From the IMG/VR virus record IMGVR_UViG_3300025154_001556: 64,000 nucleotides of DNA. The stretch is one strand, 5' to 3'. Shown in pieces: positions 1 through 64,000 of this stretch (its first letter is position 1; the number at the start of each line of letters is the position of its first letter). This DNA is from a virus (lineage: Duplodnaviria; Caudoviricetes). A program made the position numbers and the translations under genes. The notes below the pieces were generated by a model. It was not told where the DNA came from. It saw nothing but the letters and a program-made list of their open reading frames with translations, and did not search any database.

Positions 1-985
1 AAGTAAGTTGATTCATAGCTGGGATATTATTAGTATCCATAGTGTTGGCTTCAAAAGCTGCCAACGCCAAGTCTTCATATTTAACTCCACGTAAGTTTAG
101 AAGCGCATCCAAAGCGGCTAACTGAACATCCGTAATGCCCCCTACCGGACCACCATAAGAAGGTTTAGTGCTCATTTGGGGTATATTAGAACTATCACTG
201 GTGGGTGACGGTATCTTAGGCATCACATCCATAACTTTTTTAACTTGATCAGGCACTTGTTCTTCTTTTAAATCAACCGGCGGCGTGGGAAACGTATTAG
301 GTGGAGCAGTCGGCTTTTTATTCTTACGTTCTGATAAAGATAATTGTACCACGGGTGGAGCCATTTCTTGTTTAACGGGTGGAGCTGTCTCTGGCCCAGA
401 AGAAAAAACTGTCGTGGGTGGCATAGTAAAAGTGCTTTCTGTAACTGGTGCCTCTTCTTCTTCCTCTGTCCTTGATAAACTAGGTGGCGCAAAAGTTGGA
501 GGTATATCGCCACTTTCTTTATATCTTTCTAAACTAGGCGGCATAATTGTGGCGTCTCCATCATCAGCAGAATTATATTCCTCATCTGTCCAATGATCAC
601 CTTCTAAATAAAGCCCTACACCATAACGTGTGCAGGCGTTTCTAATTGCTGTGGATAACGCACTTTTATATGAGTTGCCGATATCAATAATCTTGCCCTC
701 TTTGGGGCCACTACTAAATCTGGCTACGGCCGAACTACCATAACCTTCATGACAAAAACGTTCTCTGTCATTAGGTGCTACTTCCACCGTAACACGCACA
801 ACAATAGAATCTTCAACTATCTCACTCGATAAAACCCTAGTACTCCAACGACCTTTAAATACTTTATTCATTCTATCAATGACATCAGTGCTAGGTATAT
901 ATTTAAATTGTTGGTTACCAACACCTTTACGTGTTCTAAGCTCAAAACGCTCGTACAATTGTTTTAATACATTATCATCTACCAT
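1..985 (-). CDS. Rad52/Rad22-like single-strand annealing protein with Pro-rich linker; 3' end lies outside the window
   Basis: Hand-translated from ATG at 985 (SD AAGGAG upstream): MVDDNVLKQLYERFELRTRKGVGNQQFKYIPSTDVIDRMNKVFKGRWS...SALSTAIRNACTRYGVGLYL. Rad52/22-type motifs. Open to base 1 and absent from the ORF track. Confidence 0.8.
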   Translation of the reverse strand, partial: MVDDNVLKQLYERFELRTRKGVGNQQFKYIPSTDVIDRMNKVFKGRWSTRVLSSEIVEDSIVVRVTVEVAPNDRERFCHEGYGSSAVARFSSGPKEGKIIDIGNSYKSALSTAIRNACTRYGVGLYLEGDHWTDEEYNSADDGDATIMPPSLERYKESGDIPPTFAPPSLSRTEEEEEAPVTESTFTMPPTTVFSSGPETAPPVKQEMAPPVVQLSLSERKNKKPTAPPNTFPTPPVDLKEEQVPDQVKKVMDVMPKIPSPTSDSSNIPQMSTKPSYGGPVGGITDVQLAALDALLNLRGVKYEDLALAAFEANTMDTNNIPAMNQLT

Positions 986-1034
986 TACAAAATCTCCTTT
1001 ATCGTATAACTGCTTTTATTACTCACATGCTTAT

Positions 1035-1063
1035 AGTATATAACATTAATCAGTTTTCGTCAA
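1035..1063 (-). promoter_or_regulatory. sigma70-type promoter upstream of the SSAP gene
   Basis: TTGACG-N17-TATACT on the minus strand. Confidence 0.7.
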
Positions 1064-1214
1064 CAACTTTTATAACTGACTTGCATTTTTTGTCGCACTT
1101 GCATTCTTTAATGTATGGTACTTTGCCAGCTTCTCCTACTGAGTTTTCAATACCACCGTATTCACCTGAGATATGACAAGCACATTCATCACTACATTTA
1201 CACTCATCTGACAT
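1050..1214 (-). CDS. small Cys-rich protein (54 aa)
   Basis: Likely start is MSDECK at 1214 (SD GGAGG). The longer track ORF runs through the tRNA. 7 Cys in CxC/CxCH clusters. Confidence 0.55.
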   Translation of the reverse strand: MSDECKCSDECACHISGEYGGIENSVGEAGKVPYIKECKCDKKCKSVIKVVDEN

Positions 1215-1235
1215 ATTATTACCTCCAATATTTTT

Positions 1236-1306
1236 TGTCCCGTAGAGGAATTGAACCCCTTTAAGCGAGTTTAGAGTTCGCCGCAACGCCTGTCTGCCAA
1301 CGGGAC
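1236..1306 (-). tRNA. tRNA with CUA anticodon (amber suppressor); no encoded CCA
   Basis: GTCCCGT-TG-GCAG ACAGGCG TTGC-G-GCGAA CTCTAAA CTCGC-TTAA-AGGGG TTCAATT CCTCT-ACGGGAC-A: perfect 7-bp acceptor stem, D-loop GG, TTC T-loop, one A-C mismatch in the anticodon stem. Confidence 0.88.
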
Positions 1307-1307
1307 T

Positions 1308-1904
1308 TTATGCTGTAATATTTTTGATAGCACTATAATGGTTCCAGATTTCTAAATCAAGTTCGGCGACCGTTTTATTGTATTTATATGCTAGTTTAAC
1401 AAATTCTTGTTCTAATTGCAAGTATTTTCTTTTGGTAGGTGTTGCTTTTGGTGCATCAAACCCCATAAGGCGCATAAATTTAAGTATATGGGTATCTAAC
1501 CCAGCGCAGTTTGCGTTCTTTCTACTATGTATAATAAAACACCTGGCTGTTTTCATTCCTATGCCGTGTATTTTTTCTAAGTCTTCTACGGCGCACTTTT
1601 TTAAATCCAACCCACAACAAGCCAGAGCTATAAAAGTTTTGGCTTTATTGTTATAACAACCTATGCCACAAGATCGTAATAGGTTATCTATACCGTGGAG
1701 CGGGGTACCTACATTGTTAGCAGCATAAGTAAGTATAGCATTAAATGGGGTTTCATCATTATGTGTTATTTTATTGAGCAATGTTTCTAGGCAACGTGCT
1801 GCTGTCTTACCGTTCTTTCCAGCAGCACATACCCAGAATAGTAGGCTCTCTTGTAGTTGAGCCGTAGTTTGATTATAGTTTGTTATGTTGTTTGGATCAA
1901 TCAT
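1308..1904 (-). CDS. HhH-GPD DNA glycosylase/AP lyase (Ogg/EndoIII-like)
   Basis: HhH motif IHGIGMKTAR followed by LDTHILK with the catalytic Asp. Confidence 0.75.
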   Translation of the reverse strand: MIDPNNITNYNQTTAQLQESLLFWVCAAGKNGKTAARCLETLLNKITHNDETPFNAILTYAANNVGTPLHGIDNLLRSCGIGCYNNKAKTFIALACCGLDLKKCAVEDLEKIHGIGMKTARCFIIHSRKNANCAGLDTHILKFMRLMGFDAPKATPTKRKYLQLEQEFVKLAYKYNKTVAELDLEIWNHYSAIKNITA

Positions 1905-2191
1905 AATAGTTGTAACTTTTTAAAAACTTTATCTTCGGCTACTGCTGCTATGGCAGTTAATTCATAGTTCATATCAGGCTCCCTAAAACTCTTCCAGGCC
2001 ACGCCAATCAAATCTAACTTATCACCCCAGTATTTAAGTATATCTTCATTCTTGACTTGCAGATATATTAAAGTGCCGTTGGTCCAAGAGGTTTTATAAT
2101 TAAGTAAATATTCAGCTAAGGCGTGGCCTGCTTGTATGGCCTGTTGTATTTTAGTTAAATCTTTTCTAACAAGCACATACATCTTTTTCAT
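1901..2191 (-). CDS. peptidyl-tRNA hydrolase 2 (Pth2)-like protein
   Basis: MYVLVRKDL...QAGHA...FREPD...LTAIA motifs. Confidence 0.8.
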   Translation of the reverse strand: MKKMYVLVRKDLTKIQQAIQAGHALAEYLLNYKTSWTNGTLIYLQVKNEDILKYWGDKLDLIGVAWKSFREPDMNYELTAIAAVAEDKVFKKLQLL

Positions 2192-2474
2192 ATTGCTTCA
2201 TCACCTCCTCCAATAAATTACTATACGGCGGATTGTAATTAGGTGATCCTGGTACCTCTATTTTTTCCATAGGAGTACCATGTAATAAGCAATATACAAT
2301 ATGTTTATATCTAAACTTTTCTTTAAGTTTGTTTAAATAGCACAGCTCTAATGTGTATTTATTATATATATTAGCACGTTGTGCTTCTTTGTAGCTTAAC
2401 CTGGTTGATCGTATTGAGCTTGCCAATTGTTTAAGTTCTGCTTTAAGTAGCGGCAGTTTTGTTTTCCGTGACAT
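2166..2474 (-). CDS. hypothetical phage protein; first gene after the RAPP leader
   Basis: ORF with SD AAGGAG; RYKHIVYCLLHG motif. Confidence 0.7.
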   Translation of the reverse strand: MSRKTKLPLLKAELKQLASSIRSTRLSYKEAQRANIYNKYTLELCYLNKLKEKFRYKHIVYCLLHGTPMEKIEVPGSPNYNPPYSNLLEEVMKQYEKDVCAC

Positions 2475-2483
2475 AATTATTCT

Positions 2484-2533
2484 CCTTTAATTTGATTAAT
2501 AATAAATTAATTAGTTTAATATCAAATTAAAAG
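2484..2533 (-). promoter_or_regulatory. hairpin sequestering the Shine-Dalgarno site of ORF 2166..2474
   Basis: 5' arm CTTTTAATTTGAT (2533-2521) pairs with 3' arm ATCAAATTAAAGG (2496-2484): 13 bp with one GU, including AAGG of the SD. Confidence 0.7.
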
Positions 2534-2566
2534 TCACGGTGGTGCTCTGGCCTACGTCCAAATCAT
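2534..2566 (-). CDS. leader peptide MIWT-[TAG]-ARAPP (amber-interrupted arrest-type uORF)
   Basis: GGAGG SD (2577-2573), then ATG ATT TGG ACG TAG GCC AGA GCA CCA CCG TGA. Confidence 0.7.
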
Positions 2567-2581
2567 AGTTGTCCTCCTATA

Positions 2582-4003
2582 TTATAGGTCTATTGGAAAT
2601 TTTTTTAATGTTGTTGCTGTATACCCGCGCCAATCACCGGCGTATACTTGCCCATTATACTTCATGTATTCATACATATCAGTGCTATTTAATTTATTAA
2701 GTAATAATTCAGCGTCCACAGTAAACTCACTAAGAACTAAACCTGATCTAACAAGGCTATTATCTAATTCAGAGGTTAGAATAAAGTTAGGTTTATCGTT
2801 TAGAGCAGATGTAACTATACACCGCCCTCCAAAATTGCGCAAGCCTTGTTTTCTGCCAAATTCAAACCATTTATATCCCTTACTTTTACCCTTGTCCCTT
2901 TTTAAAAGTTCCTCCTTATGGTATAAAAGATATTTATATGTTTCAGGAAATCTTGTAGCAAATTTATTCTCATCCAAACAAGTTAAATCAGGTAGGTAAG
3001 GAAATATAATTTGATACTCTGTGTTTATTATGTCTGCTTCTGTTTTTACTACTGATAATTTTACAAGTTTTTTTACTGCTGTTTTTTCAATTTTAAAATT
3101 ATCTACATAAATATAAGTATTATCTACTTTATCTGGTTTTAAAACAAATATGTTGTCTCGTAAAGTGGCAATACCGCCTGTAATTTTACATACATCCCCT
3201 AATACTGCGTTTTTAGTGTTTTGTATTACTATACCATTGTCTACAAACATGTTTCTGTCTATGGCATAGTCATTACCATATAAATTATAGGTAAATGTCT
3301 TATCTATGCTAAACAAATCTTTATTTTTTACCATATAAAGTATGGCAGTATACGCGCCGCATGAAAACTGTTTAGTAGAACCATGGTCTTTTACATAAAA
3401 CACATAATTAGTTATATTATTTCTTAAATTACGGCCGGCCTTAGATCTAAGATATGATGATGGTGTTATTAATGCAACCACACCACCTGGTTTTACTAAC
3501 TCTAAAGCCCTTTGTATAAAAGCATAGTATATATCAGTTGCGCCATTAGCACAGACGGTATAATTATTTTTTAGTAAAGGCCTATATGAGTCATCTAAAT
3601 TTTGTAGTCTTATATAGGGCGGATTACCAATTACAATGTCATATGTATTTTTTAATAGTTTTTTTGTAAATAGGGCATCGCTTTCAAGTATTGTTGGGTG
3701 TATAGATAGATTTGAAAAAATATTTCTAGCCTCGATAACAAAAGTAGTGTCCTTCTCAACAAGTGTTACCAAATTAGCTGCTTCATCAAGAGGCATCCCG
3801 TATTTTGCTGACAACATACCAATAAAATAATAAGCAAACACACCAGTGCCTGCCGCCAAGTCTAAAATACTTGGGCACTTTTTTGTGTCTAATAAGTTCA
3901 AAGCGGTGGAGCACATTTCTTCTACAATATTTTCTGGCGTGAAATGTGCCCCGGATAACTTTCTAAACTCATCAGTTCTTAATATATCTTTGTAAAAATC
4001 CAT
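2582..4003 (-). CDS. N6-adenine DNA methyltransferase, gamma class (Eco57I/TaqI-like)
   Basis: Motif I ILDLAAGTGVF and motif IV GNPPY, followed by a C-terminal target-recognition region. Confidence 0.9.
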   Translation of the reverse strand: MDFYKDILRTDEFRKLSGAHFTPENIVEEMCSTALNLLDTKKCPSILDLAAGTGVFAYYFIGMLSAKYGMPLDEAANLVTLVEKDTTFVIEARNIFSNLSIHPTILESDALFTKKLLKNTYDIVIGNPPYIRLQNLDDSYRPLLKNNYTVCANGATDIYYAFIQRALELVKPGGVVALITPSSYLRSKAGRNLRNNITNYVFYVKDHGSTKQFSCGAYTAILYMVKNKDLFSIDKTFTYNLYGNDYAIDRNMFVDNGIVIQNTKNAVLGDVCKITGGIATLRDNIFVLKPDKVDNTYIYVDNFKIEKTAVKKLVKLSVVKTEADIINTEYQIIFPYLPDLTCLDENKFATRFPETYKYLLYHKEELLKRDKGKSKGYKWFEFGRKQGLRNFGGRCIVTSALNDKPNFILTSELDNSLVRSGLVLSEFTVDAELLLNKLNSTDMYEYMKYNGQVYAGDWRGYTATTLKKFPIDL

Positions 4004-4008
4004 ACCAG

Positions 4009-4683
4009 TTAAAGTGATTCAATATATGTAGTTAATGACACTGATCTGGGCACGTAAACACTTGTTGTATCGATATAAACAGAAGAGTCAAGTTGTCTAT
4101 AAGGAACAAGTACTACATTTACACCTTTACTTAACAGCGACAAATATCTAGCTCTAGAGTGCACGTGTTCTGGATCATTGAGATCCAGAAAAGCCATAAA
4201 AGTAAAGTAGTTTCCGACCACACCTGTTCTGTATTCCATAAGTTTATTATATTGTACATGCCTACCTAATATATCTCTAGCCATATTTGCACTATTTTTA
4301 GCGAGGCTTTGTGTTGCTGCTCTAATTTCTAAACCATGGATAGGAGCTATGTCTAAAAGATCATTATAGTAATCTTCTTTATTCATATAAGTGGCATCAA
4401 CAGTGATTGTATCTTGACTTACAAATCCACCGTAGTTAAACACGTGCTTAAAGGTTAAGTCTGCCTTAGAGGAGGTGCCCTCAGTATGCACACGGCGCTT
4501 ACCCTTAGCTAAGTACATATATCTACAAGCTTGATAAACTTTATATAATTTTGTATCACTTCGTTGCGCATTTTGCCCTGAATAATTTTCAAAAAATTCA
4601 AACATACCTTCTAACCCGCGCTCAAAATTGGCCACAAGGTCCTGTGTAGAAACTTCTTTTGCTATCGCTAATTCTCCAGTCAT
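4009..4683 (-). CDS. hypothetical protein; possible PD-(D/E)XK restriction endonuclease partner of the MTase
   Basis: Directly upstream of the MTase. KADL...LEIRAATQSLAKNSANMARDILG resembles REase D...ExK..S..N..N...E..G patterns. Confidence 0.35.
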   Translation of the reverse strand: MTGELAIAKEVSTQDLVANFERGLEGMFEFFENYSGQNAQRSDTKLYKVYQACRYMYLAKGKRRVHTEGTSSKADLTFKHVFNYGGFVSQDTITVDATYMNKEDYYNDLLDIAPIHGLEIRAATQSLAKNSANMARDILGRHVQYNKLMEYRTGVVGNYFTFMAFLDLNDPEHVHSRARYLSLLSKGVNVVLVPYRQLDSSVYIDTTSVYVPRSVSLTTYIESL

Positions 4684-4734
4684 GTTAAAAAACCTCCTGT
4701 CTAAAATTAATAATTCATTGCCTTAATTATGGGT

Positions 4735-4763
4735 AGTACAGCACATGTACAATACAATGTCAA
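4735..4763 (-). promoter_or_regulatory. sigma70-type promoter for the REase-like/MTase/leader run
   Basis: TTGACA-N17-TGTACT. Confidence 0.55.
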
Positions 4764-4772
4764 CAACTTTTA

Positions 4773-6563
4773 TTACACCCTTGTATTAATACTCCAACCT
4801 TTGTAGTGTTCTGCAGTCATCGTAGCACCCAGATCTGGATTTCTTATGTAATTACGCCATGTGGCATCTACCACACCATCTTTTGTGACATACCAGAAAT
4901 CTTCTACATAGTTGTAATTATCTTTAAGTGGTACTCTTTCATCTATTGCTAAGTCAGTGGCGTAGTATGAACCCTCTATCGGCACCCATTCACCATCGTC
5001 CCGTTTGAATGCTCCCCAACCATGTCCCGCTATGGAGCTACTTGACATAGCCCCTGTGCCGGCTTTAACTAAACCACCATACATTCTTAAACGTGAGGGG
5101 TCTACACCGGAATGTAATGCCAAACTTGTTATAAGGAAAGCCATATCCTCACAATTATGGCATATATGACCAAACTTACTTACGAACGTATGAGTATCAG
5201 CCACCATAAAGTCACGAGTATTGGTGCTGCCCATAGGTTTAACACTGTGTATGGACACTTCGCTTATACCGTCGTACCCGTAGTCCTTTGCAAAATAGCT
5301 ATTAGAGTTATAACTAAGTCGCCATATGGGTTTGTTGCCCACCCCTTTATGGTCTTTTTGTAACCACATATGAATAGGTATGCCCAACTGCATGTGCAGT
5401 CTCTGTAGGTCGTAAGCTAACTTGTACGAGCTAGTTGAATAGGTCTTTTCTTTGTTAGAGTTTTCAGCATATTTTGAGTAATGACCATCCCCAAGAAAGT
5501 GTCCATTTATTATAGCATATAGTTTATTCGCTGGCAAGTAAAATAGTTCTTCCGGTATATTAATATCAAAACTATTGACTTTACAAAGCCTTAAATACTG
5601 CTTCAACTTTGAGCTCAAAAAATTAAGGTAGGGCACACCACTGTTATTAGTAGTAATACTATATGGTATGTTATATTTATCCAAAATAGGTACTATACTT
5701 GTGGGTACATCATAACCACTTGTTCTAACGTGACTACGGTCTGTATCACCTTCAGCTAAAAAATGCCCTATAACAAAACATAAATCTTCGGTAAGCCAGT
5801 CAATGTCTTTAATTACATATGGTAGTTTTTTAACACAAGGTATTTTACGTTTCCACCACCTGCTAAGGTCTATATCACATAGCTTAGTTTTCTCATAGTC
5901 AGAATACTTTTGTACACGCCTAGTCCAGAAAGGGTGGTCCTCTGTCACGTCTATCCAGGTACCATTAGTAAATTTCACCCTAAAAATAGGTAGATTTCCC
6001 TTCTCCCATATTTTAAGCACAGGTTTATAACAATAACTTTTTTTGTTAAAGTCATAAGATAGAACTATGTCCCCTACTTGTAAAGCGCCTACTTCTTTGA
6101 GGCCATCCTTTGTCCAAATTTCCTCATAGTTAGCAGTACAATCCCCGTCCTTATGTAAAAGCGTCTCTGTTGGGTAAGCCCAGTACTCATCGGGGCCGTA
6201 GTTCATGTCATCAGTTTGATAAGTAATATTGCTATTTACCCATTGTTCAACAGCATACATTTTTTCAGTATCTGTTGTAGTGCCTTTGGTTATTTCTGCA
6301 GCGAGTTTAAATAATCTGGTATTGGGATATTCAAAGTATTTATTGTAGTCCAAATCTTGGCCGGCGGCTTTACCACTAACCGCACCATTAAAACGCAAAA
6401 GTGCCACATCAAGAGCTGATTTTGTGTTCATCAGGTCTTGTATAAAGGCACTTGCTGAGTTGGGTTCTGTTTTAAAACTATCCCAAATGGTGGCGGATTT
6501 CCAATTATTGATTTGAGGTAGTAACTCAGATATAAAATTAGATACGCTACTGATTGAAGACAT
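4773..6563 (-). CDS. transglutaminase-like cysteine protease domain protein containing an intein
   Basis: The spliced product reads YWAYPTETLLHKDGD/CEDMAFL...GHGW (transglutaminase GDCED motif plus catalytic His). Confidence 0.85.
   Translation of the reverse strand: MSSISSVSNFISELLPQINNWKSATIWDSFKTEPNSASAFIQDLMNTKSALDVALLRFNGAVSGKAAGQDLDYNKYFEYPNTRLFKLAAEITKGTTTDTEKMYAVEQWVNSNITYQTDDMNYGPDEYWAYPTETLLHKDGDCTANYEEIWTKDGLKEVGALQVGDIVLSYDFNKKSYCYKPVLKIWEKGNLPIFRVKFTNGTWIDVTEDHPFWTRRVQKYSDYEKTKLCDIDLSRWWKRKIPCVKKLPYVIKDIDWLTEDLCFVIGHFLAEGDTDRSHVRTSGYDVPTSIVPILDKYNIPYSITTNNSGVPYLNFLSSKLKQYLRLCKVNSFDINIPEELFYLPANKLYAIINGHFLGDGHYSKYAENSNKEKTYSTSSYKLAYDLQRLHMQLGIPIHMWLQKDHKGVGNKPIWRLSYNSNSYFAKDYGYDGISEVSIHSVKPMGSTNTRDFMVADTHTFVSKFGHICHNCEDMAFLITSLALHSGVDPSRLRMYGGLVKAGTGAMSSSSIAGHGWGAFKRDDGEWVPIEGSYYATDLAIDERVPLKDNYNYVEDFWYVTKDGVVDATWRNYIRNPDLGATMTAEHYKGWSINTRV
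5154..6140 (-). mobile_element. intein (329 aa) with LAGLIDADG homing endonuclease
   Basis: Block A CTANYEEIWTKDG, block B VTEDHPFW, LAGLIDADG helices VIGHFLAEGD and IINGHFLGDGH, block F/G DFMVADTHTFVSKFGHICHN followed by Cys+1. Confidence 0.92.
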
Positions 6564-6564
6564 A

Positions 6565-6732
6565 TTAAATCCTTATATCTAAGATAGTTCCTTTGTTTGT
6601 AGCAGTTGGACAGGCTTCTTTGGGGCCTTTCGAAAAAACTTTCGTAAGCTTCTTTTTATTTTTCTTTTCAATCTCTTTAAGTTCATCTACCGTCATTAAG
6701 GATGTTTTTTGCATTATTGGGGTTGTAAGCAT
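6565..6732 (-). CDS. small basic hypothetical protein (55 aa), absent from the ORF track
   Basis: Hand-translated MLTTPIMQKTSLMTVDELKEIEKKNKKKLTKVFSKGPKEACPTATNKGTILDIRI, with GGAGG upstream. Confidence 0.55.
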   Translation of the reverse strand: MLTTPIMQKTSLMTVDELKEIEKKNKKKLTKVFSKGPKEACPTATNKGTILDIRI

Positions 6733-6876
6733 TGTGCATCCTCCCTTTTGTAAGACAGGTGCGCATAGCTATTTGAAAGGCGGACCAGTCTTTTAACATA
6801 AAAATAGTGTGCTTACAATACGAAATTTCTTTATCTATAATCATTTATCTACCTTGTAGTTAAGTAAAGTCTATAC

Positions 6877-7536
6877 CTATTTAATTTTTCGTCCTCTAAC
6901 CCAACCCAAATTTTCCAACGTATTAAGTTCTTCTTTGTTTATGGACCTACTTTCATGAGTGTAAGGGCAGTAAATCCACACGGTACCATAGCGAGAATTA
7001 AGTTGTCCTGCTTGCTTTATTGAGTTTTTTCTACCAATTATATTCTTAGTTTCTTGTGTATGCTTTTTACCGTAAAAAGCGTTTTTAGTCCCTTTATGCT
7101 TACCGGTATGGGATTTACTAATTTTATCTTTATACTTTTCCCATCTGCCAGAAGCTATTAAAAGTGTCTTTAATTTATTACCACACACTAAATTTTCTTG
7201 CCCATAACCTTTTTGGCCATTTTTCCCATATAAATTTAATTTGAATTCATTTATGGTAGCTATATTTTTATAGCCGCCCTCAATTAAATTATATGTAAAT
7301 GGGTGTTTAACAAAGTCTTTGTTTACTAAGATTTCTTCAAGCTCCGACATGTCCTCGTGATTATCAAATACGGCCAGGATGTCTTTTTTAAAATTTTGTA
7401 TACCGTATTTTCGTTGAGCGGCTATAAGATGCCGCCCTGAACCCATATATGTGTCATCAACATGCGCAGTTCTATGGCAACCTATATAAATTTTATTATT
7501 AATGATGTTTGTTATTTTATATACAACATAAAACAT
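6877..7536 (-). CDS. free-standing GIY-YIG homing endonuclease with NUMOD3-like repeats
   Basis: VYKITNIINNKIYIGCH...YMGSG and HTQETKNII. Real start is probably MFYVVY at 7536, since the track start overlaps a tRNA. Confidence 0.88.
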   Translation of the reverse strand: MFYVVYKITNIINNKIYIGCHRTAHVDDTYMGSGRHLIAAQRKYGIQNFKKDILAVFDNHEDMSELEEILVNKDFVKHPFTYNLIEGGYKNIATINEFKLNLYGKNGQKGYGQENLVCGNKLKTLLIASGRWEKYKDKISKSHTGKHKGTKNAFYGKKHTQETKNIIGRKNSIKQAGQLNSRYGTVWIYCPYTHESRSINKEELNTLENLGWVRGRKIK

Positions 7537-7595
7537 ATAATAATTCCTGACACTTAAATAAAAAATTATTGTATTTGTATAAACATAATAATAAG

Positions 7596-7681
7596 TGGAG
7601 CCTAGAGAGGGATTCGAACCCCCGATGTGTTTTACCACGACAGCTTACAAAACTGCTGCTATACCCCTTAGCGATCTAGGC
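7596..7681 (-). tRNA. tRNA-Thr(UGU) with an atypical long variable arm; CCA encoded
   Basis: GCCTAGA/TCTAGGC acceptor, U73, CCA; anticodon arm GCAGT TTTGTAA GCTGT; 16-nt extra arm CGTGGTAAAACACATC; T-arm GGGGG TTCGAAT CCCTC. Confidence 0.8.
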
Positions 7682-7682
7682 C

Positions 7683-7703
7683 TATATATATATATATATA
7701 TAT
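7683..7703. repeat. (TA)n dinucleotide tract, about 10 units
   Basis: tatatatatatatatatatat between two tRNAs. Confidence 0.9.
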
Positions 7704-7719
7704 TAAAGTTAGTTAAAAT

Positions 7720-7794
7720 TGGTAGCGGCAGTAGGACTCGAACCTACATAACCAGGGATATGAACCCTGTGAGAAGCCTTTTCTCGATGCCGCG
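7720..7794 (-). tRNA. initiator-type tRNA-Met(CAU); CCA encoded
   Basis: Anticodon arm CAGGG TTCATAT CCCTG with three consecutive G-C pairs, and an unpaired C1 in the acceptor stem. Confidence 0.88.
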
Positions 7795-7804
7795 ACACAT
7801 TTTA

Positions 7805-8107
7805 TTATTTATTTCTTGTAAAAAATAAATGATTAAAAAACTCAAAGTTTATTTTTTGAAGATACTCTGAGGGTGATTCAATATCAAGACCAAGTTGTTT
7901 TACTATTTCACTGGTTACTTCCTCGTCTTGTAAATATTGTTGGTTAAAATTATAAAACTCATACAAATCTTCGTCAGATAAACCGTTCATGTGTTCCTTC
8001 CATGCTGCTTGACAAGTAGGGCAAACATAAGAAGAGTCTTCATTATTATTAATACAATTAGGATCTGAACATTCAGGGTGAAAATCTAAAAAGTCGGGTG
8101 CGAACAT
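7805..8107 (-). CDS. hypothetical protein (CxxxxC/CxxC)
   Basis: ORF track; same strand and tight packing. Confidence 0.6.
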   Translation of the reverse strand: MFAPDFLDFHPECSDPNCINNNEDSSYVCPTCQAAWKEHMNGLSDEDLYEFYNFNQQYLQDEEVTSEIVKQLGLDIESPSEYLQKINFEFFNHLFFTRNK

Positions 8108-8110
8108 GTA

Positions 8111-8383
8111 TTAATCCTCTATAATAGTACTGTTGGTATTATTAATTTGTTTACCATAAACTAACATATTTGGTAGTACTTCATCATTATTACTCATTGT
8201 GATTAAATCGTCTTCTAACGATTGTGTCCAATAAGGTTTACTTCGTAAATAAATTATTGCCGCTGCGTAATCTCGGCCAATCCCAAGTTCTTGTTCAACT
8301 TCTTTAATTCTACTAAAAAAAATTCTATGGTTACTAATAGCTGCTGAGTCTAATGTGTTTAGAGTTTCTTCTATTCTAGCCAT
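8111..8383 (-). CDS. hypothetical protein
   Basis: ORF track; SD GAGG upstream. Confidence 0.6.
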   Translation of the reverse strand: MARIEETLNTLDSAAISNHRIFFSRIKEVEQELGIGRDYAAAIIYLRSKPYWTQSLEDDLITMSNNDEVLPNMLVYGKQINNTNSTIIED

Positions 8384-8450
8384 GTCTGTAATTTCCTCGC
8401 TCCTATTTAGTTTTTAATAATTCTTATCCTTAACTACTAAACTTGTTAAT

Positions 8451-8479
8451 AGTATAACATGTATTAACTGAGTTGTCAC
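8451..8479 (-). promoter_or_regulatory. sigma70-type promoter
   Basis: GTGACA-N17-TATACT. Confidence 0.55.
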
Positions 8480-8482
8480 TAC

Positions 8483-8908
8483 TTATTTTATAGTTAGTTT
8501 AATACCCATAGTATTTAAATAAAATACATACTCATCCAAGCTGTTTAAATTGTTTAACAACTCGTTGTGCTTTTTACATTCTTTTATATGCTTGTAAGTA
8601 TCGTCGCAACGACAAGTTTTACCACATAGTTTACATCCACAATACTCCACGGGATAATTACCCTCTATACCCCAGCTACCACCATTATAGTATTCATACT
8701 TGGTTTCAGTATTTTCAAAAAGCAGTGTAGGTAATTTTCTAAAAGCTACACTATCTGGGTAATTATCAAACAACTTGTGTGACCAGTGTGGAACTAATGC
8801 TTCTATAATAGCAGCCTGGTTACTGTAAGATAAAGTGTCAAACAACAGCATTACTATATTTTTAAGTTCTGCTTGCTCAAACAATGTTTCTTTTGTGGGT
8901 ATGGCCAT
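8483..8908 (-). CDS. hypothetical protein with Cys cluster (CGCKLCGKTCRC)
   Basis: ORF track; SD GAGG. Confidence 0.6.
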   Translation of the reverse strand: MAIPTKETLFEQAELKNIVMLLFDTLSYSNQAAIIEALVPHWSHKLFDNYPDSVAFRKLPTLLFENTETKYEYYNGGSWGIEGNYPVEYCGCKLCGKTCRCDDTYKHIKECKKHNELLNNLNSLDEYVFYLNTMGIKLTIK

Positions 8909-8924
8909 AATTTACCTCAATTGT

Positions 8925-9176
8925 TTAGTACTCTACTGTGTAACTTTCAACAAATAATATTGATCTAACTGGTATTAACATTTTACCTACTTCTATAAAA
9001 GTGTTATCATTATTATGGTCAGCTATTACTTCTAATGGGTCACAATTTTGATTCCTGGATCTGCCCGAATCACGTGAAATAGACAAATAAGTACATGTAG
9101 TGCCTAGTAAATCTACTTCTAAACCATTAAGTAAAACCAATTTATAAGCATACATTCCATAGCTCCTTATTATCAA
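8925..9176 (-). CDS. hypothetical protein
   Basis: ORF track. Confidence 0.5.
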   Translation of the reverse strand: MIIRSYGMYAYKLVLLNGLEVDLLGTTCTYLSISRDSGRSRNQNCDPLEVIADHNNDNTFIEVGKMLIPVRSILFVESYTVEY

Positions 9177-9385
9177 ACTTTAATTAGATCTGGCTCTTTT
9201 AAACCCCAACATTCTAATTCGAACTCGTATAAATAGCCTATCACTTCTTCTGACTCGTTAGGATGTTCTAATTTAATTTCTTCTAATGTTTTAGGGCGAT
9301 ATTCTCCAGGCTTATCACCGTAAGTTTGTTTCATTAATGCTTCATCTCGTTCTTCACATAAACGCATAAACCAGTTTTTAAGCAT
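9173..9385 (-). CDS. hypothetical protein
   Basis: ORF track; SD AAGGAG. Confidence 0.6.
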   Translation of the reverse strand: MLKNWFMRLCEERDEALMKQTYGDKPGEYRPKTLEEIKLEHPNESEEVIGYLYEFELECWGLKEPDLIKV

Positions 9386-9405
9386 CTTGTCTCCTTTAAA
9401 GCGTC

Positions 9406-9490
9406 CCCTCTTCCAAAGTCTATCGAAGTCACTCGATGTTGCTCTGATGACTAGTCAGAACCGGGATGTTTATCCCGCTAAGGAAGAGGG
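9406..9490 (-). ncRNA. tRNA-like four-way-junction RNA (85 nt) of unknown function
   Basis: CCCTCTTCC/GGAAGAGGG closing stem plus hairpins CGGGAT-AAAC-ATCCCG, TCTGA-CTAGTCA-TCAGA and ATCGA-GTGACT-TCGAT. Confidence 0.55.
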
Positions 9491-9496
9491 TTGTTG

Positions 9497-9578
9497 TGGA
9501 GAGTGATGGAGTCGAACCACCCGAGCTTCCGCATCTGATTTACAGTCAGACCCGCTGCCATCTACGGTATAACTCTCC
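9497..9578 (-). tRNA. tRNA-Tyr(GUA); no CCA
   Basis: GGAGAGT/ACTCTCC acceptor; TCTGA CTGTAAA TCAGA; long variable arm; TTCGAC. Confidence 0.92.
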
Positions 9579-9610
9579 CTTTTATGCTTAGTATTATAGC
9601 ATAAAATTAT

Positions 9611-9898
9611 TTAACTGTCAATAGCTTCTTCTAATATTAAAGTTTCTAATAATGGAGGCAGTTGATTAAAAGAATTTAAAACTACCTCCCCAGTAGCTAC
9701 ATTTTTTGTTTCTATATACGTAGAATACGTAGTACCTCTATTAGAGCCCGCGTGTTTAATTGGGACAGAAAATGTTATTTTATCTCCAATTTTCAGATCT
9801 TTAAATAAACGGGCCTTAGTTTTACGTAGAATTTTTGCTACTACTAATATGTTGCTTTTTAATAGTATATCATTCATTTTATACTCCTTAATAAACAT
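9611..9898 (-). CDS. hypothetical protein
   Basis: ORF track; start may be MNDILL. Confidence 0.55.
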   Translation of the reverse strand: MFIKEYKMNDILLKSNILVVAKILRKTKARLFKDLKIGDKITFSVPIKHAGSNRGTTYSTYIETKNVATGEVVLNSFNQLPPLLETLILEEAIDS

Positions 9899-9925
9899 AT
9901 TACTTTATTGTGGTATATGTTTATT

Positions 9926-9954
9926 AGTATACCATACGCTGTAATCATTGTCAA
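9926..9954 (-). promoter_or_regulatory. sigma70-type promoter
   Basis: TTGACA-N17-TATACT. Confidence 0.75.
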
Positions 9955-9955
9955 C

Positions 9956-10459
9956 CTAAAATCTTTTTGGTATTAAATTAGAGTTGTCCGGTCTATTAGC
10001 CATTATCTCCGTAAGCTTGGTAAAAGATACGGGATAAAAATTATTGTTATCTACACCAACATCCCAACTCTTACCAATAGGAGGTAGTTTGCCATGACTG
10101 TGCCCGTAAAGATTCCAACTATTATAGTGACTCGCATTCCATACTCGTAAACTATAATGAGAACAAACTATCTTCTGTCCTTCAATAGTACGTTCCCAAA
10201 TATCACCATAGAATTTATCCTTTTTATGGTCGTGATTACCGCGAATAAAGACGTGGCTACCATTAAGTTGTCGCACATATTTCTCACGTGGCTGAAAGCT
10301 AAAATCACCGACGTGGATAACCACATCTCCATCCTTAACTACTTCATTGTGTCTACGTATAATTTCATCATTCATTTCTTGCGCTGTACTAAAAGGCCTC
10401 GCACAGTACCTAATGATATTGAAATGACCGTAATGACAATCCCCGCTAAAAAAATACAT
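9956..10459 (-). CDS. calcineurin-like metallophosphoesterase
   Basis: DCH, GDF, GNHD, HY and HGHSH motifs. Confidence 0.9.
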   Translation of the reverse strand: MYFFSGDCHYGHFNIIRYCARPFSTAQEMNDEIIRRHNEVVKDGDVVIHVGDFSFQPREKYVRQLNGSHVFIRGNHDHKKDKFYGDIWERTIEGQKIVCSHYSLRVWNASHYNSWNLYGHSHGKLPPIGKSWDVGVDNNNFYPVSFTKLTEIMANRPDNSNLIPKRF

Positions 10460-10462
10460 AGC

Positions 10463-11098
10463 TTAATACCTCATCCACTGTTTTTTCTTTTTTGTACAAT
10501 CTTTCCAACAAGTAGAATGAAAGTCACTTCTATATGTATCATCCCACGAATTAGCTAAATTCATTAAATTCCTACAAGCACGTACATAGGGAGCATGTCC
10601 ACAACTTAAACGCCGTTCTTGTGTTGTTTTAGGGCGTCTATAATAGTGGCTAAAATGCCATTTTCTTTTGCCTGTATAAGGGACAGGCCCATTACGGAAA
10701 CCTAACCACTCATACTCTTTAAACCTGTTACGTTTAGTATACTTTTTAGGCACGTAGTTGTCAAGATCTTTTTCTATTTGTTCTGTATTTATTACTCTAA
10801 AATTAGCATCCAGAAGTAGGAAATCAACGGTGCTTCTTATATCTTTACCTATCCAACTTCCTGTCTTTATAGGCTCAAAATAAATATAAGTGTCATTCCA
10901 GTTGTTGCCAATATTTTGTGATAACTCCTTAGCAATACTTTTTGGGCGAAAATATTCACGTAATGTTTTTCTGTTAGGATCACGCCATTGGCGTTTGCGG
11001 TATCTAGCTAATAAAAAGTCTGTGTAAGATTTGAACTCCTCATAGTTGTTATCCCTATCAACCAAATAAACTCTTTCATCTTTATTAATTGTGTGCAT
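10463..11098 (-). CDS. hypothetical phage protein (RRPKTTQERR...NSWDD...CWKD)
   Basis: ORF track; its SD is sequestered in a hairpin. Confidence 0.7.
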   Translation of the reverse strand: MHTINKDERVYLVDRDNNYEEFKSYTDFLLARYRKRQWRDPNRKTLREYFRPKSIAKELSQNIGNNWNDTYIYFEPIKTGSWIGKDIRSTVDFLLLDANFRVINTEQIEKDLDNYVPKKYTKRNRFKEYEWLGFRNGPVPYTGKRKWHFSHYYRRPKTTQERRLSCGHAPYVRACRNLMNLANSWDDTYRSDFHSTCWKDCTKKKKQWMRY

Positions 11099-11106
11099 TT
11101 AGATTC

Positions 11107-11137
11107 TCCTTTAAGTTAAATTAATAAACTTAAAGGA
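11107..11137 (-). promoter_or_regulatory. 11-bp hairpin covering the SD of ORF 10463..11098
   Basis: TCCTTTAAGTT-N9-AACTTAAAGGA(G). Confidence 0.65.
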
Positions 11138-11208
11138 TATCTTGTACGTAATAATATAATATTTTATATTTCATAATGTTAATTTATTTCCAGTGTAAAA
11201 TATTAGAT

Positions 11209-11302
<94 letters not shown>

Positions 11303-11318
11303 ATAGTCAATAAAATTG

Positions 11319-11401
11319 CGGAAAAGGTAGGATTCGAACCTACGGAACTTTCGCTCAACGGTTTTCAAGACCGCCGCCTTCAGCCACTCGGCCACTTTTC
11401 C
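11319..11401 (-). tRNA. tRNA-Ser(UGA); no CCA
   Basis: GGAAAAG...GCGGT CTTGAAA ACCGT, long variable arm, G73. Confidence 0.92.
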
Positions 11402-11406
11402 TATTT

Positions 11407-11460
11407 AATAAATAATAAGATGACCACAGTCTAACCACCACGGTCATCTTATTATTTATT
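11407..11460 (-). terminator. 19-bp perfect inverted repeat; probable terminator or processing hairpin
   Basis: aataaataataagatgacc-N16-ggtcatcttattatttatt after the cytochrome gene. Confidence 0.65.
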
Positions 11461-11476
11461 TTAATCTATGCTAATA

Positions 11477-12331
11477 CTATTTTAATGTATGACACTTAGT
11501 ACAAGCAATATTACGTTTTGCATGGGTATCATGAAGCCCACTATTCCAAGTTTTCCTACTGTGACAGGTGCTACATAAGTTTTGCCACGGAGTCATAATA
11601 AAACCAGTAGGGTCAACGGTACCTGTACCAGGAGTAGGGGTAGGGGTAGGGGTAGGGGTGGTGCCTGTGTCCCCGTCAACCCCATCTTTTACCTCACCTG
11701 AGCCCACTGTAACATGGCAGTCCAAGCAGCCCTGATGTATAAGGTATGTTTCTTTCCTAAAACCAGGTGTGGCATGTGGATAGTGGCACATTTTACATGT
11801 TATAATATCCCCTTTTAGCAGTACAGCGATCCCGCCCCCAGATACAATTTCATCACCACTCATAGGGTCTTTAACAAAACCCCCATTTCCGTCGGCTACC
11901 TTTCTACCGTTAAATACGAAATCGTATTGAGCGCAGATAAACTTGTCGAATGCAACCACTGAGTCCTTCCCATTATGACAGTCTCTGCATACACCAACAC
12001 CTTCACGCTTTACTCTCTCGCCATGATTTACTCCATGTGCGTTGCCGGGTGACGGTAAAAACTTAGTAACAGTGTCCGGACATTCTGGACAAACCGGGTC
12101 TGGACATTCTGGACAAACTTGATCTTTACATTCCTCGCACGAAGGACACTCTCTATCTTTACATTCCTCGCACGAAGGACACTCTTTATCTTTAACTTTC
12201 TTTTCTTGTTTGTAAGACTCTCTATCGCGTTTATGCTCATCATCCTTAGCAATAGATGTACCCGCTACCATAAAACTAAAACAGAGTAAGATTGTTATAA
12301 TACTTAACAATTTATTCATACATTCCTCCAT
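11477..12331 (-). CDS. secreted multiheme cytochrome c (5 CXXCH motifs)
   Basis: N-terminal signal peptide; CRDCH, CKMCH, CLDCH, CSTCH, CTKCH; CPxC repeats; (TP)n linker. Confidence 0.85.
   Translation of the reverse strand: MEECMNKLLSIITILLCFSFMVAGTSIAKDDEHKRDRESYKQEKKVKDKECPSCEECKDRECPSCEECKDQVCPECPDPVCPECPDTVTKFLPSPGNAHGVNHGERVKREGVGVCRDCHNGKDSVVAFDKFICAQYDFVFNGRKVADGNGGFVKDPMSGDEIVSGGGIAVLLKGDIITCKMCHYPHATPGFRKETYLIHQGCLDCHVTVGSGEVKDGVDGDTGTTPTPTPTPTPGTGTVDPTGFIMTPWQNLCSTCHSRKTWNSGLHDTHAKRNIACTKCHTLK
12078..12193 (-). repeat. coding tandem repeats (33-nt x2 and 24-nt x2) encoding ECPSCEECKD and VCPECPD
   Basis: atctttacattcctcgcacgaaggacactc is duplicated; ggacattctggacaaac is duplicated. 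Confidence 0.85.
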
Positions 12332-12430
12332 CGTTTTGTAGTGATTTAATCACTGTTTGTGTTAGGCCTACACACAACAATGGTTAGCTTGCTATGCGTA
12401 GGTATAAAATACTTAACTGTAATTAAGTAA

Positions 12431-12459
12431 AGTATAAGACATTAAATAAAGATTGTCAA
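12431..12459 (-). promoter_or_regulatory. sigma70-type promoter for the cytochrome gene
   Basis: TTGACA-N17-TATACT overlapping the TGA of the upstream gene. Confidence 0.75.
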
Positions 12460-13421
12460 TTACTTTTAAACTTTTTAAGTAAAAATTGTCCGCATGCAGC
12501 CTTTACTTCCGATCCGGTGGATACTTGATATTTTAATTTACTGATATTATCTGAAAGTGTTTTTACTATTGTATTAAAATTTGTTGTTTCTTTAAAAGCA
12601 GATCCATCACAAGTATTAAAACGTAAGATGCGTAATTCTTTGTTGTAATTACTTGGACTATCCATAAAAGAAATAAGTTCCTTAATCTCTTCCAAGGAGT
12701 CATTGCATGACTGTAAAAAAACTTGATGGTATAATACATCAATGCCTTCTAACGCAGAAAGAATATTTAAAGCAGATACAGCTTCTATTATAGGTAGAGT
12801 ACCTGGAATTAAACCACTGCGTGTTTTTTGAAAAGCAGAATGTAATGAGTAAAATAGTCTAAAAGGACTTCTACCATCAATATGTTCTGGATTAATATCA
12901 TATAATTCTAAGGCTGTATTTAATTCTATAAATTTATTAAAATAAATATTTTTTACATTAGGGTATACAGTGGATAAATCCACCCCATCCAAGCCTTTTG
13001 CATAACCGTTAGCAAAAACCCAATTAAGTACATTTATAGAAACTTGATATACAATATCCCCGTATGGTAATGCATCACCCATACCCATCCATGAAAATTT
13101 TATGTATTTGTCTTTAAGCTCAGGTTTGTGTGCTACTTCTGCTGCTATTGCATCTTTAACATTCTGCTCTATTTGTTTAGCGGATAATTTTGTATAACCA
13201 CACTTTTTCACTGTCAGATAACAAAAAGCACAACGCATTGCACACCCTGCTGATACAGAAACAAACACGGAGTATTTATTTCTAGCTGTTGTAGTTACAC
13301 CTACTGTGTTATTACAAGAACTTACAGTTTTTATGGCAGTCTCTGAACCATCGTTGTGTATATATTTAGCCACCTGGTTATCTTTTGTTCTATAAACTTC
13401 CATAATTAACCCCGCTTTCAA
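12456..13421 (-). CDS. RlmN/Cfr-like radical SAM protein
   Basis: CAMRCAFC, MGMGD (cf. MGMGEP), SLHS and C-terminal AACGQ. Confidence 0.82.
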   Translation of the reverse strand: MKAGLIMEVYRTKDNQVAKYIHNDGSETAIKTVSSCNNTVGVTTTARNKYSVFVSVSAGCAMRCAFCYLTVKKCGYTKLSAKQIEQNVKDAIAAEVAHKPELKDKYIKFSWMGMGDALPYGDIVYQVSINVLNWVFANGYAKGLDGVDLSTVYPNVKNIYFNKFIELNTALELYDINPEHIDGRSPFRLFYSLHSAFQKTRSGLIPGTLPIIEAVSALNILSALEGIDVLYHQVFLQSCNDSLEEIKELISFMDSPSNYNKELRILRFNTCDGSAFKETTNFNTIVKTLSDNISKLKYQVSTGSEVKAACGQFLLKKFKSN

Positions 13422-13423
13422 AA

Positions 13424-14194
13424 TTATACTACTTCTAATGTAGCTGGTGCTGCCCCTTCAAAAATAACTTCTTCTTTATTAGAAAGTTTTGATAATGGGG
13501 GAATAAGATATTCAGCTACAATGTGGCGATTTACAAATATATCATTTAACCTTGTAGCCTTTTTAATCAGCTGTCTTTTAACATAAGTACCACGTTTAAA
13601 GTGTGTAGGGTAATCGTTCCAATTTACACCTTTTCTCATAAGCATGTCTAACATCTCTTCCCTATTTTTAGAGTGCAGTTCTTTGTGTGCATAATGGAAT
13701 CTTGCTGCCATAGAGACACTGTTTTTAATTGCATCTAATTCACGCCATACAAGTGTGTTGACTGCCTCCATTTTAGTAGGAACCACCCAAGCACGACAAT
13801 CAAATAGACCAGCATCTTCACCTTTTTCAGGAATAACTTCTTTAAGATAAGAAGAAAACATAACTGATGCCGCTGAAGCCAATACAGAAACAATCTTCTG
13901 TATTTTTCCATCAAAATAAACTTGTTTATTATAACTATCGCTATATAAAATAAGGCTTATTTCATCACTTTGGGTGTAACCTATTATTGCGTTTGACATT
14001 GAAACTAACGCCCCAGTGACATTTATCATTAAATGACTTAAACGTTCATCATAAGGCCTTTTAAGGCCTTTTGTAAGTGTACTAAAACATTTACCATCCA
14101 ATCTTACACATATAGGTAGTAAAGGAGTAAATTGTCTGCCTGACTCATAACGCTCTAACAATTTCATCCTGTCACCCAGCGCATCTTTATTCAT
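13424..14194 (-). CDS. tRNA(His) guanylyltransferase Thg1-like protein
   Basis: RLDGKCFS, GYTQSDEISL, FDCR and FKRGT motifs. Confidence 0.9.
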   Translation of the reverse strand: MNKDALGDRMKLLERYESGRQFTPLLPICVRLDGKCFSTLTKGLKRPYDERLSHLMINVTGALVSMSNAIIGYTQSDEISLILYSDSYNKQVYFDGKIQKIVSVLASAASVMFSSYLKEVIPEKGEDAGLFDCRAWVVPTKMEAVNTLVWRELDAIKNSVSMAARFHYAHKELHSKNREEMLDMLMRKGVNWNDYPTHFKRGTYVKRQLIKKATRLNDIFVNRHIVAEYLIPPLSKLSNKEEVIFEGAAPATLEVV

Positions 14195-14228
14195 AGTTTC
14201 CTCCTAACAAATGCTTAATAAAAAAAAA

Positions 14229-14308
14229 CGGCAGAGAAAAGTGATTAAACTGTTTTTGAGTTCTGATTAATGGTCAGAATGAAGTAAGTGTAATCTGCAC
14301 TACTACCG
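14229..14308 (-). ncRNA. structured RNA or terminator-like element downstream of tRNA-Glu
   Basis: CGGTAG...CTGCCG closing stem, internal TTCTGA-CCATTAA-TCAGAA hairpin, followed by a T-run. Confidence 0.35.
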
Positions 14309-14312
14309 TTTG

Positions 14313-14386
14313 CGCTGTGTACAGGAGTCGAACCTGCGAATGCCGACTAGAAAGGTCGGTGTCTTAAACCACTTGACTAACACAGC
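14313..14386 (-). tRNA. tRNA-Glu(UUC); no CCA
   Basis: GCTGTGT/ACACAGC; CCGAC CTTTCTA GTCGG; GCAGG TTCGACT CCTGT. Confidence 0.9.
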
Positions 14387-14422
14387 GTAAATTGATTTTA
14401 GGGTTTTTTATTAATTTCTTTA

Positions 14423-14590
14423 TTACCCTTTTCTAATAAAAAATTTTATCCATAGGAAAGAAAATTTAAGCAGCTCTTTTAAAGTAATACGTTCACCAGC
14501 AAACCAAGTAGTAGCTAAACCAAAACCCACACCTATAACAATATAGATAGTAAATAATACAAAAACTATACAAAGTAAATCAAGTAGCAT
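14423..14590 (-). CDS. small membrane protein (55 aa), absent from the ORF track
   Basis: Hand-translated MLLDLLCIVFVLFTIYIVIGVGFGLATTWFAGE...; SD GAGGTG. Confidence 0.5.
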   Translation of the reverse strand: MLLDLLCIVFVLFTIYIVIGVGFGLATTWFAGERITLKELLKFSFLWIKFFIRKG

Positions 14591-14607
14591 ATGCCCACCT
14601 CATACAA

Positions 14608-15180
14608 CTAAGTTGTTTTAGAAATTAATTCTTTTGCATACTCAAAATGTTTAAGTACATCCTTAAATTTAGGACTTTTTTCCCCTCCTGTCCTTAGCAG
14701 ATAGGACGGATGATATGTAGGTATAGCATAAATGTCCTTAGCATATTCATACAAGCGTCCCTGCATTGCACTTAGTGTTTGCTTCGCATCCAAATTTAAC
14801 ATAGCTCCGGCAGCGTCTTTACCTAACAATAATATTACTTTTGGTTTAATTAAATTTACCTGTGTTATTATATAGGGTAAACAGGCGTCTATCCAATCTT
14901 TTTGGAGCGGTTGGCCAGCAGCTAAGTAACATTTAACTAAATTAGTGATGTATACATCTTCATAAGTTAAAGATGTTCTAGCTAAAATTACATCAAGTAG
15001 TTTACCGGCTCTACCAACAAAAGGTATACCGACTTTGTTCTCTTCGTCTGCTGGCACCATACCACATATAAGAAGTTTAGCAGTAGGATTCCCTTTATCA
15101 AAAACGGGAAGCAGACGTCCTTCGTGTAGTGAACAAGCAGTACATTCTGCTGCCATATAATATAAGGTGATTAAATCCAT
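14608..15180 (-). CDS. uracil-DNA glycosylase, family 4
   Basis: CTACSLH, GIPFVGRAG, TNLVKC and TYHPSY. Confidence 0.9.
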   Translation of the reverse strand: MDLITLYYMAAECTACSLHEGRLLPVFDKGNPTAKLLICGMVPADEENKVGIPFVGRAGKLLDVILARTSLTYEDVYITNLVKCYLAAGQPLQKDWIDACLPYIITQVNLIKPKVILLLGKDAAGAMLNLDAKQTLSAMQGRLYEYAKDIYAIPTYHPSYLLRTGGEKSPKFKDVLKHFEYAKELISKTT

Positions 15181-15202
15181 TCAGTTAAATCCTCAATTTT
15201 AG

Positions 15203-16677
15203 TTAAACACATTTCTTAGCGAGTACTAATTCCAACCCAGGGGTTTTAATGGACTGTTCTACCAAAGCCCGTGTCTCATTAAAAATCTCTAAACTGATTA
15301 TATCATTTATTTCCGCTTCAGTCAAGCCAATATCTGATTTTTCTTTCTTAATGCATCCCATTGTTTTACCTCTTCTGGTTATACACGCATGAATATTCTT
15401 CTTTGTGCTATCAGAAAATTTGCTTCTGTTTAATAATCTTAATGCTGCGGTATACAGACTGTTTACTCCCATTACTGGAAGGATCGGACTATACCACAAG
15501 TTTGAGTTTATCTAAAAAATATTCTTGACTTAGGTTCTCGTCATATCTAAACCTTATCATAGTTACTCCATTACTTGCACATAATTTGTTTTTTATAGTG
15601 TCAAGTGTCTGTCGGCGCTCAACATCTTTTTGAGTATCATAACCCAAACATGGGTAAAAATGCTGCTTTCCGTCATACTCTAATGCTATGGAGTGGTCGG
15701 GCAAAAAGATATCAAGAAATAGATTATGTCTGGTTTCTGGGTTTCTTAGCCAATCAAAAGTTTTTTCCAGTTCTATACTAATTCCTATATCTTTAAGCCA
15801 CAGTACCATATCTTTTATTTTGTATGAGCCCCTAACCCCGTACCGCAGGTAACATCTTTTTGAGCAGTAGTAATTAGGATCTCGTTTAGCTCTTGAAGGC
15901 CCCCTAGCAAAAATAATTCCACAACCTTTACAAGTAAACAGTGTCTTTTCTTTTAGCATACTTTTGTTGTGGCAGAGTTTAGAACAAAACTGCCCCCGCC
16001 CTTCACGTAATGCTGTACTTATAGAATCAAGTCTAAAGTCTTTACCACACTGAGCACAAGTATGTATAGGTATATTTACGTTATATTTATAATTACTTGT
16101 ACTAGAAATTTGGCGTCCTTGTAGTCTATGCCCGCATTCCGTGGAGCATGTTCGTATCTCTCTACGTTTTGGGGTAAATAAATTACTACAAATGGGGCAT
16201 ATAATTTCTTCTTTATTAAAAGACTTATGTTTTAAACCCTTCATAGTAATACTTCGCCATTGGGAGGCGCAGTTTTTACTACAAGTAGTTTGTTTACGTT
16301 TACTTATAAAGTAATTTTTACATATTGGACATTCTTTGTTCATACAATCCTCAAACTTCCCGGCGTATTATACACTCGTTGTGTATCTCGACTTTCGTCT
16401 CAGTCTCTGCGGGGTCAATTACGACTTCCCTCAGGATTGCCCTCAACTTAATTGGTAGGGGTTCCCTGATATGAGCCAGGTTTATTAACGTGCCCACCAT
16501 ACCTTAATAAGAAAAATGGGCACAATCATTAACTGGAAAACTTTTTCCAGGACCGCAAAAGGTTGATTTCTTTAACTTTTTTCTTTCCTTGGTAGTTAAT
16601 TTAGCGGCGTCTTCTTTACCAAGGGCAGTCCGTGCTCTTTTTAATAGTTGATCTAATGCATCTAAAAATTCACTCAT
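15203..16677 (-). CDS. intron-split 137-aa hypothetical protein, join(16516..16677,15203..15454)
   Basis: Spliced: MSEFLDAL...STFCGPGKSFPVNDCAH/YTAALRLLNRSKF...; frame is continuous and SD AAGGAG is upstream. The FPxxDxxHxxxAL pattern recalls DUF6582-like phage modules (recalled, not searched). Confidence 0.8.
15455..16515 (-). mobile_element. group I intron (1061 nt) carrying a homing endonuclease
   Basis: P1 GTGCCCAT/GTGGGCAC with U-G at the 5' splice site; P10 GGTATG/TATACC; P3 CCTGGC/GCCGGG; core ATCAGGGAA, AATCCTGAG, GCAGAGACT, GTATAGTCC; GNRA P9; terminal G. Confidence 0.9.
15489..16343 (-). CDS. intron-encoded endonuclease: Zn-ribbon repeats plus a Vsr/DUF559-like nuclease domain
   Basis: Repeated CPIC..F...CS..C modules; C-terminal LFLDIFLPDHSIALEYDGKQH; stop overlaps the intron S element. 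Confidence 0.82.
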   Translation of the reverse strand: MNKECPICKNYFISKRKQTTCSKNCASQWRSITMKGLKHKSFNKEEIICPICSNLFTPKRREIRTCSTECGHRLQGRQISSTSNYKYNVNIPIHTCAQCGKDFRLDSISTALREGRGQFCSKLCHNKSMLKEKTLFTCKGCGIIFARGPSRAKRDPNYYCSKRCYLRYGVRGSYKIKDMVLWLKDIGISIELEKTFDWLRNPETRHNLFLDIFLPDHSIALEYDGKQHFYPCLGYDTQKDVERRQTLDTIKNKLCASNGVTMIRFRYDENLSQEYFLDKLKLVV

Positions 16678-16688
16678 AATAGTTCTCC

Positions 16689-17330
16689 TTATCTAGATAA
16701 ACAAACTAGTTTATCATTTTGTATATACTCATTGAATAAAGCAAAAAATCTATTTGCGTATTCTATTGGGGTATATTTATCAAACCAGCACAAAATTGTG
16801 CCGTCTTTGGCTAAAACTCTTTTAGCTGCCAGCACCATATCTTCTATGGCGGGCAGAGTTTCTTCATCTATATGTGAATAAAAGTCAATGAATATAAAAT
16901 CGTACTTCCTGCTTGTTTGGTACATATAAGTAAGCCCATCGCTGTTTAATATTCTATGCTTACTTTCATCATAACGAAGCCACTTATTATCTCTGGAACC
17001 GTCATCTAACAAACACTGTATTTTTCTTTGTACATTTATGACGTCTGCATTCTTTTCAATAGTAGTTAAAGATATAACTTCGGGTTTGGTTAAAATACAT
17101 CTGGAGGCTATACCAAGACCTAGACCGATTTCCAAACAATTTCCTTTTGGAAAGCTCCATAATTGCTCTATGTAATCATTAACTTCACTTTCTAATGCCC
17201 AAAGAGTATGGCCATCACCAAGCTCTAAGTATAGCTCATTATTCATACTGTAAACTCTGGCAGTATTATGTGCCGCCACAAGTTCGCCATCTCTGAAATA
17301 AAGTAGTCCATCCATTTTGGCAACTCCCAT
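16689..17330 (-). CDS. class I SAM-dependent methyltransferase (spermidine synthase-like fold)
   Basis: CLEIGLGLG, TIEK and YDFIFIDFY. Confidence 0.75.
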   Translation of the reverse strand: MGVAKMDGLLYFRDGELVAAHNTARVYSMNNELYLELGDGHTLWALESEVNDYIEQLWSFPKGNCLEIGLGLGIASRCILTKPEVISLTTIEKNADVINVQRKIQCLLDDGSRDNKWLRYDESKHRILNSDGLTYMYQTSRKYDFIFIDFYSHIDEETLPAIEDMVLAAKRVLAKDGTILCWFDKYTPIEYANRFFALFNEYIQNDKLVCLSR

Positions 17331-17377
17331 GTATACGGTTGTAGTACAAAAACATGTTTTAGCCTATTAATACATAA

Positions 17378-17698
17378 TTATTCTTTGGGTATATCAAGGA
17401 CTCTATCAAACTCGAACACCAAATTTATACTTACCGCTTCCGCTTTTGTATTATCAAAGGCTACCGGAATGCCACTTTCATCTGTTGCTATAACAGGTTT
17501 TTTATAACGTATACCAACGTTGCCATTCTTGGCCACAGGTAGATAAATATCCAATAATGCTGCTATTTCAGATCTGACATAATCAGACCAACCAGTTGTT
17601 ACTTCTTTATCCAACAGATCATTAGTAGTTTCCATATAGTTAGTTCTCCACCAATTGTTTCTTATCTTTTGCGGCATCTTTATCTTGATCATAAACAA
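17378..17698 (-). CDS. hypothetical protein
   Basis: ORF track; start is probably METTND. Confidence 0.55.
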   Translation of the reverse strand: MFMIKIKMPQKIRNNWWRTNYMETTNDLLDKEVTTGWSDYVRSEIAALLDIYLPVAKNGNVGIRYKKPVIATDESGIPVAFDNTKAEAVSINLVFEFDRVLDIPKE

Positions 17699-18122
17699 GA
17701 CTTACTAAGGCTGTCAGATTACGTCCCCATTCAGGATCATCCGCATTTAATTCGAGTTCGATGTAAAAGTCGCTTATTTCATGATCCACTATTTTAGGTG
17801 TGCCTTTTTCATCGATGAATACATGACGCATTTCATGTGAAATAAGACGTTTTTTGTCTGCTTCTGACGCTAACCCCCACGCTTTGTGGTCAACAATTAT
17901 AATGTAATCATAACCTTCCAATGCTTTATCATCTTGTGTAAAAAACCTGATTTTAGGGGAAGCAAGCTCGATGCTGGCCAAACAAATTTTACCTCTGCTT
18001 ACACGTTTCTTTGTGTCATATATCAACCTAAAATTTAAATTAGCCAAATTTGGAAAACGCTCTTCAACAACATTAAGAAAAACCTCAACTAAATTTTCAT
18101 CACATTCAATATATCTGCTCAT
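17640..18122 (-). CDS. putative phage metallopeptidase
   Basis: LISHEMRH (HExxH) plus DHEISDF. Confidence 0.7.
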   Translation of the reverse strand: MSRYIECDENLVEVFLNVVEERFPNLANLNFRLIYDTKKRVSRGKICLASIELASPKIRFFTQDDKALEGYDYIIIVDHKAWGLASEADKKRLISHEMRHVFIDEKGTPKIVDHEISDFYIELELNADDPEWGRNLTALVSLVYDQDKDAAKDKKQLVEN

Positions 18123-18378
18123 ATTTTCCTTTAATCCTTTTAAAATTTAAAACAAGTTTAGCCTTTAATACTATAAAATAAGTTATTTCCTGCCATATTT
18201 TTTATCGTAGTGCTCTTTTAAGGCTGCTATATCCTTGCTAGTTGGTTTATTGTTACCACTTACCACACTTTGTTCTTTTGCTGTACTAACTTCTTGCATT
18301 TACTTTTTCTCCTTATAGATGATTTACTCATATATAATTTCTAATCAGTATAAACCATAATGGTTTATTAATCAACAA

Positions 18379-18579
18379 TTAATTTATTTTGGCTTCTAAT
18401 TTTTTACCACAGATTGGGCAATAATTTATATTTATGCCATAGGTATAGACACGTGTATGACTAATCTCATTAACTAGCTCTTTCCAGGAAAGAACCCAAC
18501 CATATGGTTCTACCCATTGAAAAACTAAGGGATTTTTTTCAGCAATGCTTCTGCCGTCCTCGCAGCTACAAAAAGTCAT
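18379..18579 (-). CDS. small Zn-finger protein (YCPICG)
   Basis: ORF track. Confidence 0.55.
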   Translation of the reverse strand: MTFCSCEDGRSIAEKNPLVFQWVEPYGWVLSWKELVNEISHTRVYTYGININYCPICGKKLEAKIN

Positions 18580-18651
18580 TAAGCACCTTAAATGTGTTTA
18601 CTTTGAAAAATACTGTGGGGCCTTAATGGCCCCATAGATAATTACTAATTA

Positions 18652-19161
18652 TTATACACGTGTGCCAGGAGCCACATAGCCAGCAGGGCCAGCGTTACGT
18701 GCACCAAAATAATGCCAACCTTCTGACGGATAAATACGTGGCGCAGCAAACCCAGAGGCATCAGCCTCCCTGGTATCCATAACGTCCATTGAAGGGGCAT
18801 TAGCACCCATGGGACGTCTACTACCAAGACCCATTATAGTAAACTCATCATTACGTACACGCTTTACAGTAGAGCCCCAAACAAAAGGATTCATGTTGTA
18901 CTCACCATCCTGAGCAAAAGAAGGAACAACAGGGTTCATGAGCTCATCTTTGGCTTGGTATGAAAGTACGGTCTTAGTATAGTCATCTGAATTTCTTAAG
19001 CCATAGTTTAAAGCACCGAAATTAGACATTTTGACACCAAACTGTCGGTACATCTGAGCACCTACACCGCCCGGTGTTACAACATCAGTTTCTGTGGGGC
19101 CTGTAGCTGCTACTTGAAAAAAATCAAAATTAAATGTGTCTGCCATGGTAATATCCTCCAA
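18652..19161 (-). CDS. hypothetical Gly/Pro-rich protein
   Basis: ORF track; GGAGG SD before MADTFN. Confidence 0.6.
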   Translation of the reverse strand: MEDITMADTFNFDFFQVAATGPTETDVVTPGGVGAQMYRQFGVKMSNFGALNYGLRNSDDYTKTVLSYQAKDELMNPVVPSFAQDGEYNMNPFVWGSTVKRVRNDEFTIMGLGSRRPMGANAPSMDVMDTREADASGFAAPRIYPSEGWHYFGARNAGPAGYVAPGTRV

Positions 19162-19263
19162 AAGTATTGTTAGTTTCCCTTCTATATATAAAGAAAGGTT
19201 AGATTATTTAATTCTTACTTATTATATAGTACAAGAAATCAATTATATACTTTTGAATTACTT

Positions 19264-20130
19264 TTATTTTTCCATAAAATCATAAAGGCGGATTGAAATA
19301 GTACTATGATCAAATAAATATTGTGCTGTATTATCGTAATACGCCAAACTTGAAACAACCACTTCTTTAATTCCAGCGTTTATTATTTTAACCGCACATT
19401 TACCACACGGCTGTCCGCATGTTAAGTAAAGAGAAGCATCTTTTGTAGCTATGCCCATACGAGCACAATTAACTATTGCTGATTCCTCAGCATGACTGGC
19501 CACACAGAGATCCATGCCTTCTCCTGATTTGTAACCAAGCACCTTTCTGGGACATTTACCTAACAAGTATTTAGAATTACGTTCCGGTCTATTAAATGAT
19601 TTATCTAGTACCCATCTAGTATCACAAGGAGGTACCCCTCTTGGAGGACTATTATATCCCGTGCCTAAAATACTATTATCTCTAACTAACACTGCACCAA
19701 TGCGTCTAGAAAAACATTTGGAATTTCTAGCTGCTTGTGCGGCTATACCATAAAAGTATTCATCCCAACTTTTAACTGGTGTCTCATATGAAGATACATA
19801 ATCATGGGAAACAACTGGGGTGTTATTATTTAATTCACCACAATGGGTTAACCACTTACTAACCAAAGCGGCTACCCCTGCGTCATCAATACATTTACGA
19901 GCAACAACAGAGTCTAACATGTCTAAAAAAGCTGCGTAAGAATAACCCAAGGTGTATGCTGTGCTTATAGCATTGTATATTTGTAATACCTCTGCTGCAA
20001 CAGTACTATCAGAATTTACGTATAATTCTATATTGTCGTAAGCTTCTTCTATTTTTTTATTGTCATTACCAAAATTAGCTTTAATGGCTGCTCTAAAATC
20101 AGCATCATTTATATTTGACATATTATTCAT
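19264..20130 (-). CDS. dCMP deaminase with an N-terminal domain of unknown function (about 115 aa)
   Basis: GTGYN, HAEESAI and PCGKC. Confidence 0.88.
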   Translation of the reverse strand: MNNMSNINDADFRAAIKANFGNDNKKIEEAYDNIELYVNSDSTVAAEVLQIYNAISTAYTLGYSYAAFLDMLDSVVARKCIDDAGVAALVSKWLTHCGELNNNTPVVSHDYVSSYETPVKSWDEYFYGIAAQAARNSKCFSRRIGAVLVRDNSILGTGYNSPPRGVPPCDTRWVLDKSFNRPERNSKYLLGKCPRKVLGYKSGEGMDLCVASHAEESAIVNCARMGIATKDASLYLTCGQPCGKCAVKIINAGIKEVVVSSLAYYDNTAQYLFDHSTISIRLYDFMEK

Positions 20131-20380
20131 CCTCTTTTAAATTTTCTAGCATATCCTCTACACCAAAAAACGGGTTATTTTTCTTTAACTCTTCTCTTTT
20201 ATATGTGTAAAGAGACAAGATATCTTCTAAATATAATAAAACAGTTTCCTCTAAATCTGGATTTATTTCCATATCTATTATATGCCTATTCATGTCTACT
20301 TCATATACTTTGCCGCCGAGGCTTTCAATAAAGTCTATTATCTCAGAAAGCATCTCTTTTTCAGAATACAGTCTATTCAT
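20123..20380 (-). CDS. hypothetical acidic protein
   Basis: ORF track. Confidence 0.55.
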   Translation of the reverse strand: MNRLYSEKEMLSEIIDFIESLGGKVYEVDMNRHIIDMEINPDLEETVLLYLEDILSLYTYKREELKKNNPFFGVEDMLENLKEDE

Positions 20381-20390
20381 TATATACCCC

Positions 20391-21155
20391 TTAGTTTAAA
20401 TGCGCTTGTAGCACAGACATAACCAGCTTTTCCACTTTAATATAATCGGGTTTTACTGGTAGTTTACTATGCTTAAAACTACATTCTATCTTTTTAAATA
20501 ACCTTTCAGCCTCAGCTTTTACTTGTATTAAAGACCATTTACCTGTTTTTATTTCAAGAAGTTCTTCAAAATCTTCTCTATGTATATTTAATTCACCAGA
20601 ATTAAGGTATTCATCACCCATCCTAAGTAATCTTATACAGTGGCTGGCATTTTTTGGGTCAAATCCATACTTATTAACTAACTCTTTTCTTTTGCTACCC
20701 ATATAACCCAATTTAATATTACTTTCCATATGTTTAAGTTGACCATAAGCATAGCCAACAAAAGAGTTGTAGGCCTCTTTTGATATAAATAGTTTTTTAT
20801 TATCTATTAATAGTTGTCCAGCAGGTGCTTTATTTAAGTAGTGCTCAGATTTCAACCATAGCATGCCTAATACATTAGGATTAGACTTTAATAGCAAATT
20901 TACAAATTTTCTAAATTCATAAGATACAACATCATATTTATCTTTAAAACATTCTATTGCCCTTTCATGTTTTCTTTCTAACCCTAAACCTATGTAGTAT
21001 TCCTTAGGTGCCATGTATACACCCATAAGATCTATATCGTCAATGGAGTTTGGATCTGTGTTGGGTATATACATTCCGTGGGCGATACTTCCACGATATG
21101 CTTCTATGATGGTGTTATCTGGGAATAATTCTTTACTTAATTCTGGTGTTAACAT
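20391..21155 (-). CDS. nucleotidyltransferase, DNA pol beta superfamily (RlaP/Nuc-transf-like)
   Basis: RGSIAHG, SIDDIDLMGV, NPNVLGMLW and HCIRLL. Confidence 0.85.
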   Translation of the reverse strand: MLTPELSKELFPDNTIIEAYRGSIAHGMYIPNTDPNSIDDIDLMGVYMAPKEYYIGLGLERKHERAIECFKDKYDVVSYEFRKFVNLLLKSNPNVLGMLWLKSEHYLNKAPAGQLLIDNKKLFISKEAYNSFVGYAYGQLKHMESNIKLGYMGSKRKELVNKYGFDPKNASHCIRLLRMGDEYLNSGELNIHREDFEELLEIKTGKWSLIQVKAEAERLFKKIECSFKHSKLPVKPDYIKVEKLVMSVLQAHLN

Positions 21156-21207
21156 TTCTTTACGATCCTTATTATTAGATAGATAGAGGGACGTTACTAA
21201 TTAATGT

Positions 21208-21624
21208 TTATTTTATATAATTACAAACTATATTCTCTATTGTTTTTCCATTATCATTTAATAAATATGCCCTTGAATCCAGCATAACTATAAATTCAGA
21301 ATCATTGTTACGCCAACAACTAATTACTGCCGTTACAGTACATTCCGTACAACCCACAGACATACCATTAATTGTTTCTCCTGGACAATTGCATTTAGTA
21401 CCTGCATGTACACTTGTAAATACTGCGTCAGGGGCTGGATAATTTAAATATGCGGCGGCGTTATTTGCATAATACATTATTTTTACTCTGGCTATGTTGT
21501 CATACAACCACCAAGCTACATCGTCTACTAAGGGTAAGTTAGTGTTTATTGTTGCTGTGTAGGCACGTAATGGTGCGCCATTAGCAGTTGTAACACGTGA
21601 ATAATCGGCTACTTTTAGTATCAT
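21208..21624 (-). CDS. hypothetical protein
   Basis: ORF track; SD AAGGAG. Confidence 0.6.
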   Translation of the reverse strand: MILKVADYSRVTTANGAPLRAYTATINTNLPLVDDVAWWLYDNIARVKIMYYANNAAAYLNYPAPDAVFTSVHAGTKCNCPGETINGMSVGCTECTVTAVISCWRNNDSEFIVMLDSRAYLLNDNGKTIENIVCNYIK

Positions 21625-21639
21625 ATCTTTAATCTCCTT

Positions 21640-21678
21640 TCTATCTGTTTATCTATCTATCTATCTATCTATCTAATA
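21640..21678. repeat. (CTAT)n tetranucleotide tract; its end is the inverted copy of 21173..21187
   Basis: ctatctgtttatctatctatctatctatctatctaata. Confidence 0.85.
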
Positions 21679-21728
21679 GTAAAACTAATTTTTATTTCTG
21701 TTACTCTTATTTTAAGTATTTATTTTAT

Positions 21729-22136
21729 TCACCAACTCACTTCAAAATAAGTATAATAAAGTTCCATGCCGTCAAAACAATCAGATCCTGATCTACAAAC
21801 ATCCTTTGTATCTACTATTTTTACCTTGTACCCAGCAGCCTTCAATCTATTAATAAATGGGATAAAAGCTTTGTCATTTAGACAACCAGATATTTTGTAA
21901 TCTTCCATAGGCTGTATTTTTACAACGTTTTCACCCGCATTTGCTGCCTTGGCTATAATGGAGTCGGTGGTTGCATTTAATATTTTAAGTGCTTCCGCTA
22001 TAACAGAAGCACGTCTCCTGTCTATTTCTTTTTGTTCTTTTTCTGCTTTGATACGGCGATTACGTGTGTCTAATTTAAGCTTGTTCTCAGCAATTTTTTT
22101 AGCTTCTGCAGCACTTATCATATTGTTATCCTCCAA
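21729..22136 (-). CDS. hypothetical protein
   Basis: ORF track. Confidence 0.6.
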   Translation of the reverse strand: MEDNNMISAAEAKKIAENKLKLDTRNRRIKAEKEQKEIDRRRASVIAEALKILNATTDSIIAKAANAGENVVKIQPMEDYKISGCLNDKAFIPFINRLKAAGYKVKIVDTKDVCRSGSDCFDGMELYYTYFEVSW

Positions 22137-22359
22137 AAGACATCATGTCTAATATAAAATTGCTACGAAAATCAAAAATCAGTGCGTGGTGTCTTATCTT
22201 AAAATGTATTATCCGGCCACTCCAAAATCTTTGCACATTTATCCATTGATTCCAACAGCCCTCACTGGCGGCCGGATAGGTTTTCCTAAAATTTACATAG
22301 CTAATACGAGGAATTAACCGACAGAGATTAACAAAATATGCAACGACTGTTTTATTCAT
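22126..22359 (-). CDS. hypothetical protein
   Basis: ORF track; ATGA overlap with its neighbour. Confidence 0.5.
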   Translation of the reverse strand: MNKTVVAYFVNLCRLIPRISYVNFRKTYPAASEGCWNQWINVQRFWSGRIIHFKIRHHALIFDFRSNFILDMMSFGG

Positions 22360-22679
22360 ACACAGTCCTCTGATAAAAATTCTAAATAATCATTTAGGTG
22401 ATCTCGTAGCTTGGTTACCTGATCAACCCACTCAGCCATAGACATTTCATAAGTCCTATGTAATCTCGCCCTCTCATGACAACTTGATATTTCAATAAAA
22501 TAAAGATCTTCTTCTGAGTCTTGTCTTGAACTCCATTTAATTTTCCCAGCCCATGAAACCACAGTACTAGTAGAGGGTTCATTCTCTGGGGTAAGAAACT
22601 CCTTTTTACACCATACAGCTTCCATTGATTTTCTCCTATAAAGTTCCGCGGCGGGTCTAGTGCTCGCTTGCACAGACAT
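22356..22679 (-). CDS. hypothetical protein
   Basis: ORF track. Confidence 0.55.
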   Translation of the reverse strand: MSVQASTRPAAELYRRKSMEAVWCKKEFLTPENEPSTSTVVSWAGKIKWSSRQDSEEDLYFIEISSCHERARLHRTYEMSMAEWVDQVTKLRDHLNDYLEFLSEDCV

Positions 22680-22875
22680 GTAGGCTTAAATATTAAATAC
22701 GCCAAAAATGATGGCTAGTGAAACGGCATGGAATTACCCCATGACTAACGTGTAAAATAGCCAACAACAGTTGCCTACCAGCTTCTCTAAGAGCACGGCC
22801 AGACACCATTATGTTCATATGCATATGTTTTAAATACTCTGTCACTTGTTATAACCTCGTCATCGTCAAAATTGG

Positions 22876-23214
22876 TCACGCCAAGAATCCTACCATTTTA
22901 GCAATTGTTTTATTTACCGTTTTTACTTTTACATGGCTTCTATGTAAAGTGTTTTCTATTTGTTTAGATACTGCCCAAGCAACTTGGTTGTCAATAGCGC
23001 CTTTGGAACACTCGTAGCCTAACAACAGCTCAAAAATTTTAGCCAGTTTTTCAAGTAGTCTGGCATACTTTTCACCTTTATCTGATGCTACAAGCTTTTT
23101 ACCTTTACGTACCACATTCACATTATACACACCTAATTCTTTTCGTAAAGTTGTGTATAATATTATTCTAAGCAACGGATTATTTTTCCAGTCTATCTGT
23201 CGGTATTTCTTCAT
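22876..23214 (-). CDS. hypothetical basic protein
   Basis: ORF track; SD GGAGG. Confidence 0.55.
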   Translation of the reverse strand: MKKYRQIDWKNNPLLRIILYTTLRKELGVYNVNVVRKGKKLVASDKGEKYARLLEKLAKIFELLLGYECSKGAIDNQVAWAVSKQIENTLHRSHVKVKTVNKTIAKMVGFLA

Positions 23215-23229
23215 ATGTAATCCTCCGAT

Positions 23230-23535
23230 TTATTTGTTGTGTGTTTTTTTATGACAATTACCACACAATGTAGTCAAATTAGCCATAGGTTCATTCCAAG
23301 GATACCTTTTAGTGTACTGTAAATGATGTACATGCAGTTCTGTTTCAGGGTCCTTACATCTTGTACAACGCCAGTTATCTCTTTGAAAAACCTTTAAACG
23401 TTTCTTCTGCCACTTAGGATGTTTAAGGGCTTTATGATACTCTTCTTTTGAAAGCCTGTCAACATTTTTTAGTTGTTTAATAACTTTTCCAGGTTTAACT
23501 ATTTTTTTAGCCTTTTTATGCGGTTTCTTTACCAT
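23230..23535 (-). CDS. HNH endonuclease
   Basis: WQKKRLKVFQRDNWRCTRC...LHVHH...NLTTLCGNCH. Confidence 0.9.
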   Translation of the reverse strand: MVKKPHKKAKKIVKPGKVIKQLKNVDRLSKEEYHKALKHPKWQKKRLKVFQRDNWRCTRCKDPETELHVHHLQYTKRYPWNEPMANLTTLCGNCHKKTHNK

Positions 23536-23553
23536 ATTAATTACACCATTAAA

Positions 23554-24009
23554 CTAAATACCAAAAGTTATTCTAAGTTCTGTAGGCTTGGCGTAATAAA
23601 CCAAGTCATCACCAGAGCCTGACCAATAATCGTCAGGCTTTACACGACTAATACGTATTTCTATATCAAATTTTTTCTTTAGCTTTGATAAATAGTTTTG
23701 AAATCCACTACTATGTGCATAAGGTATTAAACCCCAACTGTAAGTAAGCACGTAATAATCGTTCATATCAGCTATCACTTTAGCTACTTTTGTATTAGAG
23801 GAATTAATACTAAAAAAGCTTTTTTCAAAAACCTGTATAAGCTCTTCAGAGGCTTTACGTTCTAATGCTTGTTCTGCCAAAAGTTTGTCTTGTTTTTCTT
23901 TCACAATTTTTTGTTGTTTTTTATATTCATTTTCCTGTATAAGTTTTTTAGCAACACTCTTAACAGAAGGAGTAACAGGAGATCTATCTTTTTTTATTGT
24001 TTTTACCAT
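23554..24009 (-). CDS. hypothetical protein (TAG stop in frame with the downstream HNH gene)
   Basis: ORF track. Confidence 0.6.
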   Translation of the reverse strand: MVKTIKKDRSPVTPSVKSVAKKLIQENEYKKQQKIVKEKQDKLLAEQALERKASEELIQVFEKSFFSINSSNTKVAKVIADMNDYYVLTYSWGLIPYAHSSGFQNYLSKLKKKFDIEIRISRVKPDDYWSGSGDDLVYYAKPTELRITFGI

Positions 24010-24020
24010 GTAAGTTACTC

Positions 24021-24248
24021 CTAAAAAATATCCATACTTATAGAAGCACCATTAACGATGCCTTCATGTTTTTTATGTCCAATTTCACTTACGTATACCA
24101 TATCAATATAGATTGATTGATTAGTAAAGTATGAACTAGTGGCTGATTTAAAATCTTCAAATATTTTAGTAACCGCAACGGCTATGTCCATTTCCGCCTT
24201 TTCTTTTAGCTCTTTAAATTCTTTAACTGATAAATTTATAGCATCCAT
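24021..24248 (-). CDS. hypothetical protein
   Basis: ORF track. Confidence 0.55.
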   Translation of the reverse strand: MDAINLSVKEFKELKEKAEMDIAVAVTKIFEDFKSATSSYFTNQSIYIDMVYVSEIGHKKHEGIVNGASISMDIF

Positions 24249-24272
24249 TTTAATCCACCTATGCTTTTGCTA

Positions 24273-24893
24273 TTAGGCATATTCTTTGACCCCTTTAAAA
24301 GATTTTCTATGGTACTCACAGGGTCCGTAGGTGATTATAGCCTCTCTATGATCTTTTGTCAAGTACCCTTTGTTCTTTCTCCACTTATACAAAGGGAAAT
24401 TTTTATCATACTCATACATGAGATGATCTCTTACTACTTTAGCCACAATACTTGCCGCGGCTATGGATAGTACCTTAGAGTCTCCTTTAATAATTGGGCA
24501 CTGTGTAGCTGCTATACTTTTAAGCTTTATAGGACCGTCTATAAAAATATAATCGTAAGGGATATCTAAATCATATAACGCCACTTTCATTGCTAATTTG
24601 GTGGCTTCCAGTATATTAACGTCATCTATTATTTTTTGATCTATAACACCTACACCTATATCGCAAGTAGTGCTTAATTCCCTGGCTAACTCTACTCGCT
24701 TAGCCTCCGTTAGTTGTTTAGAGTCGGTGACTCTACCAATGAACTGGGCCATAGTATTAGGAGGTATATAAACAGCAGCAGCCACTACTGGTCCGGCGCC
24801 ACAGCCTCTCCCAACCTCGTCTATACCAACAGGGTGGGTGAAGCTGAGACTTAACGCCTCAGCTTCGTAAGTGTAATCAGGAAATGACTTCAT
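24273..24893 (-). CDS. rnhB: ribonuclease HII
   Basis: GIDEVGRG, DSKQL, IDG, KGDSK, IAAASIVAKV and KNKGY. Start is probably MKSF at 24893. Confidence 0.92.
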   Translation of the reverse strand: MKSFPDYTYEAEALSLSFTHPVGIDEVGRGCGAGPVVAAAVYIPPNTMAQFIGRVTDSKQLTEAKRVELARELSTTCDIGVGVIDQKIIDDVNILEATKLAMKVALYDLDIPYDYIFIDGPIKLKSIAATQCPIIKGDSKVLSIAAASIVAKVVRDHLMYEYDKNFPLYKWRKNKGYLTKDHREAIITYGPCEYHRKSFKGVKEYA

Positions 24894-25254
24894 CTGGGTC
24901 CACCGCAGTAGATCTAATATTAGCCAGACAGTCGGGTGCCACAATAGGCTCTTCTACAAGGTAGGTGTTTTTAGTAGTTTCGCCCACAGCAGAAGAAGCC
25001 ACTTGTTGTTCATGTAGTTTGGTCAATGCCTTCAATCTTTTTCTGCGGATGGCACCATCTATTACCCAAATAGGTGCATAGGTACTAACAGGTCTTGGCT
25101 TAATAACCACCTTAGTTATATCTAACTGGTAATGTAAACAAAATCGGTGTTTATTACTTTTAACTTTATCTTTTTTAATTAGACATCTTGTGCCAGCCTC
25201 ATTAAGATTTTTACAAGTATTACATTTAATTTTTTTAGTATTACTTTTTTGCAT
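24877..25254 (-). CDS. hypothetical protein (Cys-containing N-terminus)
   Basis: ORF track. Confidence 0.55.
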   Translation of the reverse strand: MQKSNTKKIKCNTCKNLNEAGTRCLIKKDKVKSNKHRFCLHYQLDITKVVIKPRPVSTYAPIWVIDGAIRRKRLKALTKLHEQQVASSAVGETTKNTYLVEEPIVAPDCLANIRSTAVDPDEVIS

Positions 25255-25264
25255 TTAAATCTCC

Positions 25265-25417
25265 TTATAAACCTAATTCATCGTCTTCGTCGTCGTCGTC
25301 TTCTTCTTTAAGTTTTAAATAGGCACTTAATTCATCAATGTCATTAAAAAACTTATCTGTGTCCATATCTATATCTACTAGTCCTTCAATAAACTCATCC
25401 ACATCGTCGTCTGCCAT
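25265..25417 (-). CDS. highly acidic 50-aa microprotein, absent from the ORF track
   Basis: MADDDVDEFIEGLVDIDMDTDKFFNDIDELSAYLKLKEEDDDDEDDELGL; SD AAGGAGG. Confidence 0.7.
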   Translation of the reverse strand: MADDDVDEFIEGLVDIDMDTDKFFNDIDELSAYLKLKEEDDDDEDDELGL

Positions 25418-25441
25418 ATTTTCCTCCTTATTGTGCTATAA

Positions 25442-26029
25442 CTAAGCTGCTATTTCTTTATCTATGTATTTAAATATATCTTGTAATTTACTTATTCTTA
25501 TAACTTTACTATTAATATACCATTTATTATATGGCCTGTCAATTAAAAAATTTACTGCTTTGGTGTGCTCTAACATGGATTCTATATTTACTGCATGGTC
25601 ATCTATATAAACGTTCAAACCTAACTGTCTACCCAAAAGTCCTTTATTACTACCATGCCCTAGGGCGTGTAATGAAGTATAAGGTATAGCATGAGTATCA
25701 AACCATTTTTGCGTAGCAAGTAGGGCAGCCTCAGGACGTGCTGTTATGAAATGCACATCATGTCCAAACGCAAATAATTTTTTTATCGTTTCCGATACCC
25801 CATAGTAGGGTGGTGCATTATATAAATAAGCGGTATCATTAACCCAAGCTATAATATCTTCTGCTATACTTTTATTTGTTTCATCACACTCTGTATAGTT
25901 ATTTGAAAAAAAATTATACTCCGCAAAAGTAGAAATTGTGTTTTTAACTCCCCACTTTAAATGTATGGAATCCAGTATTGATGATAATAAATCACACACA
26001 ACTTCATCAACGTCTATGCCAATGTTCAT
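25442..26029 (-). CDS. 5'(3')-deoxyribonucleotidase, HAD family
   Basis: GIDVDEV, FITAR, YIDD and RPYN. Confidence 0.85.
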   Translation of the reverse strand: MNIGIDVDEVVCDLLSSILDSIHLKWGVKNTISTFAEYNFFSNNYTECDETNKSIAEDIIAWVNDTAYLYNAPPYYGVSETIKKLFAFGHDVHFITARPEAALLATQKWFDTHAIPYTSLHALGHGSNKGLLGRQLGLNVYIDDHAVNIESMLEHTKAVNFLIDRPYNKWYINSKVIRISKLQDIFKYIDKEIAA

Positions 26030-26403
26030 ATTATGGTTTCCTTAGTAAAGTCATTAAAATGAATAGTATCTTCTTTACCTAAATAACTGCCTTTTTGTAT
26101 TTTTATAATTTCCAATGGTATTTTACCAGGATTTTCTAAGCTATGCCATTCTGTCATAGGTATATAAATACTTTGATTTTCAAAAAGTAACGTATTATTA
26201 TCACCACAAGTTACTGAGGCGGTGCCGCTAAGTACAACCCAATACTCTAAGCTATGGTAATGCATTTGTAAGGGTAGTTTTTTACCTACATCTATGGAAA
26301 GCAGCTCAACTTTAAAAGTATTCTGTTCTTTTAATAGAGTGGAAGTACCCCAGAATTGTTTTAGGCTGTCAGCACAATCTATGTTATTAATGGCCATACT
26401 CAT
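26026..26403 (-). CDS. cupin, type II mannose-6-phosphate isomerase C-terminal-like
   Basis: LQMHYHSLEYWVV...HSLENPGKIPLEIIKIQKGSYLG. Confidence 0.85.
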   Translation of the reverse strand: MSMAINNIDCADSLKQFWGTSTLLKEQNTFKVELLSIDVGKKLPLQMHYHSLEYWVVLSGTASVTCGDNNTLLFENQSIYIPMTEWHSLENPGKIPLEIIKIQKGSYLGKEDTIHFNDFTKETII

Positions 26404-26612
26404 TTTGTATACTTCAAATAAAAGTTCATTGCTTCTATGGCTATTACCAATTCGTATTCCGTTAAAGATAAAGTACCTGGGTTATTCACGTCACTTATAG
26501 AAGCAAGGGATAACTTCATTTTATTTCCTATTAAACTAGCAGTGCTTAAACGTTTTACATGAAACTCTTCGCAGTATTGTTTATAGCCCTCGACCGTTGT
26601 TGTATCTACCAT
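26400..26612 (-). CDS. hypothetical protein
   Basis: ORF track. Confidence 0.5.
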   Translation of the reverse strand: MVDTTTVEGYKQYCEEFHVKRLSTASLIGNKMKLSLASISDVNNPGTLSLTEYELVIAIEAMNFYLKYTK

Positions 26613-26652
26613 ACTTATATTCCTTAGTAAATGTTAGTTAAACAGTATTAAA

Positions 26653-26699
26653 CAGGGTATTATGCTTTATATAATATCACATAATACCCTGCTTGTCAA
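26653..26699 (-). promoter_or_regulatory. promoter (TTGACA-N17-TATTAT) overlapped by a 12-bp inverted repeat (operator or terminator)
   Basis: CAGGGTATTATG-N15-CATAATACCCTG encloses the -10 box. Confidence 0.6.
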
Positions 26700-26719
26700 C
26701 AATTAATTATATTGTATAA

Positions 26720-29236
26720 TTAGTCACAACGAGAATAGGCGCAATTAGTACATTTAATACAACTTTCTGATCTAATTAAAGCTACTTCTCCGCATTCTGG
26801 ACATACATTAGAACTCTTTTCATATTTATATTGTTTTATATATGAACCCAGTACTCTTGCCACTACTGCGCTAAAATCAGTTATTTCGCCATTGGCTTTA
26901 CGTAACTGTTGTTGAATAAATTCTAACGGGGTACCGTGTCTTAATGCCAAACTAAGAAGACGTGTCAAAGCTCTTTGATTCGACGTCATTAAAACATGAG
27001 CTAAGTCTTTATACTCCACTTCTGCTTGCCTAATAGTTATTTCTAAGGAGTACTTACCACCCCCCTTCTTAACTATTTTACCAGCTTTACATGTTTTAGG
27101 TACATATAGCCCTTCTTCTACCTCGCCGGCAAAAATTTCATAAGGGTCACCATCCATGAGACCTATAATAACAAGCCATGGAATACCTTTAACAGAACAG
27201 TGATGTATACTGCATTCCAAAGAGTCTGGCCTTTTGGGGGCACAAACAGGCATTATACGAGTGGGCCTGTTTTCTGGGGAGCACAGTGATTGAGTTGGCT
27301 TACTATCAAATTTATTCTTATTTGTTATTGGATCTTCAAAAAGAAGAATACCTTCCCTTGAACCATCAACATAAACAGAAACAGCCCTAACTCCGTTATC
27401 ATAAGCAGACATATAAATGTTTTCTACATCTGCCACAGTAGCAGAACTTGGTAAATTATATGTACAACTAATAGAAGCGTCAAGCCACTTATACACCGCG
27501 GACATAAGTTTTATTTTACGTTGTGGATCTATCTCATGTGCTGGTTTAAAGAAGCCCTCTGGCACGTATTTTTTAATTATATCTATAATTGCCAACCCGT
27601 ATTTGCCATCTTCATCCAATGTGGCGCCGCCAAAAGAAACAAACCTTTCGTAATCATTAGATTCTGGGTCCATTTTGGACATGACGTACTCTCTCAATCT
27701 ATCTGGCATCATAAAGTAGTGTGTATAATTTCCTTTATCAATAGCCCTGGTACGTCGCCAATAATACAATCCCATTACAGGTTCAATACCAGAAGATATA
27801 CAAGGTGATGGAAATGTGCTGGAAAGTGAACCAGCGGGGGCTATACTCATATGAGCCATATTGCGCATATGTCTTACCTTAGTGGCGTCCCCATCAAAAA
27901 ACTCATTAACCATATTATTAAAATACGTTGTATTCATATAAAGATTTTTATCCTCAATGAGCCTAAACGCAGCAGCATCTCCTTTCTCTTCACCTAATTC
28001 CATAGAAGCTTTAAAAACTTGGTGCGCGTAACACTTCATAAACTTTTCTACTGCTACTATTGCCTCTTCTGAGTCGTACGCTAAATTTTGTTTTAATAGC
28101 CAGCCATGTAAATTTGTTATACCCATACCAATTTCACGTAGTTGCTCTACAATCCAGCGTTGTTGTGGTACTGGACTTAAATTATTACATAGCTCATAGT
28201 CAATAACATTATCTGCCATACGTACCATTAAAGGCACTATTACTTCCAATTCTTTTGTATAACCCTCTTCGATGATGGAAAAATTCTCCATGTTACAAGA
28301 AGAAAGGTTACAAACAGAATAAGGGGCCATAAATTTTTCCGAACATGCGTTCGAAGAATGAGGTAAAAATCTTTCATCTCCTATGTGATCATAAATGGCT
28401 TTATACATAATACTATTTTGTAAAAGATTTCTATACTGTATACCAGGTTCGGCTGTTTTCCAAGCGCGTGTTGCTATGTCACTAAATAATTTTTTAGCAT
28501 TGACTGTTTTAGTTACTACTTCACCGGTACCTTTTACTTCAAAACGTAATTCCCATTCTTTATCTGCTTTAACAGCAGCCATGAAATCATTAGTAATCTG
28601 TACAGATATATTAGCATTATTTATTTTTTTAAGATCATCTTTACAAGAAATAAATTCTTCGATGTCTGGATGGCTAACAATTAGTGACTCCAAAAGAGCT
28701 GGTTTACGTCCCTGTTGTCCCACATAATCACCGACCCTGTTTATTTTATCCATCCACGATACCACGCCAGTTGATTCACAGGCAGCATTATTAAGTTTGC
28801 TACCACGAGGTCGTAGGTTAGAAAAGTCGATGCCTATACCTTGTCTGTAAGCGGCACATTTCATAACATCATATTCGCATTGAGCTATTGATTCTAGGGT
28901 ATCTTCATACAAAGGAATTGTAGTACAATTACACATTGAACTCTTTCTATTAGAACCAATGCTAGACATAACACTACCACCAGGACGAAACCACCCTTCC
29001 CACATCAAGGAGAACCAAACATCTTTATAATAGGAGGCTTTAACTAAATTCTTTTCCATATTTGCCAAACTATTAGCAATACGAAAAAAAACCTCAGCGG
29101 GCGTTTCTTTTGTGCCATCCTCTTTATACATTGCATACTTAGCATTAAAAATGTCAACAGAATAAGAGTTATTGGCAAAGTATTCTTCAACAGAAATATT
29201 TTTTACTTCATCGAATTGCACAGTTGGTTTGTACAT
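26720..29236 (-). CDS. nrdJ: class II (B12-dependent) ribonucleotide reductase with C-terminal TSCPD domain
   Basis: NCTTI, GIGIDFS, SNACSE, CNL, APAGS, SGIEP, C-terminal CxxC...CxxC; no small subunit in the window. Confidence 0.88.
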   Translation of the reverse strand: MYKPTVQFDEVKNISVEEYFANNSYSVDIFNAKYAMYKEDGTKETPAEVFFRIANSLANMEKNLVKASYYKDVWFSLMWEGWFRPGGSVMSSIGSNRKSSMCNCTTIPLYEDTLESIAQCEYDVMKCAAYRQGIGIDFSNLRPRGSKLNNAACESTGVVSWMDKINRVGDYVGQQGRKPALLESLIVSHPDIEEFISCKDDLKKINNANISVQITNDFMAAVKADKEWELRFEVKGTGEVVTKTVNAKKLFSDIATRAWKTAEPGIQYRNLLQNSIMYKAIYDHIGDERFLPHSSNACSEKFMAPYSVCNLSSCNMENFSIIEEGYTKELEVIVPLMVRMADNVIDYELCNNLSPVPQQRWIVEQLREIGMGITNLHGWLLKQNLAYDSEEAIVAVEKFMKCYAHQVFKASMELGEEKGDAAAFRLIEDKNLYMNTTYFNNMVNEFFDGDATKVRHMRNMAHMSIAPAGSLSSTFPSPCISSGIEPVMGLYYWRRTRAIDKGNYTHYFMMPDRLREYVMSKMDPESNDYERFVSFGGATLDEDGKYGLAIIDIIKKYVPEGFFKPAHEIDPQRKIKLMSAVYKWLDASISCTYNLPSSATVADVENIYMSAYDNGVRAVSVYVDGSREGILLFEDPITNKNKFDSKPTQSLCSPENRPTRIMPVCAPKRPDSLECSIHHCSVKGIPWLVIIGLMDGDPYEIFAGEVEEGLYVPKTCKAGKIVKKGGGKYSLEITIRQAEVEYKDLAHVLMTSNQRALTRLLSLALRHGTPLEFIQQQLRKANGEITDFSAVVARVLGSYIKQYKYEKSSNVCPECGEVALIRSESCIKCTNCAYSRCD

Positions 29237-29241
29237 AAGTA

Positions 29242-29730
29242 TTATTGCTCCTCAAAAAGAGTAGTATCAAAAACGTTTGTGCCAGTAGACCCAAAACCAC
29301 CTCTTTCACCATCTTCTAGCGCATCTACAATCTCAAATACCAATTTAGGTTGAATCTTGCTTAGCCTAAATTGACAAATTCTATCATTCATTTTTATGGT
29401 AGTATCTCTTATAGCGTAAGCCATAAAACGCCAAATATCTTTATCACCTGAATAGGTATTATCAACAATACCGTAGTGGTTTGCTTGCAGTATGCCAAAT
29501 TTAGCGGCGGTGGAACTTCTAGGCACTATATTAGCTTCGTAGCCCGCAGGAAGTTTCATACTAACACCAAGGGAGATTAGTTTTAAATCCCCTTGTTCAA
29601 GTGTTATATCTTCGGCCGCACGTAAGTCAATCCAATCCCCTATATCAATTTTAGTTATGGGTATTAAATCTTTTACATGGTATTTAACTTTAATCACTAA
29701 TTCTTTATCATTACATTTACAAGCTGCCAT
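29242..29730 (-). CDS. dut: trimeric dUTPase
   Basis: PRSS, GIVDNTYSG and RGGFGSTG. Confidence 0.92.
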   Translation of the reverse strand: MAACKCNDKELVIKVKYHVKDLIPITKIDIGDWIDLRAAEDITLEQGDLKLISLGVSMKLPAGYEANIVPRSSTAAKFGILQANHYGIVDNTYSGDKDIWRFMAYAIRDTTIKMNDRICQFRLSKIQPKLVFEIVDALEDGERGGFGSTGTNVFDTTLFEEQ

Positions 29731-29938
29731 TATATACCTCCGTGTTATTAATTAATTCATCTTCTAAAACATCGTGACCGATGCCAGTAGATAAGTCTAT
29801 TACCTTATATATTGTTGTATTATTTAAATACTTACCAGTAACAATAAAAACCGGTAATATATTATTTCCTTTAACTATTGGTTTATTACAACAAAGTGTG
29901 TTTATATCAGATAATGTTATACGTTTTTTATTAAACAT
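29717..29938 (-). CDS. hypothetical protein
   Basis: ORF track; in frame with polA across TAG-TGT. Confidence 0.5.
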   Translation of the reverse strand: MFNKKRITLSDINTLCCNKPIVKGNNILPVFIVTGKYLNNTTIYKVIDLSTGIGHDVLEDELINNTEVYNGSL

Positions 29939-29941
29939 ACA

Positions 29942-31858
29942 CTACTGTTCCTTATCACAATTAGAACAAACCAAACGTTGTCCGTATTTACCACCATCAG
30001 CAAATTTAAATTCTTGGCCACCACAGCCGCCTTTGTCTTTATCACATGTACCCTTCATCCAGCAAGCAGATATAAGAGCATCCGTTTCCATTGGAATAAT
30101 TTTAAAGTACATATTAAAACCATCCTTTATTGCTTGTTCAACTATCTTTGCTACTTCATATCTGTGTTCATAGTCGCATTCAACAATTAATTCATCATGC
30201 ACAGTTAAAAGCAACTTAACATAATAGGGCAATACTTCTAAGCGCTCTACAAGAAAAATCATGGCCTGTTTAATGGTATCAGCATTCGAACCTTGAATGG
30301 GTGCGTTTTTAGCCTGCCTTTTAACGCCATTAATTATGAACTTTCTATCTGGTGAATCATATTTAGGTATGTCATAGAAGCGTCTACGTCCTATAATAGT
30401 TTCACTGTATCCTTTTCTTACAGCTTCATTGGATAAATCCTCTAACCACTGCTTAATTTTAGGAAACATCGTAAAGTAATTAAGCATCAACCGCTCTGCC
30501 TTCTTTTCTGATATCTTTAATCTACGAGCCAAACCAAACTTAGAAAGACCATATGCTAAACCGAAAGTTATTGCTTTTGAAGCTTTACGTTGTTCCTTAG
30601 ACACCTTATCATATTCTACATTAAAAACACCGGCAGCTGATTTGGTGTGTAAATCGATTCCTTCCAAATAACAAGAAACAAATACAGGGTCTTGGGACAT
30701 ATTGCCTATAATACGTAACTCAGCTCCTGACATATCTGCCGTTATTAAAGCACATCCTTCTTTTGCTATAAAACAGCTTCTATATATTTGTTTACCTGGT
30801 ATATTTTGTAAATTAGGATGGGAACTACTTAATCTACCAGTCTGTATTAATTGTTTAAAATCTGTATGTAATCTTCCTGTGGCTGGATGTATTTTATCCA
30901 ATAAGGGTTGTCCGTAAGTTGAAATAAGCTTTTCAGCTTTTCTATAAGCCAGAATATTATCAATTACAGGAACGCCCGCATATTTTTCAAGTTCATCGAC
31001 AGCAGTACCTTCAACCTCTACCCCATATTTTTTAAGTGCCTCTTTAAGTTGCTTAGGACTATCTATATTTATCAGGGATACTCCAAATAAAGTTGATTGG
31101 TTTTCGGTAGCATCAAGTATTTTTGTAATTTGTACATGGAGCTCTTCTTTCTTTTTAGCCACTTCCTGCATAATTGAAAGCCAGCGCTCGGTATTAATTG
31201 TTATGCCATTTAACTCCATTTCAGCCATCGGCTTTACGAAATCGAATTCTAATTGACACACTCGCTCTAATTTATGTTTAGCCACTGATAATAGTTGTGC
31301 ATCACGTATTACGCCTAAGGTACAAACGTCTAATGCCGCGTATTCAAGTTGATACTTTTGAAATTCTTGTTCGTAGTCTGAAAAAGTACCTCGTGGCTCT
31401 TTGTCCATTGACAAGCCTAGATATTTTTGTACCAACACAGATAAAGAAGATCTAACATAGGGTCTGCCTAAATTTAGCAACTGTTCAGTCAGCATTGTAT
31501 CATATATATTGTTTATATAGAAACTATAATGATGTTTAATCATTTTAACATCATATAAAGCATTTTGAAGTACTTTTAATTTGGTTTTATCTTCTAAAAG
31601 ATCTTTAAACAACAAAACATCAAATTCACTTTTACCTATGTCTTTTCTAACATCAAAAACAAAAGGCTGTCCCTGCACACCTAATTGTAACAAAACTAAT
31701 TTTCCATCAAAAGGTGACAGGGAAGTGCCTTCCGTATCCACCTCTATCATATCAAATTGGTTTATATAGTCTAAGGCTGCCTTAGCGTCGGCAAGTTTAT
31801 TAATATATGTATATTTAGGGGCAGGTAATTTAGCAATATTCTTATCAAAAACACCCAT
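29942..31858 (-). CDS. polA: family A DNA polymerase (3'-5' exonuclease plus polymerase) with a C-terminal Cys cluster
   Basis: DTE exonuclease motif; ADMSGAELR, RKASKAITFGLAYG, NAPIQGS and VHDEL. Confidence 0.93.
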   Translation of the reverse strand: MGVFDKNIAKLPAPKYTYINKLADAKAALDYINQFDMIEVDTEGTSLSPFDGKLVLLQLGVQGQPFVFDVRKDIGKSEFDVLLFKDLLEDKTKLKVLQNALYDVKMIKHHYSFYINNIYDTMLTEQLLNLGRPYVRSSLSVLVQKYLGLSMDKEPRGTFSDYEQEFQKYQLEYAALDVCTLGVIRDAQLLSVAKHKLERVCQLEFDFVKPMAEMELNGITINTERWLSIMQEVAKKKEELHVQITKILDATENQSTLFGVSLINIDSPKQLKEALKKYGVEVEGTAVDELEKYAGVPVIDNILAYRKAEKLISTYGQPLLDKIHPATGRLHTDFKQLIQTGRLSSSHPNLQNIPGKQIYRSCFIAKEGCALITADMSGAELRIIGNMSQDPVFVSCYLEGIDLHTKSAAGVFNVEYDKVSKEQRKASKAITFGLAYGLSKFGLARRLKISEKKAERLMLNYFTMFPKIKQWLEDLSNEAVRKGYSETIIGRRRFYDIPKYDSPDRKFIINGVKRQAKNAPIQGSNADTIKQAMIFLVERLEVLPYYVKLLLTVHDELIVECDYEHRYEVAKIVEQAIKDGFNMYFKIIPMETDALISACWMKGTCDKDKGGCGGQEFKFADGGKYGQRLVCSNCDKEQ

Positions 31859-31861
31859 AAT

Positions 31862-32941
31862 TTATCCTTTAAACTCTTTTATTAAATTAACTATTTTAAA
31901 CATTTTGTGATAAAATATTTGTTCCCCAGGTTTGCCTGTTGTATATATAGGATCTATAATTACATCTAATATTGTAGAAAATTTACGTGCTTCGGCAAAC
32001 TTACTACTACGTTTCAGACAGCCTACAAAGTAACCGCATATAGCTATCCGTATACGTTCGATAGATACCGTTTTAGCTAAAACCTCATAATGTTTACAAG
32101 ATTCTAACCATTTACCTGCTAGCAAAGACTTGCTCAACTCAATTATAGCAGGAGTATTTTCTGCTGCTATACCTCCTAAAATAGCACTTGCGGAATCTAG
32201 CGTCCAGGAGCCTTCAGTAATAATAGAATCCAAAGCCACAAGAGCATCCCTGGGAATGCCCTTTGTTTCAGATATGATGAAGTTTAAAACTTCCTCATTA
32301 TAAACAGTTCCCTCAAATTCTAAAACATTTGTTAAAATAGCATATAATTGATCTTGTGGTAAAGCATCAAAAGCCACTTTTGTACAACGACTTAAAAAGG
32401 CATTACCACCTTCTTTCTTACTTTGTAATTCTTCTGGTCTGTTTGTACAGAATATAAAATAAATATATGAGTAGCCATCTTCAGCATCCTTTAATAACAA
32501 ATCTTTTGCCGCGGCAGTAAGCATGTGCGCTTCATCAAAAATGATAACCTTGTTTCTTGAATTAAAAGGTGCGAATGGTAAAGTATCCACGATATCACTC
32601 ATGTCTGATTTACCACCATCCTTTCCTACGTTATGCTCTGTAACATCCATGCTACTGCCATTAAATATAGAAAGACATGAATTACACTTTAAACAAGGCT
32701 GAGATGTAGAGGAGGCTACTGACTCACAATTTAACCCCATAGCTACTATACGGGCTGCTGTGGTTTTACCTGTACCCGCCGGACCACTAAACAGTAAAGT
32801 GTGGGGTAATTTACTATTATCCAGGTAGTTTTTTAGTATTGTTTTACTGATGTTGTTGCCCACAAATTCATCGATAGTACAGGGTCTATATGCTGTTTGT
32901 AAGCTATTACTTCTATTTTTTGATATTCTCTTTATTAACAT
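31862..32941 (-). CDS. dnaX: clamp-loader AAA+ subunit (DnaX gamma/tau-like)
   Basis: YRP, GPAGTGKT, Zn module, DEAH, SRC and RDAL. Confidence 0.88.
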   Translation of the reverse strand: MLIKRISKNRSNSLQTAYRPCTIDEFVGNNISKTILKNYLDNSKLPHTLLFSGPAGTGKTTAARIVAMGLNCESVASSTSQPCLKCNSCLSIFNGSSMDVTEHNVGKDGGKSDMSDIVDTLPFAPFNSRNKVIIFDEAHMLTAAAKDLLLKDAEDGYSYIYFIFCTNRPEELQSKKEGGNAFLSRCTKVAFDALPQDQLYAILTNVLEFEGTVYNEEVLNFIISETKGIPRDALVALDSIITEGSWTLDSASAILGGIAAENTPAIIELSKSLLAGKWLESCKHYEVLAKTVSIERIRIAICGYFVGCLKRSSKFAEARKFSTILDVIIDPIYTTGKPGEQIFYHKMFKIVNLIKEFKG

Positions 32942-33435
32942 AGACGTCTCCGGTCAATTTCGTTTTTAAGTAATTCATAAACTTCATATAAAACACCATC
33001 GCCAGAAGAAGTATTCAAGCAAACGGCTACTTTGTTTTTAACCTCTTTATTAGCATTACTTGGACACATAGAAAAAGGTATTCTATTAATGCATGGTACG
33101 TCACTATACCCAAAACCAATATAAAGTATTTCATCTAATGTTACTTCATAACGATGTAGTATCTTAGTAACAAATTCCACTTTTTCTTTTTCTGCCCAGT
33201 AAAAAGGAATATTCTTGCGTCTGAATAAGTTGTAATTTACATACTGATCTTTGGCTAAAAAAGTAAATTTAAAGGTTTTCTTTAACTCATTTACAATATC
33301 TAAATCTTGCATATTGAATGATTTAAATGGTACATTACCAAGTTCATCATAAGTGATTAACCCGTCCGTTATTACACCATCGACCTCACTCACTATAACT
33401 TTCAATTTAACTAAGTATTCATCTATGTTAATCAT
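32935..33435 (-). CDS. KdsC-like HAD phosphatase; first catalytic Asp appears as Glu
   Basis: SEVDGVITDG (cf. DVDGVLTDG). Confidence 0.75.
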   Translation of the reverse strand: MINIDEYLVKLKVIVSEVDGVITDGLITYDELGNVPFKSFNMQDLDIVNELKKTFKFTFLAKDQYVNYNLFRRKNIPFYWAEKEKVEFVTKILHRYEVTLDEILYIGFGYSDVPCINRIPFSMCPSNANKEVKNKVAVCLNTSSGDGVLYEVYELLKNEIDRRRLC

Positions 33436-33446
33436 ATCTAATCCTA

Positions 33447-34106
33447 TTAATTATAAGAAAACTTTAATTTAATCATTGTATCTTCTGCGCGGCCCCAGAA
33501 ATACTCTAAGTCTTTTTGACCAAAAACTAAACGCCACACACCCACATCTTTAAACAATGGTTTATACAAAGTTAGATCTTCCAAAGGCTCTATGAGTTTA
33601 TTTCTTGGTTCTAATTTAAAGTAATCTCCAATGTGCATTAACATAGCAGCGCCATCAATAAGCATCATATCGTAGTTAACAAAGTACATCTTTTCTAAGT
33701 TACTATTAATAAACCCTTGCACATGATCTACCCAGTACTGTACTGGGTCCGAAAACATTCTTGGATCTAGGGGATTTTTAGTTTCAGCAGTTTTTTCAAA
33801 TAAATCCTTATCACTATAAGCCTCTATATATCCCATAATGTACTGTCTAAAAGTTTTACCTTCGAAATGTTTTTTTGTGCCAGGTTGTTGCTTCCAATAT
33901 TCATAGCAATCATATAACACGTCTCTGCCATCCCTTACAACATATAGAGCTATGTCACTATCCGCAATAGCTTTCACCATACTATCTGAAAAATGCCAGT
34001 GATTTTTGTCGAAATCATTACAATAGTAATTAGCCATTATACTTCTAACAACATAAGAGGCGCCTGATTTTCTATGACAAAAAACTCTATTTATGTTCTT
34101 ACTCAT
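33447..34106 (-). CDS. sulfotransferase-domain protein
   Basis: PAPS-binding-like HRKSGASY and YVVRDGRDV. Confidence 0.72.
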   Translation of the reverse strand: MSKNINRVFCHRKSGASYVVRSIMANYYCNDFDKNHWHFSDSMVKAIADSDIALYVVRDGRDVLYDCYEYWKQQPGTKKHFEGKTFRQYIMGYIEAYSDKDLFEKTAETKNPLDPRMFSDPVQYWVDHVQGFINSNLEKMYFVNYDMMLIDGAAMLMHIGDYFKLEPRNKLIEPLEDLTLYKPLFKDVGVWRLVFGQKDLEYFWGRAEDTMIKLKFSYN

Positions 34107-35272
34107 TTTTTATGCTCCCATAATATCTTTGGCATAACAACTGATTTCAACTCTTTTGGTACTATGTCTTTAATAGTGACCATTGTATATTCTATCTCTT
34201 GTTTTATACTTCTTGTAGGAGTATAACCTAAACTAGGTAAAATGTCAACAACATAGTTGTAGTAATGTTCTCCTGTATACTCATTTCTTGGAGAAGGGAT
34301 ATGCTGTGTAGAGCTGGGTATCCCTAATTTAGTAGCTACTTCTTCTACAAATTTAGTTATATCAATTATTGAATGCCACTCAGATAACTGATTCCATACC
34401 TGTACTTTGCCCGCCGCTGGTGGATTGTTTACAGCTATCTCTAATGCCTGCACACTATCATTTAATGATATAAACCCTCTTTGGTGTAGCCCCTCTCCAT
34501 AAACAGTCATTGGGATACCTAACAGTGTTTGTACAATAAAGCGATTAATGACAGTGCCTCCTGCTTCGTCGCTATCAAGTCTACTATATACCTTAGTTTT
34601 ATCTATTTCATCCGTATACGATCCGAAAACAACAGACTGTTGTACGTCGGTGCATCTCAACCCCCAAGTGCGCGTTAAAAAATCTATTATATAAGTAGAA
34701 GCGGTTTTTGAACAATGATATAATGATCCCGGCCTTCTAGGGTAAATCATTTCATTGGACATCCTGCCCTTATGATTAATCTTAATGTAACCCTCTTCGA
34801 TATCTATATTACTATAATGATCATATTCACCTGTTGTTCCTATGGTAATATAATGCGCATCTGGTGTATGTGCCTTCATATACCACAACAAATTATTTGT
34901 AGGTATTATATTATTCCTCAAAGTAAATTCAGCCTTCTCTTGTGAGATCTGACTGAATGGGGCAGAGGGTATGTGTGCCAAATTAATGATAGTGTCTGGT
35001 TTATACGTAACAAACAGTTCCTCTACTTTGTTACTATCTTGTAATAAGTCAATAGCATAAAATATAAAATCTCCCAAAACACTAAATTTACTAATCTTTT
35101 CTACCATGGGTAAAACAGGTGTAGCAGACTTAGAGGTCATTAGATCTTGTATCCAATATCTTCGTAAAAAGTTATCTACACCAATTACTTTAAATCCCTT
35201 ATTTAACAAACGTTGTGTTAAAGCATTGCCAATGTAACCATCGCACCCTAAAAGTAAAACTGTGTTATTCAT
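34103..35272 (-). CDS. sqdB: UDP-sulfoquinovose synthase (SqdB/SQD1/Agl3-like SDR)
   Basis: GCDGYIG, VDNFLRR, PSAPFS, GTTGEY, YHCSK, WGLRCTD, GTVINRF and GLHQRGF. Confidence 0.88.
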   Translation of the reverse strand: MNNTVLLLGCDGYIGNALTQRLLNKGFKVIGVDNFLRRYWIQDLMTSKSATPVLPMVEKISKFSVLGDFIFYAIDLLQDSNKVEELFVTYKPDTIINLAHIPSAPFSQISQEKAEFTLRNNIIPTNNLLWYMKAHTPDAHYITIGTTGEYDHYSNIDIEEGYIKINHKGRMSNEMIYPRRPGSLYHCSKTASTYIIDFLTRTWGLRCTDVQQSVVFGSYTDEIDKTKVYSRLDSDEAGGTVINRFIVQTLLGIPMTVYGEGLHQRGFISLNDSVQALEIAVNNPPAAGKVQVWNQLSEWHSIIDITKFVEEVATKLGIPSSTQHIPSPRNEYTGEHYYNYVVDILPSLGYTPTRSIKQEIEYTMVTIKDIVPKELKSVVMPKILWEHKK

Positions 35273-35273
35273 A

Positions 35274-36011
35274 TTAAACCCCCAAAGAAATCCTAAAAAG
35301 CTGCGATATCACCGTGGTATCTTTTAAAATAATTTCCTTATTTTGCTGTTTAAACCATTCTGGAAATACTTTATTATACAGCTGGTAACACCAAACCGTT
35401 TTATCGTGCTCATACAGAACATTAGTAAAGTATTGTTGCCAATGTGAAAAAGGTATAGAACCAACTAATCCAAGTGATTGGGTTATGGCAGAATGTTTAC
35501 GCACCAATGGTGTGAGTATACGTGAGCCATTTTCCCCCCAACTTAATGTTTTTTTAGTATCGATAAGTGTATCTTGTTGTTCTATATACTCATTGATTAA
35601 TACACCGTTAGGTATGCTTGCCATTACACCTACTGATGCAAGGCCTTCATGCTGGGTTCTATATAAAAAATCTTTTCTATTTAATAAAGGTACAAGTTCA
35701 TCGGGAGAACGCATAACAATTGTATCAGCATCGAGCCATATACCGCCATACTTTTGTAAAAGTTTAGCTCTAATATAATCCGCTTTAATACTAATGTTCT
35801 CTCTGGGATTATTGGACACTTTTAATTTATTTAAATCTGTTCTTAATTCAGGTATTAAGTCGTGTATATTTAAGTTATCTACAAGTTTAAATACAAAGTT
35901 ATCTGTATTACAATATTTATCCATAGAATCAAAACATAATTCTAAGTATGATGGTGTTTTTAAGCCGGCGGGGTTTTCCCAATAAGTCCAAACAGTAATA
36001 GGAATTTGCAT
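35274..36011 (-). CDS. capsular polysaccharide synthesis-type glycosyltransferase (DxD)
   Basis: WTYW, ADYIRAKLLQKYGGIWLDAD. Confidence 0.85.
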   Translation of the reverse strand: MQIPITVWTYWENPAGLKTPSYLELCFDSMDKYCNTDNFVFKLVDNLNIHDLIPELRTDLNKLKVSNNPRENISIKADYIRAKLLQKYGGIWLDADTIVMRSPDELVPLLNRKDFLYRTQHEGLASVGVMASIPNGVLINEYIEQQDTLIDTKKTLSWGENGSRILTPLVRKHSAITQSLGLVGSIPFSHWQQYFTNVLYEHDKTVWCYQLYNKVFPEWFKQQNKEIILKDTTVISQLFRISLGV

Positions 36012-36623
36012 TTAAAGCCTCCATAAACCAAAAATCCGTTTAAACCCGGACTCTTCAATAAAAGTTAGTGGAGCTGATAAATTAAATGGATCTTTTTCTA
36101 AATTAATTTCTCTAAACCCATATTCAGATGTGTATAGTGATCGCTTGCTCGTAAATTTTTCAGAGGATGTCGGTGTATTGCTGATCACATTTCTATATGA
36201 GGTGGTCATTAAATAAGGTGAACCACTGGCTTTAAATAATTTTAAAGCTTTAATTACAGAAGCATCAGGTAAATGAAATAAACAATCTCTACAAATAATT
36301 AAATCAGTCCTAGGTAATGGCTGATTAACTAAATCAAATTCAATAAAAGAAACCTTAGGATATTTTGTTTTATTGACATCTAACATTTCTTTGTTTATAT
36401 CGTAACCTACATATGTAGCAGTACCTAAATCTACTAAGTTCATCCAAGCAAAATCCCCACAACCGGCGTCACTAATGCTTCTAATATTATAATTTTTTAG
36501 TTGGTCTCCGATAAATTCCCTAATTTTAGTAGTAACACTAACTGCAGATCCAATACCGCAAGGTAAATTAATCTTGCAATTATCTTTCCACAATGCCGTA
36601 GCTATTTTTTTATTTGCGTTCAT
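36012..36623 (-). CDS. class I SAM-dependent methyltransferase
   Basis: CGIGS, DAGCGDFAW and DLIICRDCLFHL. Confidence 0.85.
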   Translation of the reverse strand: MNANKKIATALWKDNCKINLPCGIGSAVSVTTKIREFIGDQLKNYNIRSISDAGCGDFAWMNLVDLGTATYVGYDINKEMLDVNKTKYPKVSFIEFDLVNQPLPRTDLIICRDCLFHLPDASVIKALKLFKASGSPYLMTTSYRNVISNTPTSSEKFTSKRSLYTSEYGFREINLEKDPFNLSAPLTFIEESGFKRIFGLWRL

Positions 36624-37171
36624 TTTACAATCTCCAATAGATTAACAAAATTATTAAATGTGGTTACTTTACCCCAAGCCTTCAAATCTTCTGTACTCCA
36701 ACCATAAACATGTTGTTCATAAGGGTTACCCGCAACACCACCACGTTTTTGAAATCTATTTAAAGTAGGGGTAGTTATAAAGGCATTCTTACATTTATCC
36801 CGGACCAGATTCATCATTTTAATGCCATCTTCTTTTTCAAAATGCTCTACAACATCGCAAAAAGTAATTAAATCATAGTTACCTAATGTAGGTAATATAT
36901 CAAGTGCATTGCCAATAAAAATTTTATTGTATATTTGTCTATGTATTTCAGTGATGTACTCTTCATATACTTCTATGCCATGTATAACAGTCTCAGGTTT
37001 TCTAAAACGATTGTTCCAAATATCTGTGTATTCTCTGGCTAAGAAACCATATTTTCCAAACCCAATCCCTATGTCTAATACGGTTTTTGGTTGTAAGTCG
37101 ATGATTCTGGAAGCTATGTGTGCTATGGGGTAGGGTCTCGATGTTGGCATGTTATGCTCCTTTATTTTCAT
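36620..37171 (-). CDS. class I SAM-dependent methyltransferase
   Basis: VLDIGIGFGKYG and YDLITFCDVVEH. Confidence 0.85.
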   Translation of the reverse strand: MKIKEHNMPTSRPYPIAHIASRIIDLQPKTVLDIGIGFGKYGFLAREYTDIWNNRFRKPETVIHGIEVYEEYITEIHRQIYNKIFIGNALDILPTLGNYDLITFCDVVEHFEKEDGIKMMNLVRDKCKNAFITTPTLNRFQKRGGVAGNPYEQHVYGWSTEDLKAWGKVTTFNNFVNLLEIVK

Positions 37172-37796
37172 TTATTTGGGTATTAATAACTCTATTGGAC
37201 AAAGGTATATTTAAAAAAGTTAATAACTTAGATTGTGTGGTTTCATCATTCAATACTTCTTCCGTATTAAATAACATAAAATTGTCTTTAAACGCTGCAG
37301 CATATTCTGCTGCTAAATTATAATAGTCGTCCCAATATTGTTCTATTGCATCTATTTTTGGTAGATTATATTTTGGATAACAATTATCATAAATTGGATC
37401 AAGGCGCCACAAGTTACTGTCCCAATAAATACTATCCCTAGCTGTCCAATGGTTTCGTTCTTTTAGCCCTGTTTTAGTGTTAGCAGCGGTCTTTTTAATA
37501 TAGCTAGCAACAGTGTCTTTTTTAGTTCGTTTAAGACAAATAAATTTTGAGTTTGGGAATTTATCCAATATGTATATAACATAAGGTAAATGCCAAAAAG
37601 ATACATCACATGACGAAAAGCCCCAGGGCCTATTTTGCATATACGCAATGGTTTTATCTATGTGTCCTTTGCTAAACTGCCATGGAGTTATTACTAACTC
37701 ATGAGTTGAAGTAAAGTCGTTCTGCAGACCTAACAATTCTTTAAGAGATACAGTACCGCATCTACCTGTACCAAGACCAAAAATAAGTTGTTTCAT
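37152..37796 (-). CDS. sulfotransferase-family protein
   Basis: GLGTGRCGTVSL and KFICLKR..KDTVAS. Confidence 0.72.
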   Translation of the reverse strand: MKQLIFGLGTGRCGTVSLKELLGLQNDFTSTHELVITPWQFSKGHIDKTIAYMQNRPWGFSSCDVSFWHLPYVIYILDKFPNSKFICLKRTKKDTVASYIKKTAANTKTGLKERNHWTARDSIYWDSNLWRLDPIYDNCYPKYNLPKIDAIEQYWDDYYNLAAEYAAAFKDNFMLFNTEEVLNDETTQSKLLTFLNIPLSNRVINTQINENKGA

Positions 37797-38569
37797 TAAA
37801 GCACCTCATAGTATTTTTTGTATTTTTCTATGACCCCTTCATTTATTACACGTTGGGTCCAACCTCTATGTGGGGCCTCAGCCAAAGCGTCCATAGTAAC
37901 ACCTATATCAATTAAACTTTTGTTTCTTATATTATGATCTTTCCATAAGCGTTTGGCTAATACACGTGTAGCCATACCTATTACAGGAAGAATTATATCA
38001 CAAGTTTGTAGTTTGTCAAGTATTTCTTCCATTTTACGATCTAAGGCATAATAAGCATTGTCCACCCCTGTAAAAGATACTGTGTGTTTAATATTAAACA
38101 TCTTTTCTATAAGGTTACTATTACACAAAGGTTCGCCGGCTACCAATAATACTTTTTTATCATAGAACATAGTATCAATAAATTTTACAAACCACTCTAA
38201 TTTATGTTCAAAAGCATATTGAAATATTAACGCATGATAACCTTCGTCTGGGTTACCTCGTAGTAACTTCCAAATATGTCTAAGCTGCCCATCCAGAATT
38301 TGCTGCTGTACTCTATTTTTTATCCAAAAATAACTACCGCTCCCATCTTCAAAGGAACCGGCAGTACTAGCTACTACATAATTTAGATCGAATATTTGTA
38401 AAGCTTCCCTTAATTCCTGTCGTAGTTTAACACTATTTCTATGCCTTTGTTCATTAGGTGCTCCTTGTATAAGAGTTAAATCTCCATCACCAAACCTTAC
38501 AAAGTAAAATGGGGAACCCCCATTTATCAATGTGTCTAAATGATTACTTGTTTGTTCTATTGTTTTCAA
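37796..38569 (-). CDS. GT-D fold (DUF1792-like) glycosyltransferase
   Basis: YFVRFGDGD, GMATRVLA and IDIG..MD. Confidence 0.72.
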   Translation of the reverse strand: MKTIEQTSNHLDTLINGGSPFYFVRFGDGDLTLIQGAPNEQRHRNSVKLRQELREALQIFDLNYVVASTAGSFEDGSGSYFWIKNRVQQQILDGQLRHIWKLLRGNPDEGYHALIFQYAFEHKLEWFVKFIDTMFYDKKVLLVAGEPLCNSNLIEKMFNIKHTVSFTGVDNAYYALDRKMEEILDKLQTCDIILPVIGMATRVLAKRLWKDHNIRNKSLIDIGVTMDALAEAPHRGWTQRVINEGVIEKYKKYYEVL

Positions 38570-38581
38570 TTAAATTACTCC

Positions 38582-39472
38582 TTATATTAAGGTAAGTTCC
38601 CCAGACCAAGCGTCTAATTGCGATGCAAAATCTACATAATCTTTATAGTTAGGATCTAATTGCATCATTTTGGCTGCGTTTAATGCAGTATCTCTCAAAG
38701 CCTCGACACGATCTGCGAACTCCGGGTGCTTAAAAGGTAGTTTACCAATCCTGTTTTGACCATAAAATCCTATGTGTATTTGTCTGTCGCACATAGGAGA
38801 ATAAGATCTTAAACCTTCTTCAATAAAAGCAGTATCTATTAGTCTATTAACAAGACCGTCCCAACCAATATGCTGAAATAAATTTTTACGCTCCGCCCTG
38901 TATTTAGATCTTTTGTCATCCCCATTGCGTTTATTAACCAAATGGATGATGGTCTCTCTATTAGTATAATAATCATATGTGGCATAAGGCCTTACATACT
39001 TATTAAAAAAATATCCGTTCATTAAACAGGCCGGCGCTTCAAATAGGTTTGTAGCTTGCACACCAGTTATACTTGTATTAGGCACTAATCTACGACTAGC
39101 ATTAATAACAGAAAATTTATTACCCTTTAATAAGTTTAATGCTGTATTCATATATGTAAAGTAAGTTTCATGCAGCAAACAATCATCTTCTATGTTTAAT
39201 ACATAATCTGCGCCTTCAAAAAAAGCCTGCTTAAACCCTTCTAAAATATTACCCCAACCAAAATGCCTAAATGATCTTGTAACAACTGTTTTTTCAAAAG
39301 GATAATAATCTTGAATTAGCTCAACACATTTAGGATCAGCGTTGTGTTCTAATGCAAATAAAGTACTATAATTGTCTGTACTTAGTTGCTTACGTGCTTT
39401 TATTTCATACTCCATAGACAGATAAAGCATCTCTGGTCTATTATATACAGCCCTTAATATACACCCATTCAT
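38582..39472 (-). CDS. GT-A fold glycosyltransferase
   Basis: RAVYNRPEML and IEDD. Confidence 0.65.
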   Translation of the reverse strand: MNGCILRAVYNRPEMLYLSMEYEIKARKQLSTDNYSTLFALEHNADPKCVELIQDYYPFEKTVVTRSFRHFGWGNILEGFKQAFFEGADYVLNIEDDCLLHETYFTYMNTALNLLKGNKFSVINASRRLVPNTSITGVQATNLFEAPACLMNGYFFNKYVRPYATYDYYTNRETIIHLVNKRNGDDKRSKYRAERKNLFQHIGWDGLVNRLIDTAFIEEGLRSYSPMCDRQIHIGFYGQNRIGKLPFKHPEFADRVEALRDTALNAAKMMQLDPNYKDYVDFASQLDAWSGELTLI

Positions 39473-39481
39473 CTACTTACC

Positions 39482-39964
39482 TCATTTTTTATATACTTCC
39501 AATATAAAATTAGATCCTTCAAAGCTATGATTTGAAGGTATTAAATTAGCAGCTATACATAAATTAGATAGCCATTTGACATCAAACATAACAAAGTGAA
39601 AGTTACCTGGGTAATCTTGTCCACCAAACATATGGTAAGAAACAAACTTAGCATCACCTGTTTGTCTATAATATTCCACAGCCCATTGCATATTTGGTGT
39701 ACGAATTTCCATTACACCGCCATGCTTTAATAATCTGGCCCATTCTTTAAGTAGACCAATAGTTTTGCTTATTGGGAAATGTTCTATTATATCGCTCGCA
39801 AGTATATAATCAAACTGCTCATTGGGCAGGTCTACTGCCTCAACATTACCTACTATATCAACACCTTCTAAGGGGCGTATATCTAAGTTTACACACGTAT
39901 ACCCTTTGGGATATTCTTTATATATGCGGTTGCCACAACCAATGTTTAAAGTTTTTTTAGTCAT
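39482..39964 (-). CDS. SAM-dependent methyltransferase (type 11)
   Basis: LNIGCG and DIIEHF. Confidence 0.85.
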   Translation of the reverse strand: MTKKTLNIGCGNRIYKEYPKGYTCVNLDIRPLEGVDIVGNVEAVDLPNEQFDYILASDIIEHFPISKTIGLLKEWARLLKHGGVMEIRTPNMQWAVEYYRQTGDAKFVSYHMFGGQDYPGNFHFVMFDVKWLSNLCIAANLIPSNHSFEGSNFILEVYKK

Positions 39965-39970
39965 AATATA

Positions 39971-41089
39971 TTATTTTAATTCAAGTTCTTTAAGTAATTT
40001 TGTACCAATGGTGGTTAAAGAAAAATTAGTATTTATATACTGCTTTAATCTTTGCCCTGTTGTTTTGGCGGCCTCTTTATTGTCATAAACAAACTTCATT
40101 AAGTCAGCGCCATTTTTCACATCAGGCTCTGCCCAAAGTTGATCACCTCTATACCATGGACTCCATGGCATACCATAAACGGGTGTTAGTGTGTAATTTA
40201 CTAAATAGCTATTATCTTGTTTGGCATATTCTGTCACGCCGCCAAACCCTGTAACTACTATGGGATTACCAAAAGCTCCGGCCATAAAAGGCCCAATACC
40301 AAAACCCTCACCGCGGTCTAATGAGGCGTAACAATCACCTCTTTTATGTAATCCATTAACTTCATCTTCTGTTAGCATGTCTGGTAATAAATAAATGGGT
40401 GGATATTTGTCCATAGGAGTAATAGCTTTTAGTTTTCTTATGGTAATTCTTATGGCATCTTTTTCTTCCTCGCTGTAATCACTACGATAAGTTTTTAATA
40501 CAAGAGCCACATCTTCATTATTCTGAAACGCATGCCAGTATGCCTTTATTAATGCTGTCGGATGTTTTCTTTCAGTCCATTGAAATATAGCATAAAACAT
40601 ATAGGTATCTTTGGATACTCCTTTTACATCAAAAGGAGTAGATGTGGCTACATGACTTAAATCCATACAATGAGGCACTACACCAATAGGGATTGTAACA
40701 CCACTGTGTTTAAACACCTCTTTGTTCCATTCACAACCAACTAAAACTTTATCAACAGTACTATTAATGTAGCTCTTCCAGTCTGGATGCAATAGATCTG
40801 TTTCCCATATAGTGTAACCAACATTTTTCTTGTCTTTTTCTCTGTATCTAGACCAGAATTCAGGTGTCGTGTGTATAATTACTGTATCGTAGTCCACCTT
40901 AGCATCCATTAACTTTGTTAAAAGAACCCCATCAGCACCTAAGTCTGGTTTTGACTTTTCAAAAGAAATTGGATCTAACGTTATAGGTACACCAAGTGAA
41001 TGGAGTGCCAGAATATTACCACGACAGGCTTTTGCATAACCTGAATTGTCTAGAATTGGCCCTATATATTTTATACCTTTAATTGTCAT
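39971..41089 (-). CDS. GT-B (GT4-like) glycosyltransferase
   Basis: SGY, WET, RKHP and RGEGFGIGPFMA. Confidence 0.88.
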   Translation of the reverse strand: MTIKGIKYIGPILDNSGYAKACRGNILALHSLGVPITLDPISFEKSKPDLGADGVLLTKLMDAKVDYDTVIIHTTPEFWSRYREKDKKNVGYTIWETDLLHPDWKSYINSTVDKVLVGCEWNKEVFKHSGVTIPIGVVPHCMDLSHVATSTPFDVKGVSKDTYMFYAIFQWTERKHPTALIKAYWHAFQNNEDVALVLKTYRSDYSEEEKDAIRITIRKLKAITPMDKYPPIYLLPDMLTEDEVNGLHKRGDCYASLDRGEGFGIGPFMAGAFGNPIVVTGFGGVTEYAKQDNSYLVNYTLTPVYGMPWSPWYRGDQLWAEPDVKNGADLMKFVYDNKEAAKTTGQRLKQYINTNFSLTTIGTKLLKELELK

Positions 41090-41169
41090 TTCTAAACCTT
41101 ATAGAAAAGTGCCTAATCCTGGTAGACACTATTAAATACAATATGATTCCAGGAAACCTGTTTTTATAC

Positions 41170-41433
41170 TTACATTTGTGGACCAGAGGGCATAGGACCA
41201 CTAGCGCTATCGGGACTAACATCAAAGGATACTCTTGCAGTCTCTGATTTAACCAAACGACTCTCATCCAGCCATGTCCAGTCAGGGATACTTCCATCCG
41301 TGTTTATTCTCTGTGGCTGCAGTCCATAATGAATACAACCAGTAGAATAGAAGGCTACAACCATTGCAACACCATCTAAACCTGTTACTTTGTCTTTTAA
41401 TAAATCACCGTTAGTAAACTTAGCTTCTCTCAT
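41170..41433 (-). CDS. hypothetical protein
   Basis: ORF track; SD GGAG. Confidence 0.65.
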   Translation of the reverse strand: MREAKFTNGDLLKDKVTGLDGVAMVVAFYSTGCIHYGLQPQRINTDGSIPDWTWLDESRLVKSETARVSFDVSPDSASGPMPSGPQM

Positions 41434-41487
41434 AATAATGCTCCTGTAAATCTAATTGTTAATGTTTTACATACAACTCTGATTATT

Positions 41488-41763
41488 TTACTTCCATGTG
41501 TCTTCTTTTATATCCTCTTTCCAAAGATGATAAGTAAGGGGTGTTCTATTTTCTCGGGCAGAATAATGGTTATATTCATCTTTGGTGTCCTTTATGAATT
41601 GTAAATACGCGTGATATTTACAACAAGCAAAACACCTATACTCACTTTCTAAAATTGTCCATGCGCCTATTGATGTTAAGTAGATAACAACATATGGGCG
41701 TACAAAATATGTCTTAGTGTTAGTAAAAAGCTTATTAAATAATTTAATAATTTTATCAAACAT
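41488..41763 (-). CDS. hypothetical protein
   Basis: ORF track. Confidence 0.5.
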   Translation of the reverse strand: MFDKIIKLFNKLFTNTKTYFVRPYVVIYLTSIGAWTILESEYRCFACCKYHAYLQFIKDTKDEYNHYSARENRTPLTYHLWKEDIKEDTWK

Positions 41764-41796
41764 AATAATCCCCCATTTAAATACTGCTATAATATA

Positions 41797-42048
41797 TTAT
41801 AGTGCTAAGCGGACGGTGGTTATATCTAACAAAATTTCACCATCGGAACCGCTGGTTTGTAATTCTTCACCAGTAACTTTGTATATTATAGCAAAATAAT
41901 TGCACAAAGTCAATATCTCTTTTGAAACAGATAACCCAATCTCCACTTTACCTGTTAAATGATTTATAGATGGCTTTATATTACCTGAGGCTATTATGTT
42001 TGGCTCGTGTGGATTATTAGTTCCACGATAGTATGTTTCAAACATCAT
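41797..42048 (-). CDS. hypothetical protein
   Basis: ORF track. Confidence 0.5.
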   Translation of the reverse strand: MMFETYYRGTNNPHEPNIIASGNIKPSINHLTGKVEIGLSVSKEILTLCNYFAIIYKVTGEELQTSGSDGEILLDITTVRLAL

Positions 42049-42062
42049 TGTATCTCGTTGAC

Positions 42063-42239
42063 TTAATACATACAGTAACAGCTCATATAAGAGTAGTTGT
42101 GCCTTTTAACAACAGATTTAGGTTTAGGACGATCGTAGATGCGTTCTTTCCAATGATCTTCATCACCACAAACAGGACAAACTGCATGATGAAATAGATA
42201 CCAATAAAGTCTATTTTGCTTTTTTTTACTATTCTTCAT
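42063..42239 (-). CDS. small Zn-ribbon protein (CPVC)
   Basis: Likely start is MKNSKK, overlapping the thyX end. Confidence 0.5.
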   Translation of the reverse strand: MKNSKKKQNRLYWYLFHHAVCPVCGDEDHWKERIYDRPKPKSVVKRHNYSYMSCYCMY

Positions 42240-43023
42240 CTTGTTTCTCCAAAGAAGTTTTCCACATAGTGTAACCAGCGAGGACCTCCTCTTTGGTGGG
42301 GTATTTACCACAACTACGTGCTTTATTTTCTGAACAGTAGCCGGCTTGTTGACATTTAGGACCAACATTTTTAAAAACTACTGGTAGTGCTTCCTTACAT
42401 AAAGCCAGCATCTCATTGGCTACATTACGAATTTCCCATTGCGCTAATGTACAGCAGCGTAAACCGAAAAAATGTATTAAGCTCACACAATTTTTAGTTG
42501 TCACTAATCTTGTGATAGCAGCATTAGGCATAAGGTAACGCGCATCCTCACTCTTGATGCTCAATTCTTTGAGTTCATTATATGCTTGCTGTATATACTC
42601 CAAGGCATCGATATAAATTTGCTTAGCAACAGCATGCTTATTTATAGAGGGTGGAATGACAAAATTATTGATATCAAACTCTCCACCATTAGCCACATAC
42701 CGTTGGGACTGCTGGGAATAGCTAGCCATGCGGTGACGTACATGTTGATGGCTATCCGCGCGGGATATACCGTCAATAGCAAATGTAAATTTTACATGTT
42801 CGAGAACACTTGTGTGACCTGATTTAAATAAGTGGTTTATCAACCCCTCTATTTCTTTGTCCGTACACAAATGACCATCTTTGTTATCTGTAATAGACAC
42901 AAAGCCGTCCTCGTCTTCTTGCCAGGAGTCTCCTACCCATCCTTCGGAGTAACACTGTCTACCGGCAGCAAATAGTAATTTCTCAGCATTAGCTGAAACA
43001 TCTAGTAGTTTAACTCTTAACAT
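42229..43023 (-). CDS. thyX: flavin-dependent thymidylate synthase
   Basis: GHTSVLEH and RHRMASYSQQSQRY. Confidence 0.93.
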   Translation of the reverse strand: MLRVKLLDVSANAEKLLFAAGRQCYSEGWVGDSWQEDEDGFVSITDNKDGHLCTDKEIEGLINHLFKSGHTSVLEHVKFTFAIDGISRADSHQHVRHRMASYSQQSQRYVANGGEFDINNFVIPPSINKHAVAKQIYIDALEYIQQAYNELKELSIKSEDARYLMPNAAITRLVTTKNCVSLIHFFGLRCCTLAQWEIRNVANEMLALCKEALPVVFKNVGPKCQQAGYCSENKARSCGKYPTKEEVLAGYTMWKTSLEKQDEE

Positions 43024-43033
43024 AGTGTCACCT

Positions 43034-43195
43034 CTATCCACCAAAACCACAGAATGGGCAAAATTTTAAACTTTTAGAATATAGTCTTTTACAAAGATCA
43101 CACGCGTACTCTACGGTTGTGTTGCTATATGCTTCTTCTATTTCTTTTTCATCAATTTGTACTTGCTCCGGTTTAAGTATAAGCATTTCTTCCAT
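43034..43195 (-). CDS. small Zn-ribbon protein (CDLC...CPFC)
   Basis: ORF track; start is probably MEEM. Confidence 0.55.
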   Translation of the reverse strand: MEEMLILKPEQVQIDEKEIEEAYSNTTVEYACDLCKRLYSKSLKFCPFCGFGG

Positions 43196-43220
43196 TTTAC
43201 TATCCTTATAGCTAAGCAGC

Positions 43221-43244
43221 AAAAAGGGGACTAAGCCCCTCTTT
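43221..43244 (-). terminator. rho-independent terminator
   Basis: AGAGGGG-CTTAGT-CCCCT followed by TTTT. Confidence 0.65.
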
Positions 43245-43248
43245 GTTA

Positions 43249-44799
43249 TTAAAAAGTTTCTGAGTTTATGACGTTGGTGGTCTGTGTTGCTAACATTTCT
43301 GCCACTTTACTTTTTTGTTCAAGCATTGATTTAGATACAGCGTCAAAAGTTTTAACCCAAGTATTACCAACTGCTGTTTGCCAATCTAGGGTACCTGTAA
43401 CAAATTTATACGCCTGCTCGGCCTTAGTCATGGCCTCTTCATAATTATTATACACATGTAGCATCTTGTCGATTAGATCTTCTACATCAACTAATGGGCG
43501 TCTTACTTCGTTGTCATAAGGAAGTACTGTCCATAGACTGGGGTTAGTACCGCTTTTTACAAGGTAGCCCACATCCTCAGTAATATTTTCTATCATTGCT
43601 GTGTTTCTGGGCATAATAACGGGTGTTTTAGCGGCCATTGCTTCTATCCATGAAAGCCCCCACCCTTCACCAAGACTTGCGCTAACAACGCAATCAACAC
43701 AGTTATACAGCATATTAACTATTTCTCTCGGATAGCCTTGATTAGGCCCAAAATTTTGAGGAAATATGACGTCATCGGTTAAACTAAAATCATACGCTCT
43801 ACATACTTCTGGCAGATTCCATCCCTGATCTTGTTTAGCCATATGCAGATATAATAAAGTATTTGGTTCTTTTTTACGTAACTCATGGAATGCTTGGATA
43901 GTCCTAGGAATATCCTTACGTTGCTGATTTCTATTTAGGTTCATGTAAATAAATTTATCAGCATGACGACCAAAGTAACGTTTTCTAAAATCAGCTACTT
44001 CATCCTTAGGTAATGGTTTGTATTCATTGATATTAACCCCATGAGGAATTACAGACATATCACCCACAATTGGGTATGTTTCCTGACATAGCTTTCTACC
44101 AAAGTTAGCGAAAGTAATTACTTCATCACAGAAACTAACATTTTTTATCCACTCTGGCTTAGGTGTACCATCAATGGGAAAATACACCACGGATTTAAAC
44201 GGCGTCTCCCTATTCTTTTTAAGATGTGGAATCAACTCAGGTAAAAAATCCAAAATAAAACTGTCCTGCATAAAAAATAGAATATCAAAATCCATTTTAG
44301 GAATCATATTAACTATCTTTTTACGACCGTAGGGATCTCTTTCCGCATTATTACCTACCGGCCAAATCTTATATGGAAAATCATGTGGATCTCCCCAGTA
44401 ATTTATACCCAACACTTCGATGTCATATCTACCCGTTTTATACAACGCTTCTAAAACATTACGGCTGACTGTTGCAAAACCTGTTGCCAAATATCTTCAT
44501 ATAAGAACGCTACTTCTTATACCGCTTCTTGGGCTGCTGCATGTTTCCATGCAAGTTGAGACTATATCATCATCCACTTGGGATGCTACGTGCTTCCACC
44601 CGCTTGGGTGTACTTCCTTATATGGAATAGTCGTTGCACCTTCCTCTATAAAGAGGCTTGGCTCAGGATTGTCCTCGACTTGACGTTAGGAGTTCCCCTG
44701 AATTCTCGTAGTTATTCGGTACATATTGCTATGTAAAGCTGCACATTATTTACAGGAGGGGGTGTCCATATAACATAAAATTTTAATCTTTTTTCCCAT
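43249..44799 (-). CDS. intron-split GT4-like glycosyltransferase, 428 aa, join(44752..44799,43249..44487)
   Basis: Spliced N-terminus MGKKIKILCYMDTPSC/ATGFATVSRNV; RNQQRK and GEGWGL motifs; SD AAGGAG before the exon 1 ATG. Confidence 0.88.
44488..44751 (-). mobile_element. group I intron (264 nt) without an ORF
   Basis: P1 CTGT|A with TGCAG (U-G at the splice site); P3 CTACG/CGTAG; core GAATTCAGGGGAA, AATCCTGAGCC, GGTGCAACGACTA, GATATAGTC; P9 TGCATG-GAAA-CATGCA; terminal G. Confidence 0.9.
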
Positions 44800-44808
44800 A
44801 GAAACTCC

Positions 44809-45160
44809 TTAATTGTTTAGTAATCTTCCACGATTACGCATTAAAATTGAATACCAGTTCTCGTGCCAAATTCTATCAGTATTAGCACGAGAATTACAAC
44901 TTCTACATAGAGTTATTAAATTAATAGGTCTGCAATCCTCCTTGTCATAATTTATATGATGGATAGTTAACTCCTTAGTTATACCAAAACAGTAAGGATT
45001 TCTACAAACGTTATTATCTCTATATTTTATCGATTCTTTATAAATCTTATCTTTCCAGGCACCACAATTTAGTGCTTGCGTTTATATAAATGTCATCAAT
45101 AAGTGTGTAACCATACTTTTCAAACTGTGCTTTTATAAAGTCAATTGTATGTCTTTTCAT
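44809..45160 (-). pseudogene. HNH homing endonuclease remnant (internal deletion or frameshift)
   Basis: The frame from ATG 45160 (MKRHTIDFIKAQFEKYGYTLIDDIYINASTKLWCLER) stops early. Another frame with no start encodes CGAWKDKIYKESIKYRDNNVCRNPYC...TIHHINYDK...NLITLCRSCNS. Confidence 0.8.
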
Positions 45161-46317
45161 TTATTTTTTATTTTACGTACATCTAAAAAAGGTGTTGTAA
45201 AATTCACAGTCATGCTATCTACTATTTTAGCCTTGGCTGCGGGGTTCTTATCCATATATTTTTCAATATCTGATTTATTTAAAGATACCATATTCAATAG
45301 ATACTCTTGTGGTACTATTTGTTTAACCGCGCTAATATCGTAAGTTGCTCTACTATTTTGTCTAACATAAACTTCTTTGTCGTCTACTTGTACATTTATA
45401 CCAGTAGTTTTTATACGATCCATAAGAAGTAAAGATAGTTCTTTCTCGCGCATTTCATATATTTTTTTCATCTTTTTAACTTGTTGCCACTCATCGACCA
45501 AAGCACTGTTATCTAAACGATACGCTTCTTGAAATTTGCCGTTCGAATTTGTATATGCCTCTTTATACGCATTACAATATTCTCTAAAATCACACCAAGG
45601 ACAAAATGTGTTTATTGTGGCTTTTACATCCTGCTCTTTCAAGGAAAGCATGGAATCGTACACTAATCTAAGATATTCAGAAAAAGCAGCCCGTTCTTCT
45701 GGTGTACGATAAGAATATAACATCTCATGTTTTAACAAGTCAAGGCTAACTATAATACGCTTTCCAGGCCACAATATACTGGCTACCAAATCATACATAG
45801 ACAACTGTTTGTCTGTTTTTAGTTGATCCGGTGTAGGTGCAGTTTTAGATGTTTTATAGTCCACAATTAGAATGGTGTCTTCATCTACCTGTAATACTTT
45901 ATCAATAGCGCCCAACAACGGCACACCTTCTTTGGTGATTACATCTACACCACCTTTATAACCAAAGGGAGTTTCTAAGCTTATTATTTTGTGCCCTTCA
46001 TGTATAAAATCATTTATTCTATTAGTTACTAATTCTATACCTGTTTGGTGTACGGAAAAATCATCAATTCCTTCTTTTACAGAGACTTCTTTAAACTTAT
46101 TAATAATAGTTTCTTTATCTTTTTTAGTGAACTTCTCTTTTTCCCGCCAGATATTTCCAGCCAACTCCAAGGCAATGTGAACAGCTGTACCTAATTTAAA
46201 TACCGGATTATCTATTTTAGGTAATTTATCATAATAGTTAAACCAGTATTTCTGCTTACATTGCAAAAAAGTACTTATGCGTGTAGCACTTATTTTAATG
46301 CCCTCATTATTTACCAT
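45157..46317 (-). CDS. PD-(D/E)XK nuclease (RecB/Cas4-like exonuclease)
   Basis: SATRISTFLQC, GAID, VDYKT, Q..Y and C..C. Confidence 0.85.
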   Translation of the reverse strand: MVNNEGIKISATRISTFLQCKQKYWFNYYDKLPKIDNPVFKLGTAVHIALELAGNIWREKEKFTKKDKETIINKFKEVSVKEGIDDFSVHQTGIELVTNRINDFIHEGHKIISLETPFGYKGGVDVITKEGVPLLGAIDKVLQVDEDTILIVDYKTSKTAPTPDQLKTDKQLSMYDLVASILWPGKRIIVSLDLLKHEMLYSYRTPEERAAFSEYLRLVYDSMLSLKEQDVKATINTFCPWCDFREYCNAYKEAYTNSNGKFQEAYRLDNSALVDEWQQVKKMKKIYEMREKELSLLLMDRIKTTGINVQVDDKEVYVRQNSRATYDISAVKQIVPQEYLLNMVSLNKSDIEKYMDKNPAAKAKIVDSMTVNFTTPFLDVRKIKNK

Positions 46318-46856
46318 TATACACCCCGAATTAAATGATTGTGAAGAGGATCTTCAATTTTATAAAAATAACCATACTCTTCCGTAAATCTAAATGCTTT
46401 AAGATTAAGTACTATATCAGTATAGCATATGACTTGTGCTAAGGCATCTACTATGTCATTATAGTGTTTATATTCCCAATGCTGTTCTAAAATATCCAGC
46501 ATAAAATTAAAAATCATTTCTTTCTTTTTAGCTTTATAGTAGGCTTTTACCGTATTGGTACTTATTATGTATGGTACTATATTAACCACCTCTTTACATG
46601 TAAGTTTAGCAACACCGGCAAATTCAGCAAGCACTTTTATAGTAGAAGCATTAAGTCCTACAAATATGTCTTCAATAACTATGTTTGTAGGTTTATACGT
46701 TTTTAATATTTTACACAATTCTGTTTTAAATGTCAACAATCTTTCTGTATTTTGCAATTTAGCGTTTGTTTTTATGACCCCAAAATATATACCTGTGTCC
46801 TGCAATACACACCAACCAGTGGAGGCGGCGGAAACATCCAAGCTTAGTATATTCAT
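46317..46856 (-). CDS. RuvC-like Holliday junction resolvase
   Basis: [16 protein letters not shown] and DIVDAL. Confidence 0.82.
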
Positions 46857-47602
46857 ATAGATCTAAGAACCTCCTCTTGTTCTGCCGTCAGCGTTTCTTT
46901 GCTTGGCAGTTTCATCCGCAGCTGAATAAAGATATTGCCAGCAGGCCCTCCAAAAGTGCCTTTTGGTCCTTGCCCATATAATTTTACAATATCTTTATCT
47001 TTGGCGCCGGGTGGTACAACAAAAGGGATATCAACATTATCCACCATCGTCATACCAAGGCCATCACAAGTTACACATTGATCTTTAATAATTCTACCTT
47101 TACCACGGCAGTGATTACATGTAGTAGTTGAATGCATTCTCATACCTTGAGCTTCTTGTATTTTAGTTAAACGCCCAGCCCCATTACAAGGAGTACATGT
47201 AGCAAAACTAGCGGCCCCTGTACCATTACACGCAGGGCAAGGATCAGGGTAGGATACTTGTATGGATCTTTCCGCTCCTAATATAAAAGCATACAAGGGT
47301 ATATCAACGACATATCTTAAATCTTGCCCTTGTGTAGGCCTGTCTGGCTGAGGACGTGCGTTTCTAAACAGCATATCAAAAGCATTAGTATATCCATTAA
47401 GGGAATTGTCGTAATTACGTCGTTTATTTTCATCTGATAAAATCTCATAAGCTTCGTTTATACGCTTAAAATTTTCCTCTGCTGTGGGGTCATTTTGATT
47501 CTTATCAGGATGATGTAACTTAGCTAATTTACGGTAGGCTTTTTTAATTTCATCCGTAGTCGCTCCATTAGAAACACCTAATATTTTGTAATGATTAGAC
47601 AC
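46853..47602 (-). CDS. dnaJ: DnaJ-like co-chaperone
   Basis: J domain with HPD; four CxxCxGxG repeats. Confidence 0.9.
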
Positions 47603-47963
47603 CTGCTAATACCTCCCATTCAGTAGAGCAAACAGGACATTTATATTTATTTTCAGTCATTTTATAAGAAACAGAATTACATTTTACACAACGAGTTATA
47701 CAATCCGCCATGGTGTTGGTTGGGATATCTTCATCTAATCCTAAAAGGGTTTCAATACCTTCTATTGCCAGCATCATGTCTCTTAATTCGACATCAGCAA
47801 TAATGTCAACCTCATCTAAAAGAGTGTCGCCGCAATTACGCCAGAAACTACCACATTCCGGACATATATTGTAGTCAACAATAACAGTATCACCACATTT
47901 ACACGGATACTCCTCTTTAAAAAAAACTGTTTCTCCTGTATAATTGCATTTAACACAACTCAT
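47595..47963 (-). CDS. multi-Zn-finger hypothetical protein
   Basis: Several CxxC pairs. Confidence 0.6.
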
Positions 47964-48358
47964 AATTGATCCCCTCCTGTAGGTGCTAACATACTGATAA
48001 TTTGCCCATAAATATCCACGGTGCTCTCATTAAATTTTAAAGCTATTGGCGCAAACAATTCACCTTCTTTTAGATCGGGATATTGTGCCGTAGCAAAAAG
48101 GACTTTTGATATCGCTGGTAGATACATAACAGCGTTTTTTTCATCCAATAAATTAAATTCCCCATCAGATTCAGAAAAAAAATCTGGTGCTAATTCATAA
48201 TAACTGCCTTTACGTGGTATGGTTATTTTATGCTTACCATAAACTTTGAAATAGTAATTTCTTGCCGGTAATAAAGCTATTGTAGGCGTACCCACTTGTT
48301 TTGATTCTACCGCCCAATCTACCAAAGATATGGGATCTACATCTAATCTATTTACCAT
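47960..48358 (-). CDS. hypothetical protein
   Basis: ORF track. Confidence 0.6.
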   Translation of the reverse strand: MVNRLDVDPISLVDWAVESKQVGTPTIALLPARNYYFKVYGKHKITIPRKGSYYELAPDFFSESDGEFNLLDEKNAVMYLPAISKVLFATAQYPDLKEGELFAPIALKFNESTVDIYGQIISMLAPTGGDQL

Positions 48359-48359
48359 A

Positions 48360-48689
48360 TTAATCTCCTTTTAATACTATAAAATTATCTACTATAACTT
48401 CTGTCCAATACTTCTTGTCAAAACCACCACAATGCCTACATTGTCCATTATAACTACTTTCTTCAATGTGACCATGTATCTTTACAAACGTTTTTGGCAC
48501 TACTTCATTTAAAGCCTCAGCCATGCTACCCCAAGCACAGATTTTTATATACTGATAACCTGGGCTATCCGCTGCTGGTAGTGCCAAAGAGGCTTTAAAC
48601 ATAAAGTTATTATTGTCTAATTCTTTAAAATTAGGTTTAGTTATCTTACCCACCAAACTAACAAAATTTTCCCCAATATAAGCATCCAT
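48360..48689 (-). CDS. ssb: single-stranded DNA-binding protein (OB fold)
   Basis: NFVSLVGKI...ICAWG..AE...KIHGHI...WTEVIVDNF. Confidence 0.75.
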   Translation of the reverse strand: MDAYIGENFVSLVGKITKPNFKELDNNNFMFKASLALPAADSPGYQYIKICAWGSMAEALNEVVPKTFVKIHGHIEESSYNGQCRHCGGFDKKYWTEVIVDNFIVLKGD

Positions 48690-49732
48690 TAAAATAACCC
48701 ATTTAAATAAGTGTGTACTTGTTCTTTTGTAAGATCTGATGGATCTAACCCTTTACCTTTTTCGTCAATTTCTGTTATAAATTGAGGGATGACTTTTATT
48801 TTACCATTTAAATCTTCACAGGCCTTAGAAGTACATAGAATACCCGCAGGGTCATTATCAAAAAATAACACGCAGCCTTGGTAAGCAAAAGACATAATAA
48901 GATTTAATTGACCAATAGTAACGCTAGATCCTATAACAGCGGCTACATTATGAATACCATACTCATACAGACGCCAAACACTTTTGAAACCTTCAACCAG
49001 TATTAAAGGTTTAATTAACAATAAATCTTTAATATTGTTTAAATTATATAAAACACTGTCCTTATCAAAGTCTGGTGTTAACCTATATTTTTTCTTATTG
49101 TCGCTAACGTCATCACGTATATCTCTAAGACTATAAGCTACAAGGTAACCATCAGAATCTCTGATAGGAATTATGTCTCTTATATACGGATCATTCTTAT
49201 CAGTATAGCCACCTGCTATTTCAAAATAATCCAATGTTTCTTGTTTAAAACCGTCTTTTATGAAACGATCAGATCTGAATTGTTTAAATTTTAATAAGTT
49301 ACTTTCGGATACAATAGCAGGCACATGTCTTTCTGGAAAAAAAGTTGCTGTGTGATCTTCTCGCTGCTTACGGTATTTATAAGCAACTATTTTAGTATCA
49401 AAGTCATCAATACCACCAACCATATTTTTTAAATACTCTACCGCGGCCATAAAATTACAGCCGTTGGTTGCTTTAATTAAGCCTATAATATCATTACCAT
49501 AAATATCATGACATTTATGACTAAAACATACCCAGGTACGTGTTTCCAGATTAAATCTAAAAGAAGTTTCATTGTCCCCACCATGGACTTTACAGGCACA
49601 GCGTAGCTCATGTCTATTTTTATTAAATACTTTAAATCCTAAATGTTCTAATAAAAATTGTGGATCAACTGTTGCTTTAATATACTGCAATTTATCTTTA
49701 AAACTATTTTCAAACGAGTGTGTCGTCGTCAT
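48689..49732 (-). CDS. DNA primase (CHC2 Zn finger plus TOPRIM)
   Basis: CACKVHGGD...VCF..C, LVEG and FFDND. Confidence 0.88.
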   Translation of the reverse strand: MTTTHSFENSFKDKLQYIKATVDPQFLLEHLGFKVFNKNRHELRCACKVHGGDNETSFRFNLETRTWVCFSHKCHDIYGNDIIGLIKATNGCNFMAAVEYLKNMVGGIDDFDTKIVAYKYRKQREDHTATFFPERHVPAIVSESNLLKFKQFRSDRFIKDGFKQETLDYFEIAGGYTDKNDPYIRDIIPIRDSDGYLVAYSLRDIRDDVSDNKKKYRLTPDFDKDSVLYNLNNIKDLLLIKPLILVEGFKSVWRLYEYGIHNVAAVIGSSVTIGQLNLIMSFAYQGCVLFFDNDPAGILCTSKACEDLNGKIKVIPQFITEIDEKGKGLDPSDLTKEQVHTYLNGLF

Positions 49733-51149
49733 TTATATTTCCTGTGGTGGTTGAACCAAAGTTAACTATATTTTTTGTGTAGTCTACTGGCTGCATAGGA
49801 GCTAAGGTCTCTGTAATTACAAGATTTTGTTTTTTAAAGAAGTATGTTATACCTTCATCAGGGGTGGCGCCGCCTCTTCGCGTATCTTTAATGACCAATT
49901 TAAAATTACCACGAGTTTTGTCTTCGCCAAATTCAATTTTTTCCTGTTCTAATATTTTTTGATCCCTCATGTCCCAATAGGCTACAATATCGGCGTAACG
50001 TGCTATTTTATCACTGTCTGCTATATCGGCAGCTCTGTTTAATTGCACTGCGGTTAACACTGGTATGTTAAGCTGCCCGGCCATATCCTTTAATTTGGTT
50101 GTTACATCACCAAGTATTTGATACTCTTTACGCTCCCCATTAACGCTTTTTAAGTCAGGTTCTTTTATGTAGTCAAAAATTGCCAGAGCTATATTGTGCT
50201 TTAATTTAAATTTTTTATATAAGGCTATAAGCTTATCAACGCTATACCCAGGCATGTATACATGAAATAATTTATTCTTTTCCATGATACGACCAGCTTT
50301 GTCCAATAACATGCCTTCCGAGTCATTCCAACTACCATGTTTTATTTTACGCTCTTCCACCCTTGAAAGCCCTGCTATATTACGTGTACGCCATTCTTCA
50401 AAAGATAACTCCGTGTCCACATATAAGACAGGTAATTTTAAAGTAAAAGCAACATATCTGGCTATGGCGGCTAAAAAAGCACTTTTACCCATCTTCTTTC
50501 TAGCCGCGATCACATGCAGAGCACCATTAGTTAAACCATCGATCTGTCTATCCAAAATGGGAAAGCCTGTACTTAAACCAGTTTGAGTTACAGGATTTTC
50601 TTTACGATCTGCTAGGAAATCTACCACACCTTCGGCTAAATCATGTGGTTCATTTAATGAAGGACCTGTTACTAAGTCTAAAATATCAGCCTCAATTTTA
50701 GCTACAAGATCTACAGCCAGAGAATTATTAGCCATCAGTAAATCGTTAGCATGACATACACTGCTATATAGTTTGTATTTACCGCTAGCGTCTAGAACTT
50801 TTTCTATATGCGCATTTAAATTCTGAGGATTTAAAGCCATACTATGTAACGCATATAAGTATTTACTACCACCAAGCATGTCTAATGCTTGATTATTTTT
50901 AGCACAATCAATGACAGCAGGAATATCAAAGGATTTTATATCCATACTACTAACCATATATCTTAATATAGTGTATAGGGTAGAATGTTCAGGACTAAGA
51001 AAATCTGTTTTATCTAAACGGGACTCTAATGTATATAAACAGTCTATGTTGTTCATAGCCAATGACAATAAAATGCGCTCATCCATATAAGAACAAAAAT
51101 GTTCTTTGGCGGCGTGTAAACTCATCATCTTTCCTTGCGTGTCTGCCAT
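49710..51149 (-). CDS. dnaB: replicative DNA helicase (DnaB-like)
   Basis: AARKKMGKS, DTE, FDYI and QLNR. Confidence 0.9.
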   Translation of the reverse strand: MADTQGKMMSLHAAKEHFCSYMDERILLSLAMNNIDCLYTLESRLDKTDFLSPEHSTLYTILRYMVSSMDIKSFDIPAVIDCAKNNQALDMLGGSKYLYALHSMALNPQNLNAHIEKVLDASGKYKLYSSVCHANDLLMANNSLAVDLVAKIEADILDLVTGPSLNEPHDLAEGVVDFLADRKENPVTQTGLSTGFPILDRQIDGLTNGALHVIAARKKMGKSAFLAAIARYVAFTLKLPVLYVDTELSFEEWRTRNIAGLSRVEERKIKHGSWNDSEGMLLDKAGRIMEKNKLFHVYMPGYSVDKLIALYKKFKLKHNIALAIFDYIKEPDLKSVNGERKEYQILGDVTTKLKDMAGQLNIPVLTAVQLNRAADIADSDKIARYADIVAYWDMRDQKILEQEKIEFGEDKTRGNFKLVIKDTRRGGATPDEGITYFFKKQNLVITETLAPMQPVDYTKNIVNFGSTTTGNINDDDTLV

Positions 51150-51580
51150 TGTTCGTTCTCCCGACGGGTTAGTTCTCTTTTGAATGAAGCTATTAATTCA
51201 GATATTGTTTTATCAACACCATCCAATAAAAATTCTTGATCTTTAAGATCATCCATTTCAACCTGTATTTTATATAAATTTTCGGTGTTATCTATTAAAT
51301 AAGCGGAGGCATCTTTCTTAGTCTTGTATTCTTTTATTAATTCCTTTGTTAAGAGCTGATTAATAGTGTTATCAATAAAACGCTGCTTTCGGCGAATCTC
51401 AACTTTATTTTCATTTAGTTTGCTTTTAAAATATATTAAGTATTGTGACAAAGCTATAACATATTGACTTAATATAAGACTATCAGTAATTTCTAAATTA
51501 CGTACATTATAGGCAAAAATACTATCTATAAAATCTTTATCTACATTAATATGGGTTGAGGCATTTAAATCTTTTTGCAT
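51125..51580 (-). CDS. coiled-coil hypothetical protein
   Basis: ORF track; heptad-like composition. Confidence 0.6.
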   Translation of the reverse strand: MQKDLNASTHINVDKDFIDSIFAYNVRNLEITDSLILSQYVIALSQYLIYFKSKLNENKVEIRRKQRFIDNTINQLLTKELIKEYKTKKDASAYLIDNTENLYKIQVEMDDLKDQEFLLDGVDKTISELIASFKRELTRRENEQWQTRKER

Positions 51581-51597
51581 AAAAGAATTATCCTAAG

Positions 51598-51861
51598 TTA
51601 TTTTGCAAGTTCATCTGGGTCCATTTCACCCATTTTATGATATATCCCTTGACATAGGTAATCAATAGAAGTTACTTTGCCTGATTTCAAATCTACTATC
51701 TCAGCTCGATCAGACTTCATACCAATTTGTCTACAATCAAAACTTTTATCACAGTATTTGGCATCCCCTGAACGACTACCGTCATCTAGAGGTACGAAGT
51801 CTTCACAGTCTTTACCACGTTTTAATGGATTTACATCTCCTGGGATTATAATATTACTCAT
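51598..51861 (-). CDS. hypothetical protein
   Basis: ORF track. Confidence 0.55.
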   Translation of the reverse strand: MSNIIIPGDVNPLKRGKDCEDFVPLDDGSRSGDAKYCDKSFDCRQIGMKSDRAEIVDLKSGKVTSIDYLCQGIYHKMGEMDPDELAK

Positions 51862-52223
51862 TTAGTTACCCCCTGCTGTGCTTTATATATACGTTGCATT
51901 ACTAACTCTTTTGTTATTTTATCCAGTTTATCATAAAAGTATACTAATGTCAAGGGCGGTGTGTTGGCTACGTACTCTAATTTAAGATTATCTCTACGCT
52001 TCTGCTCCCTAAACATTTCAACACTACCATGAAAATGGCGTATGTATTTAGTGTGCTGTGCGCCCTGAACTTCAAATAATATACTTAGTTTCCTTAAATA
52101 AAAATCAAAAAATAAGCGTGTTCCCTTATAATAGACATAATGTTCAGACACCACATCATCATAAGGGAACAATTGTTTGAGCACACTATGTACGTCGTCA
52201 GCTATTTTGCTCATAGTACACAT
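51858..52223 (-). CDS. small PD-(D/E)XK/DUF559-like endonuclease
   Basis: RLFFDFY...FEVQGAQH...RD..K. Confidence 0.7.
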   Translation of the reverse strand: MCTMSKIADDVHSVLKQLFPYDDVVSEHYVYYKGTRLFFDFYLRKLSILFEVQGAQHTKYIRHFHGSVEMFREQKRRDNLKLEYVANTPPLTLVYFYDKLDKITKELVMQRIYKAQQGVTK

Positions 52224-53238
52224 TTAACCCTAACGCAATTATAATGCAATCACGTATTTCATTAAACACAATTTCATTTTCTCTTAAAAAAGCCAAAGCA
52301 TTTATTTCACCTTGACCAATATTGTTGCCATTATACTTATACCATGCGCCGGCCCGTTCTAAAATACCTAAATCTAATGCTAAATTTAGACACTCCCAAT
52401 ATATGTCATAACCAACTCCATAGATTAAAGGAACCATTGCCTTTCTATAAGGCTTACCAAACTTATTCTTTTTTATTAAAAAAGAAGTGTGGTGACCTAT
52501 AACTTCCCCGGAGGCATCTTCTATACGAGATGATTTTGCTTCACCGCCAGAAACCTTTATTCTACCGGTGGCACTAAAATCTAATGCTACACCACCTGTT
52601 GTAGTCTCAGGATCACCGTATGCCCCGATCTTATTCCTAACTTGATTGATAAATATCAATAAAGTATCTGTTTCGCCGGCCAGGGGAACGAACTTGCGCA
52701 TGGCCTTACTCATAAGACGCGCTAATAAACCCATAAACTGATCTTCCATATCCGCGGTAGCCTCCGCTTTGGGTATTAGGGCAGAAACACTGTCTACCAC
52801 CGCTACGTCTATCTCACCGGTTCTAATTAGACTTTCTAAAACATCTAAATTTTCATCACCAGTAAAGGCCTCAACAACAATTAACTTATTTATGTCTACC
52901 CCCATAGCTTTAAATAGCTTAGGATCTGCTGCTCTTTCCGCGTCTACAAAACAACAAGTCATACCACGTTTTTGTGCCTGAGCAATTATGCTCATAGTCA
53001 AGGTAGTTTTGCCGCCCGACGGATGACCATAGACTTCATACACACGTCCTTTAACAAACCCGCCACAACCCAAAGCACTGTCTAAACCTAAACTACCGGT
53101 AGAAATTGTAGGGGGAGGGGCATCACTTTTTTCACCCATAGTTGTTATTACATCACCATATTTTTTCTGTATAGCTTTTCTAGCTACGTCTAAGGAACTT
53201 GGTGTTTTTTCCTCTACAACTGCTTTTTTACTTGCCAT
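52198..53238 (-). CDS. recA: RecA recombinase
   Basis: GHPSGGKTT, VDAE, DSVSALIP, FINQVR and TTGG. Confidence 0.95.
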   Translation of the reverse strand: MASKKAVVEEKTPSSLDVARKAIQKKYGDVITTMGEKSDAPPPTISTGSLGLDSALGCGGFVKGRVYEVYGHPSGGKTTLTMSIIAQAQKRGMTCCFVDAERAADPKLFKAMGVDINKLIVVEAFTGDENLDVLESLIRTGEIDVAVVDSVSALIPKAEATADMEDQFMGLLARLMSKAMRKFVPLAGETDTLLIFINQVRNKIGAYGDPETTTGGVALDFSATGRIKVSGGEAKSSRIEDASGEVIGHHTSFLIKKNKFGKPYRKAMVPLIYGVGYDIYWECLNLALDLGILERAGAWYKYNGNNIGQGEINALAFLRENEIVFNEIRDCIIIALGLNVYYEQNS

Positions 53239-53250
53239 AAATATATCTCC

Positions 53251-53838
53251 TTAATCAGCATCAGCCAATAAAGCATCCAGATCTAATAAACCGCTGCCTT
53301 GTTCATAAGAATTACCAACAGAATCTACTAAACGCATGTACTCATCAGCACTTGTTTTCATTACTTTGTTGTTTATAATACCAAGCACTTTATCTATAAT
53401 CCATGAACATTTTGCATTATCAAAAATTGATACGCTTGGTGGGGTTTTGAAATTAAACTCATTTAGATTATCAAAAAGAACTTCTATTATTAGAGCGCAC
53501 TCTTGTTTAGCAGCTTTAAGACTTAAACCTGTTGTTTTCATGCGTTTATTAATAAAATTCTTTATAGGTCCAGCTATATGTCTATCATTTCTATAATATA
53601 CAAACTCTGGACCATAGTGTATAGCTACCAGATTATTAAAATATTGCAGTAAATCTTTGTAAGTACTAATTTTTAAGTCTTTTTTTAACTCTGGTGATGC
53701 TACTTTATACCCATTAGCACGGAGCAGCGCAATGCAACAGTTCAATATTTTGTCTAGCTTAATTTCAGTTGATGATAAAAAATCATTTTGAGCATAGTCA
53801 ATTAAAGAATTATTTAGATTATTAAGTAGCTCGTCCAT
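53251..53838 (-). CDS. hypothetical protein
   Basis: ORF track. Confidence 0.65.
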   Translation of the reverse strand: MDELLNNLNNSLIDYAQNDFLSSTEIKLDKILNCCIALLRANGYKVASPELKKDLKISTYKDLLQYFNNLVAIHYGPEFVYYRNDRHIAGPIKNFINKRMKTTGLSLKAAKQECALIIEVLFDNLNEFNFKTPPSVSIFDNAKCSWIIDKVLGIINNKVMKTSADEYMRLVDSVGNSYEQGSGLLDLDALLADAD

Positions 53839-53840
53839 AA

Positions 53841-54977
53841 TTAAGTCCTTTTTTCTATATAAGTAACTAAGGATTTCTGATCCCCAAAAGTACCGCCATC
53901 TATAATTAACGACCCCTTAGCATTTGAAAATTTTAGCAGCAACTTATCATCATTTATAGCATCTATGGTTTGTGCTATAAACACACCATTTAAATCTATT
54001 GATAAATTAGCGTCTACCTCTAATTCTTCTGCGCAAACAAAATTGGCGTAGTCATTATATAAAGTTAATTTATGATCATTAATATCTAAGGTTAACCTGT
54101 TGTGATCTTCAGCATTTAAGATTCCCATGAAAGGTCGTAAACTATTCATGAGAACTTCTTTATTTATAAGCAATGTATGGTTAAATTTTGCAAATTCTTT
54201 TTCATATATTGGATAATCGTGTCCTATTATTAGTTTGCCCCAATATGTTATGTTATCGAACTTAGTTGCTATTTTACCATCATTAATTGCAAAAGCTATA
54301 TGTGTTTCTTCTGAAAGAAGGCGTCTGATGCCCATAATATAATCATGGCTTATTATATAAGTGCCTTCTGAAATTTTAGTTGTGTTATCAGTTATATATT
54401 CTGACAATCGCATACCATCTGTACCAGCAAAAGCAATTTTATTGTCGCTGAATGTAAGGCACATACCACGTAAAGGTATTCTGCTTTCTGCGGGATTTAT
54501 TGAGTACAATACTTTACCAATTGCTGTTTTTAGCATATTAGAATTTAGTGTAAAAGTTGCATCGTTAAATGCCGCTGGTTTAGCAATTGTATATGTTTGA
54601 AACGTATCAAATTTGATTCTACCAGAGGAGGCCTTACCACCGATGTGTACAGTCTTAACTTTGACAATTAAGTCAGACCCGGTTAATTTAAATTGAAAAC
54701 CTTTTGTTCCTGTTTCACCGTCCCATGAAATAAAAGGGTTTATAGAAGACTTCAATTTACTATAAAGAAGTGCTACCGATCCTTCTTCCATGATGTCTAC
54801 TTTCTCGGCGACAATAGTTAGTGACGTGGACGGGCCGACCACTGTGAATAAAACACCCTCAGACTTTGACACTTCCACTAAAATCCTTCCAGAGTTATCA
54901 GTGGCGTTTGCTTTTGCAGATACACCTAATTGGTTAACTATCTTTTGTAGTTCCTGTGTTTCAATAAAAAATTCCAT
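53841..54977 (-). CDS. dnaN: DNA polymerase III beta-type sliding clamp
   Basis: 378 aa; LRGM...AGTDGMRLS, YP and LN..F..Q; first gene after strong promoters. Confidence 0.85.
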   Translation of the reverse strand: MEFFIETQELQKIVNQLGVSAKANATDNSGRILVEVSKSEGVLFTVVGPSTSLTIVAEKVDIMEEGSVALLYSKLKSSINPFISWDGETGTKGFQFKLTGSDLIVKVKTVHIGGKASSGRIKFDTFQTYTIAKPAAFNDATFTLNSNMLKTAIGKVLYSINPAESRIPLRGMCLTFSDNKIAFAGTDGMRLSEYITDNTTKISEGTYIISHDYIMGIRRLLSEETHIAFAINDGKIATKFDNITYWGKLIIGHDYPIYEKEFAKFNHTLLINKEVLMNSLRPFMGILNAEDHNRLTLDINDHKLTLYNDYANFVCAEELEVDANLSIDLNGVFIAQTIDAINDDKLLLKFSNAKGSLIIDGGTFGDQKSLVTYIEKRT

Positions 54978-55034
54978 AACTTCTCCTTTAATTCTATTGT
55001 TTAATTCTTGTTACCCCATAATTATAGTAATGAC

Positions 55035-55063
55035 ACTATAACAATTAAAACCGTCATTGTCAA
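55035..55063 (-). promoter_or_regulatory. sigma70-type promoter of the replication block; a second candidate lies at 55101..55129
   Basis: TTGACA-N17-TATAGT; upstream TTGACA-N17-TATATT. Confidence 0.72.
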
Positions 55064-55158
55064 CAAAAATAATTTTTAGTTTTAGGTATTAATTATTGTA
55101 AATATACCACTATTATTATTTTATGTCAATAATTTTATATAAAGTAATTAATGTGCTG

Positions 55159-56478
55159 TTAATTTGCTATTATATTACTATTGAGATTTTTTGTCCAGGT
55201 ATATTTTACTATGGGGTGGATTTCTGAGGTCAACTCAGCGTGTACCGGTAGAATTCCTGTTATGGAAGTATTTAAATTAGTTACGCGTGGTTCTGCGACT
55301 CTGGACATCATGTCTTTTATGGCTTGATCCATTGAACTATATTTACTTAAATTAAATATAAATTTACGTTTAATATTTATGCGCTCTACCATATTATCAG
55401 GGTCTTTGTCATAGCCTGTTACCCACAAGGTCCATTGCTGATTCTTATCTACTTTATATATTTTTTCATCGCCCGCAACGTAAAAATAATAATGTTCACC
55501 GTTAATGCCAGAACCAAACATTAAATCAACAAATCGCTGCCAACGTTGTTCAAACCGTGTTAAATTTATAAACACCTCTGTTGTTTTGGGTTTAATCCAT
55601 TCAGGGGTTGGATTAAAATTAGATTGTACTTGGGCATTAATATATGAGCTTAGATTTTTAGAAGTTGGGTGACCATAAATAGATGCACCTAATGTAGCAT
55701 ATGCTTTATTTGAGAAAGCGGCCGTCAAAATGTCAATAACTTTATACAGGGTTTTATTTGGATTTACTACTAAGTTTAATTGTGTATGGGGCTTCTCCAC
55801 ATTAAAATGAATATCTAATGTATCTATTACAAAAGCACTTCCAGCATTTATATAAGACTTCAAATCTCTAATATTTTTAGCGTAGTCACCGAACCATCCT
55901 ATGATGTAACTCTGTAAGTCCAGTTTCATTAATGCATATAGATTGGAATTTAAATCACTATAACCAGATTGTCTACAACCACAATTTATGAATGAAGGTA
56001 ACTCTTTATATTCAAGCAAGGACACATTAAATACCTTGCTCATTAGTATGGTCATAGGTATTATAGAAGATCTCAGATCAGTTGTTTTACCAATAGAATT
56101 TATATATGAATTTAAATCTTTGGGTATAATAGGTTTTATTGTACTTGTTAAATTAAAGGTATAGTAACCTTCTATCACAGAGTGCAAATTATAGGTAGCA
56201 TTCAGTGCTTTAAATCCAGAAATACTACTTTTTAGATCTAAGGAGGGTATTGGGTTTATTGTGGATTGTATGTCGTTGGGACCATAAACAGCATTAATTG
56301 TTGCTGGTAAATCTCTTATATCAAAACCATGTATTACTGAGTTTAGATTAGTGGGTATTATAGCATTTACATAGGCTGGCAAATCCTTTGTAATACCAAA
56401 GTACCCCGCATTTATAGCGCTGTATAGATCCCTTGTAACGTTGGGTCTTATTATAGAGTTTAAATCCAAATTTGCCAT
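55159..56478 (-). CDS. repeat-rich hypothetical protein, probably virion-associated
   Basis: About 12-residue (D/N)LxSxI repeats. Confidence 0.65.
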   Translation of the reverse strand: MANLDLNSIIRPNVTRDLYSAINAGYFGITKDLPAYVNAIIPTNLNSVIHGFDIRDLPATINAVYGPNDIQSTINPIPSLDLKSSISGFKALNATYNLHSVIEGYYTFNLTSTIKPIIPKDLNSYINSIGKTTDLRSSIIPMTILMSKVFNVSLLEYKELPSFINCGCRQSGYSDLNSNLYALMKLDLQSYIIGWFGDYAKNIRDLKSYINAGSAFVIDTLDIHFNVEKPHTQLNLVVNPNKTLYKVIDILTAAFSNKAYATLGASIYGHPTSKNLSSYINAQVQSNFNPTPEWIKPKTTEVFINLTRFEQRWQRFVDLMFGSGINGEHYYFYVAGDEKIYKVDKNQQWTLWVTGYDKDPDNMVERINIKRKFIFNLSKYSSMDQAIKDMMSRVAEPRVTNLNTSITGILPVHAELTSEIHPIVKYTWTKNLNSNIIAN

Positions 56479-56493
56479 TAGAGCCCTATATAT

Positions 56494-59400
56494 TTATTCT
56501 TGTATATCCCACCAAGTTTTGAGTTTGGCTGAATAGTCGTCCAATACAGCATCACTTGGAATGGTTGTTTTAATATACATATCTTGCCCACTATTTGGTT
56601 GTATACTGGATATCTTTATAGGTTTTTGCATACTAATAGAATTGACCTTAGCATTTATTGCCGAATAGTTGGATTGTAAGGTCAGTCTTGCTTGATGGTA
56701 CCTACTTTTTGGTAAAAAATAACCATTTTTTGGTACTTCCGTCCAAGCCAATGTTGACCAAACAGGATCAGCAGTTTGTGGTATTAATATAGATCCTTGA
56801 CTCTCAAAGTTTGTCTGTGATGAAGCTAAGTCGCACCAAAATATATCTGGATAACTGACATAATTGGAGGTTAAACTATATGTTCTTAATATACTGCTTG
56901 TAGCCAGATCAACATACTTTATTGTTTTAGATGTATCGAAATATAAAACACAACCGTAAGGACACCCCTTCATACCACTAACGGCAAATTGTGCCGTTAT
57001 ATGCATATCCATAGCACCATCTGCTGCATAGTGGTATATATCGCCTTCTGAACTTTCGGCGGCAGCAAAAAAACCACCCCGATAATCACGCGTCATTTCA
57101 TACAAAGGCTTAGGAGTAGTAACTGTTTTTAATATAGCACCGTTTGTGTCCAACAAATGAACTTTTGAAGTACCTATATCTGATGCCCAAGCAGTGCCGC
57201 CGGTAGATGAGGCTACTTGATAGGGTGTTGTAAGAGTATAAACAGATGCAAGCTGCGCGTGACTGCCCGATAAATGTATAACTCTGGATAAATCATCATC
57301 GACGTACCACACTCCTGTCCCATCATACTCAGCAGATAAACTTATTATGTTTGCAACAGCTGTATGTAGTAGTATATTAAGGGAATAAGGTGAATAATTG
57401 ATAGACAAGTGAGCTAAGTAATTACCGCCAGTATACCCCCAAAGTTTATCATCGTAAGTAAATTCTACTAATTTACTAAAATGACTATTTGTATAATCCG
57501 CGAAACCATCAGAAGTTGTGTAAAGTGTCACATTGTTAATACTAACTAGCGCCAGCAGATTGTCGTACGTGACGGTGAGGTTTCTATCAATGGACAAATA
57601 TTTATTGCCCTTTATAGGATTAACAGCTAATGCTTTGGATGTCACTGAAGGAGTTGTTGTGGTAATAGTAAAGGTGCTTACTGTATTTGCTACTATGTCA
57701 TACTCATTAAAACGTGTTGAATAGTACCCATCTATATTATGTGGCCAATATATTTTTATTATTGGTTTAGGCGCAATATCACTGCTTCTAACTTCTATTG
57801 TACCATTAGCAACTGATTCATCTTTGGATATAAAGGACATACCTTCAACAGTAGTTTCGTCTACTATAAAATAACTGGAATTATCTTTATTCTCCACATC
57901 AAAAATAGGCGTTGTATAATAACCTATATTGTCTTCTAAAATACTCATAGAAGAATCAACATTATAGCCGTAAAGACCCAATATATCCCCTGATATATTA
58001 CTTAAAAATAATGTTACTTCTGGATCAAGAGGCCTTTGTGGCGGAATAGCTATTATATTAGGATCTTCTGTGGTAGCCATTGTATAGCCTGTACTTATAT
58101 GATCTACTGTGTCTGTTGTAATGTCATACGTGTAGATAATATTACCATAACTGTTTTCCGCAAAGTATAACTTATTATTATAGTATGTCATATTCAAGTA
58201 ATTAAAAATAGTGCCCAACCTATTATAATGATCAAACCATGTAGTATTCCAAAAATTGATTGCTATATCGTAACGCTGTACGTATTGCCCGATGGTACCT
58301 CTGCCAGTTAAAAAGTATAAACAATTTCTTGTTGAATCCAACAATAAAGTAGCTCTTATATTACCGGAGGCAGAAAAGTAAGGTAAGGGGGCAGCAAGTT
58401 GAGTCCACGTGTTGGAAGCTATTGAGTAGCTAAGTAAATAACTTACTGAATAGGCACCACCAACACCAAAGTATATAAATCCATTTTCACCGTAAACCAT
58501 ACTTACTCCGCCTGCTTGTAATACCATAACAACAGGAGAGGAAGCAAGCCAGGTAAAATTACCTTGAGCCCCTGTTAGATCGTATCTACCAAACCAATTA
58601 ACATTGCTATAATTAGCAGAAAAAGTAAGATATATATAATTAGCTGCTTTGGCCATTGTAACTAAATTTACATTAAACCCGAGGCTATATGTTGGTAGCC
58701 AGCTTATGTAGGTCCAACTATATGTATTTAAATCATATTTGTATAGCTTAAGTGTTCCATCGTAATGTATAGAGTATATCACATTAGCTGTGTTGTCGTA
58801 TAGCCAAGGGGTGCCGCTTGTTCCTACAAACACTGCTGGAATATCACCTAATTTACCAGGTGTGCCTACTATTGAATCTATCTGTATATAGTCATTGTTA
58901 ACAATTTCTATATTACTTAATGTTCCTTGTGACCAACGGTATTTAGAAGAGGTGTTATCATCTGTTAATATAAACCCATCAGTTATATCATAATAGGGCC
59001 CGTTTTCTGTTTCAGATATTTTTACGTAATAGTCTGATGCGTTACCTGTATAGTCTATTATAACATAAGCATCAGCTGGATATTGTATTGTTGAATTATT
59101 AAATATAGTTACAGGGTATGCAGCACTGTCTTCTCCTACGGGTGCGCTGTCTAAATATACAGCTGAGGCTGAACCATCATCACCAAAACCTATAATGTAG
59201 TCGTCGTTATAAACAATGTACTCATGTAGTGTAGCATCCATACCACTGATTGTGGTTAAAACATACCTTGGCGCCGATAATCCCGGTATTGTAGCATAGT
59301 AATAGTCTGTTGTAACCCCTTTACTACAAACAGTGTAAGAATCTTCTGTTGTGTTTTTATAGTAAAAATCGATATCGTTTAACGCGGTTAAATCATCGGC

Positions 59401-59607
59401 ATACAACCTAATTTCATCTGTCTTTATTCTTGCGGATAAATCCGCTTCTAAATAAAGTACGTCTGTGGAAGTTAGAATTACGCCACCAGAAGTAGTTGTA
59501 CCATCTATTAGTGTGGCTAATTGACTGTTTGTTAACACTTTATTACCGGTACCAGCTCCGGTTAATGTGTATACTATACCATTATTTATTAAATTATACT
59601 TTGCCAT
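56494..59607 (-). CDS. large putative virion protein with Kelch/beta-propeller repeats
   Basis: Repeated Y.I..N.WT and G.W..D motifs; 1037 aa. Confidence 0.65.
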   Translation of the reverse strand: MAKYNLINNGIVYTLTGAGTGNKVLTNSQLATLIDGTTTSGGVILTSTDVLYLEADLSARIKTDEIRLYADDLTALNDIDFYYKNTTEDSYTVCSKGVTTDYYYATIPGLSAPRYVLTTISGMDATLHEYIVYNDDYIIGFGDDGSASAVYLDSAPVGEDSAAYPVTIFNNSTIQYPADAYVIIDYTGNASDYYVKISETENGPYYDITDGFILTDDNTSSKYRWSQGTLSNIEIVNNDYIQIDSIVGTPGKLGDIPAVFVGTSGTPWLYDNTANVIYSIHYDGTLKLYKYDLNTYSWTYISWLPTYSLGFNVNLVTMAKAANYIYLTFSANYSNVNWFGRYDLTGAQGNFTWLASSPVVMVLQAGGVSMVYGENGFIYFGVGGAYSVSYLLSYSIASNTWTQLAAPLPYFSASGNIRATLLLDSTRNCLYFLTGRGTIGQYVQRYDIAINFWNTTWFDHYNRLGTIFNYLNMTYYNNKLYFAENSYGNIIYTYDITTDTVDHISTGYTMATTEDPNIIAIPPQRPLDPEVTLFLSNISGDILGLYGYNVDSSMSILEDNIGYYTTPIFDVENKDNSSYFIVDETTVEGMSFISKDESVANGTIEVRSSDIAPKPIIKIYWPHNIDGYYSTRFNEYDIVANTVSTFTITTTTPSVTSKALAVNPIKGNKYLSIDRNLTVTYDNLLALVSINNVTLYTTSDGFADYTNSHFSKLVEFTYDDKLWGYTGGNYLAHLSINYSPYSLNILLHTAVANIISLSAEYDGTGVWYVDDDLSRVIHLSGSHAQLASVYTLTTPYQVASSTGGTAWASDIGTSKVHLLDTNGAILKTVTTPKPLYEMTRDYRGGFFAAAESSEGDIYHYAADGAMDMHITAQFAVSGMKGCPYGCVLYFDTSKTIKYVDLATSSILRTYSLTSNYVSYPDIFWCDLASSQTNFESQGSILIPQTADPVWSTLAWTEVPKNGYFLPKSRYHQARLTLQSNYSAINAKVNSISMQKPIKISSIQPNSGQDMYIKTTIPSDAVLDDYSAKLKTWWDIQE

Positions 59608-59616
59608 TTATGTTTC

Positions 59617-62600
59617 TTACACCGTGGTTAGCCAAGATATTAATAATTGTCCTGTCTTTCCGCTATTATTAAAATTGCCTTTTGTTTTATTGGCTCTTAT
59701 ATAAATAGCCCTTTTCTCGCCGACAGGCACCTGAGTAAAAGTTATGGGTAGTTCGGCACTACCTATATTATAGAAGGTTATATTATCGGAGGATATCTCC
59801 ATGTAGTCGTTTGGATCATAAGCTATATCCGTACTTATATCCTGTTTATTTATATCAAAAGTTGTTTTACAATAATTATAAAGTTTAAGGTTCTCGTACA
59901 CACCCCCGCCAGAAGGGGAATCATAGTTATAAGCTAAGGGCGTGTTACCACCAGCCAAACGTATAATTAAATCCTTTGTATCCTTGATTTCCCACGTGGT
60001 TTTACCACTGTATATAAGAACATTATTAATATATAATCTAATGGTATCGTTATTATCAGTAGTAATACCGTTGTTATCCCATACAACAGCCACGTGCATT
60101 AAAGTATTAATATCGAAGTAGCCTGATAGAGCAAAGGAAGCATCTGCATTAACTAAATTTATATTACGTCTGATATGCCCCGCGGCAAGCTCAAACCAAT
60201 GTCCTGATTTAATACCAAGGGATACTATGTTATTATCATTGTTTACTATTGAAAATAGTGTTCTTGAATGCAATTTATCAAATATGTCTCTACCATAGGA
60301 GTCATAATAAGTTTTAAGCCAAAATTCAATTGTACCCTTAGTTAAATTAAGACCACTAACTGGTATCTGTAAAAAATCCCTGTTGTTTAAATAAAGCCCA
60401 TTATTAAACTTAACTACGTCATCAAAACAATTTCGTTCTATTTTTAGCGAGGTCATATAAAGTGTTACAGCTTGCCCGGTGCCTCTATATCTAAGCATAA
60501 CATAATTAAATCCTTCCTCCGCGTATGCAAAATTAAGATCTTGATTTATTAGGTTATAAAAAGAGTTATCGTTCAATGGGTATAATGAACTGTAATCCTC
60601 AAATTTAAGTCTTATACTATTCCATCCTGTTACTAAGGTAATGTCATTTAAAGACCATCTATAATAGTTTTCTTTATTTGTATTAGCTATACCTAATGTT
60701 ATATCACCAAAAGAGCTATCTATTTTGCTTGCGTCCGAAACATATAATTGAAAAGTAAATAAGTCTTTAATGGACCATTTATCATCAATACCAAGGTTAT
60801 CCCCAGGGATAAACACCACAGTATCCTCCTCAGTAGAAGCAGGATATGCAATTTTTAGTGACTTATTAGAATCTTTTACAAACTGTAAATCATTACTTAA
60901 TGTGCTAATGGTGGATGTCCACCACCAGGAGTACGCAGTAGGGGCATAAGAACCTTCGCCATACACTTTTATTAGGCTAAGTGTATCTACACCCTCTTCG
61001 GAAGTAATATTGTCGTAGGCGTAATTTGTGGCCGTATCACGGGTAATAGCCAACCATCTTGAATAATCTGATATTCTGTATATACCTACATTTCTAATAC
61101 CCCAACTTTCATCGGTATTTATGAACTGATATCCCTTTACTGTATAGTAGCCACTGTCGAGTATTGTTATTGACACTTCTTGATCTACCCATATAGCAAC
61201 ACCTGTGTTAGCGCCAGGAGCATCAATTACGCTGTTACCTTCCAAACGTACACCACTTTCTCCTTCGGAGGTCAAATCATATCCCTGCCATCGTACAACA
61301 TAAGGTCCTTTATCTAAGTATAAAGAGCTCTCTAATAAGTACTCCAATGAACCTGCTTGATCTCCAGAGTCTTCTGCAGTATAGTATATAAGAGTATAAT
61401 CGCCGTCTAAATTAAAAGATACTTTTTTAGGGTCATCTGACAAACTTTCAGAGTATTTAAAAAACTCATTTGAATTATTCCATGCTATATCTAAATTATT
61501 AGGATCGTTGCTGATTAATTCATGCCCTATTACGGTGAAACTGTCTTTTAAATTCATACAAACTATGGGAAAGCGCTCACTATCGATGTAAGTAGTTTGC
61601 ATGGCAGTGTAAATTTCAATTTCTCTTAAAAAACTACCAGTAAAATAGGAGCCATCCCCTAAATAAATAGGTGTATTAGTATAAGAGTCTATCACAAGTC
61701 TAAATCTACGTGCAGTAACAGGATCAAAATAGTGGGTGGTTTCATTGGACATATTACTGGATGTATTAAATACCTGTATAAAATTTTCTCCTGAAATTGT
61801 TGTAGATATATAACCAGTAAAAGCACTATTTATAAAATTGGAATCATCCACACTAAATGAGTGGTGTATTCTTGCTTTATTTACTACATAATCATTATTA
61901 AATAATATATCTATGTGCGGACTTATTCCATCAAAAGCCCAACAATCCTCTGTATTACCAGAAGAGTATTTACCATCTACTGCTTTATCAGGGGTCATGT
62001 AATCTATATAATTAGTTGCTTCAACAGATGATCCATATGCTACATTACTGGGTAAACTATAATCAGAAAGTGTAGTCCCAAGAGAAGACCATTCACAATT
62101 ATAGCCACCATCTATACAATAGGTCGCTGCTATATTAGGATATATACCCAATTTATCTATAACCTTTAATGTGGTATCTGACGCGGATATATTAATTCGT
62201 ACCCAACGAGCATCTGTTTTATTACTATTATTAAAAGTAACATTAGTTGGGAGTGTGGTATTAGTATTAGCATAATCTACATTTAAATCAGTTGATAAAA
62301 ATAACTTATTATCTAACACACCATAATTACGTATTATGTTTAAATTATGTCTTTTTAATAAATCTATTGCTAAATGCACAGAATGGTTTGACGTGGTGCT
62401 TGTATAGTTGCCTATTGTGAAATAATTAATATTATTATAGCTAATAAGCAATTCTGGGTTTTGTAACGTTGATGCACCATGTACTAATTTTATTTTATTA
62501 ATAGGATCATTGGTTATAGTTTTAAACCCCAAAGCATAATTAGAAGAATATATTAAAGCCGGATAAAGTATATTTGTGGCCGTTAAAATAAAATTATCAA

Positions 62601-64000
62601 ATGTAACTACTACATTAGGAAATGCTAGTAATATATGAGTATAGAGTTCAATTTTTAATCTATCATTAGTAAAACCGTCATAATTATAGCCAGAAGATAG
62701 AGTAGTCCAAGTGGATACACCCGTGGTTCTAAAATAACAAGATATCAATGTTCCAACTTTTGTTATTTTTAAGTCAAAGTTTAATATAGCATTGTAAATG
62801 TAATTTACAGAACTATACCAAGCATCTTTATCGAAATTATAGTACCTTCCTGAACTACTGTATATATGCTTTCTTATACCGACAAAGCCCCCACGTTCTC
62901 CTCTAATACCTAGGCCTACACTAAGTCTGTCTGCTTGACTTGGAAAAGATATAAGTACACTCACTTCCGCCGAAAAATCTGAGTCTATTATAGGTATATA
63001 ATTAAGCACGTAAGTGCCATCCTCAGAAGTAGTCAGATTCAACTGTAATTTATTACTAACTATATGGCAGTAAGAGGCTGAATCATCAAAAAGCATATTA
63101 TCCTGCCATAGATAAGTATTATAGTTAGCCCCGTCTATACCGTCAAAGGTGTCATTACCAGTTACGAGTGTTGGTACATCAATATCTACACCATTACTTA
63201 ATAGCGCATTAGTCATGGAGGTAGTACCAATGGTTTGATTTAAATAAACAAGTTCTATTGGTACACGGACATCATCATAAAAAGCTAATATATCCTTTAA
63301 AATACAGTCTTTACTAATAGAGTCTAATTGTAATTTCCAATAAGTAGCGGAGACTTCTGGAACGGTTATTTCAGTAATTTGAGTATTTAAATAACCATCT
63401 AAATTAAAGTTTAAACTTGTACCCGAAATTAGAGTGTCATACGAAAACCAATCGTGTTCATTACAGGAGTAGTAAGCTTCTTTATTATTAATTAGATTAT
63501 TCAAACCATAACACGGAGTATTAATAGCACATTGTCCACTATCAGTGTTTAATATAAAATCTTCTGCTTTTCTTAATATGGCCGGCGGCCCAATATCAGG
63601 ATTATCGATATCCTCTTGTTTGTTTAATTTACTCCAAAATACTATACCAGAAGTATCTACATTGGTTGTTTTTGGTATATCAACTATAAGATCAAAAGGC
63701 CTATCATAAATATTTTCTACATAGTAAAGTTTACTATTATTAACAACACCATTTTTAGCATCGTCCAATAATATGCTGTCATCACATTTTGAAGTTTTTA
63801 CTTGATCCCCTGTTTTACAAAAAAGTTCATTAACACTAAAAGAAGTGGTGGTTTGTAATGATAGCTTCATGTATCTTGGGGCGCCACCTATAAAAGCACT
63901 TATTATGTCTGCTTCTTCTACATTAAATACAGCATCTTTCCATTCTTCACCATAAGTAGAATAAATAAGTGACACATTATCAATTATTGACGGTTCAAAG
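59617..64000 (-). CDS. very large putative virion/adhesin protein (F5/8-type and LamG/ConA-like domains); 5' end outside the window
   Basis: ARRFRLVI...LREIEIY and GTIEFW...MHVAVVWD; frame stays open upstream of the track start to the window edge. Confidence 0.7.
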   Translation of the reverse strand, partial: FEPSIIDNVSLIYSTYGEEWKDAVFNVEEADIISAFIGGAPRYMKLSLQTTTSFSVNELFCKTGDQVKTSKCDDSILLDDAKNGVVNNSKLYYVENIYDRPFDLIVDIPKTTNVDTSGIVFWSKLNKQEDIDNPDIGPPAILRKAEDFILNTDSGQCAINTPCYGLNNLINNKEAYYSCNEHDWFSYDTLISGTSLNFNLDGYLNTQITEITVPEVSATYWKLQLDSISKDCILKDILAFYDDVRVPIELVYLNQTIGTTSMTNALLSNGVDIDVPTLVTGNDTFDGIDGANYNTYLWQDNMLFDDSASYCHIVSNKLQLNLTTSEDGTYVLNYIPIIDSDFSAEVSVLISFPSQADRLSVGLGIRGERGGFVGIRKHIYSSSGRYYNFDKDAWYSSVNYIYNAILNFDLKITKVGTLISCYFRTTGVSTWTTLSSGYNYDGFTNDRLKIELYTHILLAFPNVVVTFDNFILTATNILYPALIYSSNYALGFKTITNDPINKIKLVHGASTLQNPELLISYNNINYFTIGNYTSTTSNHSVHLAIDLLKRHNLNIIRNYGVLDNKLFLSTDLNVDYANTNTTLPTNVTFNNSNKTDARWVRINISASDTTLKVIDKLGIYPNIAATYCIDGGYNCEWSSLGTTLSDYSLPSNVAYGSSVEATNYIDYMTPDKAVDGKYSSGNTEDCWAFDGISPHIDILFNNDYVVNKARIHHSFSVDDSNFINSAFTGYISTTISGENFIQVFNTSSNMSNETTHYFDPVTARRFRLVIDSYTNTPIYLGDGSYFTGSFLREIEIYTAMQTTYIDSERFPIVCMNLKDSFTVIGHELISNDPNNLDIAWNNSNEFFKYSESLSDDPKKVSFNLDGDYTLIYYTAEDSGDQAGSLEYLLESSLYLDKGPYVVRWQGYDLTSEGESGVRLEGNSVIDAPGANTGVAIWVDQEVSITILDSGYYTVKGYQFINTDESWGIRNVGIYRISDYSRWLAITRDTATNYAYDNITSEEGVDTLSLIKVYGEGSYAPTAYSWWWTSTISTLSNDLQFVKDSNKSLKIAYPASTEEDTVVFIPGDNLGIDDKWSIKDLFTFQLYVSDASKIDSSFGDITLGIANTNKENYYRWSLNDITLVTGWNSIRLKFEDYSSLYPLNDNSFYNLINQDLNFAYAEEGFNYVMLRYRGTGQAVTLYMTSLKIERNCFDDVVKFNNGLYLNNRDFLQIPVSGLNLTKGTIEFWLKTYYDSYGRDIFDKLHSRTLFSIVNNDNNIVSLGIKSGHWFELAAGHIRRNINLVNADASFALSGYFDINTLMHVAVVWDNNGITTDNNDTIRLYINNVLIYSGKTTWEIKDTKDLIIRLAGGNTPLAYNYDSPSGGGVYENLKLYNYCKTTFDINKQDISTDIAYDPNDYMEISSDNITFYNIGSAELPITFTQVPVGEKRAIYIRANKTKGNFNNSGKTGQLLISWLTTV

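What the first reader, a model, noticed from the sequence alone, without database searches (positions are those of the whole stretch)
1236..2577. The leader-controlled gene run carries Pth2 and the amber suppressor tRNA: possible feedback circuit
Seen: the order leader, hypothetical protein, Pth2, HhH glycosylase, tRNA(CUA), Cys-rich ORF, all co-oriented with overlapping or very short spacers. I saw no terminator among them. Known: Pth2 recycles peptidyl-tRNA released from stalled ribosomes. Inference: the suppressor tRNA could promote readthrough of the leader and so induce Pth2 and its neighbours. This would be a phage-encoded translation-termination stress response or infection timer. I am not aware of a described example.
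Basis: inference. Interest (0 to 1): 0.85.

Follow-up and report, generated by a model that had tools for sequence, protein, structure and literature searches.

The report
Stop-codon-gated leader switch with suppressor tRNA
A groundwater jumbo phage carries a small gene cassette whose short leader reaches its ribosome-stalling Arg-Ala-Pro-Pro motif only if the cassette's own UAG-reading tRNA overrides a stop codon. It therefore looks like a natural "is stop-codon readthrough working?" switch for two neighbouring genes, and I found no published description of it.

Summary
On the minus strand, with no terminator-like site between them, lie an 11-codon leader (M-I-W-T-UAG-A-R-A-P-P-UGA), a hairpin that encloses the next ribosome-binding site, a 102-aa helical protein, a 96-aa Pth2-fold protein, an Ogg-like HhH protein, tRNA(CUA) and a Cys-rich ORF.

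Sixteen distinct relatives keep a leader of the form "start, 1-7 codons, UAG, then RxPP or PP", followed by an anti-Shine-Dalgarno hairpin, the helical protein, the Pth2-like gene and tRNA(CUA). One relative carries an ochre tRNA(UUA), and its leader stop is UAA. A second clade has no leader and instead puts UAG at codon 2-9 of the Pth2-like gene itself. Arg and Pro codons downstream of the UAG change synonymously, so that stretch is translated. The phages use the standard code.

The closest relative lacks the leader, both proteins and a functional tRNA together.

What the two proteins do is unknown. "Stress response" and "timer" remain guesses, and nothing here is experimental. The HhH and Cys-rich genes are not part of the conserved core.

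I found no published description. This scan has already noted the same cassette on other DNA (at least 17 genomes).

The parts
4735..4766 (-). Promoter-like element (TTGACA at 4763-4758, weak -10) upstream of hyp224. Probable start of the transcript that runs into the leader.
   Evidence: Sequence. Its -35 region is identical to the element directly upstream of the leader in L078. The consensus scan does not list it.
2582..4683 (-). Block of two genes lying between the promoter-like element and the leader in this phage only: hyp224 (4683-4009) and an Eco57I-type N6 DNA methyltransferase (4003-2582).
   Evidence: Pfam Eco57I 6e-25 and N6_Mtase 1.6e-11. The block is absent from relatives L001, L078 and L081.
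2573..2578 (-). Shine-Dalgarno sequence AGGAGG of the leader.
   Evidence: It lies 6 nt before the ATG.
2534..2566 (-). Leader ORF M-I-W-T-UAG-A-R-A-P-P-UGA. UAG at 2554-2552, RAPP codons at 2548-2537.
   Evidence: Conserved as MIWT-UAG-(T/V)RGPP-UGA in L078, L081 and L082, with synonymous Arg and Pro codon changes. Analogous leaders occur in 12 further distinct loci.
2466..2539 (-). Hairpin that encloses the ribosome-binding site of hyp102. The outer stem pairs CCGUGAC (second Pro codon, stop codon and one further base) with GUCACGG (G of the AUG plus codons 2-3). The inner stem pairs UUUUAAUUUGAU with AUCAAAUUAAAG, which runs into the SD.
   Evidence: Minimum free energy -24.3 kcal/mol, z = -3.2, 0 of 200 shuffles fold as well. 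The hairpin stays intact with a ribosome at UAG and is lost with a ribosome at Pro-Pro. The outer stem is invariant in the 4 close relatives.
2166..2474 (-). hyp102, a 102-aa helical-hairpin protein with the motif FR(H/Y)xHIAYCLLxG...IE. It ends in UAG.
   Evidence: No Pfam or PHROG hit. Fourteen aligned relatives. Fused to the Pth2-like protein in L023/L024. Model pLDDT 85.5 with no informative fold match.
1901..2191 (-). Pth2-fold protein of 96 aa with invariant QAxQ..H and F.EP...T motifs.
   Evidence: Pfam PTH2 E = 0.005, below cut-off; phrog_3668 4e-14. Model pLDDT 91.8. Top PDB matches are all Pth2 (3erj, 2zv3, 1xty, 1q7s; TM 0.71-0.80).
1308..1904 (-). HhH/Ogg-like protein of 198 aa, translationally coupled to the Pth2-like gene (ATGA overlap). 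A lineage-specific passenger, not part of the conserved core.
   Evidence: Pfam Ogg-HhH 38.2 bits against a cut-off of 27; phrog_11575 1e-39. Nineteen relatives in huge phages lack the cassette.
1236..1306 (-). tRNA with anticodon CUA (amber suppressor). 71 nt, A73, no encoded CCA, class I.
   Evidence: ARAGORN. Rfam tRNA 42.8 bits. Cloverleaf fold.
1050..1214 (-). Cys-rich 54-aa ORF with its own SD. Not part of the conserved core.
   Evidence: It is 80% identical in L001, which lacks the cassette. No family hit.

Best explanation
The region is a suppression-gated translational switch.

Ribosomes load on the leader's strong Shine-Dalgarno sequence. Without readthrough they terminate at UAG (codon 5), about 13 nt short of a stable hairpin. 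That hairpin holds the ribosome-binding site and start codon of the next gene (hyp102) in a closed structure, so hyp102 and the translationally coupled Pth2-like and HhH genes stay off.

When the phage's tRNA(CUA) decodes the UAG, the ribosome runs on into Arg-Ala-Pro-Pro-UGA. RAPP and RGPP are the strongest known bacterial arrest cores. A ribosome held there sits on the 5' arm of the hairpin (the second Pro codon, the stop codon and the following bases are that arm). This frees the ribosome-binding site and turns on hyp102 and the Pth2-fold protein.

The outputs are therefore made only while amber suppression is actually working.

What is shown: the anatomy, its conservation, the match between leader stop codon and tRNA anticodon, and the standard genetic code of these phages.

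What is inferred: the arrest itself, the opening of the hairpin, and that the tRNA is made and charged.

My guess for the outputs, held at low confidence, is a tRNA-ester hydrolase with a helical partner. It would either limit the suppressor (a brake or homeostat) or clear peptidyl-tRNA and stalled ribosomes produced by readthrough.
For: 1. Leader, hairpin and gene order are as described.

2. Sixteen distinct leaders share the design 'ATG, 1-7 codons, stop, 3-11 codons, Pro-Pro'. They come from the window and from L078, L081, L082, L020, L021, L022, L023, L025, L084, L085, L086, L088, L089, L095 and L096. Arg sits two residues before Pro-Pro in 12 of them: RAPP x2, RGPP x6, RSPP x3, RDPP x1.

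3. A regular-expression scan of 1.03 Mb of fetched loci gave 19 UAG hits on the gene strand, all upstream of the hyp102-like or Pth2-like gene. The controls gave 2, 1, 1, 0 and 0 hits (other strand or other stop codons).

4. Downstream of the UAG, Arg is AGA or CGT and Pro is CCA or CCG in close relatives, while the peptide is kept. That is selection at the protein level, so the stretch is translated.

5. L095 carries tRNA(UUA) and its leader reads MTHFL-UAA-MPRGPP.

6. In all 8 leaders folded, an unrelated sequence within 0-6 nt after Pro-Pro pairs with the downstream SD or start codon (-12 to -20 kcal/mol). The hairpin persists with a modelled ribosome at the gate codon and is lost with one at Pro-Pro.

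7. A second clade of at least 12 distinct loci has UAG at codon 2-9 of the Pth2-like gene with no other start codon available.

8. 23 of 30 distinct short-form Pth2-like loci have a suppressor tRNA within 4 kb, against 0 of 33 long-form loci (Fisher p = 2e-11).

9. In the complete 176-kb genome G003, the tRNA(CUA) lies 82 kb from the 22-tRNA cluster but next to the cassette.

10. The code is standard. 12 of 82 window ORFs end in TAG. Coding coverage does not rise specifically when TAG is read as sense. Large terminase genes are open.

11. hyp102-like and Pth2-like proteins are fused in L023/L024.

12. L001, whose HhH protein is 85% identical, lacks the leader, hyp102 and Pth2-like genes, and its tRNA position holds a remnant with a 12-nt deletion that is no longer recognised as a tRNA.

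13. RAPP and RGPP give robust arrest that EF-P does not relieve and that needs little N-terminal context (PMC12992588).
Against: - Nothing is experimental. No RNA data set holds this DNA.
- Arrest by a nascent chain of only 8-16 residues has not been shown.
- Four leaders lack Arg (CEPP, FKPP, LKPP) or have it at -1 (IRPP).
- In some loci the Pro-Pro codons are themselves part of the anti-SD stem (L095, L022). RNA pairing could therefore contribute to their conservation.
- A strong amber suppressor should be costly to a phage in which 15% of ORFs end in UAG.
- The amino acid carried by the tRNA is unknown.
- The catalytic Lys of Pth2 is not conserved in this family, so hydrolase activity is uncertain.
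- Whether the tRNA shares the transcript in this window is unknown. A weak promoter-like site lies inside the HhH gene at 1360-1332.
Confidence: 0.7

Rival explanations
1. Transit rather than arrest. The switch works by simple translational coupling: any ribosome that passes the UAG unwinds the hairpin as it reaches the leader's end. On this reading the CCN-CCN codons are kept mainly because CC-rich RNA is a good anti-SD or stem element, not because Pro-Pro stalls the ribosome.
For: In L095 the codons CCU CCG pair with the CGGAGG of the downstream SD. In L022, CCA CCU UUU UUU AUU pairs with AAUAAAAAAAGG. In the window, the second Pro codon starts the outer stem. Four leaders lack the RxPP form.
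Against: Arg two residues before Pro-Pro is kept in 12 of 16 leaders, and through a synonymous AGA/CGT change. It lies outside the stems. In L020 and L025 the hairpin starts after the stop codon, so Pro-Pro is not in the stem at all. RAPP and RGPP are exactly the two strongest arrest cores (PMC12992588).
Confidence: 0.15
2. The leader senses release factor 1 activity, meaning termination efficiency at UAG in the infected cell, rather than the phage tRNA as such. This would resemble the way prfB senses RF2 at an in-frame UGA.
For: Readthrough depends on competition between RF1 and the tRNA, so the same cis element would respond to loss of RF1. The UAA variant could likewise sense RF1/RF2.
Against: The gate codon matches the adjacent suppressor tRNA's anticodon: UAG with CUA in 15 loci and UAA with UUA in one. 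The tRNA is lost together with the cassette in L001. Without a suppressor, natural readthrough of UAG is very low (established knowledge).
Confidence: 0.08
3. These are stop-codon-recoded (code 15) phages. The UAGs would then be ordinary sense codons, and the cassette would simply be part of the late, recoded gene set.
For: Phage tRNA(CUA) genes are best known from TAG-recoded phages (bioRxiv 10.1101/2021.08.26.457843; PMC13037316).
Against: The window has 90% coding coverage under code 11, and 12 of 82 ORFs end in TAG. No other UAG-gated ORF exists on the coding strand of the 64-kb window. The complete genome G003, and G001, show no TAG-specific gain in coding coverage. Terminase genes have no internal stops. 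The UAGs sit only at the extreme 5' end of the cassette genes or in the leader.
Confidence: 0.04
4. Coincidence. On this reading a four-codon mini-ORF ends at UAG, and the RAPP in the same frame is chance.
For: A single RAPP somewhere in the six-frame translation of 64 kb is not improbable on its own.
Against: The design is conserved in 16 distinct loci with a near-zero background rate. There is peptide-level selection after the UAG. One locus shows the matched UAA/UUA pairing.
Confidence: 0.03

Closest known systems
RAPP/RGPP-type ribosome arrest peptides (ApdA, ApdP, ApcA, the Streptomyces RAPP/RGPP peptides; related RAG-P of SecM)
   Same: An R-(A/G)-P-P core at the very end of a small upstream ORF. 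Arrest is expected with RAP-tRNA in the P site and Pro-tRNA in the A site. The downstream gene is controlled through an RNA structure that the stalled ribosome opens (PMC12992588, PMC10951233).
   Different: The known examples are secretory or membrane 'monitoring substrates' whose arrest is relieved by pulling force. This peptide is only 10 residues long and has no targeting segment. The regulated step comes before the arrest: whether an in-frame UAG is read through. It is phage-borne and linked to a suppressor tRNA.
Translation attenuation by leader peptides (ermC, cat/cmlA) and tRNA-supply-sensing leaders (trpL, hisL, pheL)
   Same: A short leader ORF whose ribosome position decides an alternative RNA structure that hides or exposes the next ribosome-binding site. 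As with trpL, the sensed quantity is the availability of one specific charged tRNA.
   Different: The sensed tRNA is a nonsense suppressor, and the sensor codon is a stop codon. Successful decoding switches the genes on, whereas in trpL decoding favours termination. No antibiotic or amino acid is involved.
prfB (RF2) autoregulation through an in-frame UGA
   Same: An early in-frame stop codon is used as a sensor of termination versus continuation, and the outcome sets expression of a translation factor.
   Different: prfB continues by +1 frameshifting and senses a release factor. Here continuation is by suppressor tRNA readthrough in the same frame, followed by an arrest motif and a hairpin.
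Stop-codon-recoded phages with suppressor tRNAs (code 15/4: crAss-like, Lak, Jade and others) and their proposed 'code-change modules'
   Same: A phage-encoded tRNA(CUA) that overrides UAG in a standard-code host, with the idea that readthrough gates expression of particular genes.
   Different: These phages are not recoded. The only UAG targets found are the cassette's own leader or the 5' end of its own genes. No release factor or aminoacyl-tRNA synthetase is present in the module.
Synthetic amber-gated circuits (for example the suppressor-tRNA feed-forward 'leak dampener', PMC7969014)
   Same: The same logic: a target is made only if a co-expressed suppressor tRNA reads an amber codon placed at its 5' end.
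   Different: Those circuits are engineered and place the amber codon inside the coding sequence. The natural version in this window adds an arrest motif and an SD-sequestering hairpin.
PTH2 of jumbo phages (Iyer et al. 2021, PMC7824862)
   Same: A Pth2-fold protein encoded by large phages, proposed there to release peptidyl-tRNA during ribosome rescue.
   Different: That survey does not mention a suppressor tRNA, stop-codon gating or a leader. This short-form family falls below the Pfam cut-off and lacks the Pth2 catalytic Lys.

Membership tests
RAPP/RGPP-type arrest peptide | An R-(A/G)-P-P core at or near the C-terminus of a small ORF upstream of the regulated gene | tested here: met
   The window has ARAPP-stop. 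Close relatives have (T/V)RGPP-stop. 12 of 16 leaders have RxPP.
RAPP/RGPP-type arrest peptide | A downstream ribosome-binding site sequestered in a structure that the arrested ribosome disrupts | tested here: met
   By prediction only: z = -3.2. Constrained folds of 8 loci.
RAPP/RGPP-type arrest peptide | Arrest demonstrated by peptidyl-tRNA accumulation or toeprint | not testable with these tools
   Needs in vitro translation.
RAPP/RGPP-type arrest peptide | Monitoring-substrate architecture: an N-terminal signal or transmembrane segment, with arrest released by secretion or insertion | tested here: not met
   The peptide has 10 residues and no hydrophobic segment. The input is an in-frame UAG.
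Pth2 peptidyl-tRNA hydrolase (PF01981) | Sequence score above Pfam's gathering cut-off | tested here: not met
   17.5 bits against 23. The fused L023 protein scores 20.9 bits. A profile search of PDB sequences gives E = 0.019 to MJ0051.
Pth2 peptidyl-tRNA hydrolase (PF01981) | The Pth2 alpha/beta fold | tested here: met
   Model pLDDT 91.8. The top 13 PDB matches are all Pth2 or the Pth2-like Atu0240, with TM 0.71-0.80 and probability 1.0.
Pth2 peptidyl-tRNA hydrolase (PF01981) | Catalytic Lys (in the GK motif before AQxxHA) and catalytic Asp (in DAGxT) | tested here: inconclusive
   In the HMM alignment the Lys position holds Q, H or A, and the invariant neighbour is Gln17. An invariant Glu71-Pro72 lies where Pth2 has R-D. 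The residue assignment for Pth2 is from my memory of the S. solfataricus work.
Pth2 peptidyl-tRNA hydrolase (PF01981) | Hydrolysis of peptidyl- or N-acyl-aminoacyl-tRNA | not testable with these tools
   Needs an enzyme assay.
Stop-codon-recoded (code 15) phage | Phage-encoded tRNA(CUA) | tested here: met
Stop-codon-recoded (code 15) phage | Many genes with in-frame TAG, and low coding density under code 11 | tested here: not met
tRNA (RF00005) | Cloverleaf scoring above the Rfam gathering score, with a 7-nt anticodon loop | tested here: met
   42.8 bits against 29. ARAGORN finds anticodon CUA with loop CUCUAAA.
HhH-GPD/Ogg-type glycosylase (the 198-aa protein) | Ogg-HhH domain above the Pfam cut-off | tested here: met
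   38.2 bits against 27. Catalytic residues were not examined.

The most novel reading that the evidence does not exclude
The cassette is a self-contained, mobile circuit that senses readthrough. The suppressor tRNA would be a private key whose only conserved targets are the cassette's own leader or gene starts. The Pth2-fold enzyme and its helical partner would act back on that tRNA, or on ribosomes it has misled. The result would be a natural homeostat or timer for stop-codon suppression in phages that otherwise keep the standard code. It might also be the stepping stone from which full stop-codon recoding evolves.
Probability: 0.3. Interest if true: 0.9.

Novelty: new variant of a known kind. 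Interest (0 to 1): 0.8.

Why it matters
Suppressor tRNAs in phages that keep the standard code have had no known target. This cassette gives them a conserved one, and two independent designs (leader switch and UAG inside the coding sequence) gate that same target.

It would also be the first natural arrest-peptide switch whose input is decoding of a stop codon. That extends RAPP/RGPP arrest peptides to phages and to a new kind of signal.

The hypothesis is cheap to test with reporter fusions in E. coli carrying standard amber suppressors. If it works, it would provide a compact natural part for sensing or gating amber suppression in genetic-code-expansion work.

It also points to a tRNA-related activity for an uncharacterised Pth2-fold family and its helical partner.

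Tried and rejected
- Near-identical DNA in the deposited phage collection: no match. An exact leader search in viral contigs: none.
- No whole genome is held for the window.
- hyp102: no Pfam or PHROG family. A direct peptide-pattern search in viral contigs found nothing. Relatives were found only through the protein database and by synteny.
- Fold searches with the hyp102 model (PDB, AlphaFold clusters, ESM Atlas) gave only generic helical hairpins, so no lead.
- Complex prediction of hyp102 with the Pth2-like protein: no verdict (score 0.26, mark 0.32). It counts neither way.
- Sequencing runs: no RNA holder listed.
- tRNA identity by nearest neighbour among 94 phage tRNAs: inconclusive for the window's tRNA. 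Several relatives lie nearest to the single tRNA-Lys in the set, and the ochre tRNA is class II and Ser-like.
- RNAalifold on the four close relatives: the outer stem is invariant, so there is no covariation to count. The inner stem was misaligned.
- Rfam: no known cis-regulatory family at the leader.
- Scan of cellular genomes: only 8 hits, all on short MAG contigs.
- HhH and the Cys-rich ORF as cassette members: rejected, because both occur without the cassette.
- Literature searches for a description of the circuit found none.
Full report
**What is there.**

All genes at the low-coordinate end of the window lie on the minus strand. Reading 5' to 3' on that strand:

- A promoter-like element: TTGACA at 4763-4758 with a weak -10.
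- hyp224 (4683-4009).
- An Eco57I-type N6 DNA methyltransferase (4003-2582).
- A strong Shine-Dalgarno sequence, AGGAGG (2578-2573).
- A leader, ATG ATT TGG ACG TAG GCC AGA GCA CCA CCG TGA (2566-2534), which reads M-I-W-T-UAG-A-R-A-P-P-UGA.
- A 59-nt spacer.
- hyp102 (2474-2166).
- A 96-aa Pth2-like gene (2191-1901), overlapping hyp102 by 26 nt.
- A 198-aa HhH/Ogg-like gene (1904-1308), joined by an ATGA overlap.
- tRNA(CUA) (1306-1236; ARAGORN, Rfam 42.8 bits).
- A 54-aa Cys-rich ORF (1214-1050).

No terminator-like site lies on this strand between 2578 and 1050.

'Pth2' needs a qualification. Pfam PTH2 scores below its cut-off (17.5 against 23 bits). A confident model (pLDDT 91.8) nevertheless matches only solved Pth2 enzymes at the top of the PDB search (TM 0.71-0.80).

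**The hairpin.**

The RNA from the leader into hyp102 folds at -24.3 kcal/mol (z = -3.2; none of 200 shuffles folds as well). The outer stem pairs CCGUGAC with GUCACGG. CCGUGAC is the second Pro codon, the stop codon and one further base. GUCACGG is the G of the hyp102 AUG plus codons 2-3. The inner stem runs into the hyp102 SD. The ribosome-binding site is thus enclosed between two stems (2539-2466).

With a modelled ribosome footprint at UAG the hairpin is untouched. With the second Pro codon in the P site its 5' arm is covered and the structure is lost.

**Relatives: the decisive evidence.**

The HhH protein has 19 relatives in huge phages. None has the leader, hyp102, the Pth2-like gene or a tRNA(CUA) nearby. 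HhH and the Cys-rich ORF are therefore passengers.

The Pth2-like protein gave a very different picture. Of 41 viral loci, 25 hold a tRNA(CUA), and in the closest loci it lies directly downstream. Upstream of those closest genes is a hyp102-like gene with the conserved motif FRHxHIAYCLLRG...IE. In L023/L024 it is fused to the Pth2-like protein.

Upstream of the hyp102-like gene there is always a short ORF with an in-frame UAG followed by Pro-Pro. Closer relatives found through hyp102 have MIWT-UAG-TRGPP-UGA or MIWT-UAG-VRGPP-UGA. A profile-based search added more.

In all I count 16 distinct leaders:

| Locus | Leader (# = UAG) |
|---|---|
| window | MIWT#ARAPP |
| L078, L081 | MIWT#TRGPP |
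| L082 | MIWT#VRGPP |
| L020 | MTKH#LIRPP |
| L021 | MTAFYFP#IRDPPF |
| L022 | MMPFQ#IVRGPPFF.. |
| L023 | MKKT#VIGKSYCEPP |
| L025 | MT#KFKPP |
| L084 | MT#GIEKQRSPP.. |
| L085 | MT#GFDKQRAPP.. |
| L086 | MT#VNIPRSPPY |
| L088 | MK#INNYLNQQFRGPP.. |
| L089 | MT#VRNVLKPP |
| L096 | MRPFF#ILRSRSPP.. |
| L095 | MTHFL-UAA-MPRGPP.. |

**Statistics and controls.**

- In 1.03 Mb of fetched loci, the leader pattern with UAG on the gene strand occurs 19 times, always at the expected place. The five controls (other strand or other stop codons) gave 2, 1, 1, 0 and 0 hits.
- Among distinct short-form Pth2-like loci, 23 of 30 have a suppressor tRNA within 4 kb. Among long-form loci the figure is 0 of 33 (p = 2e-11).
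- In the complete 176-kb genome G003, the tRNA(CUA) lies 82 kb from the cluster of 22 other tRNAs but next to the cassette. The linkage is therefore not a side effect of tRNA islands.

**Three natural experiments.**

1. L095 carries an ochre tRNA(UUA), a class II tRNA unrelated to the others. Its leader stop is UAA, followed by RGPP, and those codons pair with the downstream SD.
2. A second clade has no leader. It places UAG at codon 2-9 of the Pth2-like coding sequence, with an SD and ATG upstream and no alternative start codon. This holds in at least 12 distinct loci. A neighbouring conserved 190-aa gene often shows the same M-x-UAG start. That is a second route to the same logic.
3. L001 is the closest large relative, with an HhH protein 85% identical. 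It lacks the leader, hyp102 and the Pth2-like gene. Where the tRNA should be, it has a remnant with intact acceptor halves but a 12-nt deletion in the T arm. Neither ARAGORN nor Rfam calls it a tRNA. The cassette and its tRNA were lost together.

**Is the stretch after the UAG translated?**

Among the four close relatives, ATG ATT TGG ACG TAG is invariant. The following codons change synonymously: Arg is AGA or CGT, and Pro is CCA or CCG. The one amino-acid change is Ala to Gly, which turns RAPP into RGPP.

RAPP and RGPP are exactly the two cores reported to give robust arrest. That arrest is not relieved by EF-P and needs little N-terminal context. The motifs tend to lie at the C-termini of small ORFs upstream of regulated genes (PMC12992588). 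This is peptide-level selection downstream of a stop codon.

**Not a recoded phage.**

- The window has 90% coding coverage under code 11, and 12 of 82 ORFs end in TAG.
- No other ORF on its coding strand has a 5' UAG gate.
- The loci, and the genomes G001 and G003, gain no more coverage from reading TAG as sense than from reading TGA as sense.
- Terminase genes are uninterrupted.

**Mechanism proposed.**

Ribosomes that terminate at UAG stop short of the hairpin, and the outputs stay off. Ribosomes that read through reach R-A-P-P-stop and pause on the 5' arm of the hairpin, which exposes the hyp102 ribosome-binding site. The Pth2-like gene (26-nt overlap) and HhH (ATGA overlap) would follow by translational coupling.

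In each of the 8 loci folded, a different sequence plays the anti-SD role at the same position. This argues for a conserved function rather than conserved sequence.

- Shown: the anatomy, its conservation, the match between stop codon and anticodon, and the standard code.
- Inferred: the arrest, the opening of the hairpin, and the expression and charging of the tRNA.

**What the outputs do.**

This is the weak part.

The Pth2-like family keeps QAxQxxH and F.EP....T as invariant positions. The position of the Pth2 catalytic Lys is variable. hyp102 is a helical hairpin with no informative structural relative.

Phage tmRNA genes lie near the cassette in the second clade. Jumbo-phage PTH2 has been discussed as a ribosome-rescue factor (PMC7824862). 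The suppressor tRNAs are of diverse origin, so the inserted amino acid probably does not matter.

I favour a tRNA-ester hydrolase that either limits the suppressor or clears products of readthrough or arrest. I would not put more than about 25% on either.

**This window's peculiarity.**

In L078 and L081 a sigma-70-like promoter lies directly upstream of the leader. In the window the same -35 region (AAAAGTTGTTGACATT) lies upstream of hyp224. The hyp224-methyltransferase block therefore appears to have been inserted between the promoter and the leader.

**Prior knowledge.**

Full-text searches found phage stop-codon recoding, RAPP arrest peptides, jumbo-phage PTH2 and synthetic amber-gated circuits. 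None describes this natural circuit.

This scan's own notes already record the same cassette in at least 17 other genomes. From those notes I took two leads and tested both here: that the gate codon matches the tRNA, and that a neighbouring gene is also gated. A later check recorded there rightly stresses two points: nothing is experimental, and a strong suppressor should be costly.

**Verdict.**

The regulatory reading is supported by strong comparative evidence. The biological role is open. I class it as a new variant of arrest-peptide translational attenuation with a new kind of input.

Noticed in passing
L095:3026-3120 and tRNA at L095:4604-4694: An ochre version of the cassette. The leader reads MTHFL-UAA-MPRGPP.. 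and may be on a leaderless mRNA, since TTGACA-N17-TACCAT lies just before the ATG. It sits next to a class II tRNA(UUA). The RGPP codons pair with the SD of the hyp102-like gene.
   Followed up: partly
L026-L028, L032, L040, L042, L044, L046, L052 (Pth2-like gene starts near 5000 in each locus): A second clade has UAG at codon 2-9 of the Pth2-like coding sequence. A conserved neighbouring gene of about 190 aa often also starts M-x-UAG. Phage tmRNA genes lie within a few kb.
   Followed up: partly
L001:6596-6660: A decayed tRNA remnant in the closest relative. The acceptor halves are kept, a 12-nt deletion removes half of the T arm, and neither ARAGORN nor Rfam calls it a tRNA. That relative also lacks the leader, hyp102 and the Pth2-like gene.
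   Followed up: yes
window 4773-6563 (-): A transglutaminase-like protein interrupted by an intein with a LAGLIDADG domain (Hint and LAGLIDADG hits). L001 has the same 596-aa form. L078 and L081 have an intein-free 267-270-aa version.
   Followed up: partly
window 6877-7638 (-) and tRNA-Thr 7596-7681 (-): The listed 253-aa ORF starts inside tRNA-Thr, so its N-terminus is probably spurious. The real gene probably begins further in and encodes a GIY-YIG-type homing endonuclease (assigned by eye from the sequence, not searched).
   Followed up: no
window 2582-4683 (-): hyp224 plus an Eco57I-type N6 methyltransferase lie between the promoter-like element and the leader. Relatives lack this block. 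No restriction endonuclease partner was seen next to it.
   Followed up: partly
window 2166-2180 (-): hyp102 itself ends in UAG. Readthrough would add only four residues (K-R-F-N) before a UAA. The stop codon of this gene is not conserved in relatives.
   Followed up: partly
L030, L035, L037-L039, L043, L045, L047, L055, L057: The long-form (about 180-aa) Pth2-like genes have no UAG gate. They lie in a conserved neighbourhood with a TROVE (Ro60-like) protein, a cold-shock protein, a dCMP-deaminase-like protein and a gp30.3-like protein. Some have a tRNA(CUA) about 4.6 kb upstream.
   Followed up: partly
window 1050-1214 (-): A 54-aa protein with 8 Cys residues in CxC and CxxxC patterns. It is 80% identical in L001 and has no family hit. 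It is probably a small metal-binding protein of unknown role.
   Followed up: no

What the first reader, a model, noticed from the sequence alone, without database searches (positions are those of the whole stretch)
1236..1306. Amber suppressor tRNA in a region that otherwise uses the standard code
Seen: a canonical cloverleaf with a CU-CUA-AA loop, G1-C72, A73, a 4-nt variable loop and no CCA. Long genes here are intact under code 11, and about 11 ORFs end in TAG. This points to conditional readthrough rather than genome-wide recoding. Which amino acid it carries is not evident from the sequence.
Basis: partly seen in the sequence, partly recalled or inferred. Interest (0 to 1): 0.75.

Follow-up and report, generated by a model that had tools for sequence, protein, structure and literature searches.

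The report
Phage amber-suppressor tRNA with its own gate
A large groundwater phage that uses the normal genetic code carries a real UAG-reading tRNA, and its one identifiable target is a UAG-interrupted leader in front of its own small operon, an arrangement that hundreds of other phages share and that may explain why normal-code phages carry suppressor tRNAs.

Summary
The tRNA is real. It lies at 1236-1306 on the minus strand with anticodon CUA, loop CU-CUA-AA, G1-C72, A73, a 4-nt variable loop and no encoded CCA. It is not tRNA-Pyl.

The phage (~237 kb, groundwater) is not recoded. In the 127 kb I could assemble, code-11 ORFs cover 95.4%, reading TAG as sense adds nothing, and TAG ends 21 of 150 genes.

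The only in-frame TAG with evidence of decoding lies 1.2 kb upstream in the same operon. It is the leader M-I-W-T-UAG-A-R-A-P-P-UGA, followed by a hairpin that hides the next gene's ribosome-binding site. Two diverged relatives keep the peptide after the UAG, with a synonymous Arg codon change, and keep the tRNA.

Of 160 phage loci with the operon's Pth2-fold gene, 138 have a same-strand suppressor tRNA. A TAG leader with R-x-P-P occurs in 86 of 145. In 21 of 156 the Pth2-like gene has a TAG inside its conserved domain. One TAA gate and one TGA gate sit beside UUA and UCA tRNAs.

The amino acid and the final purpose remain unknown. The scan had noted this module before in at least 12 genomes. 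I found no published description.

The parts
1236..1306 (-). tRNA with anticodon CUA (amber-suppressor type). It has A73 and no encoded CCA, and starts 1 nt after the stop codon of the upstream gene.
   Evidence: ARAGORN; Rfam RF00005 42.8 bits; structure; conserved with compensatory changes in L014 and L015
2581..2608 (-). Sigma-70-like promoter match (TTAAAA-16-TATAAT) just upstream of the leader. The relatives have TTGACA-17-TATAAT or TATAGT at the same place.
   Evidence: Consensus scan; relatives read directly. This is a consensus match only.
2534..2566 (-). Leader ORF AUG AUU UGG ACG UAG GCC AGA GCA CCA CCG UGA, which reads M-I-W-T-UAG-A-R-A-P-P-stop. The in-frame UAG is at 2552-2554.
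   Evidence: Sequence. Relatives read M-I-W-T-UAG-T-R-G-P-P-UGA with Arg as AGA or CGT. The TAG...R-x-P-P motif occurs in 86 of 145 related loci against 1 for TGA and 0 for TAA.
2466..2539 (-). Hairpin that starts in the last leader codons (CCGUGAC...) and pairs with the Shine-Dalgarno sequence (AAGGAG, 2482-2487) and the first codons (GUCACGG) of the next gene.
   Evidence: RNA folds of the window and of both relatives give the same pairing
2166..2474 (-). ORF-X, a 102-aa helical protein of unknown function and the first gene behind the leader. It ends in TAG.
   Evidence: ORF list. About 100-aa homologues hold the same position in most related loci, with invariant R55, H58, Y61 and E73. AF2 model pLDDT 86.7, with no fold or family match.
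1901..2191 (-). Pth2-fold protein (96 aa, peptidyl-tRNA hydrolase 2-like). It overlaps the genes on both sides.
   Evidence: Pfam PF01981 scores 17.5 bits, below the cut-off of 23. A profile hits PDB Pth2 entries at E 7e-4 and 2e-3. AF2 model pLDDT 96.8. Foldseek TM 0.77-0.84 to archaeal Pth2 and human Bit1.
1308..1904 (-). HhH / Ogg-like protein (198 aa) between the Pth2-like gene and the tRNA. It is probably an insertion into the core module.
   Evidence: PF22175 E 1.4e-09; phrog_11575. phiCbK-like phages have it without the tRNA. In most related loci the tRNA directly follows the Pth2-like gene.
1050..1214 (-). Cys-rich 54-aa ORF whose ribosome-binding site lies 13 nt after the tRNA. It is conserved downstream of the tRNA in relatives, and whether it belongs to the module is uncertain.
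   Evidence: also present in L014 and L015

Best explanation
This is a functional phage-encoded amber-suppressor tRNA that works as one half of a self-contained translational gate. It does not support a changed genetic code. The tRNA is transcribed as the tail of the operon leader - ORF-X - Pth2-like - HhH - tRNA(CUA), from a sigma-70-like promoter. It is cut out of that transcript by the usual tRNA 5'- and 3'-end processing, receives CCA, and is charged by a host synthetase with an amino acid that probably does not matter. When enough charged tRNA outcompetes release factor 1 at the leader's UAG, the ribosome reads on into Arg-Ala-Pro-Pro and stalls there. The stalled ribosome sits on the 5' arm of the hairpin and so frees the ribosome-binding site and start codon of ORF-X. 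ORF-X and the translationally coupled Pth2-like hydrolase are therefore made only while UAG is being read through. Shown here: the tRNA and its conservation, the standard code of the phage, the conserved design of leader, hairpin and operon, the tight linkage of tRNA and Pth2-like gene, and the match between gate codon and anticodon. Inferred: actual suppression, the stalling, the direction of regulation, and the purpose. My best guess for the purpose is that the Pth2-like enzyme deals with peptidyl-tRNA or stalled complexes produced by readthrough in the infected cell, or tunes that readthrough.
For: (1) The tRNA is real and structurally constrained. Its loop CUCUAAA has A36-A37-A38, as do about 123 of 139 module tRNAs.
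(2) The phage uses the standard code: 95.4% code-11 coverage over 127 kb, no gain from reading TAG as sense, and TAG as the stop of 21 of 150 genes. A 7,682-aa tape-measure gene is called under code 11.
(3) The leader has an in-frame UAG, and the peptide after it is conserved in relatives at 54-64% protein identity. Arg is AGA in two and CGT in one, and the motif is RAPP or RGPP. No start codon follows the UAG.
(4) The same hairpin over the ribosome-binding site and AUG folds in all three.
(5) Of 160 loci found through the Pth2-like protein, 138 have a same-strand suppressor tRNA. Among those with at least 1.5 kb downstream the figure is 105 of 115, and the tRNA usually follows the gene directly.
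(6) TAG...R-x-P-[PD] lies upstream of ORF-X in 86 of 145 loci, against 1 for TGA, 0 for TAA, and 1 of 119 control windows.
(7) 21 of 156 Pth2-like genes carry TAG inside the conserved domain, and none carries TGA or TAA except L052.
(8) The gate codon matches the anticodon. L052 has TAA in the gene and tRNA(UUA). L145 has UGA in the leader and tRNA(UCA).
(9) In cultured Serratia phage BF the Pth2-like gene begins M-T-H-UAG and is unannotated, and a tRNA annotated 'tRNA-Sup' lies 3.3 kb downstream.
Against: There is no expression, aminoacylation or readthrough data (see Tried and rejected). The tRNA has an A31·C39 mismatch and no encoded CCA, so it may be a weak suppressor. The phage does not avoid TAG stops, and the sequence after its TAG stops looks no different from that after other stops, so strong global suppression is unlikely. 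A gate that controls only its own operon has no obvious benefit, so a further target probably exists that I did not find. About a third of related loci did not match my leader or in-gene TAG patterns, although many visibly have variant leaders. The two non-UAG matches are single cases. The 160 loci are not de-duplicated (118 unique tRNA sequences) and were chosen by likeness to this phage's protein. 110 kb of this genome was not examined.
Confidence: 0.68

Rival explanations
1. The tRNA's main job is global. It causes partial readthrough of UAG stops on host mRNAs, and on the phage's 14% of TAG-ended genes, as host takeover, counter-defence or to make extended protein variants. On this reading the leader is only a sensor that couples the Pth2-like clean-up enzyme to that activity. 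This is compatible with the best explanation and differs only in what the primary target is.
For: A gate that serves only itself needs an outside purpose. The operon has a host-type promoter, so it should be expressed early. The Pth2 fold fits the recycling of products of aberrant termination. Cultured standard-code jumbo phages carry suppressor tRNAs with no identified targets (PMC5852040, PMC6102473).
Against: No phage gene shows a conserved readthrough extension. The two long open frames after TAG (DNA polymerase, NT5C-like) contain their own ATG-started small ORFs. Extension lengths after TAG equal those after TAA and TGA. The TAG stop of ORF-X is TAA in relatives. The host is unknown, so host TAG usage could not be examined.
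Confidence: 0.2
2. The phage is partly recoded (TAG as sense, code-15-like) in late genes outside the DNA examined, and the tRNA serves those genes as in crAss-like and Lak phages. Alternatively it is a remnant or precursor of such recoding.
For: Suppressor tRNAs correlate strongly with TAG recoding in phages (10.1101/2021.08.26.457843). TAG-recoded Lak phages also have a Pth2-like homologue. A few related loci gain much coding density when TAG is read as sense. About 110 kb of this genome was not examined.
Against: 127 kb of this genome, including tail-fibre-like and tape-measure genes, shows no in-frame TAG need. TAG is used as a stop about as often as TGA (21 against 29). No release-factor or aminoacyl-tRNA synthetase gene was seen in the annotated parts.
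Confidence: 0.06
3. The tRNA gene is a non-functional or neutral passenger, such as a mutated elongator tRNA, a processing signal in the transcript or an integration-site remnant, and the leader's UAG is simply its stop codon.
For: It has the second-lowest Rfam score of the seven tRNAs, an A31·C39 mismatch and no CCA. There are no expression data.
Against: The anticodon CUA and the cloverleaf are kept across very diverged sequences, with median pairwise identity 0.59 and 18 of 20 pairs covarying. The peptide after the UAG is conserved. TAG occurs inside the conserved domain of 21 Pth2-like genes. The gate codon matches the anticodon.
Confidence: 0.04
4. It is a pyrrolysine tRNA, as ARAGORN's label says.
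For: ARAGORN names every CUA tRNA 'tRNA-Pyl'.
Against: It has two nucleotides (U8, G9) between the acceptor and D stems, a 7-nt D loop with GG, a 5-position anticodon stem, a 4-nt variable loop and a normal UUCAAUU T loop. By established knowledge, tRNA-Pyl has one spacer nucleotide, a 5-nt D loop without GG, a 6-bp anticodon stem and a 3-nt variable loop. No pyl gene was seen in the annotated DNA.
Confidence: 0.01

Closest known systems
Suppressor tRNA(CUA) genes of TAG-recoded phages (crAss-like, Lak and other 'code 15' phages; Borges et al. preprint 10.1101/2021.08.26.457843; Peters et al. PMC9523058)
   Same: A phage-encoded tRNA with anticodon CUA, encoded among standard-code early or replication genes. 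Lak phages also carry a homologue of the Pth2-like protein.
   Different: Here no protein-coding gene needs TAG decoding in 127 kb, TAG is a normal stop (14% of genes), and no release factor 2 gene was seen. The only decoded UAG appears to be regulatory.
Suppressor tRNAs of cultured standard-code jumbo phages: Xanthomonas phage XacN1 (two CUA tRNAs; PMC5852040), Agrobacterium phage Atu_ph07 (UCA; PMC6102473), Serratia phage BF (annotated 'tRNA-Sup')
   Same: A standard-code large phage with a suppressor tRNA, tRNA-repair genes (Thg1) and a peptidyl-tRNA hydrolase. XacN1 and BF have homologues of this Pth2-like protein.
   Different: The XacN1 authors could not identify any target gene. Here a target is proposed: the stop-gated leader or Pth2-like gene. 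In BF the Pth2-like gene starts M-T-H-UAG and is unannotated.
RAPP/RGPP-type ribosome-arrest leader peptides (ApdA, ApdP, ApcA; SecM with RAGP) that unmask a downstream ribosome-binding site
   Same: A short upstream ORF ends in Arg-Ala/Gly-Pro-Pro next to a hairpin that sequesters the next gene's Shine-Dalgarno sequence.
   Different: The arrest motif can only be reached by reading through an in-frame stop codon that matches a tRNA encoded in the same operon. The nascent chain is very short (9 residues) and has no secretion signal. Arrest itself is untested.
Laboratory amber suppressors (E. coli supE/supF type, phage T4 psu1) and UAG-gated synthetic circuits of genetic code expansion
   Same: The same anticodon loop CUCUAAA, and the same logic that a UAG in a gene makes its expression depend on a suppressor tRNA.
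   Different: This is a natural, conserved arrangement. The tRNA is not a one-step mutant of a recognisable elongator tRNA.
PTH2 genes of jumbo phages (Iyer et al. 2021, PMC7824862)
   Same: Archaeo-eukaryotic-type peptidyl-tRNA hydrolase fold in large phages.
   Different: That survey interprets PTH2 as part of tRNA repair and ribosome rescue and does not mention suppressor tRNAs (the word 'suppressor' occurs 0 times). Here the gene is physically and logically tied to a suppressor tRNA.

Membership tests
Canonical tRNA (Rfam RF00005) | Full-length match to the covariance model above the gathering score | tested here: met
   42.8 bits against 29, model positions 1-71 of 71
Canonical tRNA (Rfam RF00005) | Cloverleaf kept by compensatory changes in relatives | tested here: met
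   18 of 20 pairs show changes on both sides among 19 module tRNAs
Amber-suppressor tRNA (functional class) | Anticodon CUA in a 7-nt loop with U33 and A37 | tested here: met
   Loop CUCUAAA. The same loop occurs in 82 of 139 module tRNAs.
Amber-suppressor tRNA (functional class) | UAG is actually decoded as an amino acid | not testable with these tools
   Indirect support only: peptide-level conservation after the leader UAG and TAG inside conserved Pth2-like domains
tRNA-Pyl | One nucleotide between acceptor and D stems, 5-nt D loop without G18G19, 6-bp anticodon stem, 3-nt variable loop | tested here: not met
   Two spacer nucleotides, a 7-nt D loop with GG, a 5-position anticodon stem and a 4-nt variable loop. 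The defining features are from established knowledge.
Suppressor tRNA of a stop-codon-recoded (code 15) phage | Many genes with in-frame TAG, or low coding density under code 11 that is restored by reading TAG as sense | tested here: not met
   95.4% coverage under code 11 against 95.1% with TAG as sense over 127 kb. About 110 kb was not examined.
Suppressor tRNA of a stop-codon-recoded (code 15) phage | Phage release factor 2 gene, or depletion of TAG as a stop | tested here: not met
   TAG ends 21 of 150 genes. No RF domain appears in the Pfam lists. Window stretches of about 26-46 kb were only partly scanned.
RAPP-type arrest leader | Short upstream ORF with R-A/G-P-P followed by a structure that hides the downstream ribosome-binding site | tested here: met
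RAPP-type arrest leader | Ribosome arrest at the motif | not testable with these tools
   Needs toeprinting or in vitro translation
Pth2 (PF01981) for the linked 96-aa protein | Pfam score above the gathering cut-off | tested here: not met
   17.5 bits against 23. A few homologues carry a precomputed PF01981 hit.
Pth2 (PF01981) for the linked 96-aa protein | Pth2 fold | tested here: met
   Foldseek TM 0.77-0.84 and probability 1.00 to 2zv3, 3erj, 1xty and 1q7s
Pth2 (PF01981) for the linked 96-aa protein | Catalytic residues and hydrolase activity | not tested
   The invariant D73 and T79 align with D and T of Pth2 in the HMMER alignment, but no structural superposition or assay was done

The most novel reading that the evidence does not exclude
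The tRNA and the stop-gated Pth2 operon form an autonomous 'readthrough licence' module in which the inserted amino acid does not matter. Phages would use it to flip an infected cell into a UAG-reading state and to check that the flip has worked. The same module would be the evolutionary seed from which full TAG recoding (code 15) arose repeatedly, with ORF-X and the Pth2-like protein acting on termination itself, for example against release factor 1 or on peptidyl-tRNA at UAG.
Probability: 0.25. Interest if true: 0.9.

Novelty: new variant of a known kind. Interest (0 to 1): 0.74.

Why it matters
Suppressor tRNAs in phages that keep the standard code have been reported repeatedly without any known target; the XacN1 paper says so explicitly. 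This analysis gives them a concrete, testable target: a stop-codon gate in front of, or inside, a Pth2-family gene encoded next to the tRNA. The gate is conserved in hundreds of phage contigs, and its codon tracks the anticodon. If confirmed, it would be a natural switch that tests whether suppression is working, the counterpart of UAG-gated circuits built in synthetic biology. It would also be a likely stepping stone toward stop-codon recoding in phages. It exposes unannotated genes in cultured phages such as Serratia phage BF, where the experiments can be done.

Tried and rejected
1. No whole genome is held for the window, and the metagenome records behind my loci are not searchable. I walked along contigs with ten look-ups instead.

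2. Several searches found nothing: megablast and tblastn of window parts against cultured phages, an exact tRNA 36-mer and an exact leader pattern in IMG/VR, and single-protein searches for the Rad52-like protein and ORF-X in IMG/VR.

3. The long open frames after the TAG stops of the DNA polymerase (76 codons) and of the NT5C-like gene (58 codons) looked like readthrough extensions. Both contain an ATG-started small ORF right after the stop, so I rejected them as evidence.

4. Isotype assignment failed. The nearest non-suppressor neighbours among 575 phage tRNAs are only 62-70% alike and of mixed isotypes. The module tRNAs are as unlike each other, with median identity 0.59. The discriminator base varies: A 71, U 42, G 19, C 7. 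In-frame TAGs fall in a variable loop of the Pth2-like protein. No amino acid can be inferred.

5. The HhH gene is not linked to the tRNA in phiCbK-like, Erythrobacter or huge phages.

6. Expression could not be assessed. No RNA holder is listed among the public runs. Two wastewater 'RNA?' runs, one flagged as probably DNA, gave only short contigs of relatives. This says nothing either way.

7. ORF-X has no Pfam, PDB-sequence or Foldseek match.

8. I did not use complex prediction, because I make no binding claim.

Full report
**Observation.** ARAGORN reports a 71-nt tRNA with anticodon CUA at 1236-1306 on the minus strand. Rfam's tRNA model matches it end to end at 42.8 bits, above the gathering score of 29.
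- G1-C72, U2-A71, C3-G70 and discriminator A73
- loop CU-CUA-AA
- a 4-nt variable loop
- GG in the D loop and a normal T loop
- no CCA after A73

It also has an A31·C39 mismatch at the bottom of the anticodon stem. ARAGORN's label 'tRNA-Pyl' is only its name for any CUA anticodon. The spacer, D loop, anticodon stem and variable loop are those of an ordinary tRNA, not of tRNA-Pyl.

**Context and genetic code.** The window is the replication and nucleotide-metabolism module of a large phage. It holds DNA polymerase, ribonucleotide reductase, DnaB, primase, a clamp, RecA and six more tRNAs, all on the minus strand. The same proteins occur on contigs from more than 100 sample blocks of groundwater metagenomes, the longest being 236,830 bases.

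I walked outward with exact-protein look-ups and merged 127 kb, about 54% of the genome. This stretch includes tail-fibre-like genes and the end of a 7,682-residue tape-measure gene called under the standard code. Results:
- ORFs under code 11 cover 95.4% of it.
- Reading TAG as sense gives 95.1% and reading TGA as sense gives 95.1%.
- Stop codons are TAA 100, TGA 29 and TAG 21.

Open frames after TAG stops are no longer than after other stops. Two apparent long extensions are separate small genes with their own ATG. No release factor or aminoacyl-tRNA synthetase was seen (and the Pfam lists of the look-ups). So the phage is not recoded in what I could see, and it does not avoid TAG.

**The local operon.** The tRNA begins one nucleotide after the stop codon of an HhH/Ogg-like gene. 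It is followed 13 nt later by the ribosome-binding site of a Cys-rich small ORF, so it sits inside a polycistronic transcript. Upstream lie overlapping genes for a 96-aa protein and a 102-aa protein, which I call ORF-X.

In front of these is a 10-codon leader, AUG AUU UGG ACG UAG GCC AGA GCA CCA CCG UGA, preceded by a sigma-70-like promoter match. The leader's last codons and the following bases form the 5' arm of a hairpin. Its 3' arm covers the Shine-Dalgarno sequence and the first codons of ORF-X.

Earlier notes of this scan had flagged this leader, and I tested it independently. Two relatives, L014 on a 157-kb contig and L015, have ORF-X at 64% and 54% identity. Both keep:
- a strong TTGACA-17-TATAAT-type promoter
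- the leader as M-I-W-T-UAG-T-R-G-P-P-UGA, with Arg as AGA in one and CGT in the other
- the same hairpin
- a tRNA(CUA) at the syntenic place, with compensatory acceptor-stem changes, A73 and an encoded CCA

Conservation of the peptide after the UAG through synonymous changes, with no start codon behind the UAG, means these codons are translated. That in turn means the UAG is read.

**Wider comparison.** The 96-aa protein has many relatives. Using their alignment I fetched 80 loci from JGI metagenomes and 80 from IMG/VR. The main counts:
- 138 of the 160 loci have a suppressor-type tRNA on the same strand: 136 CUA tRNA genes, two UCA by ARAGORN's tabular output (the bracket-format parse used afterwards lists only L145) and one UUA.
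- Among loci with at least 1.5 kb downstream the figure is 105 of 115, and most often the tRNA directly follows the gene.
- CUA is by far the commonest anticodon among the 717 tRNAs of these loci.
- A roughly 100-aa ORF-X homologue precedes the gene in most loci.
- Upstream of ORF-X, a stop codon followed within 14 codons by R-x-P-P/D occurs in 86 of 145 loci for TAG, 1 for TGA and 0 for TAA. In control windows elsewhere in the loci it occurs in 1 of 119.
- Many loci that the pattern missed visibly have variant leaders.
- 21 of 156 Pth2-like genes carry a TAG inside the conserved domain. 17 of these sit in one surface loop.

The two non-amber cases match their neighbouring tRNAs. L052 has a TAA in that same loop and a tRNA(UUA) beside it. 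L145 has M-I-M-K-R-I-UGA-T-R-N-R-G-P-D as leader and a tRNA(UCA). Most of these loci look standard-coded, and a few may be TAG-recoded.

**The linked proteins.** The 96-aa protein scores below Pfam's PTH2 cut-off. Its profile finds Pth2 structures. A confident model (pLDDT 96.8) superposes on archaeal Pth2 and human Bit1 with TM 0.77-0.84. ORF-X is a helical protein with invariant R, H, Y and E residues and no detectable relatives of known function.

**Amino-acid identity.** I could not assign it, for four reasons:
- The module tRNAs are as different from each other as from other isotypes.
- Their discriminator base varies.
- The in-gene TAGs lie at variable columns.
- From memory of the E. 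coli suppressor literature, a CUA anticodon with U35 and A73 tends to be charged by LysRS, and CUA generally by GlnRS. That is only a lead.

The pattern fits a tRNA whose job is to get the ribosome past the stop, whatever residue is inserted.

**Literature and cultured phages.**
- Suppressor tRNAs are well known in recoded phages and are occasionally noted in standard-code relatives as possible precursors of recoding.
- The XacN1 paper reports two CUA tRNAs in a standard-code jumbo phage and states that no target genes could be identified. Atu_ph07 has a UCA suppressor.
- A survey of jumbo phages notes PTH2 genes but never mentions suppressors.
- Searches for arrest peptides combined with readthrough or suppressor tRNAs found no natural example.
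- Homologues of the Pth2-like protein occur in XacN1, Stenotrophomonas, Yersinia, Erwinia, Serratia, Aeromonas, Acinetobacter and Lak phages.
- In Serratia phage BF the gene lies in an unannotated gap and starts M-T-H-UAG-N-D-K, with no alternative start. The record's 'tRNA-Sup' lies 3.3 kb downstream.

**Mechanism and rivals.** The best-supported reading is that the tRNA is an active, probably modest, amber suppressor. Its demonstrable target is the gate of its own operon. Readthrough of the leader UAG lets the ribosome reach R-A-P-P, stall on the hairpin's 5' arm and expose the start of ORF-X. ORF-X and the coupled Pth2-like protein are then made only while suppression is working.

Why a phage needs this is inferred, not shown. 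Most likely the hydrolase handles, or tunes, the consequences of readthrough in the infected cell. In that case global readthrough of host or phage UAG stops may be the real purpose, which is the main rival and is not exclusive of the best reading. Partial recoding in unseen DNA, a dead tRNA and tRNA-Pyl are all unlikely on the evidence above.

**Novelty and prior notes.** The scan had already described the amber-gated leader on this genome and the leader/Pth2/tRNA module in at least 12 other genomes. My counts were made independently and agree with those notes. As a phage suppressor tRNA the object is a known kind. Its coupling to a matching stop-codon gate and a Pth2-family gene is a variant I did not find published.

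**Limits.**
- There are no expression or biochemical data.
- The host is unknown.
- 46% of the genome was not examined.
- The loci are not de-duplicated or phylogenetically corrected.
- The codon-anticodon matches outside UAG rest on single cases.

Noticed in passing
window 44537-44761 (-): Group I intron (Rfam RF00028, 83 bits) between the ORFs 43249-44490 and 45157-46317, presumably splitting one gene.
   Followed up: no
window 7720-7794 (-): The phage tRNA-Met(CAU) looks like an initiator tRNA. It has a C1·U72 mismatch at the top of the acceptor stem and GGG/CCC in the anticodon stem.
   Followed up: no
window 13424-14194 (-) and 20391-21155 (-): Thg1-family tRNA-His guanylyltransferase (PF04446, E 5e-28) and an RlaP RNA-repair nucleotidyltransferase (PF10127). 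XacN1 and Atu_ph07, which also carry suppressor tRNAs, likewise encode Thg1. Whether Thg1 acts on the A73 suppressor tRNA (G-1 addition would make it a HisRS substrate) is an untested idea.
   Followed up: no
window 6877-7638, 11477-12331, 25442-26029 (-): Three genes end in the tandem arrangement TAG-one codon-TAG. This could be a back-up against amber readthrough or a shared C-terminus of paralogous homing-endonuclease-like genes.
   Followed up: partly
window 1050-1214 (-); L014 11721-11885; L015 about 4019-4246: A Cys-rich 54-aa ORF (motifs such as CKC...C.CH...KCKC) is conserved immediately downstream of the tRNA(CUA) in this phage and both close relatives.
   Followed up: no
L007 10419-14036: The phage encodes a 1,205-aa hybrid sensor histidine kinase (SBP_bac_3, PAS, GAF, HATPase_c, Response_reg domains). 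This is unusual for a phage. Earlier scan notes link it to a c-di-GMP riboswitch elsewhere in the genome.
   Followed up: no
L001 15443-17017: A 524-aa product with intein/homing-endonuclease domains (Hom_end_hint, LAGLIDADG_3) lies downstream of a ClpB-like AAA protein.
   Followed up: no
L179 2475-2813 (Serratia phage BF NC_041917.1, about 286084-286422): An unannotated Pth2-like gene in a cultured phage has UAG as its fourth codon (M-T-H-UAG-N-D-K-T-W-I-Y-V-F-V-R-T-D-L...). The record's 'tRNA-Sup' is at 289666-289741. The Yersinia fHe-Yen9 and Erwinia pEa_SNUABM phages show the same unannotated gap at the match.
   Followed up: partly
L014 11625-11698 and 12 further module tRNAs: Thirteen of 139 module tRNA(CUA) genes have C instead of the near-universal U at position 33 (loop CCCUAAA or CCCUAAC).
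   Followed up: no
L142, L144, L145 (IMG/VR contigs): These related loci gain 22-31 points of ORF coverage when TAG is read as sense but little when TGA is, so they may be TAG-recoded phages that carry the same module. L145 nevertheless has a UCA tRNA and a UGA leader next to its Pth2-like gene.
   Followed up: no
L178 1961-2800 (XacN1 ORF364); L180 2015-2800 (Stenotrophomonas phage RAS14): In these cultured phages the Pth2-like domain is the C-terminal part of a 260-280-aa annotated protein, a fused form without an adjacent tRNA.
   Followed up: no

What the first reader, a model, noticed from the sequence alone, without database searches (positions are those of the whole stretch)
2484..2577. 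Amber-interrupted RAPP leader peptide gating a Shine-Dalgarno hairpin: candidate stop-codon-readthrough sensor
Seen: a strong SD (GGAGG) followed by ATG ATT TGG ACG TAG GCC AGA GCA CCA CCG TGA, which gives MIWT*, or MIWT-X-ARAPP* if TAG is read through. The base right after TGA starts a 13-bp hairpin whose 3' arm contains the SD of the next gene. Known: RAPP/RAGP is the ribosome-arrest motif of ApdA/ApdP/SecM-type peptides, and stalled ribosomes open SD-sequestering hairpins. Inference: termination at TAG leaves the ribosome about 19 nt short of the hairpin (OFF). Readthrough moves it to the Pro-Pro/stop site, where it stalls and melts the hairpin (ON). The switch would report suppressor tRNA level or RF1 shortage. 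The chance of a stop-split RAPP sitting exactly at a hairpin base seems low, but I could not compute it.
Basis: partly seen in the sequence, partly recalled or inferred. Interest (0 to 1): 0.95.

Follow-up and report, generated by a model that had tools for sequence, protein, structure and literature searches.

The report
Amber-gated arrest leader in phage
A ten-codon leader in a groundwater giant phage contains an in-frame UAG stop, then an Arg-Ala-Pro-Pro stalling motif next to a hairpin that hides the next gene's ribosome-binding site; about 100 distant phages keep this design beside their own UAG-reading tRNA, so it most likely switches the operon on only when UAG is being read through.

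Summary
It lies on the minus strand: SD GGAGG, ATG ATT TGG ACG TAG GCC AGA GCA CCA CCG TGA, then a two-tier stem of 7 bp and 12 bp that clamps the SD and AUG of gene 2166..2474.

It is far from chance. In 98 non-redundant loci found through the downstream protein (26-68% identical), 95 carry a short leader with an in-frame TAG followed by Pro-Pro in frame. None uses TGA or TAA in that role.

- The motif is R[G/A/S/D]PP, or [K/R]PP directly followed by a stop.
- The anti-SD lies inside the footprint of a ribosome stalled at the prolines.
- The anti-SD lies at least 11 nt (median 24) past the UAG.
- The SD is paired far more often than in control genes (p = 9e-32).

The conserved module is leader, unknown helical protein, Pth2-fold hydrolase, then tRNA(CUA). 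The tRNA is present in 63 of 73 loci with enough flank.

Best reading (about 0.75): a translational attenuator whose input is amber suppression. Stalling and switching are inferred, not shown. I found no published natural precedent. This scan flagged the same class earlier in three other genomes. The functions of the regulated proteins remain open.

The parts
2573..2577 (-). Shine-Dalgarno (GGAGG) of the leader ORF, 6 nt before its ATG
   Evidence: sequence; equivalent SDs in relatives
2534..2566 (-). Leader ORF: M I W T UAG A R A P P UGA (10 sense/recoded codons plus stop)
   Evidence: conserved as MIWT*[A/T/V]R[A/G]PP* in L001, L004, L005
2552..2554 (-). In-frame amber codon (the gate), followed by a purine
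   Evidence: TAG in 95 of 98 relatives, never TGA or TAA; purine after TAG in 94 of 95
2537..2548 (-). Arg-Ala-Pro-Pro codons (AGA GCA CCA CCG): predicted arrest site
   Evidence: RAPP and RGPP are versatile, EF-P-refractory arrest cores (PMC12992588)
2533..2539 (-). 5' arm of the outer helix (CCGUGAC: second Pro codon, UGA stop and next base)
   Evidence: same helix in L001, L004, L005
2521..2532 (-). 5' arm of the inner helix (anti-SD side)
2485..2496 (-). 3' arm of the inner helix; covers UAAAG of the SD region
2482..2488 (-). Shine-Dalgarno (AAAGGAG) of the regulated gene
   Evidence: P(SD paired) 0.85 in 104 relatives against 0.44 in controls
2466..2472 (-). 3' arm of the outer helix (G of the AUG plus codons 2-3 of the regulated gene)
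2166..2474 (-). First regulated gene: 102-aa helical-hairpin protein of unknown function (family of about 725 clusters at 50% identity)
   Evidence: no Pfam, PHROG, PDB or AFDB match
1901..2191 (-). Second gene, overlapping the first: 96-aa Pth2-fold (peptidyl-tRNA hydrolase 2-like) protein
   Evidence: TM 0.8 to archaeal Pth2 and human Bit1; follows the first gene in 79 of 104 loci
1308..1904 (-). Ogg/HhH-type glycosylase-like gene in the same run (not conserved in the wider module: 7 of 104 loci)
1236..1306 (-). tRNA with anticodon CUA (amber suppressor type), same strand, at the end of the gene run
   Evidence: syntenic tRNA(CUA) in 63 of 73 relatives with at least 1.5 kb of downstream flank

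Best explanation
This is a cis-acting translational attenuator whose input is amber (UAG) readthrough.

- OFF state: ribosomes start at the leader AUG, make Met-Ile-Trp-Thr and meet UAG. If RF1 wins, they terminate there. Their leading edge (about 12 nt past the U of UAG) stops short of the stem, and the SD and AUG of gene 2166..2474 stay clamped by the two helices.
- ON state: if the phage's own tRNA(CUA), encoded at the end of the same gene run, decodes UAG, the ribosome goes on to Arg-Ala-Pro-Pro-UGA. There it is predicted to stall. The stall could be a RAPP-type block of peptide-bond formation, with Pro-tRNA in the A site, and/or slow release at Pro-Pro-stop.
- The stalled ribosome sits on the outer helix and the first half of the inner helix. 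This frees the ribosome-binding site, so the helical protein and the overlapping Pth2-like gene are translated.

Shown: the anatomy, its conservation, the frame, the TAG specificity, the linkage to tRNA(CUA) and the geometry. Inferred: readthrough, stalling and induction.

The likely purpose is to couple production of a peptidyl-tRNA hydrolase-like enzyme and its partner to the level of suppressor activity. That could serve as damage control or as feedback. This last step is speculation.
For: (1) The four closest relatives (downstream protein 54-68% identical) keep the leader as MIWT*xR[A/G]PP*. They differ by a synonymous AGA to CGT change and a CCA to CCG change. Loops of 15-24 nt are unrelated, but the two helices are the same.

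(2) 98 non-redundant loci were found only through the downstream protein. 95 have TAG followed in frame by Pro-Pro. Under one strict pattern, 47 of 58 metagenome loci match with TAG, 0 with TGA and 0 with TAA.

(3) The pattern occurs nowhere else in 351 kb of those loci, against 0.9 expected by chance.

(4) Motif classes match published arrest rules.
- R[G/A/S/D]PP is followed by a sense codon in 22 of 34 loci.
- [K/R]PP and similar motifs are directly stop-adjacent in 60 of 61 loci (Fisher p = 5e-12).
- RAPP and RGPP are robust cores, and Ala to Ser, Asp or Pro is partly permissive (PMC12992588).
- Pro-Pro-stop blocks release in hCMV uORF2 only when a stop follows (PMC4605324).

(5) 39 of 95 first Pro codons are not CCU. 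Pro-Pro is therefore not merely the anti-SD sequence CCUCC.

(6) Geometry. The first anti-SD nucleotide lies -3..+15 nt from the stall P-site codon in 87 of 95 loci. It lies at least 11 nt (5th percentile 13, median 24) from the U of UAG. All but one of the 95 leaders have at least 3 codons between TAG and the prolines.

(7) P(SD paired upstream) is 0.85 against 0.44 in 504 control genes, p = 9e-32.

(8) A tRNA(CUA) is present in 63 of 73 loci with enough flank, at a median of 608 nt from the gene start on the same strand. It is the commonest tRNA there.

(9) Independent variants put the TAG inside the regulated genes themselves. In L025 the helical-protein gene starts M-R-TAG. In Serratia phage BF the Pth2-like gene starts M-T-H-TAG, and that phage has a tRNA(CUA).
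Against: - There is no experimental or expression evidence. No RNA run holds this DNA.
- The nascent chain is only 10 residues. Published RAPP arrests were measured in longer contexts that include upstream tunnel residues.
- Arg is reported as irreplaceable in ApdA, ApdP and SecM, yet more than half of the relatives have Lys-Pro-Pro-stop. At least that class must stall, if at all, by another route.
- In the window itself the SD core is only partly paired (P = 0.33 by my measure). Masking relies on the two flanking helices.
- Among the four close relatives the helices vary only by wobble or mismatch changes. There are no double compensatory changes.
- In many RxPP loci CCUCCU doubles as the anti-SD, so part of the Pro-Pro conservation is at nucleotide level.
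- The amino acid carried by the tRNA(CUA) is unknown, as is whether the tRNA is charged.
Confidence: 0.75

Rival explanations
1. The gate is the same (UAG readthrough) but there is no true arrest. Ribosomes that read through open the stem only while they pass or terminate at its foot. The next gene is then turned on by translational coupling or re-initiation, or by preventing Rho-dependent polarity on the untranslated message, as in the synthetic TAG-in-tnaC design.
For: The leader stop lies 45-82 nt from the next AUG and at the foot of the stem. A synthetic precedent works by masking a rut site (PMC6412442). The Lys-Pro-Pro class does not fit the strict RAPP rule.
Against: It does not explain why a basic residue plus Pro-Pro is kept in about 95 of 98 loci. 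It also does not explain why non-RxPP motifs are always stop-adjacent while RxPP motifs are often followed by sense codons. Distances of 45-82 nt are long for re-initiation.
Confidence: 0.12
2. The leader reports host release-factor-1 activity or general termination efficiency at UAG, for example a host state or RF1 inhibition. It does not report the phage tRNA(CUA) specifically.
For: Readthrough depends on the tRNA to RF1 ratio, so the device cannot tell the two apart.
Against: The tight physical linkage to a tRNA(CUA) gene points to the tRNA as the relevant variable: 63 of 73 loci, median 608 nt downstream. No RF genes were seen in the flanks I inspected.
Confidence: 0.07
3. It is an RNA-only element. 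A plain RBS-masking hairpin is opened by some trans factor, and the ATG, TAG and Pro-Pro are by-products of anti-SD sequence (CCUCC) and AT-rich context.
For: 56 of 95 first Pro codons are CCU. In many RxPP loci CCUCCU is itself the anti-SD.
Against: ATG, TAG and Pro-Pro share one frame in 95 loci. Arg is kept through AGA, CGT and CGC. 39 of 95 first Pro codons cannot pair with GGAGG. The internal stop is always TAG. A strong SD precedes the leader.
Confidence: 0.03
4. It is a bar-like minigene. The 2-5 codon ORF ending at UAG provokes peptidyl-tRNA drop-off, and the Pth2-like enzyme downstream cleans up. The sequence after UAG is not translated.
For: Most leaders have only 2 sense codons before TAG. 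A Pth2-fold gene is in the operon.
Against: It does not explain the in-frame conserved K/R-(x)-Pro-Pro after TAG, the restriction to TAG, or the fixed spacing to the anti-SD.
Confidence: 0.03

Closest known systems
RAPP/RGPP-type ribosome arrest peptides (ApdA, ApdP, ApcA; SecM with RAGP)
   Same: The C-terminal Arg-Ala/Gly-Pro-Pro core is shared. The tolerated variants (Ser, Asp or Pro at position 2) are the ones seen in the relatives. The peptide is encoded just upstream of the regulated gene, and the stall is expected to open an RBS-masking stem (PMC12992588; PMC7897499 listed).
   Different: The known members are monitoring substrates of 100 or more residues. They carry a signal peptide or TM segment, sit upstream of Sec/YidC genes, and are released by translocation force. 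This peptide has 10 residues and no targeting signal. It sits upstream of an unknown protein plus a Pth2-like gene, and it is gated by an in-frame stop codon. Many relatives use Lys-Pro-Pro-stop instead.
Drug-dependent leader-peptide attenuators (ErmCL/ermC, Cat and Cml leaders)
   Same: A very short leader ORF with its own SD; a stalled ribosome on the 5' arm of a hairpin frees the SD of the next gene (own knowledge; ErmCL is mentioned in PMC4605324).
   Different: The inducer there is an antibiotic bound in the exit tunnel. Here the conditional step is decoding of UAG.
hCMV gp48 (UL4) uORF2
   Same: A Pro-Pro-stop at the end of a uORF silences release, and stalling needs the stop codon (PMC4605324). 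This parallels the [K/R]PP class, which is stop-adjacent in 60 of 61 loci.
   Different: It is eukaryotic and 22 residues long. It represses the downstream ORF by blocking scanning, and it contains no internal stop codon.
prfB (RF2) autoregulatory in-frame UGA with +1 frameshift
   Same: An in-frame stop codon early in the message turns the competition between termination and an alternative decoding event into a regulatory signal (own knowledge).
   Different: There the alternative event is frameshifting within the gene itself, and the variable sensed is RF2. No leader, arrest motif or hairpin is involved.
Engineered TAG-in-leader switches (unnatural-amino-acid control of tna/trp leaders)
   Same: A UAG in a leader peptide makes downstream expression depend on an amber suppressor tRNA (review PMC6412442).
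   Different: Those switches are man-made and act on transcription through rut masking. The present element is natural, widespread and built around an SD hairpin.
Code-change modules of stop-codon-recoded phages (Borges et al., bioRxiv 10.1101/2021.08.26.457843)
   Same: A phage-encoded suppressor tRNA is proposed to time gene expression.
   Different: Those phages carry many in-frame stops in late genes. This window and the relatives' flanks use the standard code, with TAG as an ordinary stop. That paper mentions no leader, stall or hairpin.

Membership tests
RAPP-type arrest peptides (ApdA/ApdP/ApcA/SecM class) | C-terminal core R-A/G-P-P (or RAGP, RAPG) at the arrest point | tested here: met
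   AGA GCA CCA CCG at 2548-2537; RGPP in L001, L004 and L005; RxPP in 34 of 95 relatives
RAPP-type arrest peptides (ApdA/ApdP/ApcA/SecM class) | Secretory or membrane monitoring substrate: N-terminal signal or TM segment, upstream of Sec/YidC genes, arrest released by translocation | tested here: not met
   The peptide has 10 residues and no room for a signal. The downstream genes are an unknown helical protein and a Pth2-fold protein
RAPP-type arrest peptides (ApdA/ApdP/ApcA/SecM class) | Demonstrated elongation arrest with the third codon in the P site and Pro-tRNA in the A site, refractory to EF-P | not testable with these tools
   Needs toeprinting or peptidyl-tRNA detection
Leader-peptide translational attenuators (ermC type) | Short leader ORF with its own SD directly upstream of the regulated gene | tested here: met
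   GGAGG, 6 nt, ATG; found in nearly all relatives
Leader-peptide translational attenuators (ermC type) | RBS of the regulated gene sequestered in a stem whose 5' arm lies under the stalled ribosome | tested here: met
   for the window. Anti-SD lies -3..+15 nt from the stall P site in 87 of 95 loci. P(SD paired) is 0.85 against 0.44 in controls
Leader-peptide translational attenuators (ermC type) | Induction of the downstream gene on stalling | not testable with these tools
   Needs reporter assays
Stop-codon-recoded phages (TAG reassigned, code 15 type) | Many in-frame TAG codons in phage genes; standard-code gene calls fragmented | tested here: not met
   Standard-code ORFs cover 0.89 of the window. 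Reading TAG as sense gains no more than the TGA control. 12 of 72 long ORFs end in TAG. The TAG-joined ORF pairs I looked at seem to be separate genes
Stop-codon-recoded phages (TAG reassigned, code 15 type) | Phage-encoded suppressor tRNA | tested here: met
   tRNA(CUA) at 1236-1306
Lambda bar-type minigenes | Two- or three-codon ORF whose only product is a dropped-off peptidyl-tRNA; nothing conserved beyond its stop | tested here: not met
   In-frame K/R-(x)-P-P is conserved after the TAG in 95 of 98 loci
Pth2 (peptidyl-tRNA hydrolase 2) family, for gene 1901..2191 | Pth2 fold and sequence signature | tested here: met
   Model pLDDT 96.6. Foldseek hits 2zv3, 3erj, 1xty and 1q7s at TM about 0.8, E 2e-6 to 1e-4. 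The profile hits PDB Pth2 at E 1e-3. Pfam PF01981 scores below its cut-off. Activity was not tested

The most novel reading that the evidence does not exclude
The leader, the helical protein, the Pth2-like enzyme and the tRNA(CUA) may form a self-contained control circuit for stop-codon suppression. The leader measures how well UAG is being read. It then sets the level of two proteins that act back on suppression or on its side effects, for example by acting on RF1, on the suppressor tRNA or on peptidyl-tRNA. That would give a feedback loop or a switch. It would also give the 'orphan' amber-suppressor tRNAs of standard-code jumbo phages (such as XacN1, PMC5852040) their first natural target, and it would be a natural sensor of genetic-code state.
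Probability: 0.3. Interest if true: 0.95.

Novelty: new variant of a known kind. Interest (0 to 1): 0.86.

Why it matters
- Leader-peptide attenuators are known to sense antibiotics, amino acids, charged tRNA and secretion. A natural one that senses readthrough of a stop codon has, as far as I could find, not been described.
- Many large phages carry tRNA(CUA) yet use the standard code. The XacN1 authors could find no target for theirs. This leader is a conserved, specific target, and it ties the tRNA to a Pth2-like enzyme.
- It offers a compact natural part, about 100 nt, that converts suppressor activity into gene expression. This is the logic that synthetic biologists built by hand for unnatural amino acids.
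- The roughly 100 natural variants form a ready-made mutational series for short arrest peptides. RxPP motifs are often followed by sense codons, while [K/R]PP motifs are always followed by a stop.
- The related in-frame-TAG variant in cultured phages (Serratia phage BF and relatives) makes the idea testable at the bench.

Tried and rejected
- DNA similarity to known phages: none. Exact-pattern scan of viral contigs: none. The first single-protein scan of viral contigs also found nothing.
- Function of the 102-aa protein: no Pfam or PHROG family. Foldseek against PDB and AFDB, and the ESM Atlas, gave only generic helical hairpins. tblastn of a family member against cultured phages found nothing.
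- Complex prediction of the 102-aa protein with the Pth2-like protein: no verdict (score 0.17, under the mark). This is neither support nor evidence against binding.
- Genome-wide TAG recoding: rejected for the window and the flanks. The ORF pairs joined by TAG that I looked at seem to be separate genes (HNH endonuclease, dUTPase behind polA).
- Intrinsic terminator reading of the stem: rejected. No U-run follows it and the scan listed none there.
- Promoter directly before the leader: the one candidate (TTAAAA-16-TATAAT, 2608-2581) would start transcription inside the leader SD. In this phage the leader is probably read from an upstream transcript. L001 and L004 have a clean TTGACA/TATAAT promoter instead.
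- Rfam: no family on the leader.
- RNA evidence: no RNA run holds the stretch.
- Column-wise pair counting on the MAFFT alignment A5 was dropped because the 3' arm of L001 is shifted by one column. Each sequence was folded on its own instead.
- Genome-contig scan for prophage copies: none.
- Six literature searches found no natural precedent.

Full report
OBSERVATION. The feature lies on the minus strand.
- The upstream gene 2582..4003 is an Eco57I-like N6-adenine methyltransferase. Four bases after its stop comes a strong SD (GGAGG, 2577-2573).
- Six bases later the leader reads ATG ATT TGG ACG TAG GCC AGA GCA CCA CCG TGA (2566-2534).
- RNA folding gives a two-tier stem rather than one 13-bp hairpin.
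  - Outer helix: CCGUGAC (2539-2533, the last Pro codon, the UGA and one base) pairs with GUCACGG (2472-2466, the G of the next AUG and its codons 2-3).
  - Inner helix: 12 bp, 2532-2521 with 2496-2485.
- The SD AAAGGAG of the next gene (2488-2482) is half inside the inner helix. The rest of it, with the spacer and AU of the start codon, forms a 12-nt internal loop closed on both sides.
- The 75-nt stretch folds at -16 kcal/mol, z = -3.99.
- ARAGORN and Rfam find a tRNA with anticodon CUA at 1236-1306, on the same strand.

IS IT MORE THAN CHANCE?
- The downstream 102-aa protein has three close relatives, 54-68% identical. I fetched their contigs.
- All of them carry the same leader: ATGATTTGGACGTAG, one variable codon (GCC, ACC, ACT, GTT), Arg (AGA or CGT), Ala or Gly, CCA or CCG, CCG, TGA.
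- The upstream gene differs. In those relatives a small ORF or a transglutaminase gene with a consensus promoter takes the place of the methyltransferase.
- The hairpin loops are unrelated in sequence and length. Each RNA folds on its own into the same outer and inner helices, and the arms differ only by wobble or mismatch changes.
- Profiles of the protein family (about 725 clusters at 50% identity) then brought in two further sets of loci. They gave 57 IMG/VR loci (17 and 40; several contigs fetched twice) and 76 metagenome loci. All were chosen only by the protein.
- After removing duplicates and loci without upstream sequence, 98 remain. 95 have an in-frame TAG followed by Pro-Pro in frame, just upstream of the gene.
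- Two of the other three have RGP-stop or RASP-stop. In the third the gene start is probably mis-assigned.
- With one strict pattern, 47 of 58 metagenome loci match with TAG as the internal stop. None matches with TGA or TAA.
- The pattern ATG..TAG..Pro-Pro-stop occurs nowhere else on either strand of 351 kb of these loci, where shuffles give 0.9. It occurs once in the 64-kb window.

WHAT IS CONSERVED.
- Most leaders have one sense codon after the AUG, often Thr, and then TAG.
- The base after TAG is a purine in 94 of 95 loci.
- Fifteen of the first 46 leaders have two TAGs.
- All but one of the 95 leaders have at least three codons between the last TAG and the first Pro.
- The stall motif falls into two classes.
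  - R-[G/A/S/D]-P-P occurs in 34 loci. It is followed by a sense codon in 22 of them.
  - [K/R]-P-P, with a few I/H/L-P-P, is directly followed by a stop in 60 of 61 loci (Fisher p = 5e-12).
- This split is what known biology predicts.
  - RAPP and RGPP block peptide-bond formation with Pro-tRNA in the A site. They are refractory to EF-P and tolerate Ser, Asp or Pro partly at the second position (PMC12992588).
  - A C-terminal Pro-Pro impairs release only when a stop codon follows, as in hCMV uORF2 (PMC4605324). It also does so in E. coli (Hayes, Bose and Sauer 2002; I saw only the citation and did not read the paper).
- The Pro codons are not just the anti-SD sequence. 39 of 95 first Pro codons are CCA, CCG or CCC, which cannot pair with GGAGG. 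In the window the Pro codons are not the part that pairs with the SD.
- In many RxPP loci CCUCCU does double as the anti-SD. This is a caveat on the strength of the peptide-level argument for that subset.

GEOMETRY.
- I folded each RNA from the last UAG to the gene start.
- The SD core is paired in the minimum-energy structure in all 95 loci.
- The first anti-SD nucleotide lies -3 to +15 nt from the first base of the predicted stall P-site codon in 87 of 95 loci.
- It is never closer than 11 nt to the U of UAG (5th percentile 13, median 24).
- A ribosome with UAG in its A site covers roughly 12 nt beyond that U (textbook footprint, own knowledge). It should therefore leave the stem closed, while a ribosome held at the prolines sits on it.
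- In the window the first stem base (2539) is 15 nt from the U of UAG (2554).
- With CCA in the P site, a 15-nt reach (to 2527) covers the whole outer helix and half of the inner one.
- The probability that the SD core pairs with an upstream partner is 0.85 (median 1.00) in 104 loci. It is 0.44 in 504 other SD-bearing genes of the same loci (Mann-Whitney p = 9e-32).
- The window's own value is 0.33, for the anatomical reason given under OBSERVATION.

THE MODULE.
- A 96-aa gene overlaps the 3' end of the 102-aa gene (window 1901..2191). It is present in 79 of 104 loci and is better conserved than its neighbour.
- Its model (pLDDT 96.6) matches archaeal Pth2 and human Bit1 at TM about 0.8. The sequence profile reaches PDB Pth2 only marginally. 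It has the Pth2 fold, but its activity is unproven.
- A tRNA(CUA) follows on the same strand at a median of 608 nt from the first gene's start. It is present in 63 of 73 loci with at least 1.5 kb of downstream flank, and it is the commonest tRNA in these loci, 77 of 237.
- Neither the window nor the flanks of the relatives are TAG-recoded. Standard-code ORFs cover 0.89 of the window, and 12 of 72 long ORFs end in TAG. In this window the leader is the only evident place where UAG should be read as sense.
- Two natural variants support the logic without a leader.
  - In L025 the helical-protein gene itself begins M-R-TAG-EELKK.
  - In the cultured Serratia phage BF an unannotated Pth2-like gene begins ATG ACG CAC TAG. 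It has no alternative in-frame start, and a tRNA(CUA) lies 3.3 kb downstream.

MECHANISM.
- I commit to the model in which termination at UAG leaves the RBS masked. Readthrough by the phage tRNA(CUA) carries the ribosome to R-A-P-P-UGA. It stalls there, holds the stem open, and allows initiation on the helical-protein and Pth2-like genes.
- Shown: the anatomy, frame, specificity for TAG, linkage to the tRNA and geometry.
- Inferred: readthrough, stalling and induction.
- Rivals:
  - gating without true arrest, by coupling or Rho polarity;
  - sensing of RF1 rather than of the tRNA;
  - an RNA-only hairpin;
  - a bar-like minigene.
- The last two fail to explain the in-frame conservation after TAG.
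- Why a Pth2-like enzyme should be tied to suppression is open. Clean-up of peptidyl-tRNA and of readthrough-induced stalls is one idea. Seven of the 98 loci also carry a tmRNA call. Feedback on the suppressor is another idea.

COMPARISON AND NOVELTY.
- The element works like an ermC-type attenuator and uses a RAPP-type core.
- It is not a member of the ApdA/ApdP/SecM monitoring-substrate family. It has no signal sequence, no Sec/YidC gene downstream and only 10 residues.
- It is not the code-change module of recoded phages.
- Engineered TAG-in-leader switches exist (PMC6412442). A natural one did not turn up in six full-text searches.
- The XacN1 paper states that targets of its two tRNA(CUA) genes could not be found.
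- This scan had already flagged the same class of leader in three other genomes, and the follow-up agents reached the same reading. Those notes are not independent evidence. Everything above was tested here on my own loci.

LIMITS.
- There is no expression data. The DNA is held by groundwater and soil metagenome runs of nine studies, and none of those runs is RNA.
- The host is unknown.
- The function of the 102-aa protein is unknown: a helical hairpin at pLDDT 90 with no informative match.
- The complex prediction with the Pth2-like protein gave no verdict.

Noticed in passing
L025:3986-4310 (IMGVR_UViG_3300027902_000013): A homolog of the 102-aa protein has no leader. Its own reading frame starts ATG CGG TAG and continues in frame into the conserved N-terminus, so it seems to need amber readthrough directly.
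   Followed up: partly
L140:1473-1794 (Serratia phage BF, KY630187.1 about 286082-286403): An unannotated Pth2-like gene in a cultured jumbo phage begins M-T-H-TAG and has no other in-frame start. The phage has a tRNA(CUA) at 289666. The same spot is unannotated in Yersinia fHe-Yen9-03/04 and the Erwinia pEa_SNUABM phages, which I did not inspect.
   Followed up: partly
L139:961-1800 (Xanthomonas phage XacN1 ORF364): Here the Pth2-like domain is the C-terminal part of a 280-aa protein with another N-terminal domain. I saw no TAG and no leader.
   Followed up: no
window 2582-4683 (-): The Eco57I-like methyltransferase and a 224-aa ORF are absent from the syntenic place in L001 and L004. There a TTGACA-17-TATAAT promoter precedes the leader, so this looks like an insertion that displaced the promoter.
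   Followed up: partly
window 4773-6563 (-): The transglutaminase-like gene carries an intein with a LAGLIDADG domain. Its homologs in L001 and L004 are 267-270 aa and intein-free.
   Followed up: no
L007, L010, L013, L017, L020 and two more module loci: ARAGORN calls phage-encoded tmRNA genes within a few kb of the module (7 of 98 loci).
   Followed up: no
leaders of L028, L044, L071, L077, L092, L093, L097 and others: In two-TAG leaders the residues before the second TAG are very often Gly-Phe-Thr. Thr precedes TAG in 35 of 95 leaders, and a purine follows TAG in 94 of 95. This may be a context tuned for suppression over release.
   Followed up: partly
L015, L017, L040, L100, L103: In some relatives the 'leader' is the readthrough extension of the upstream gene. 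That gene ends in TAG and continues in frame to the Pro-Pro motif.
   Followed up: partly
window 7596-7681, 9496-9578, 11210-11401 (-): Several tRNA genes in the window are unusually long (83-93 nt), including a tRNA-Thr(UGU) of 86 nt. I did not examine them.
   Followed up: no
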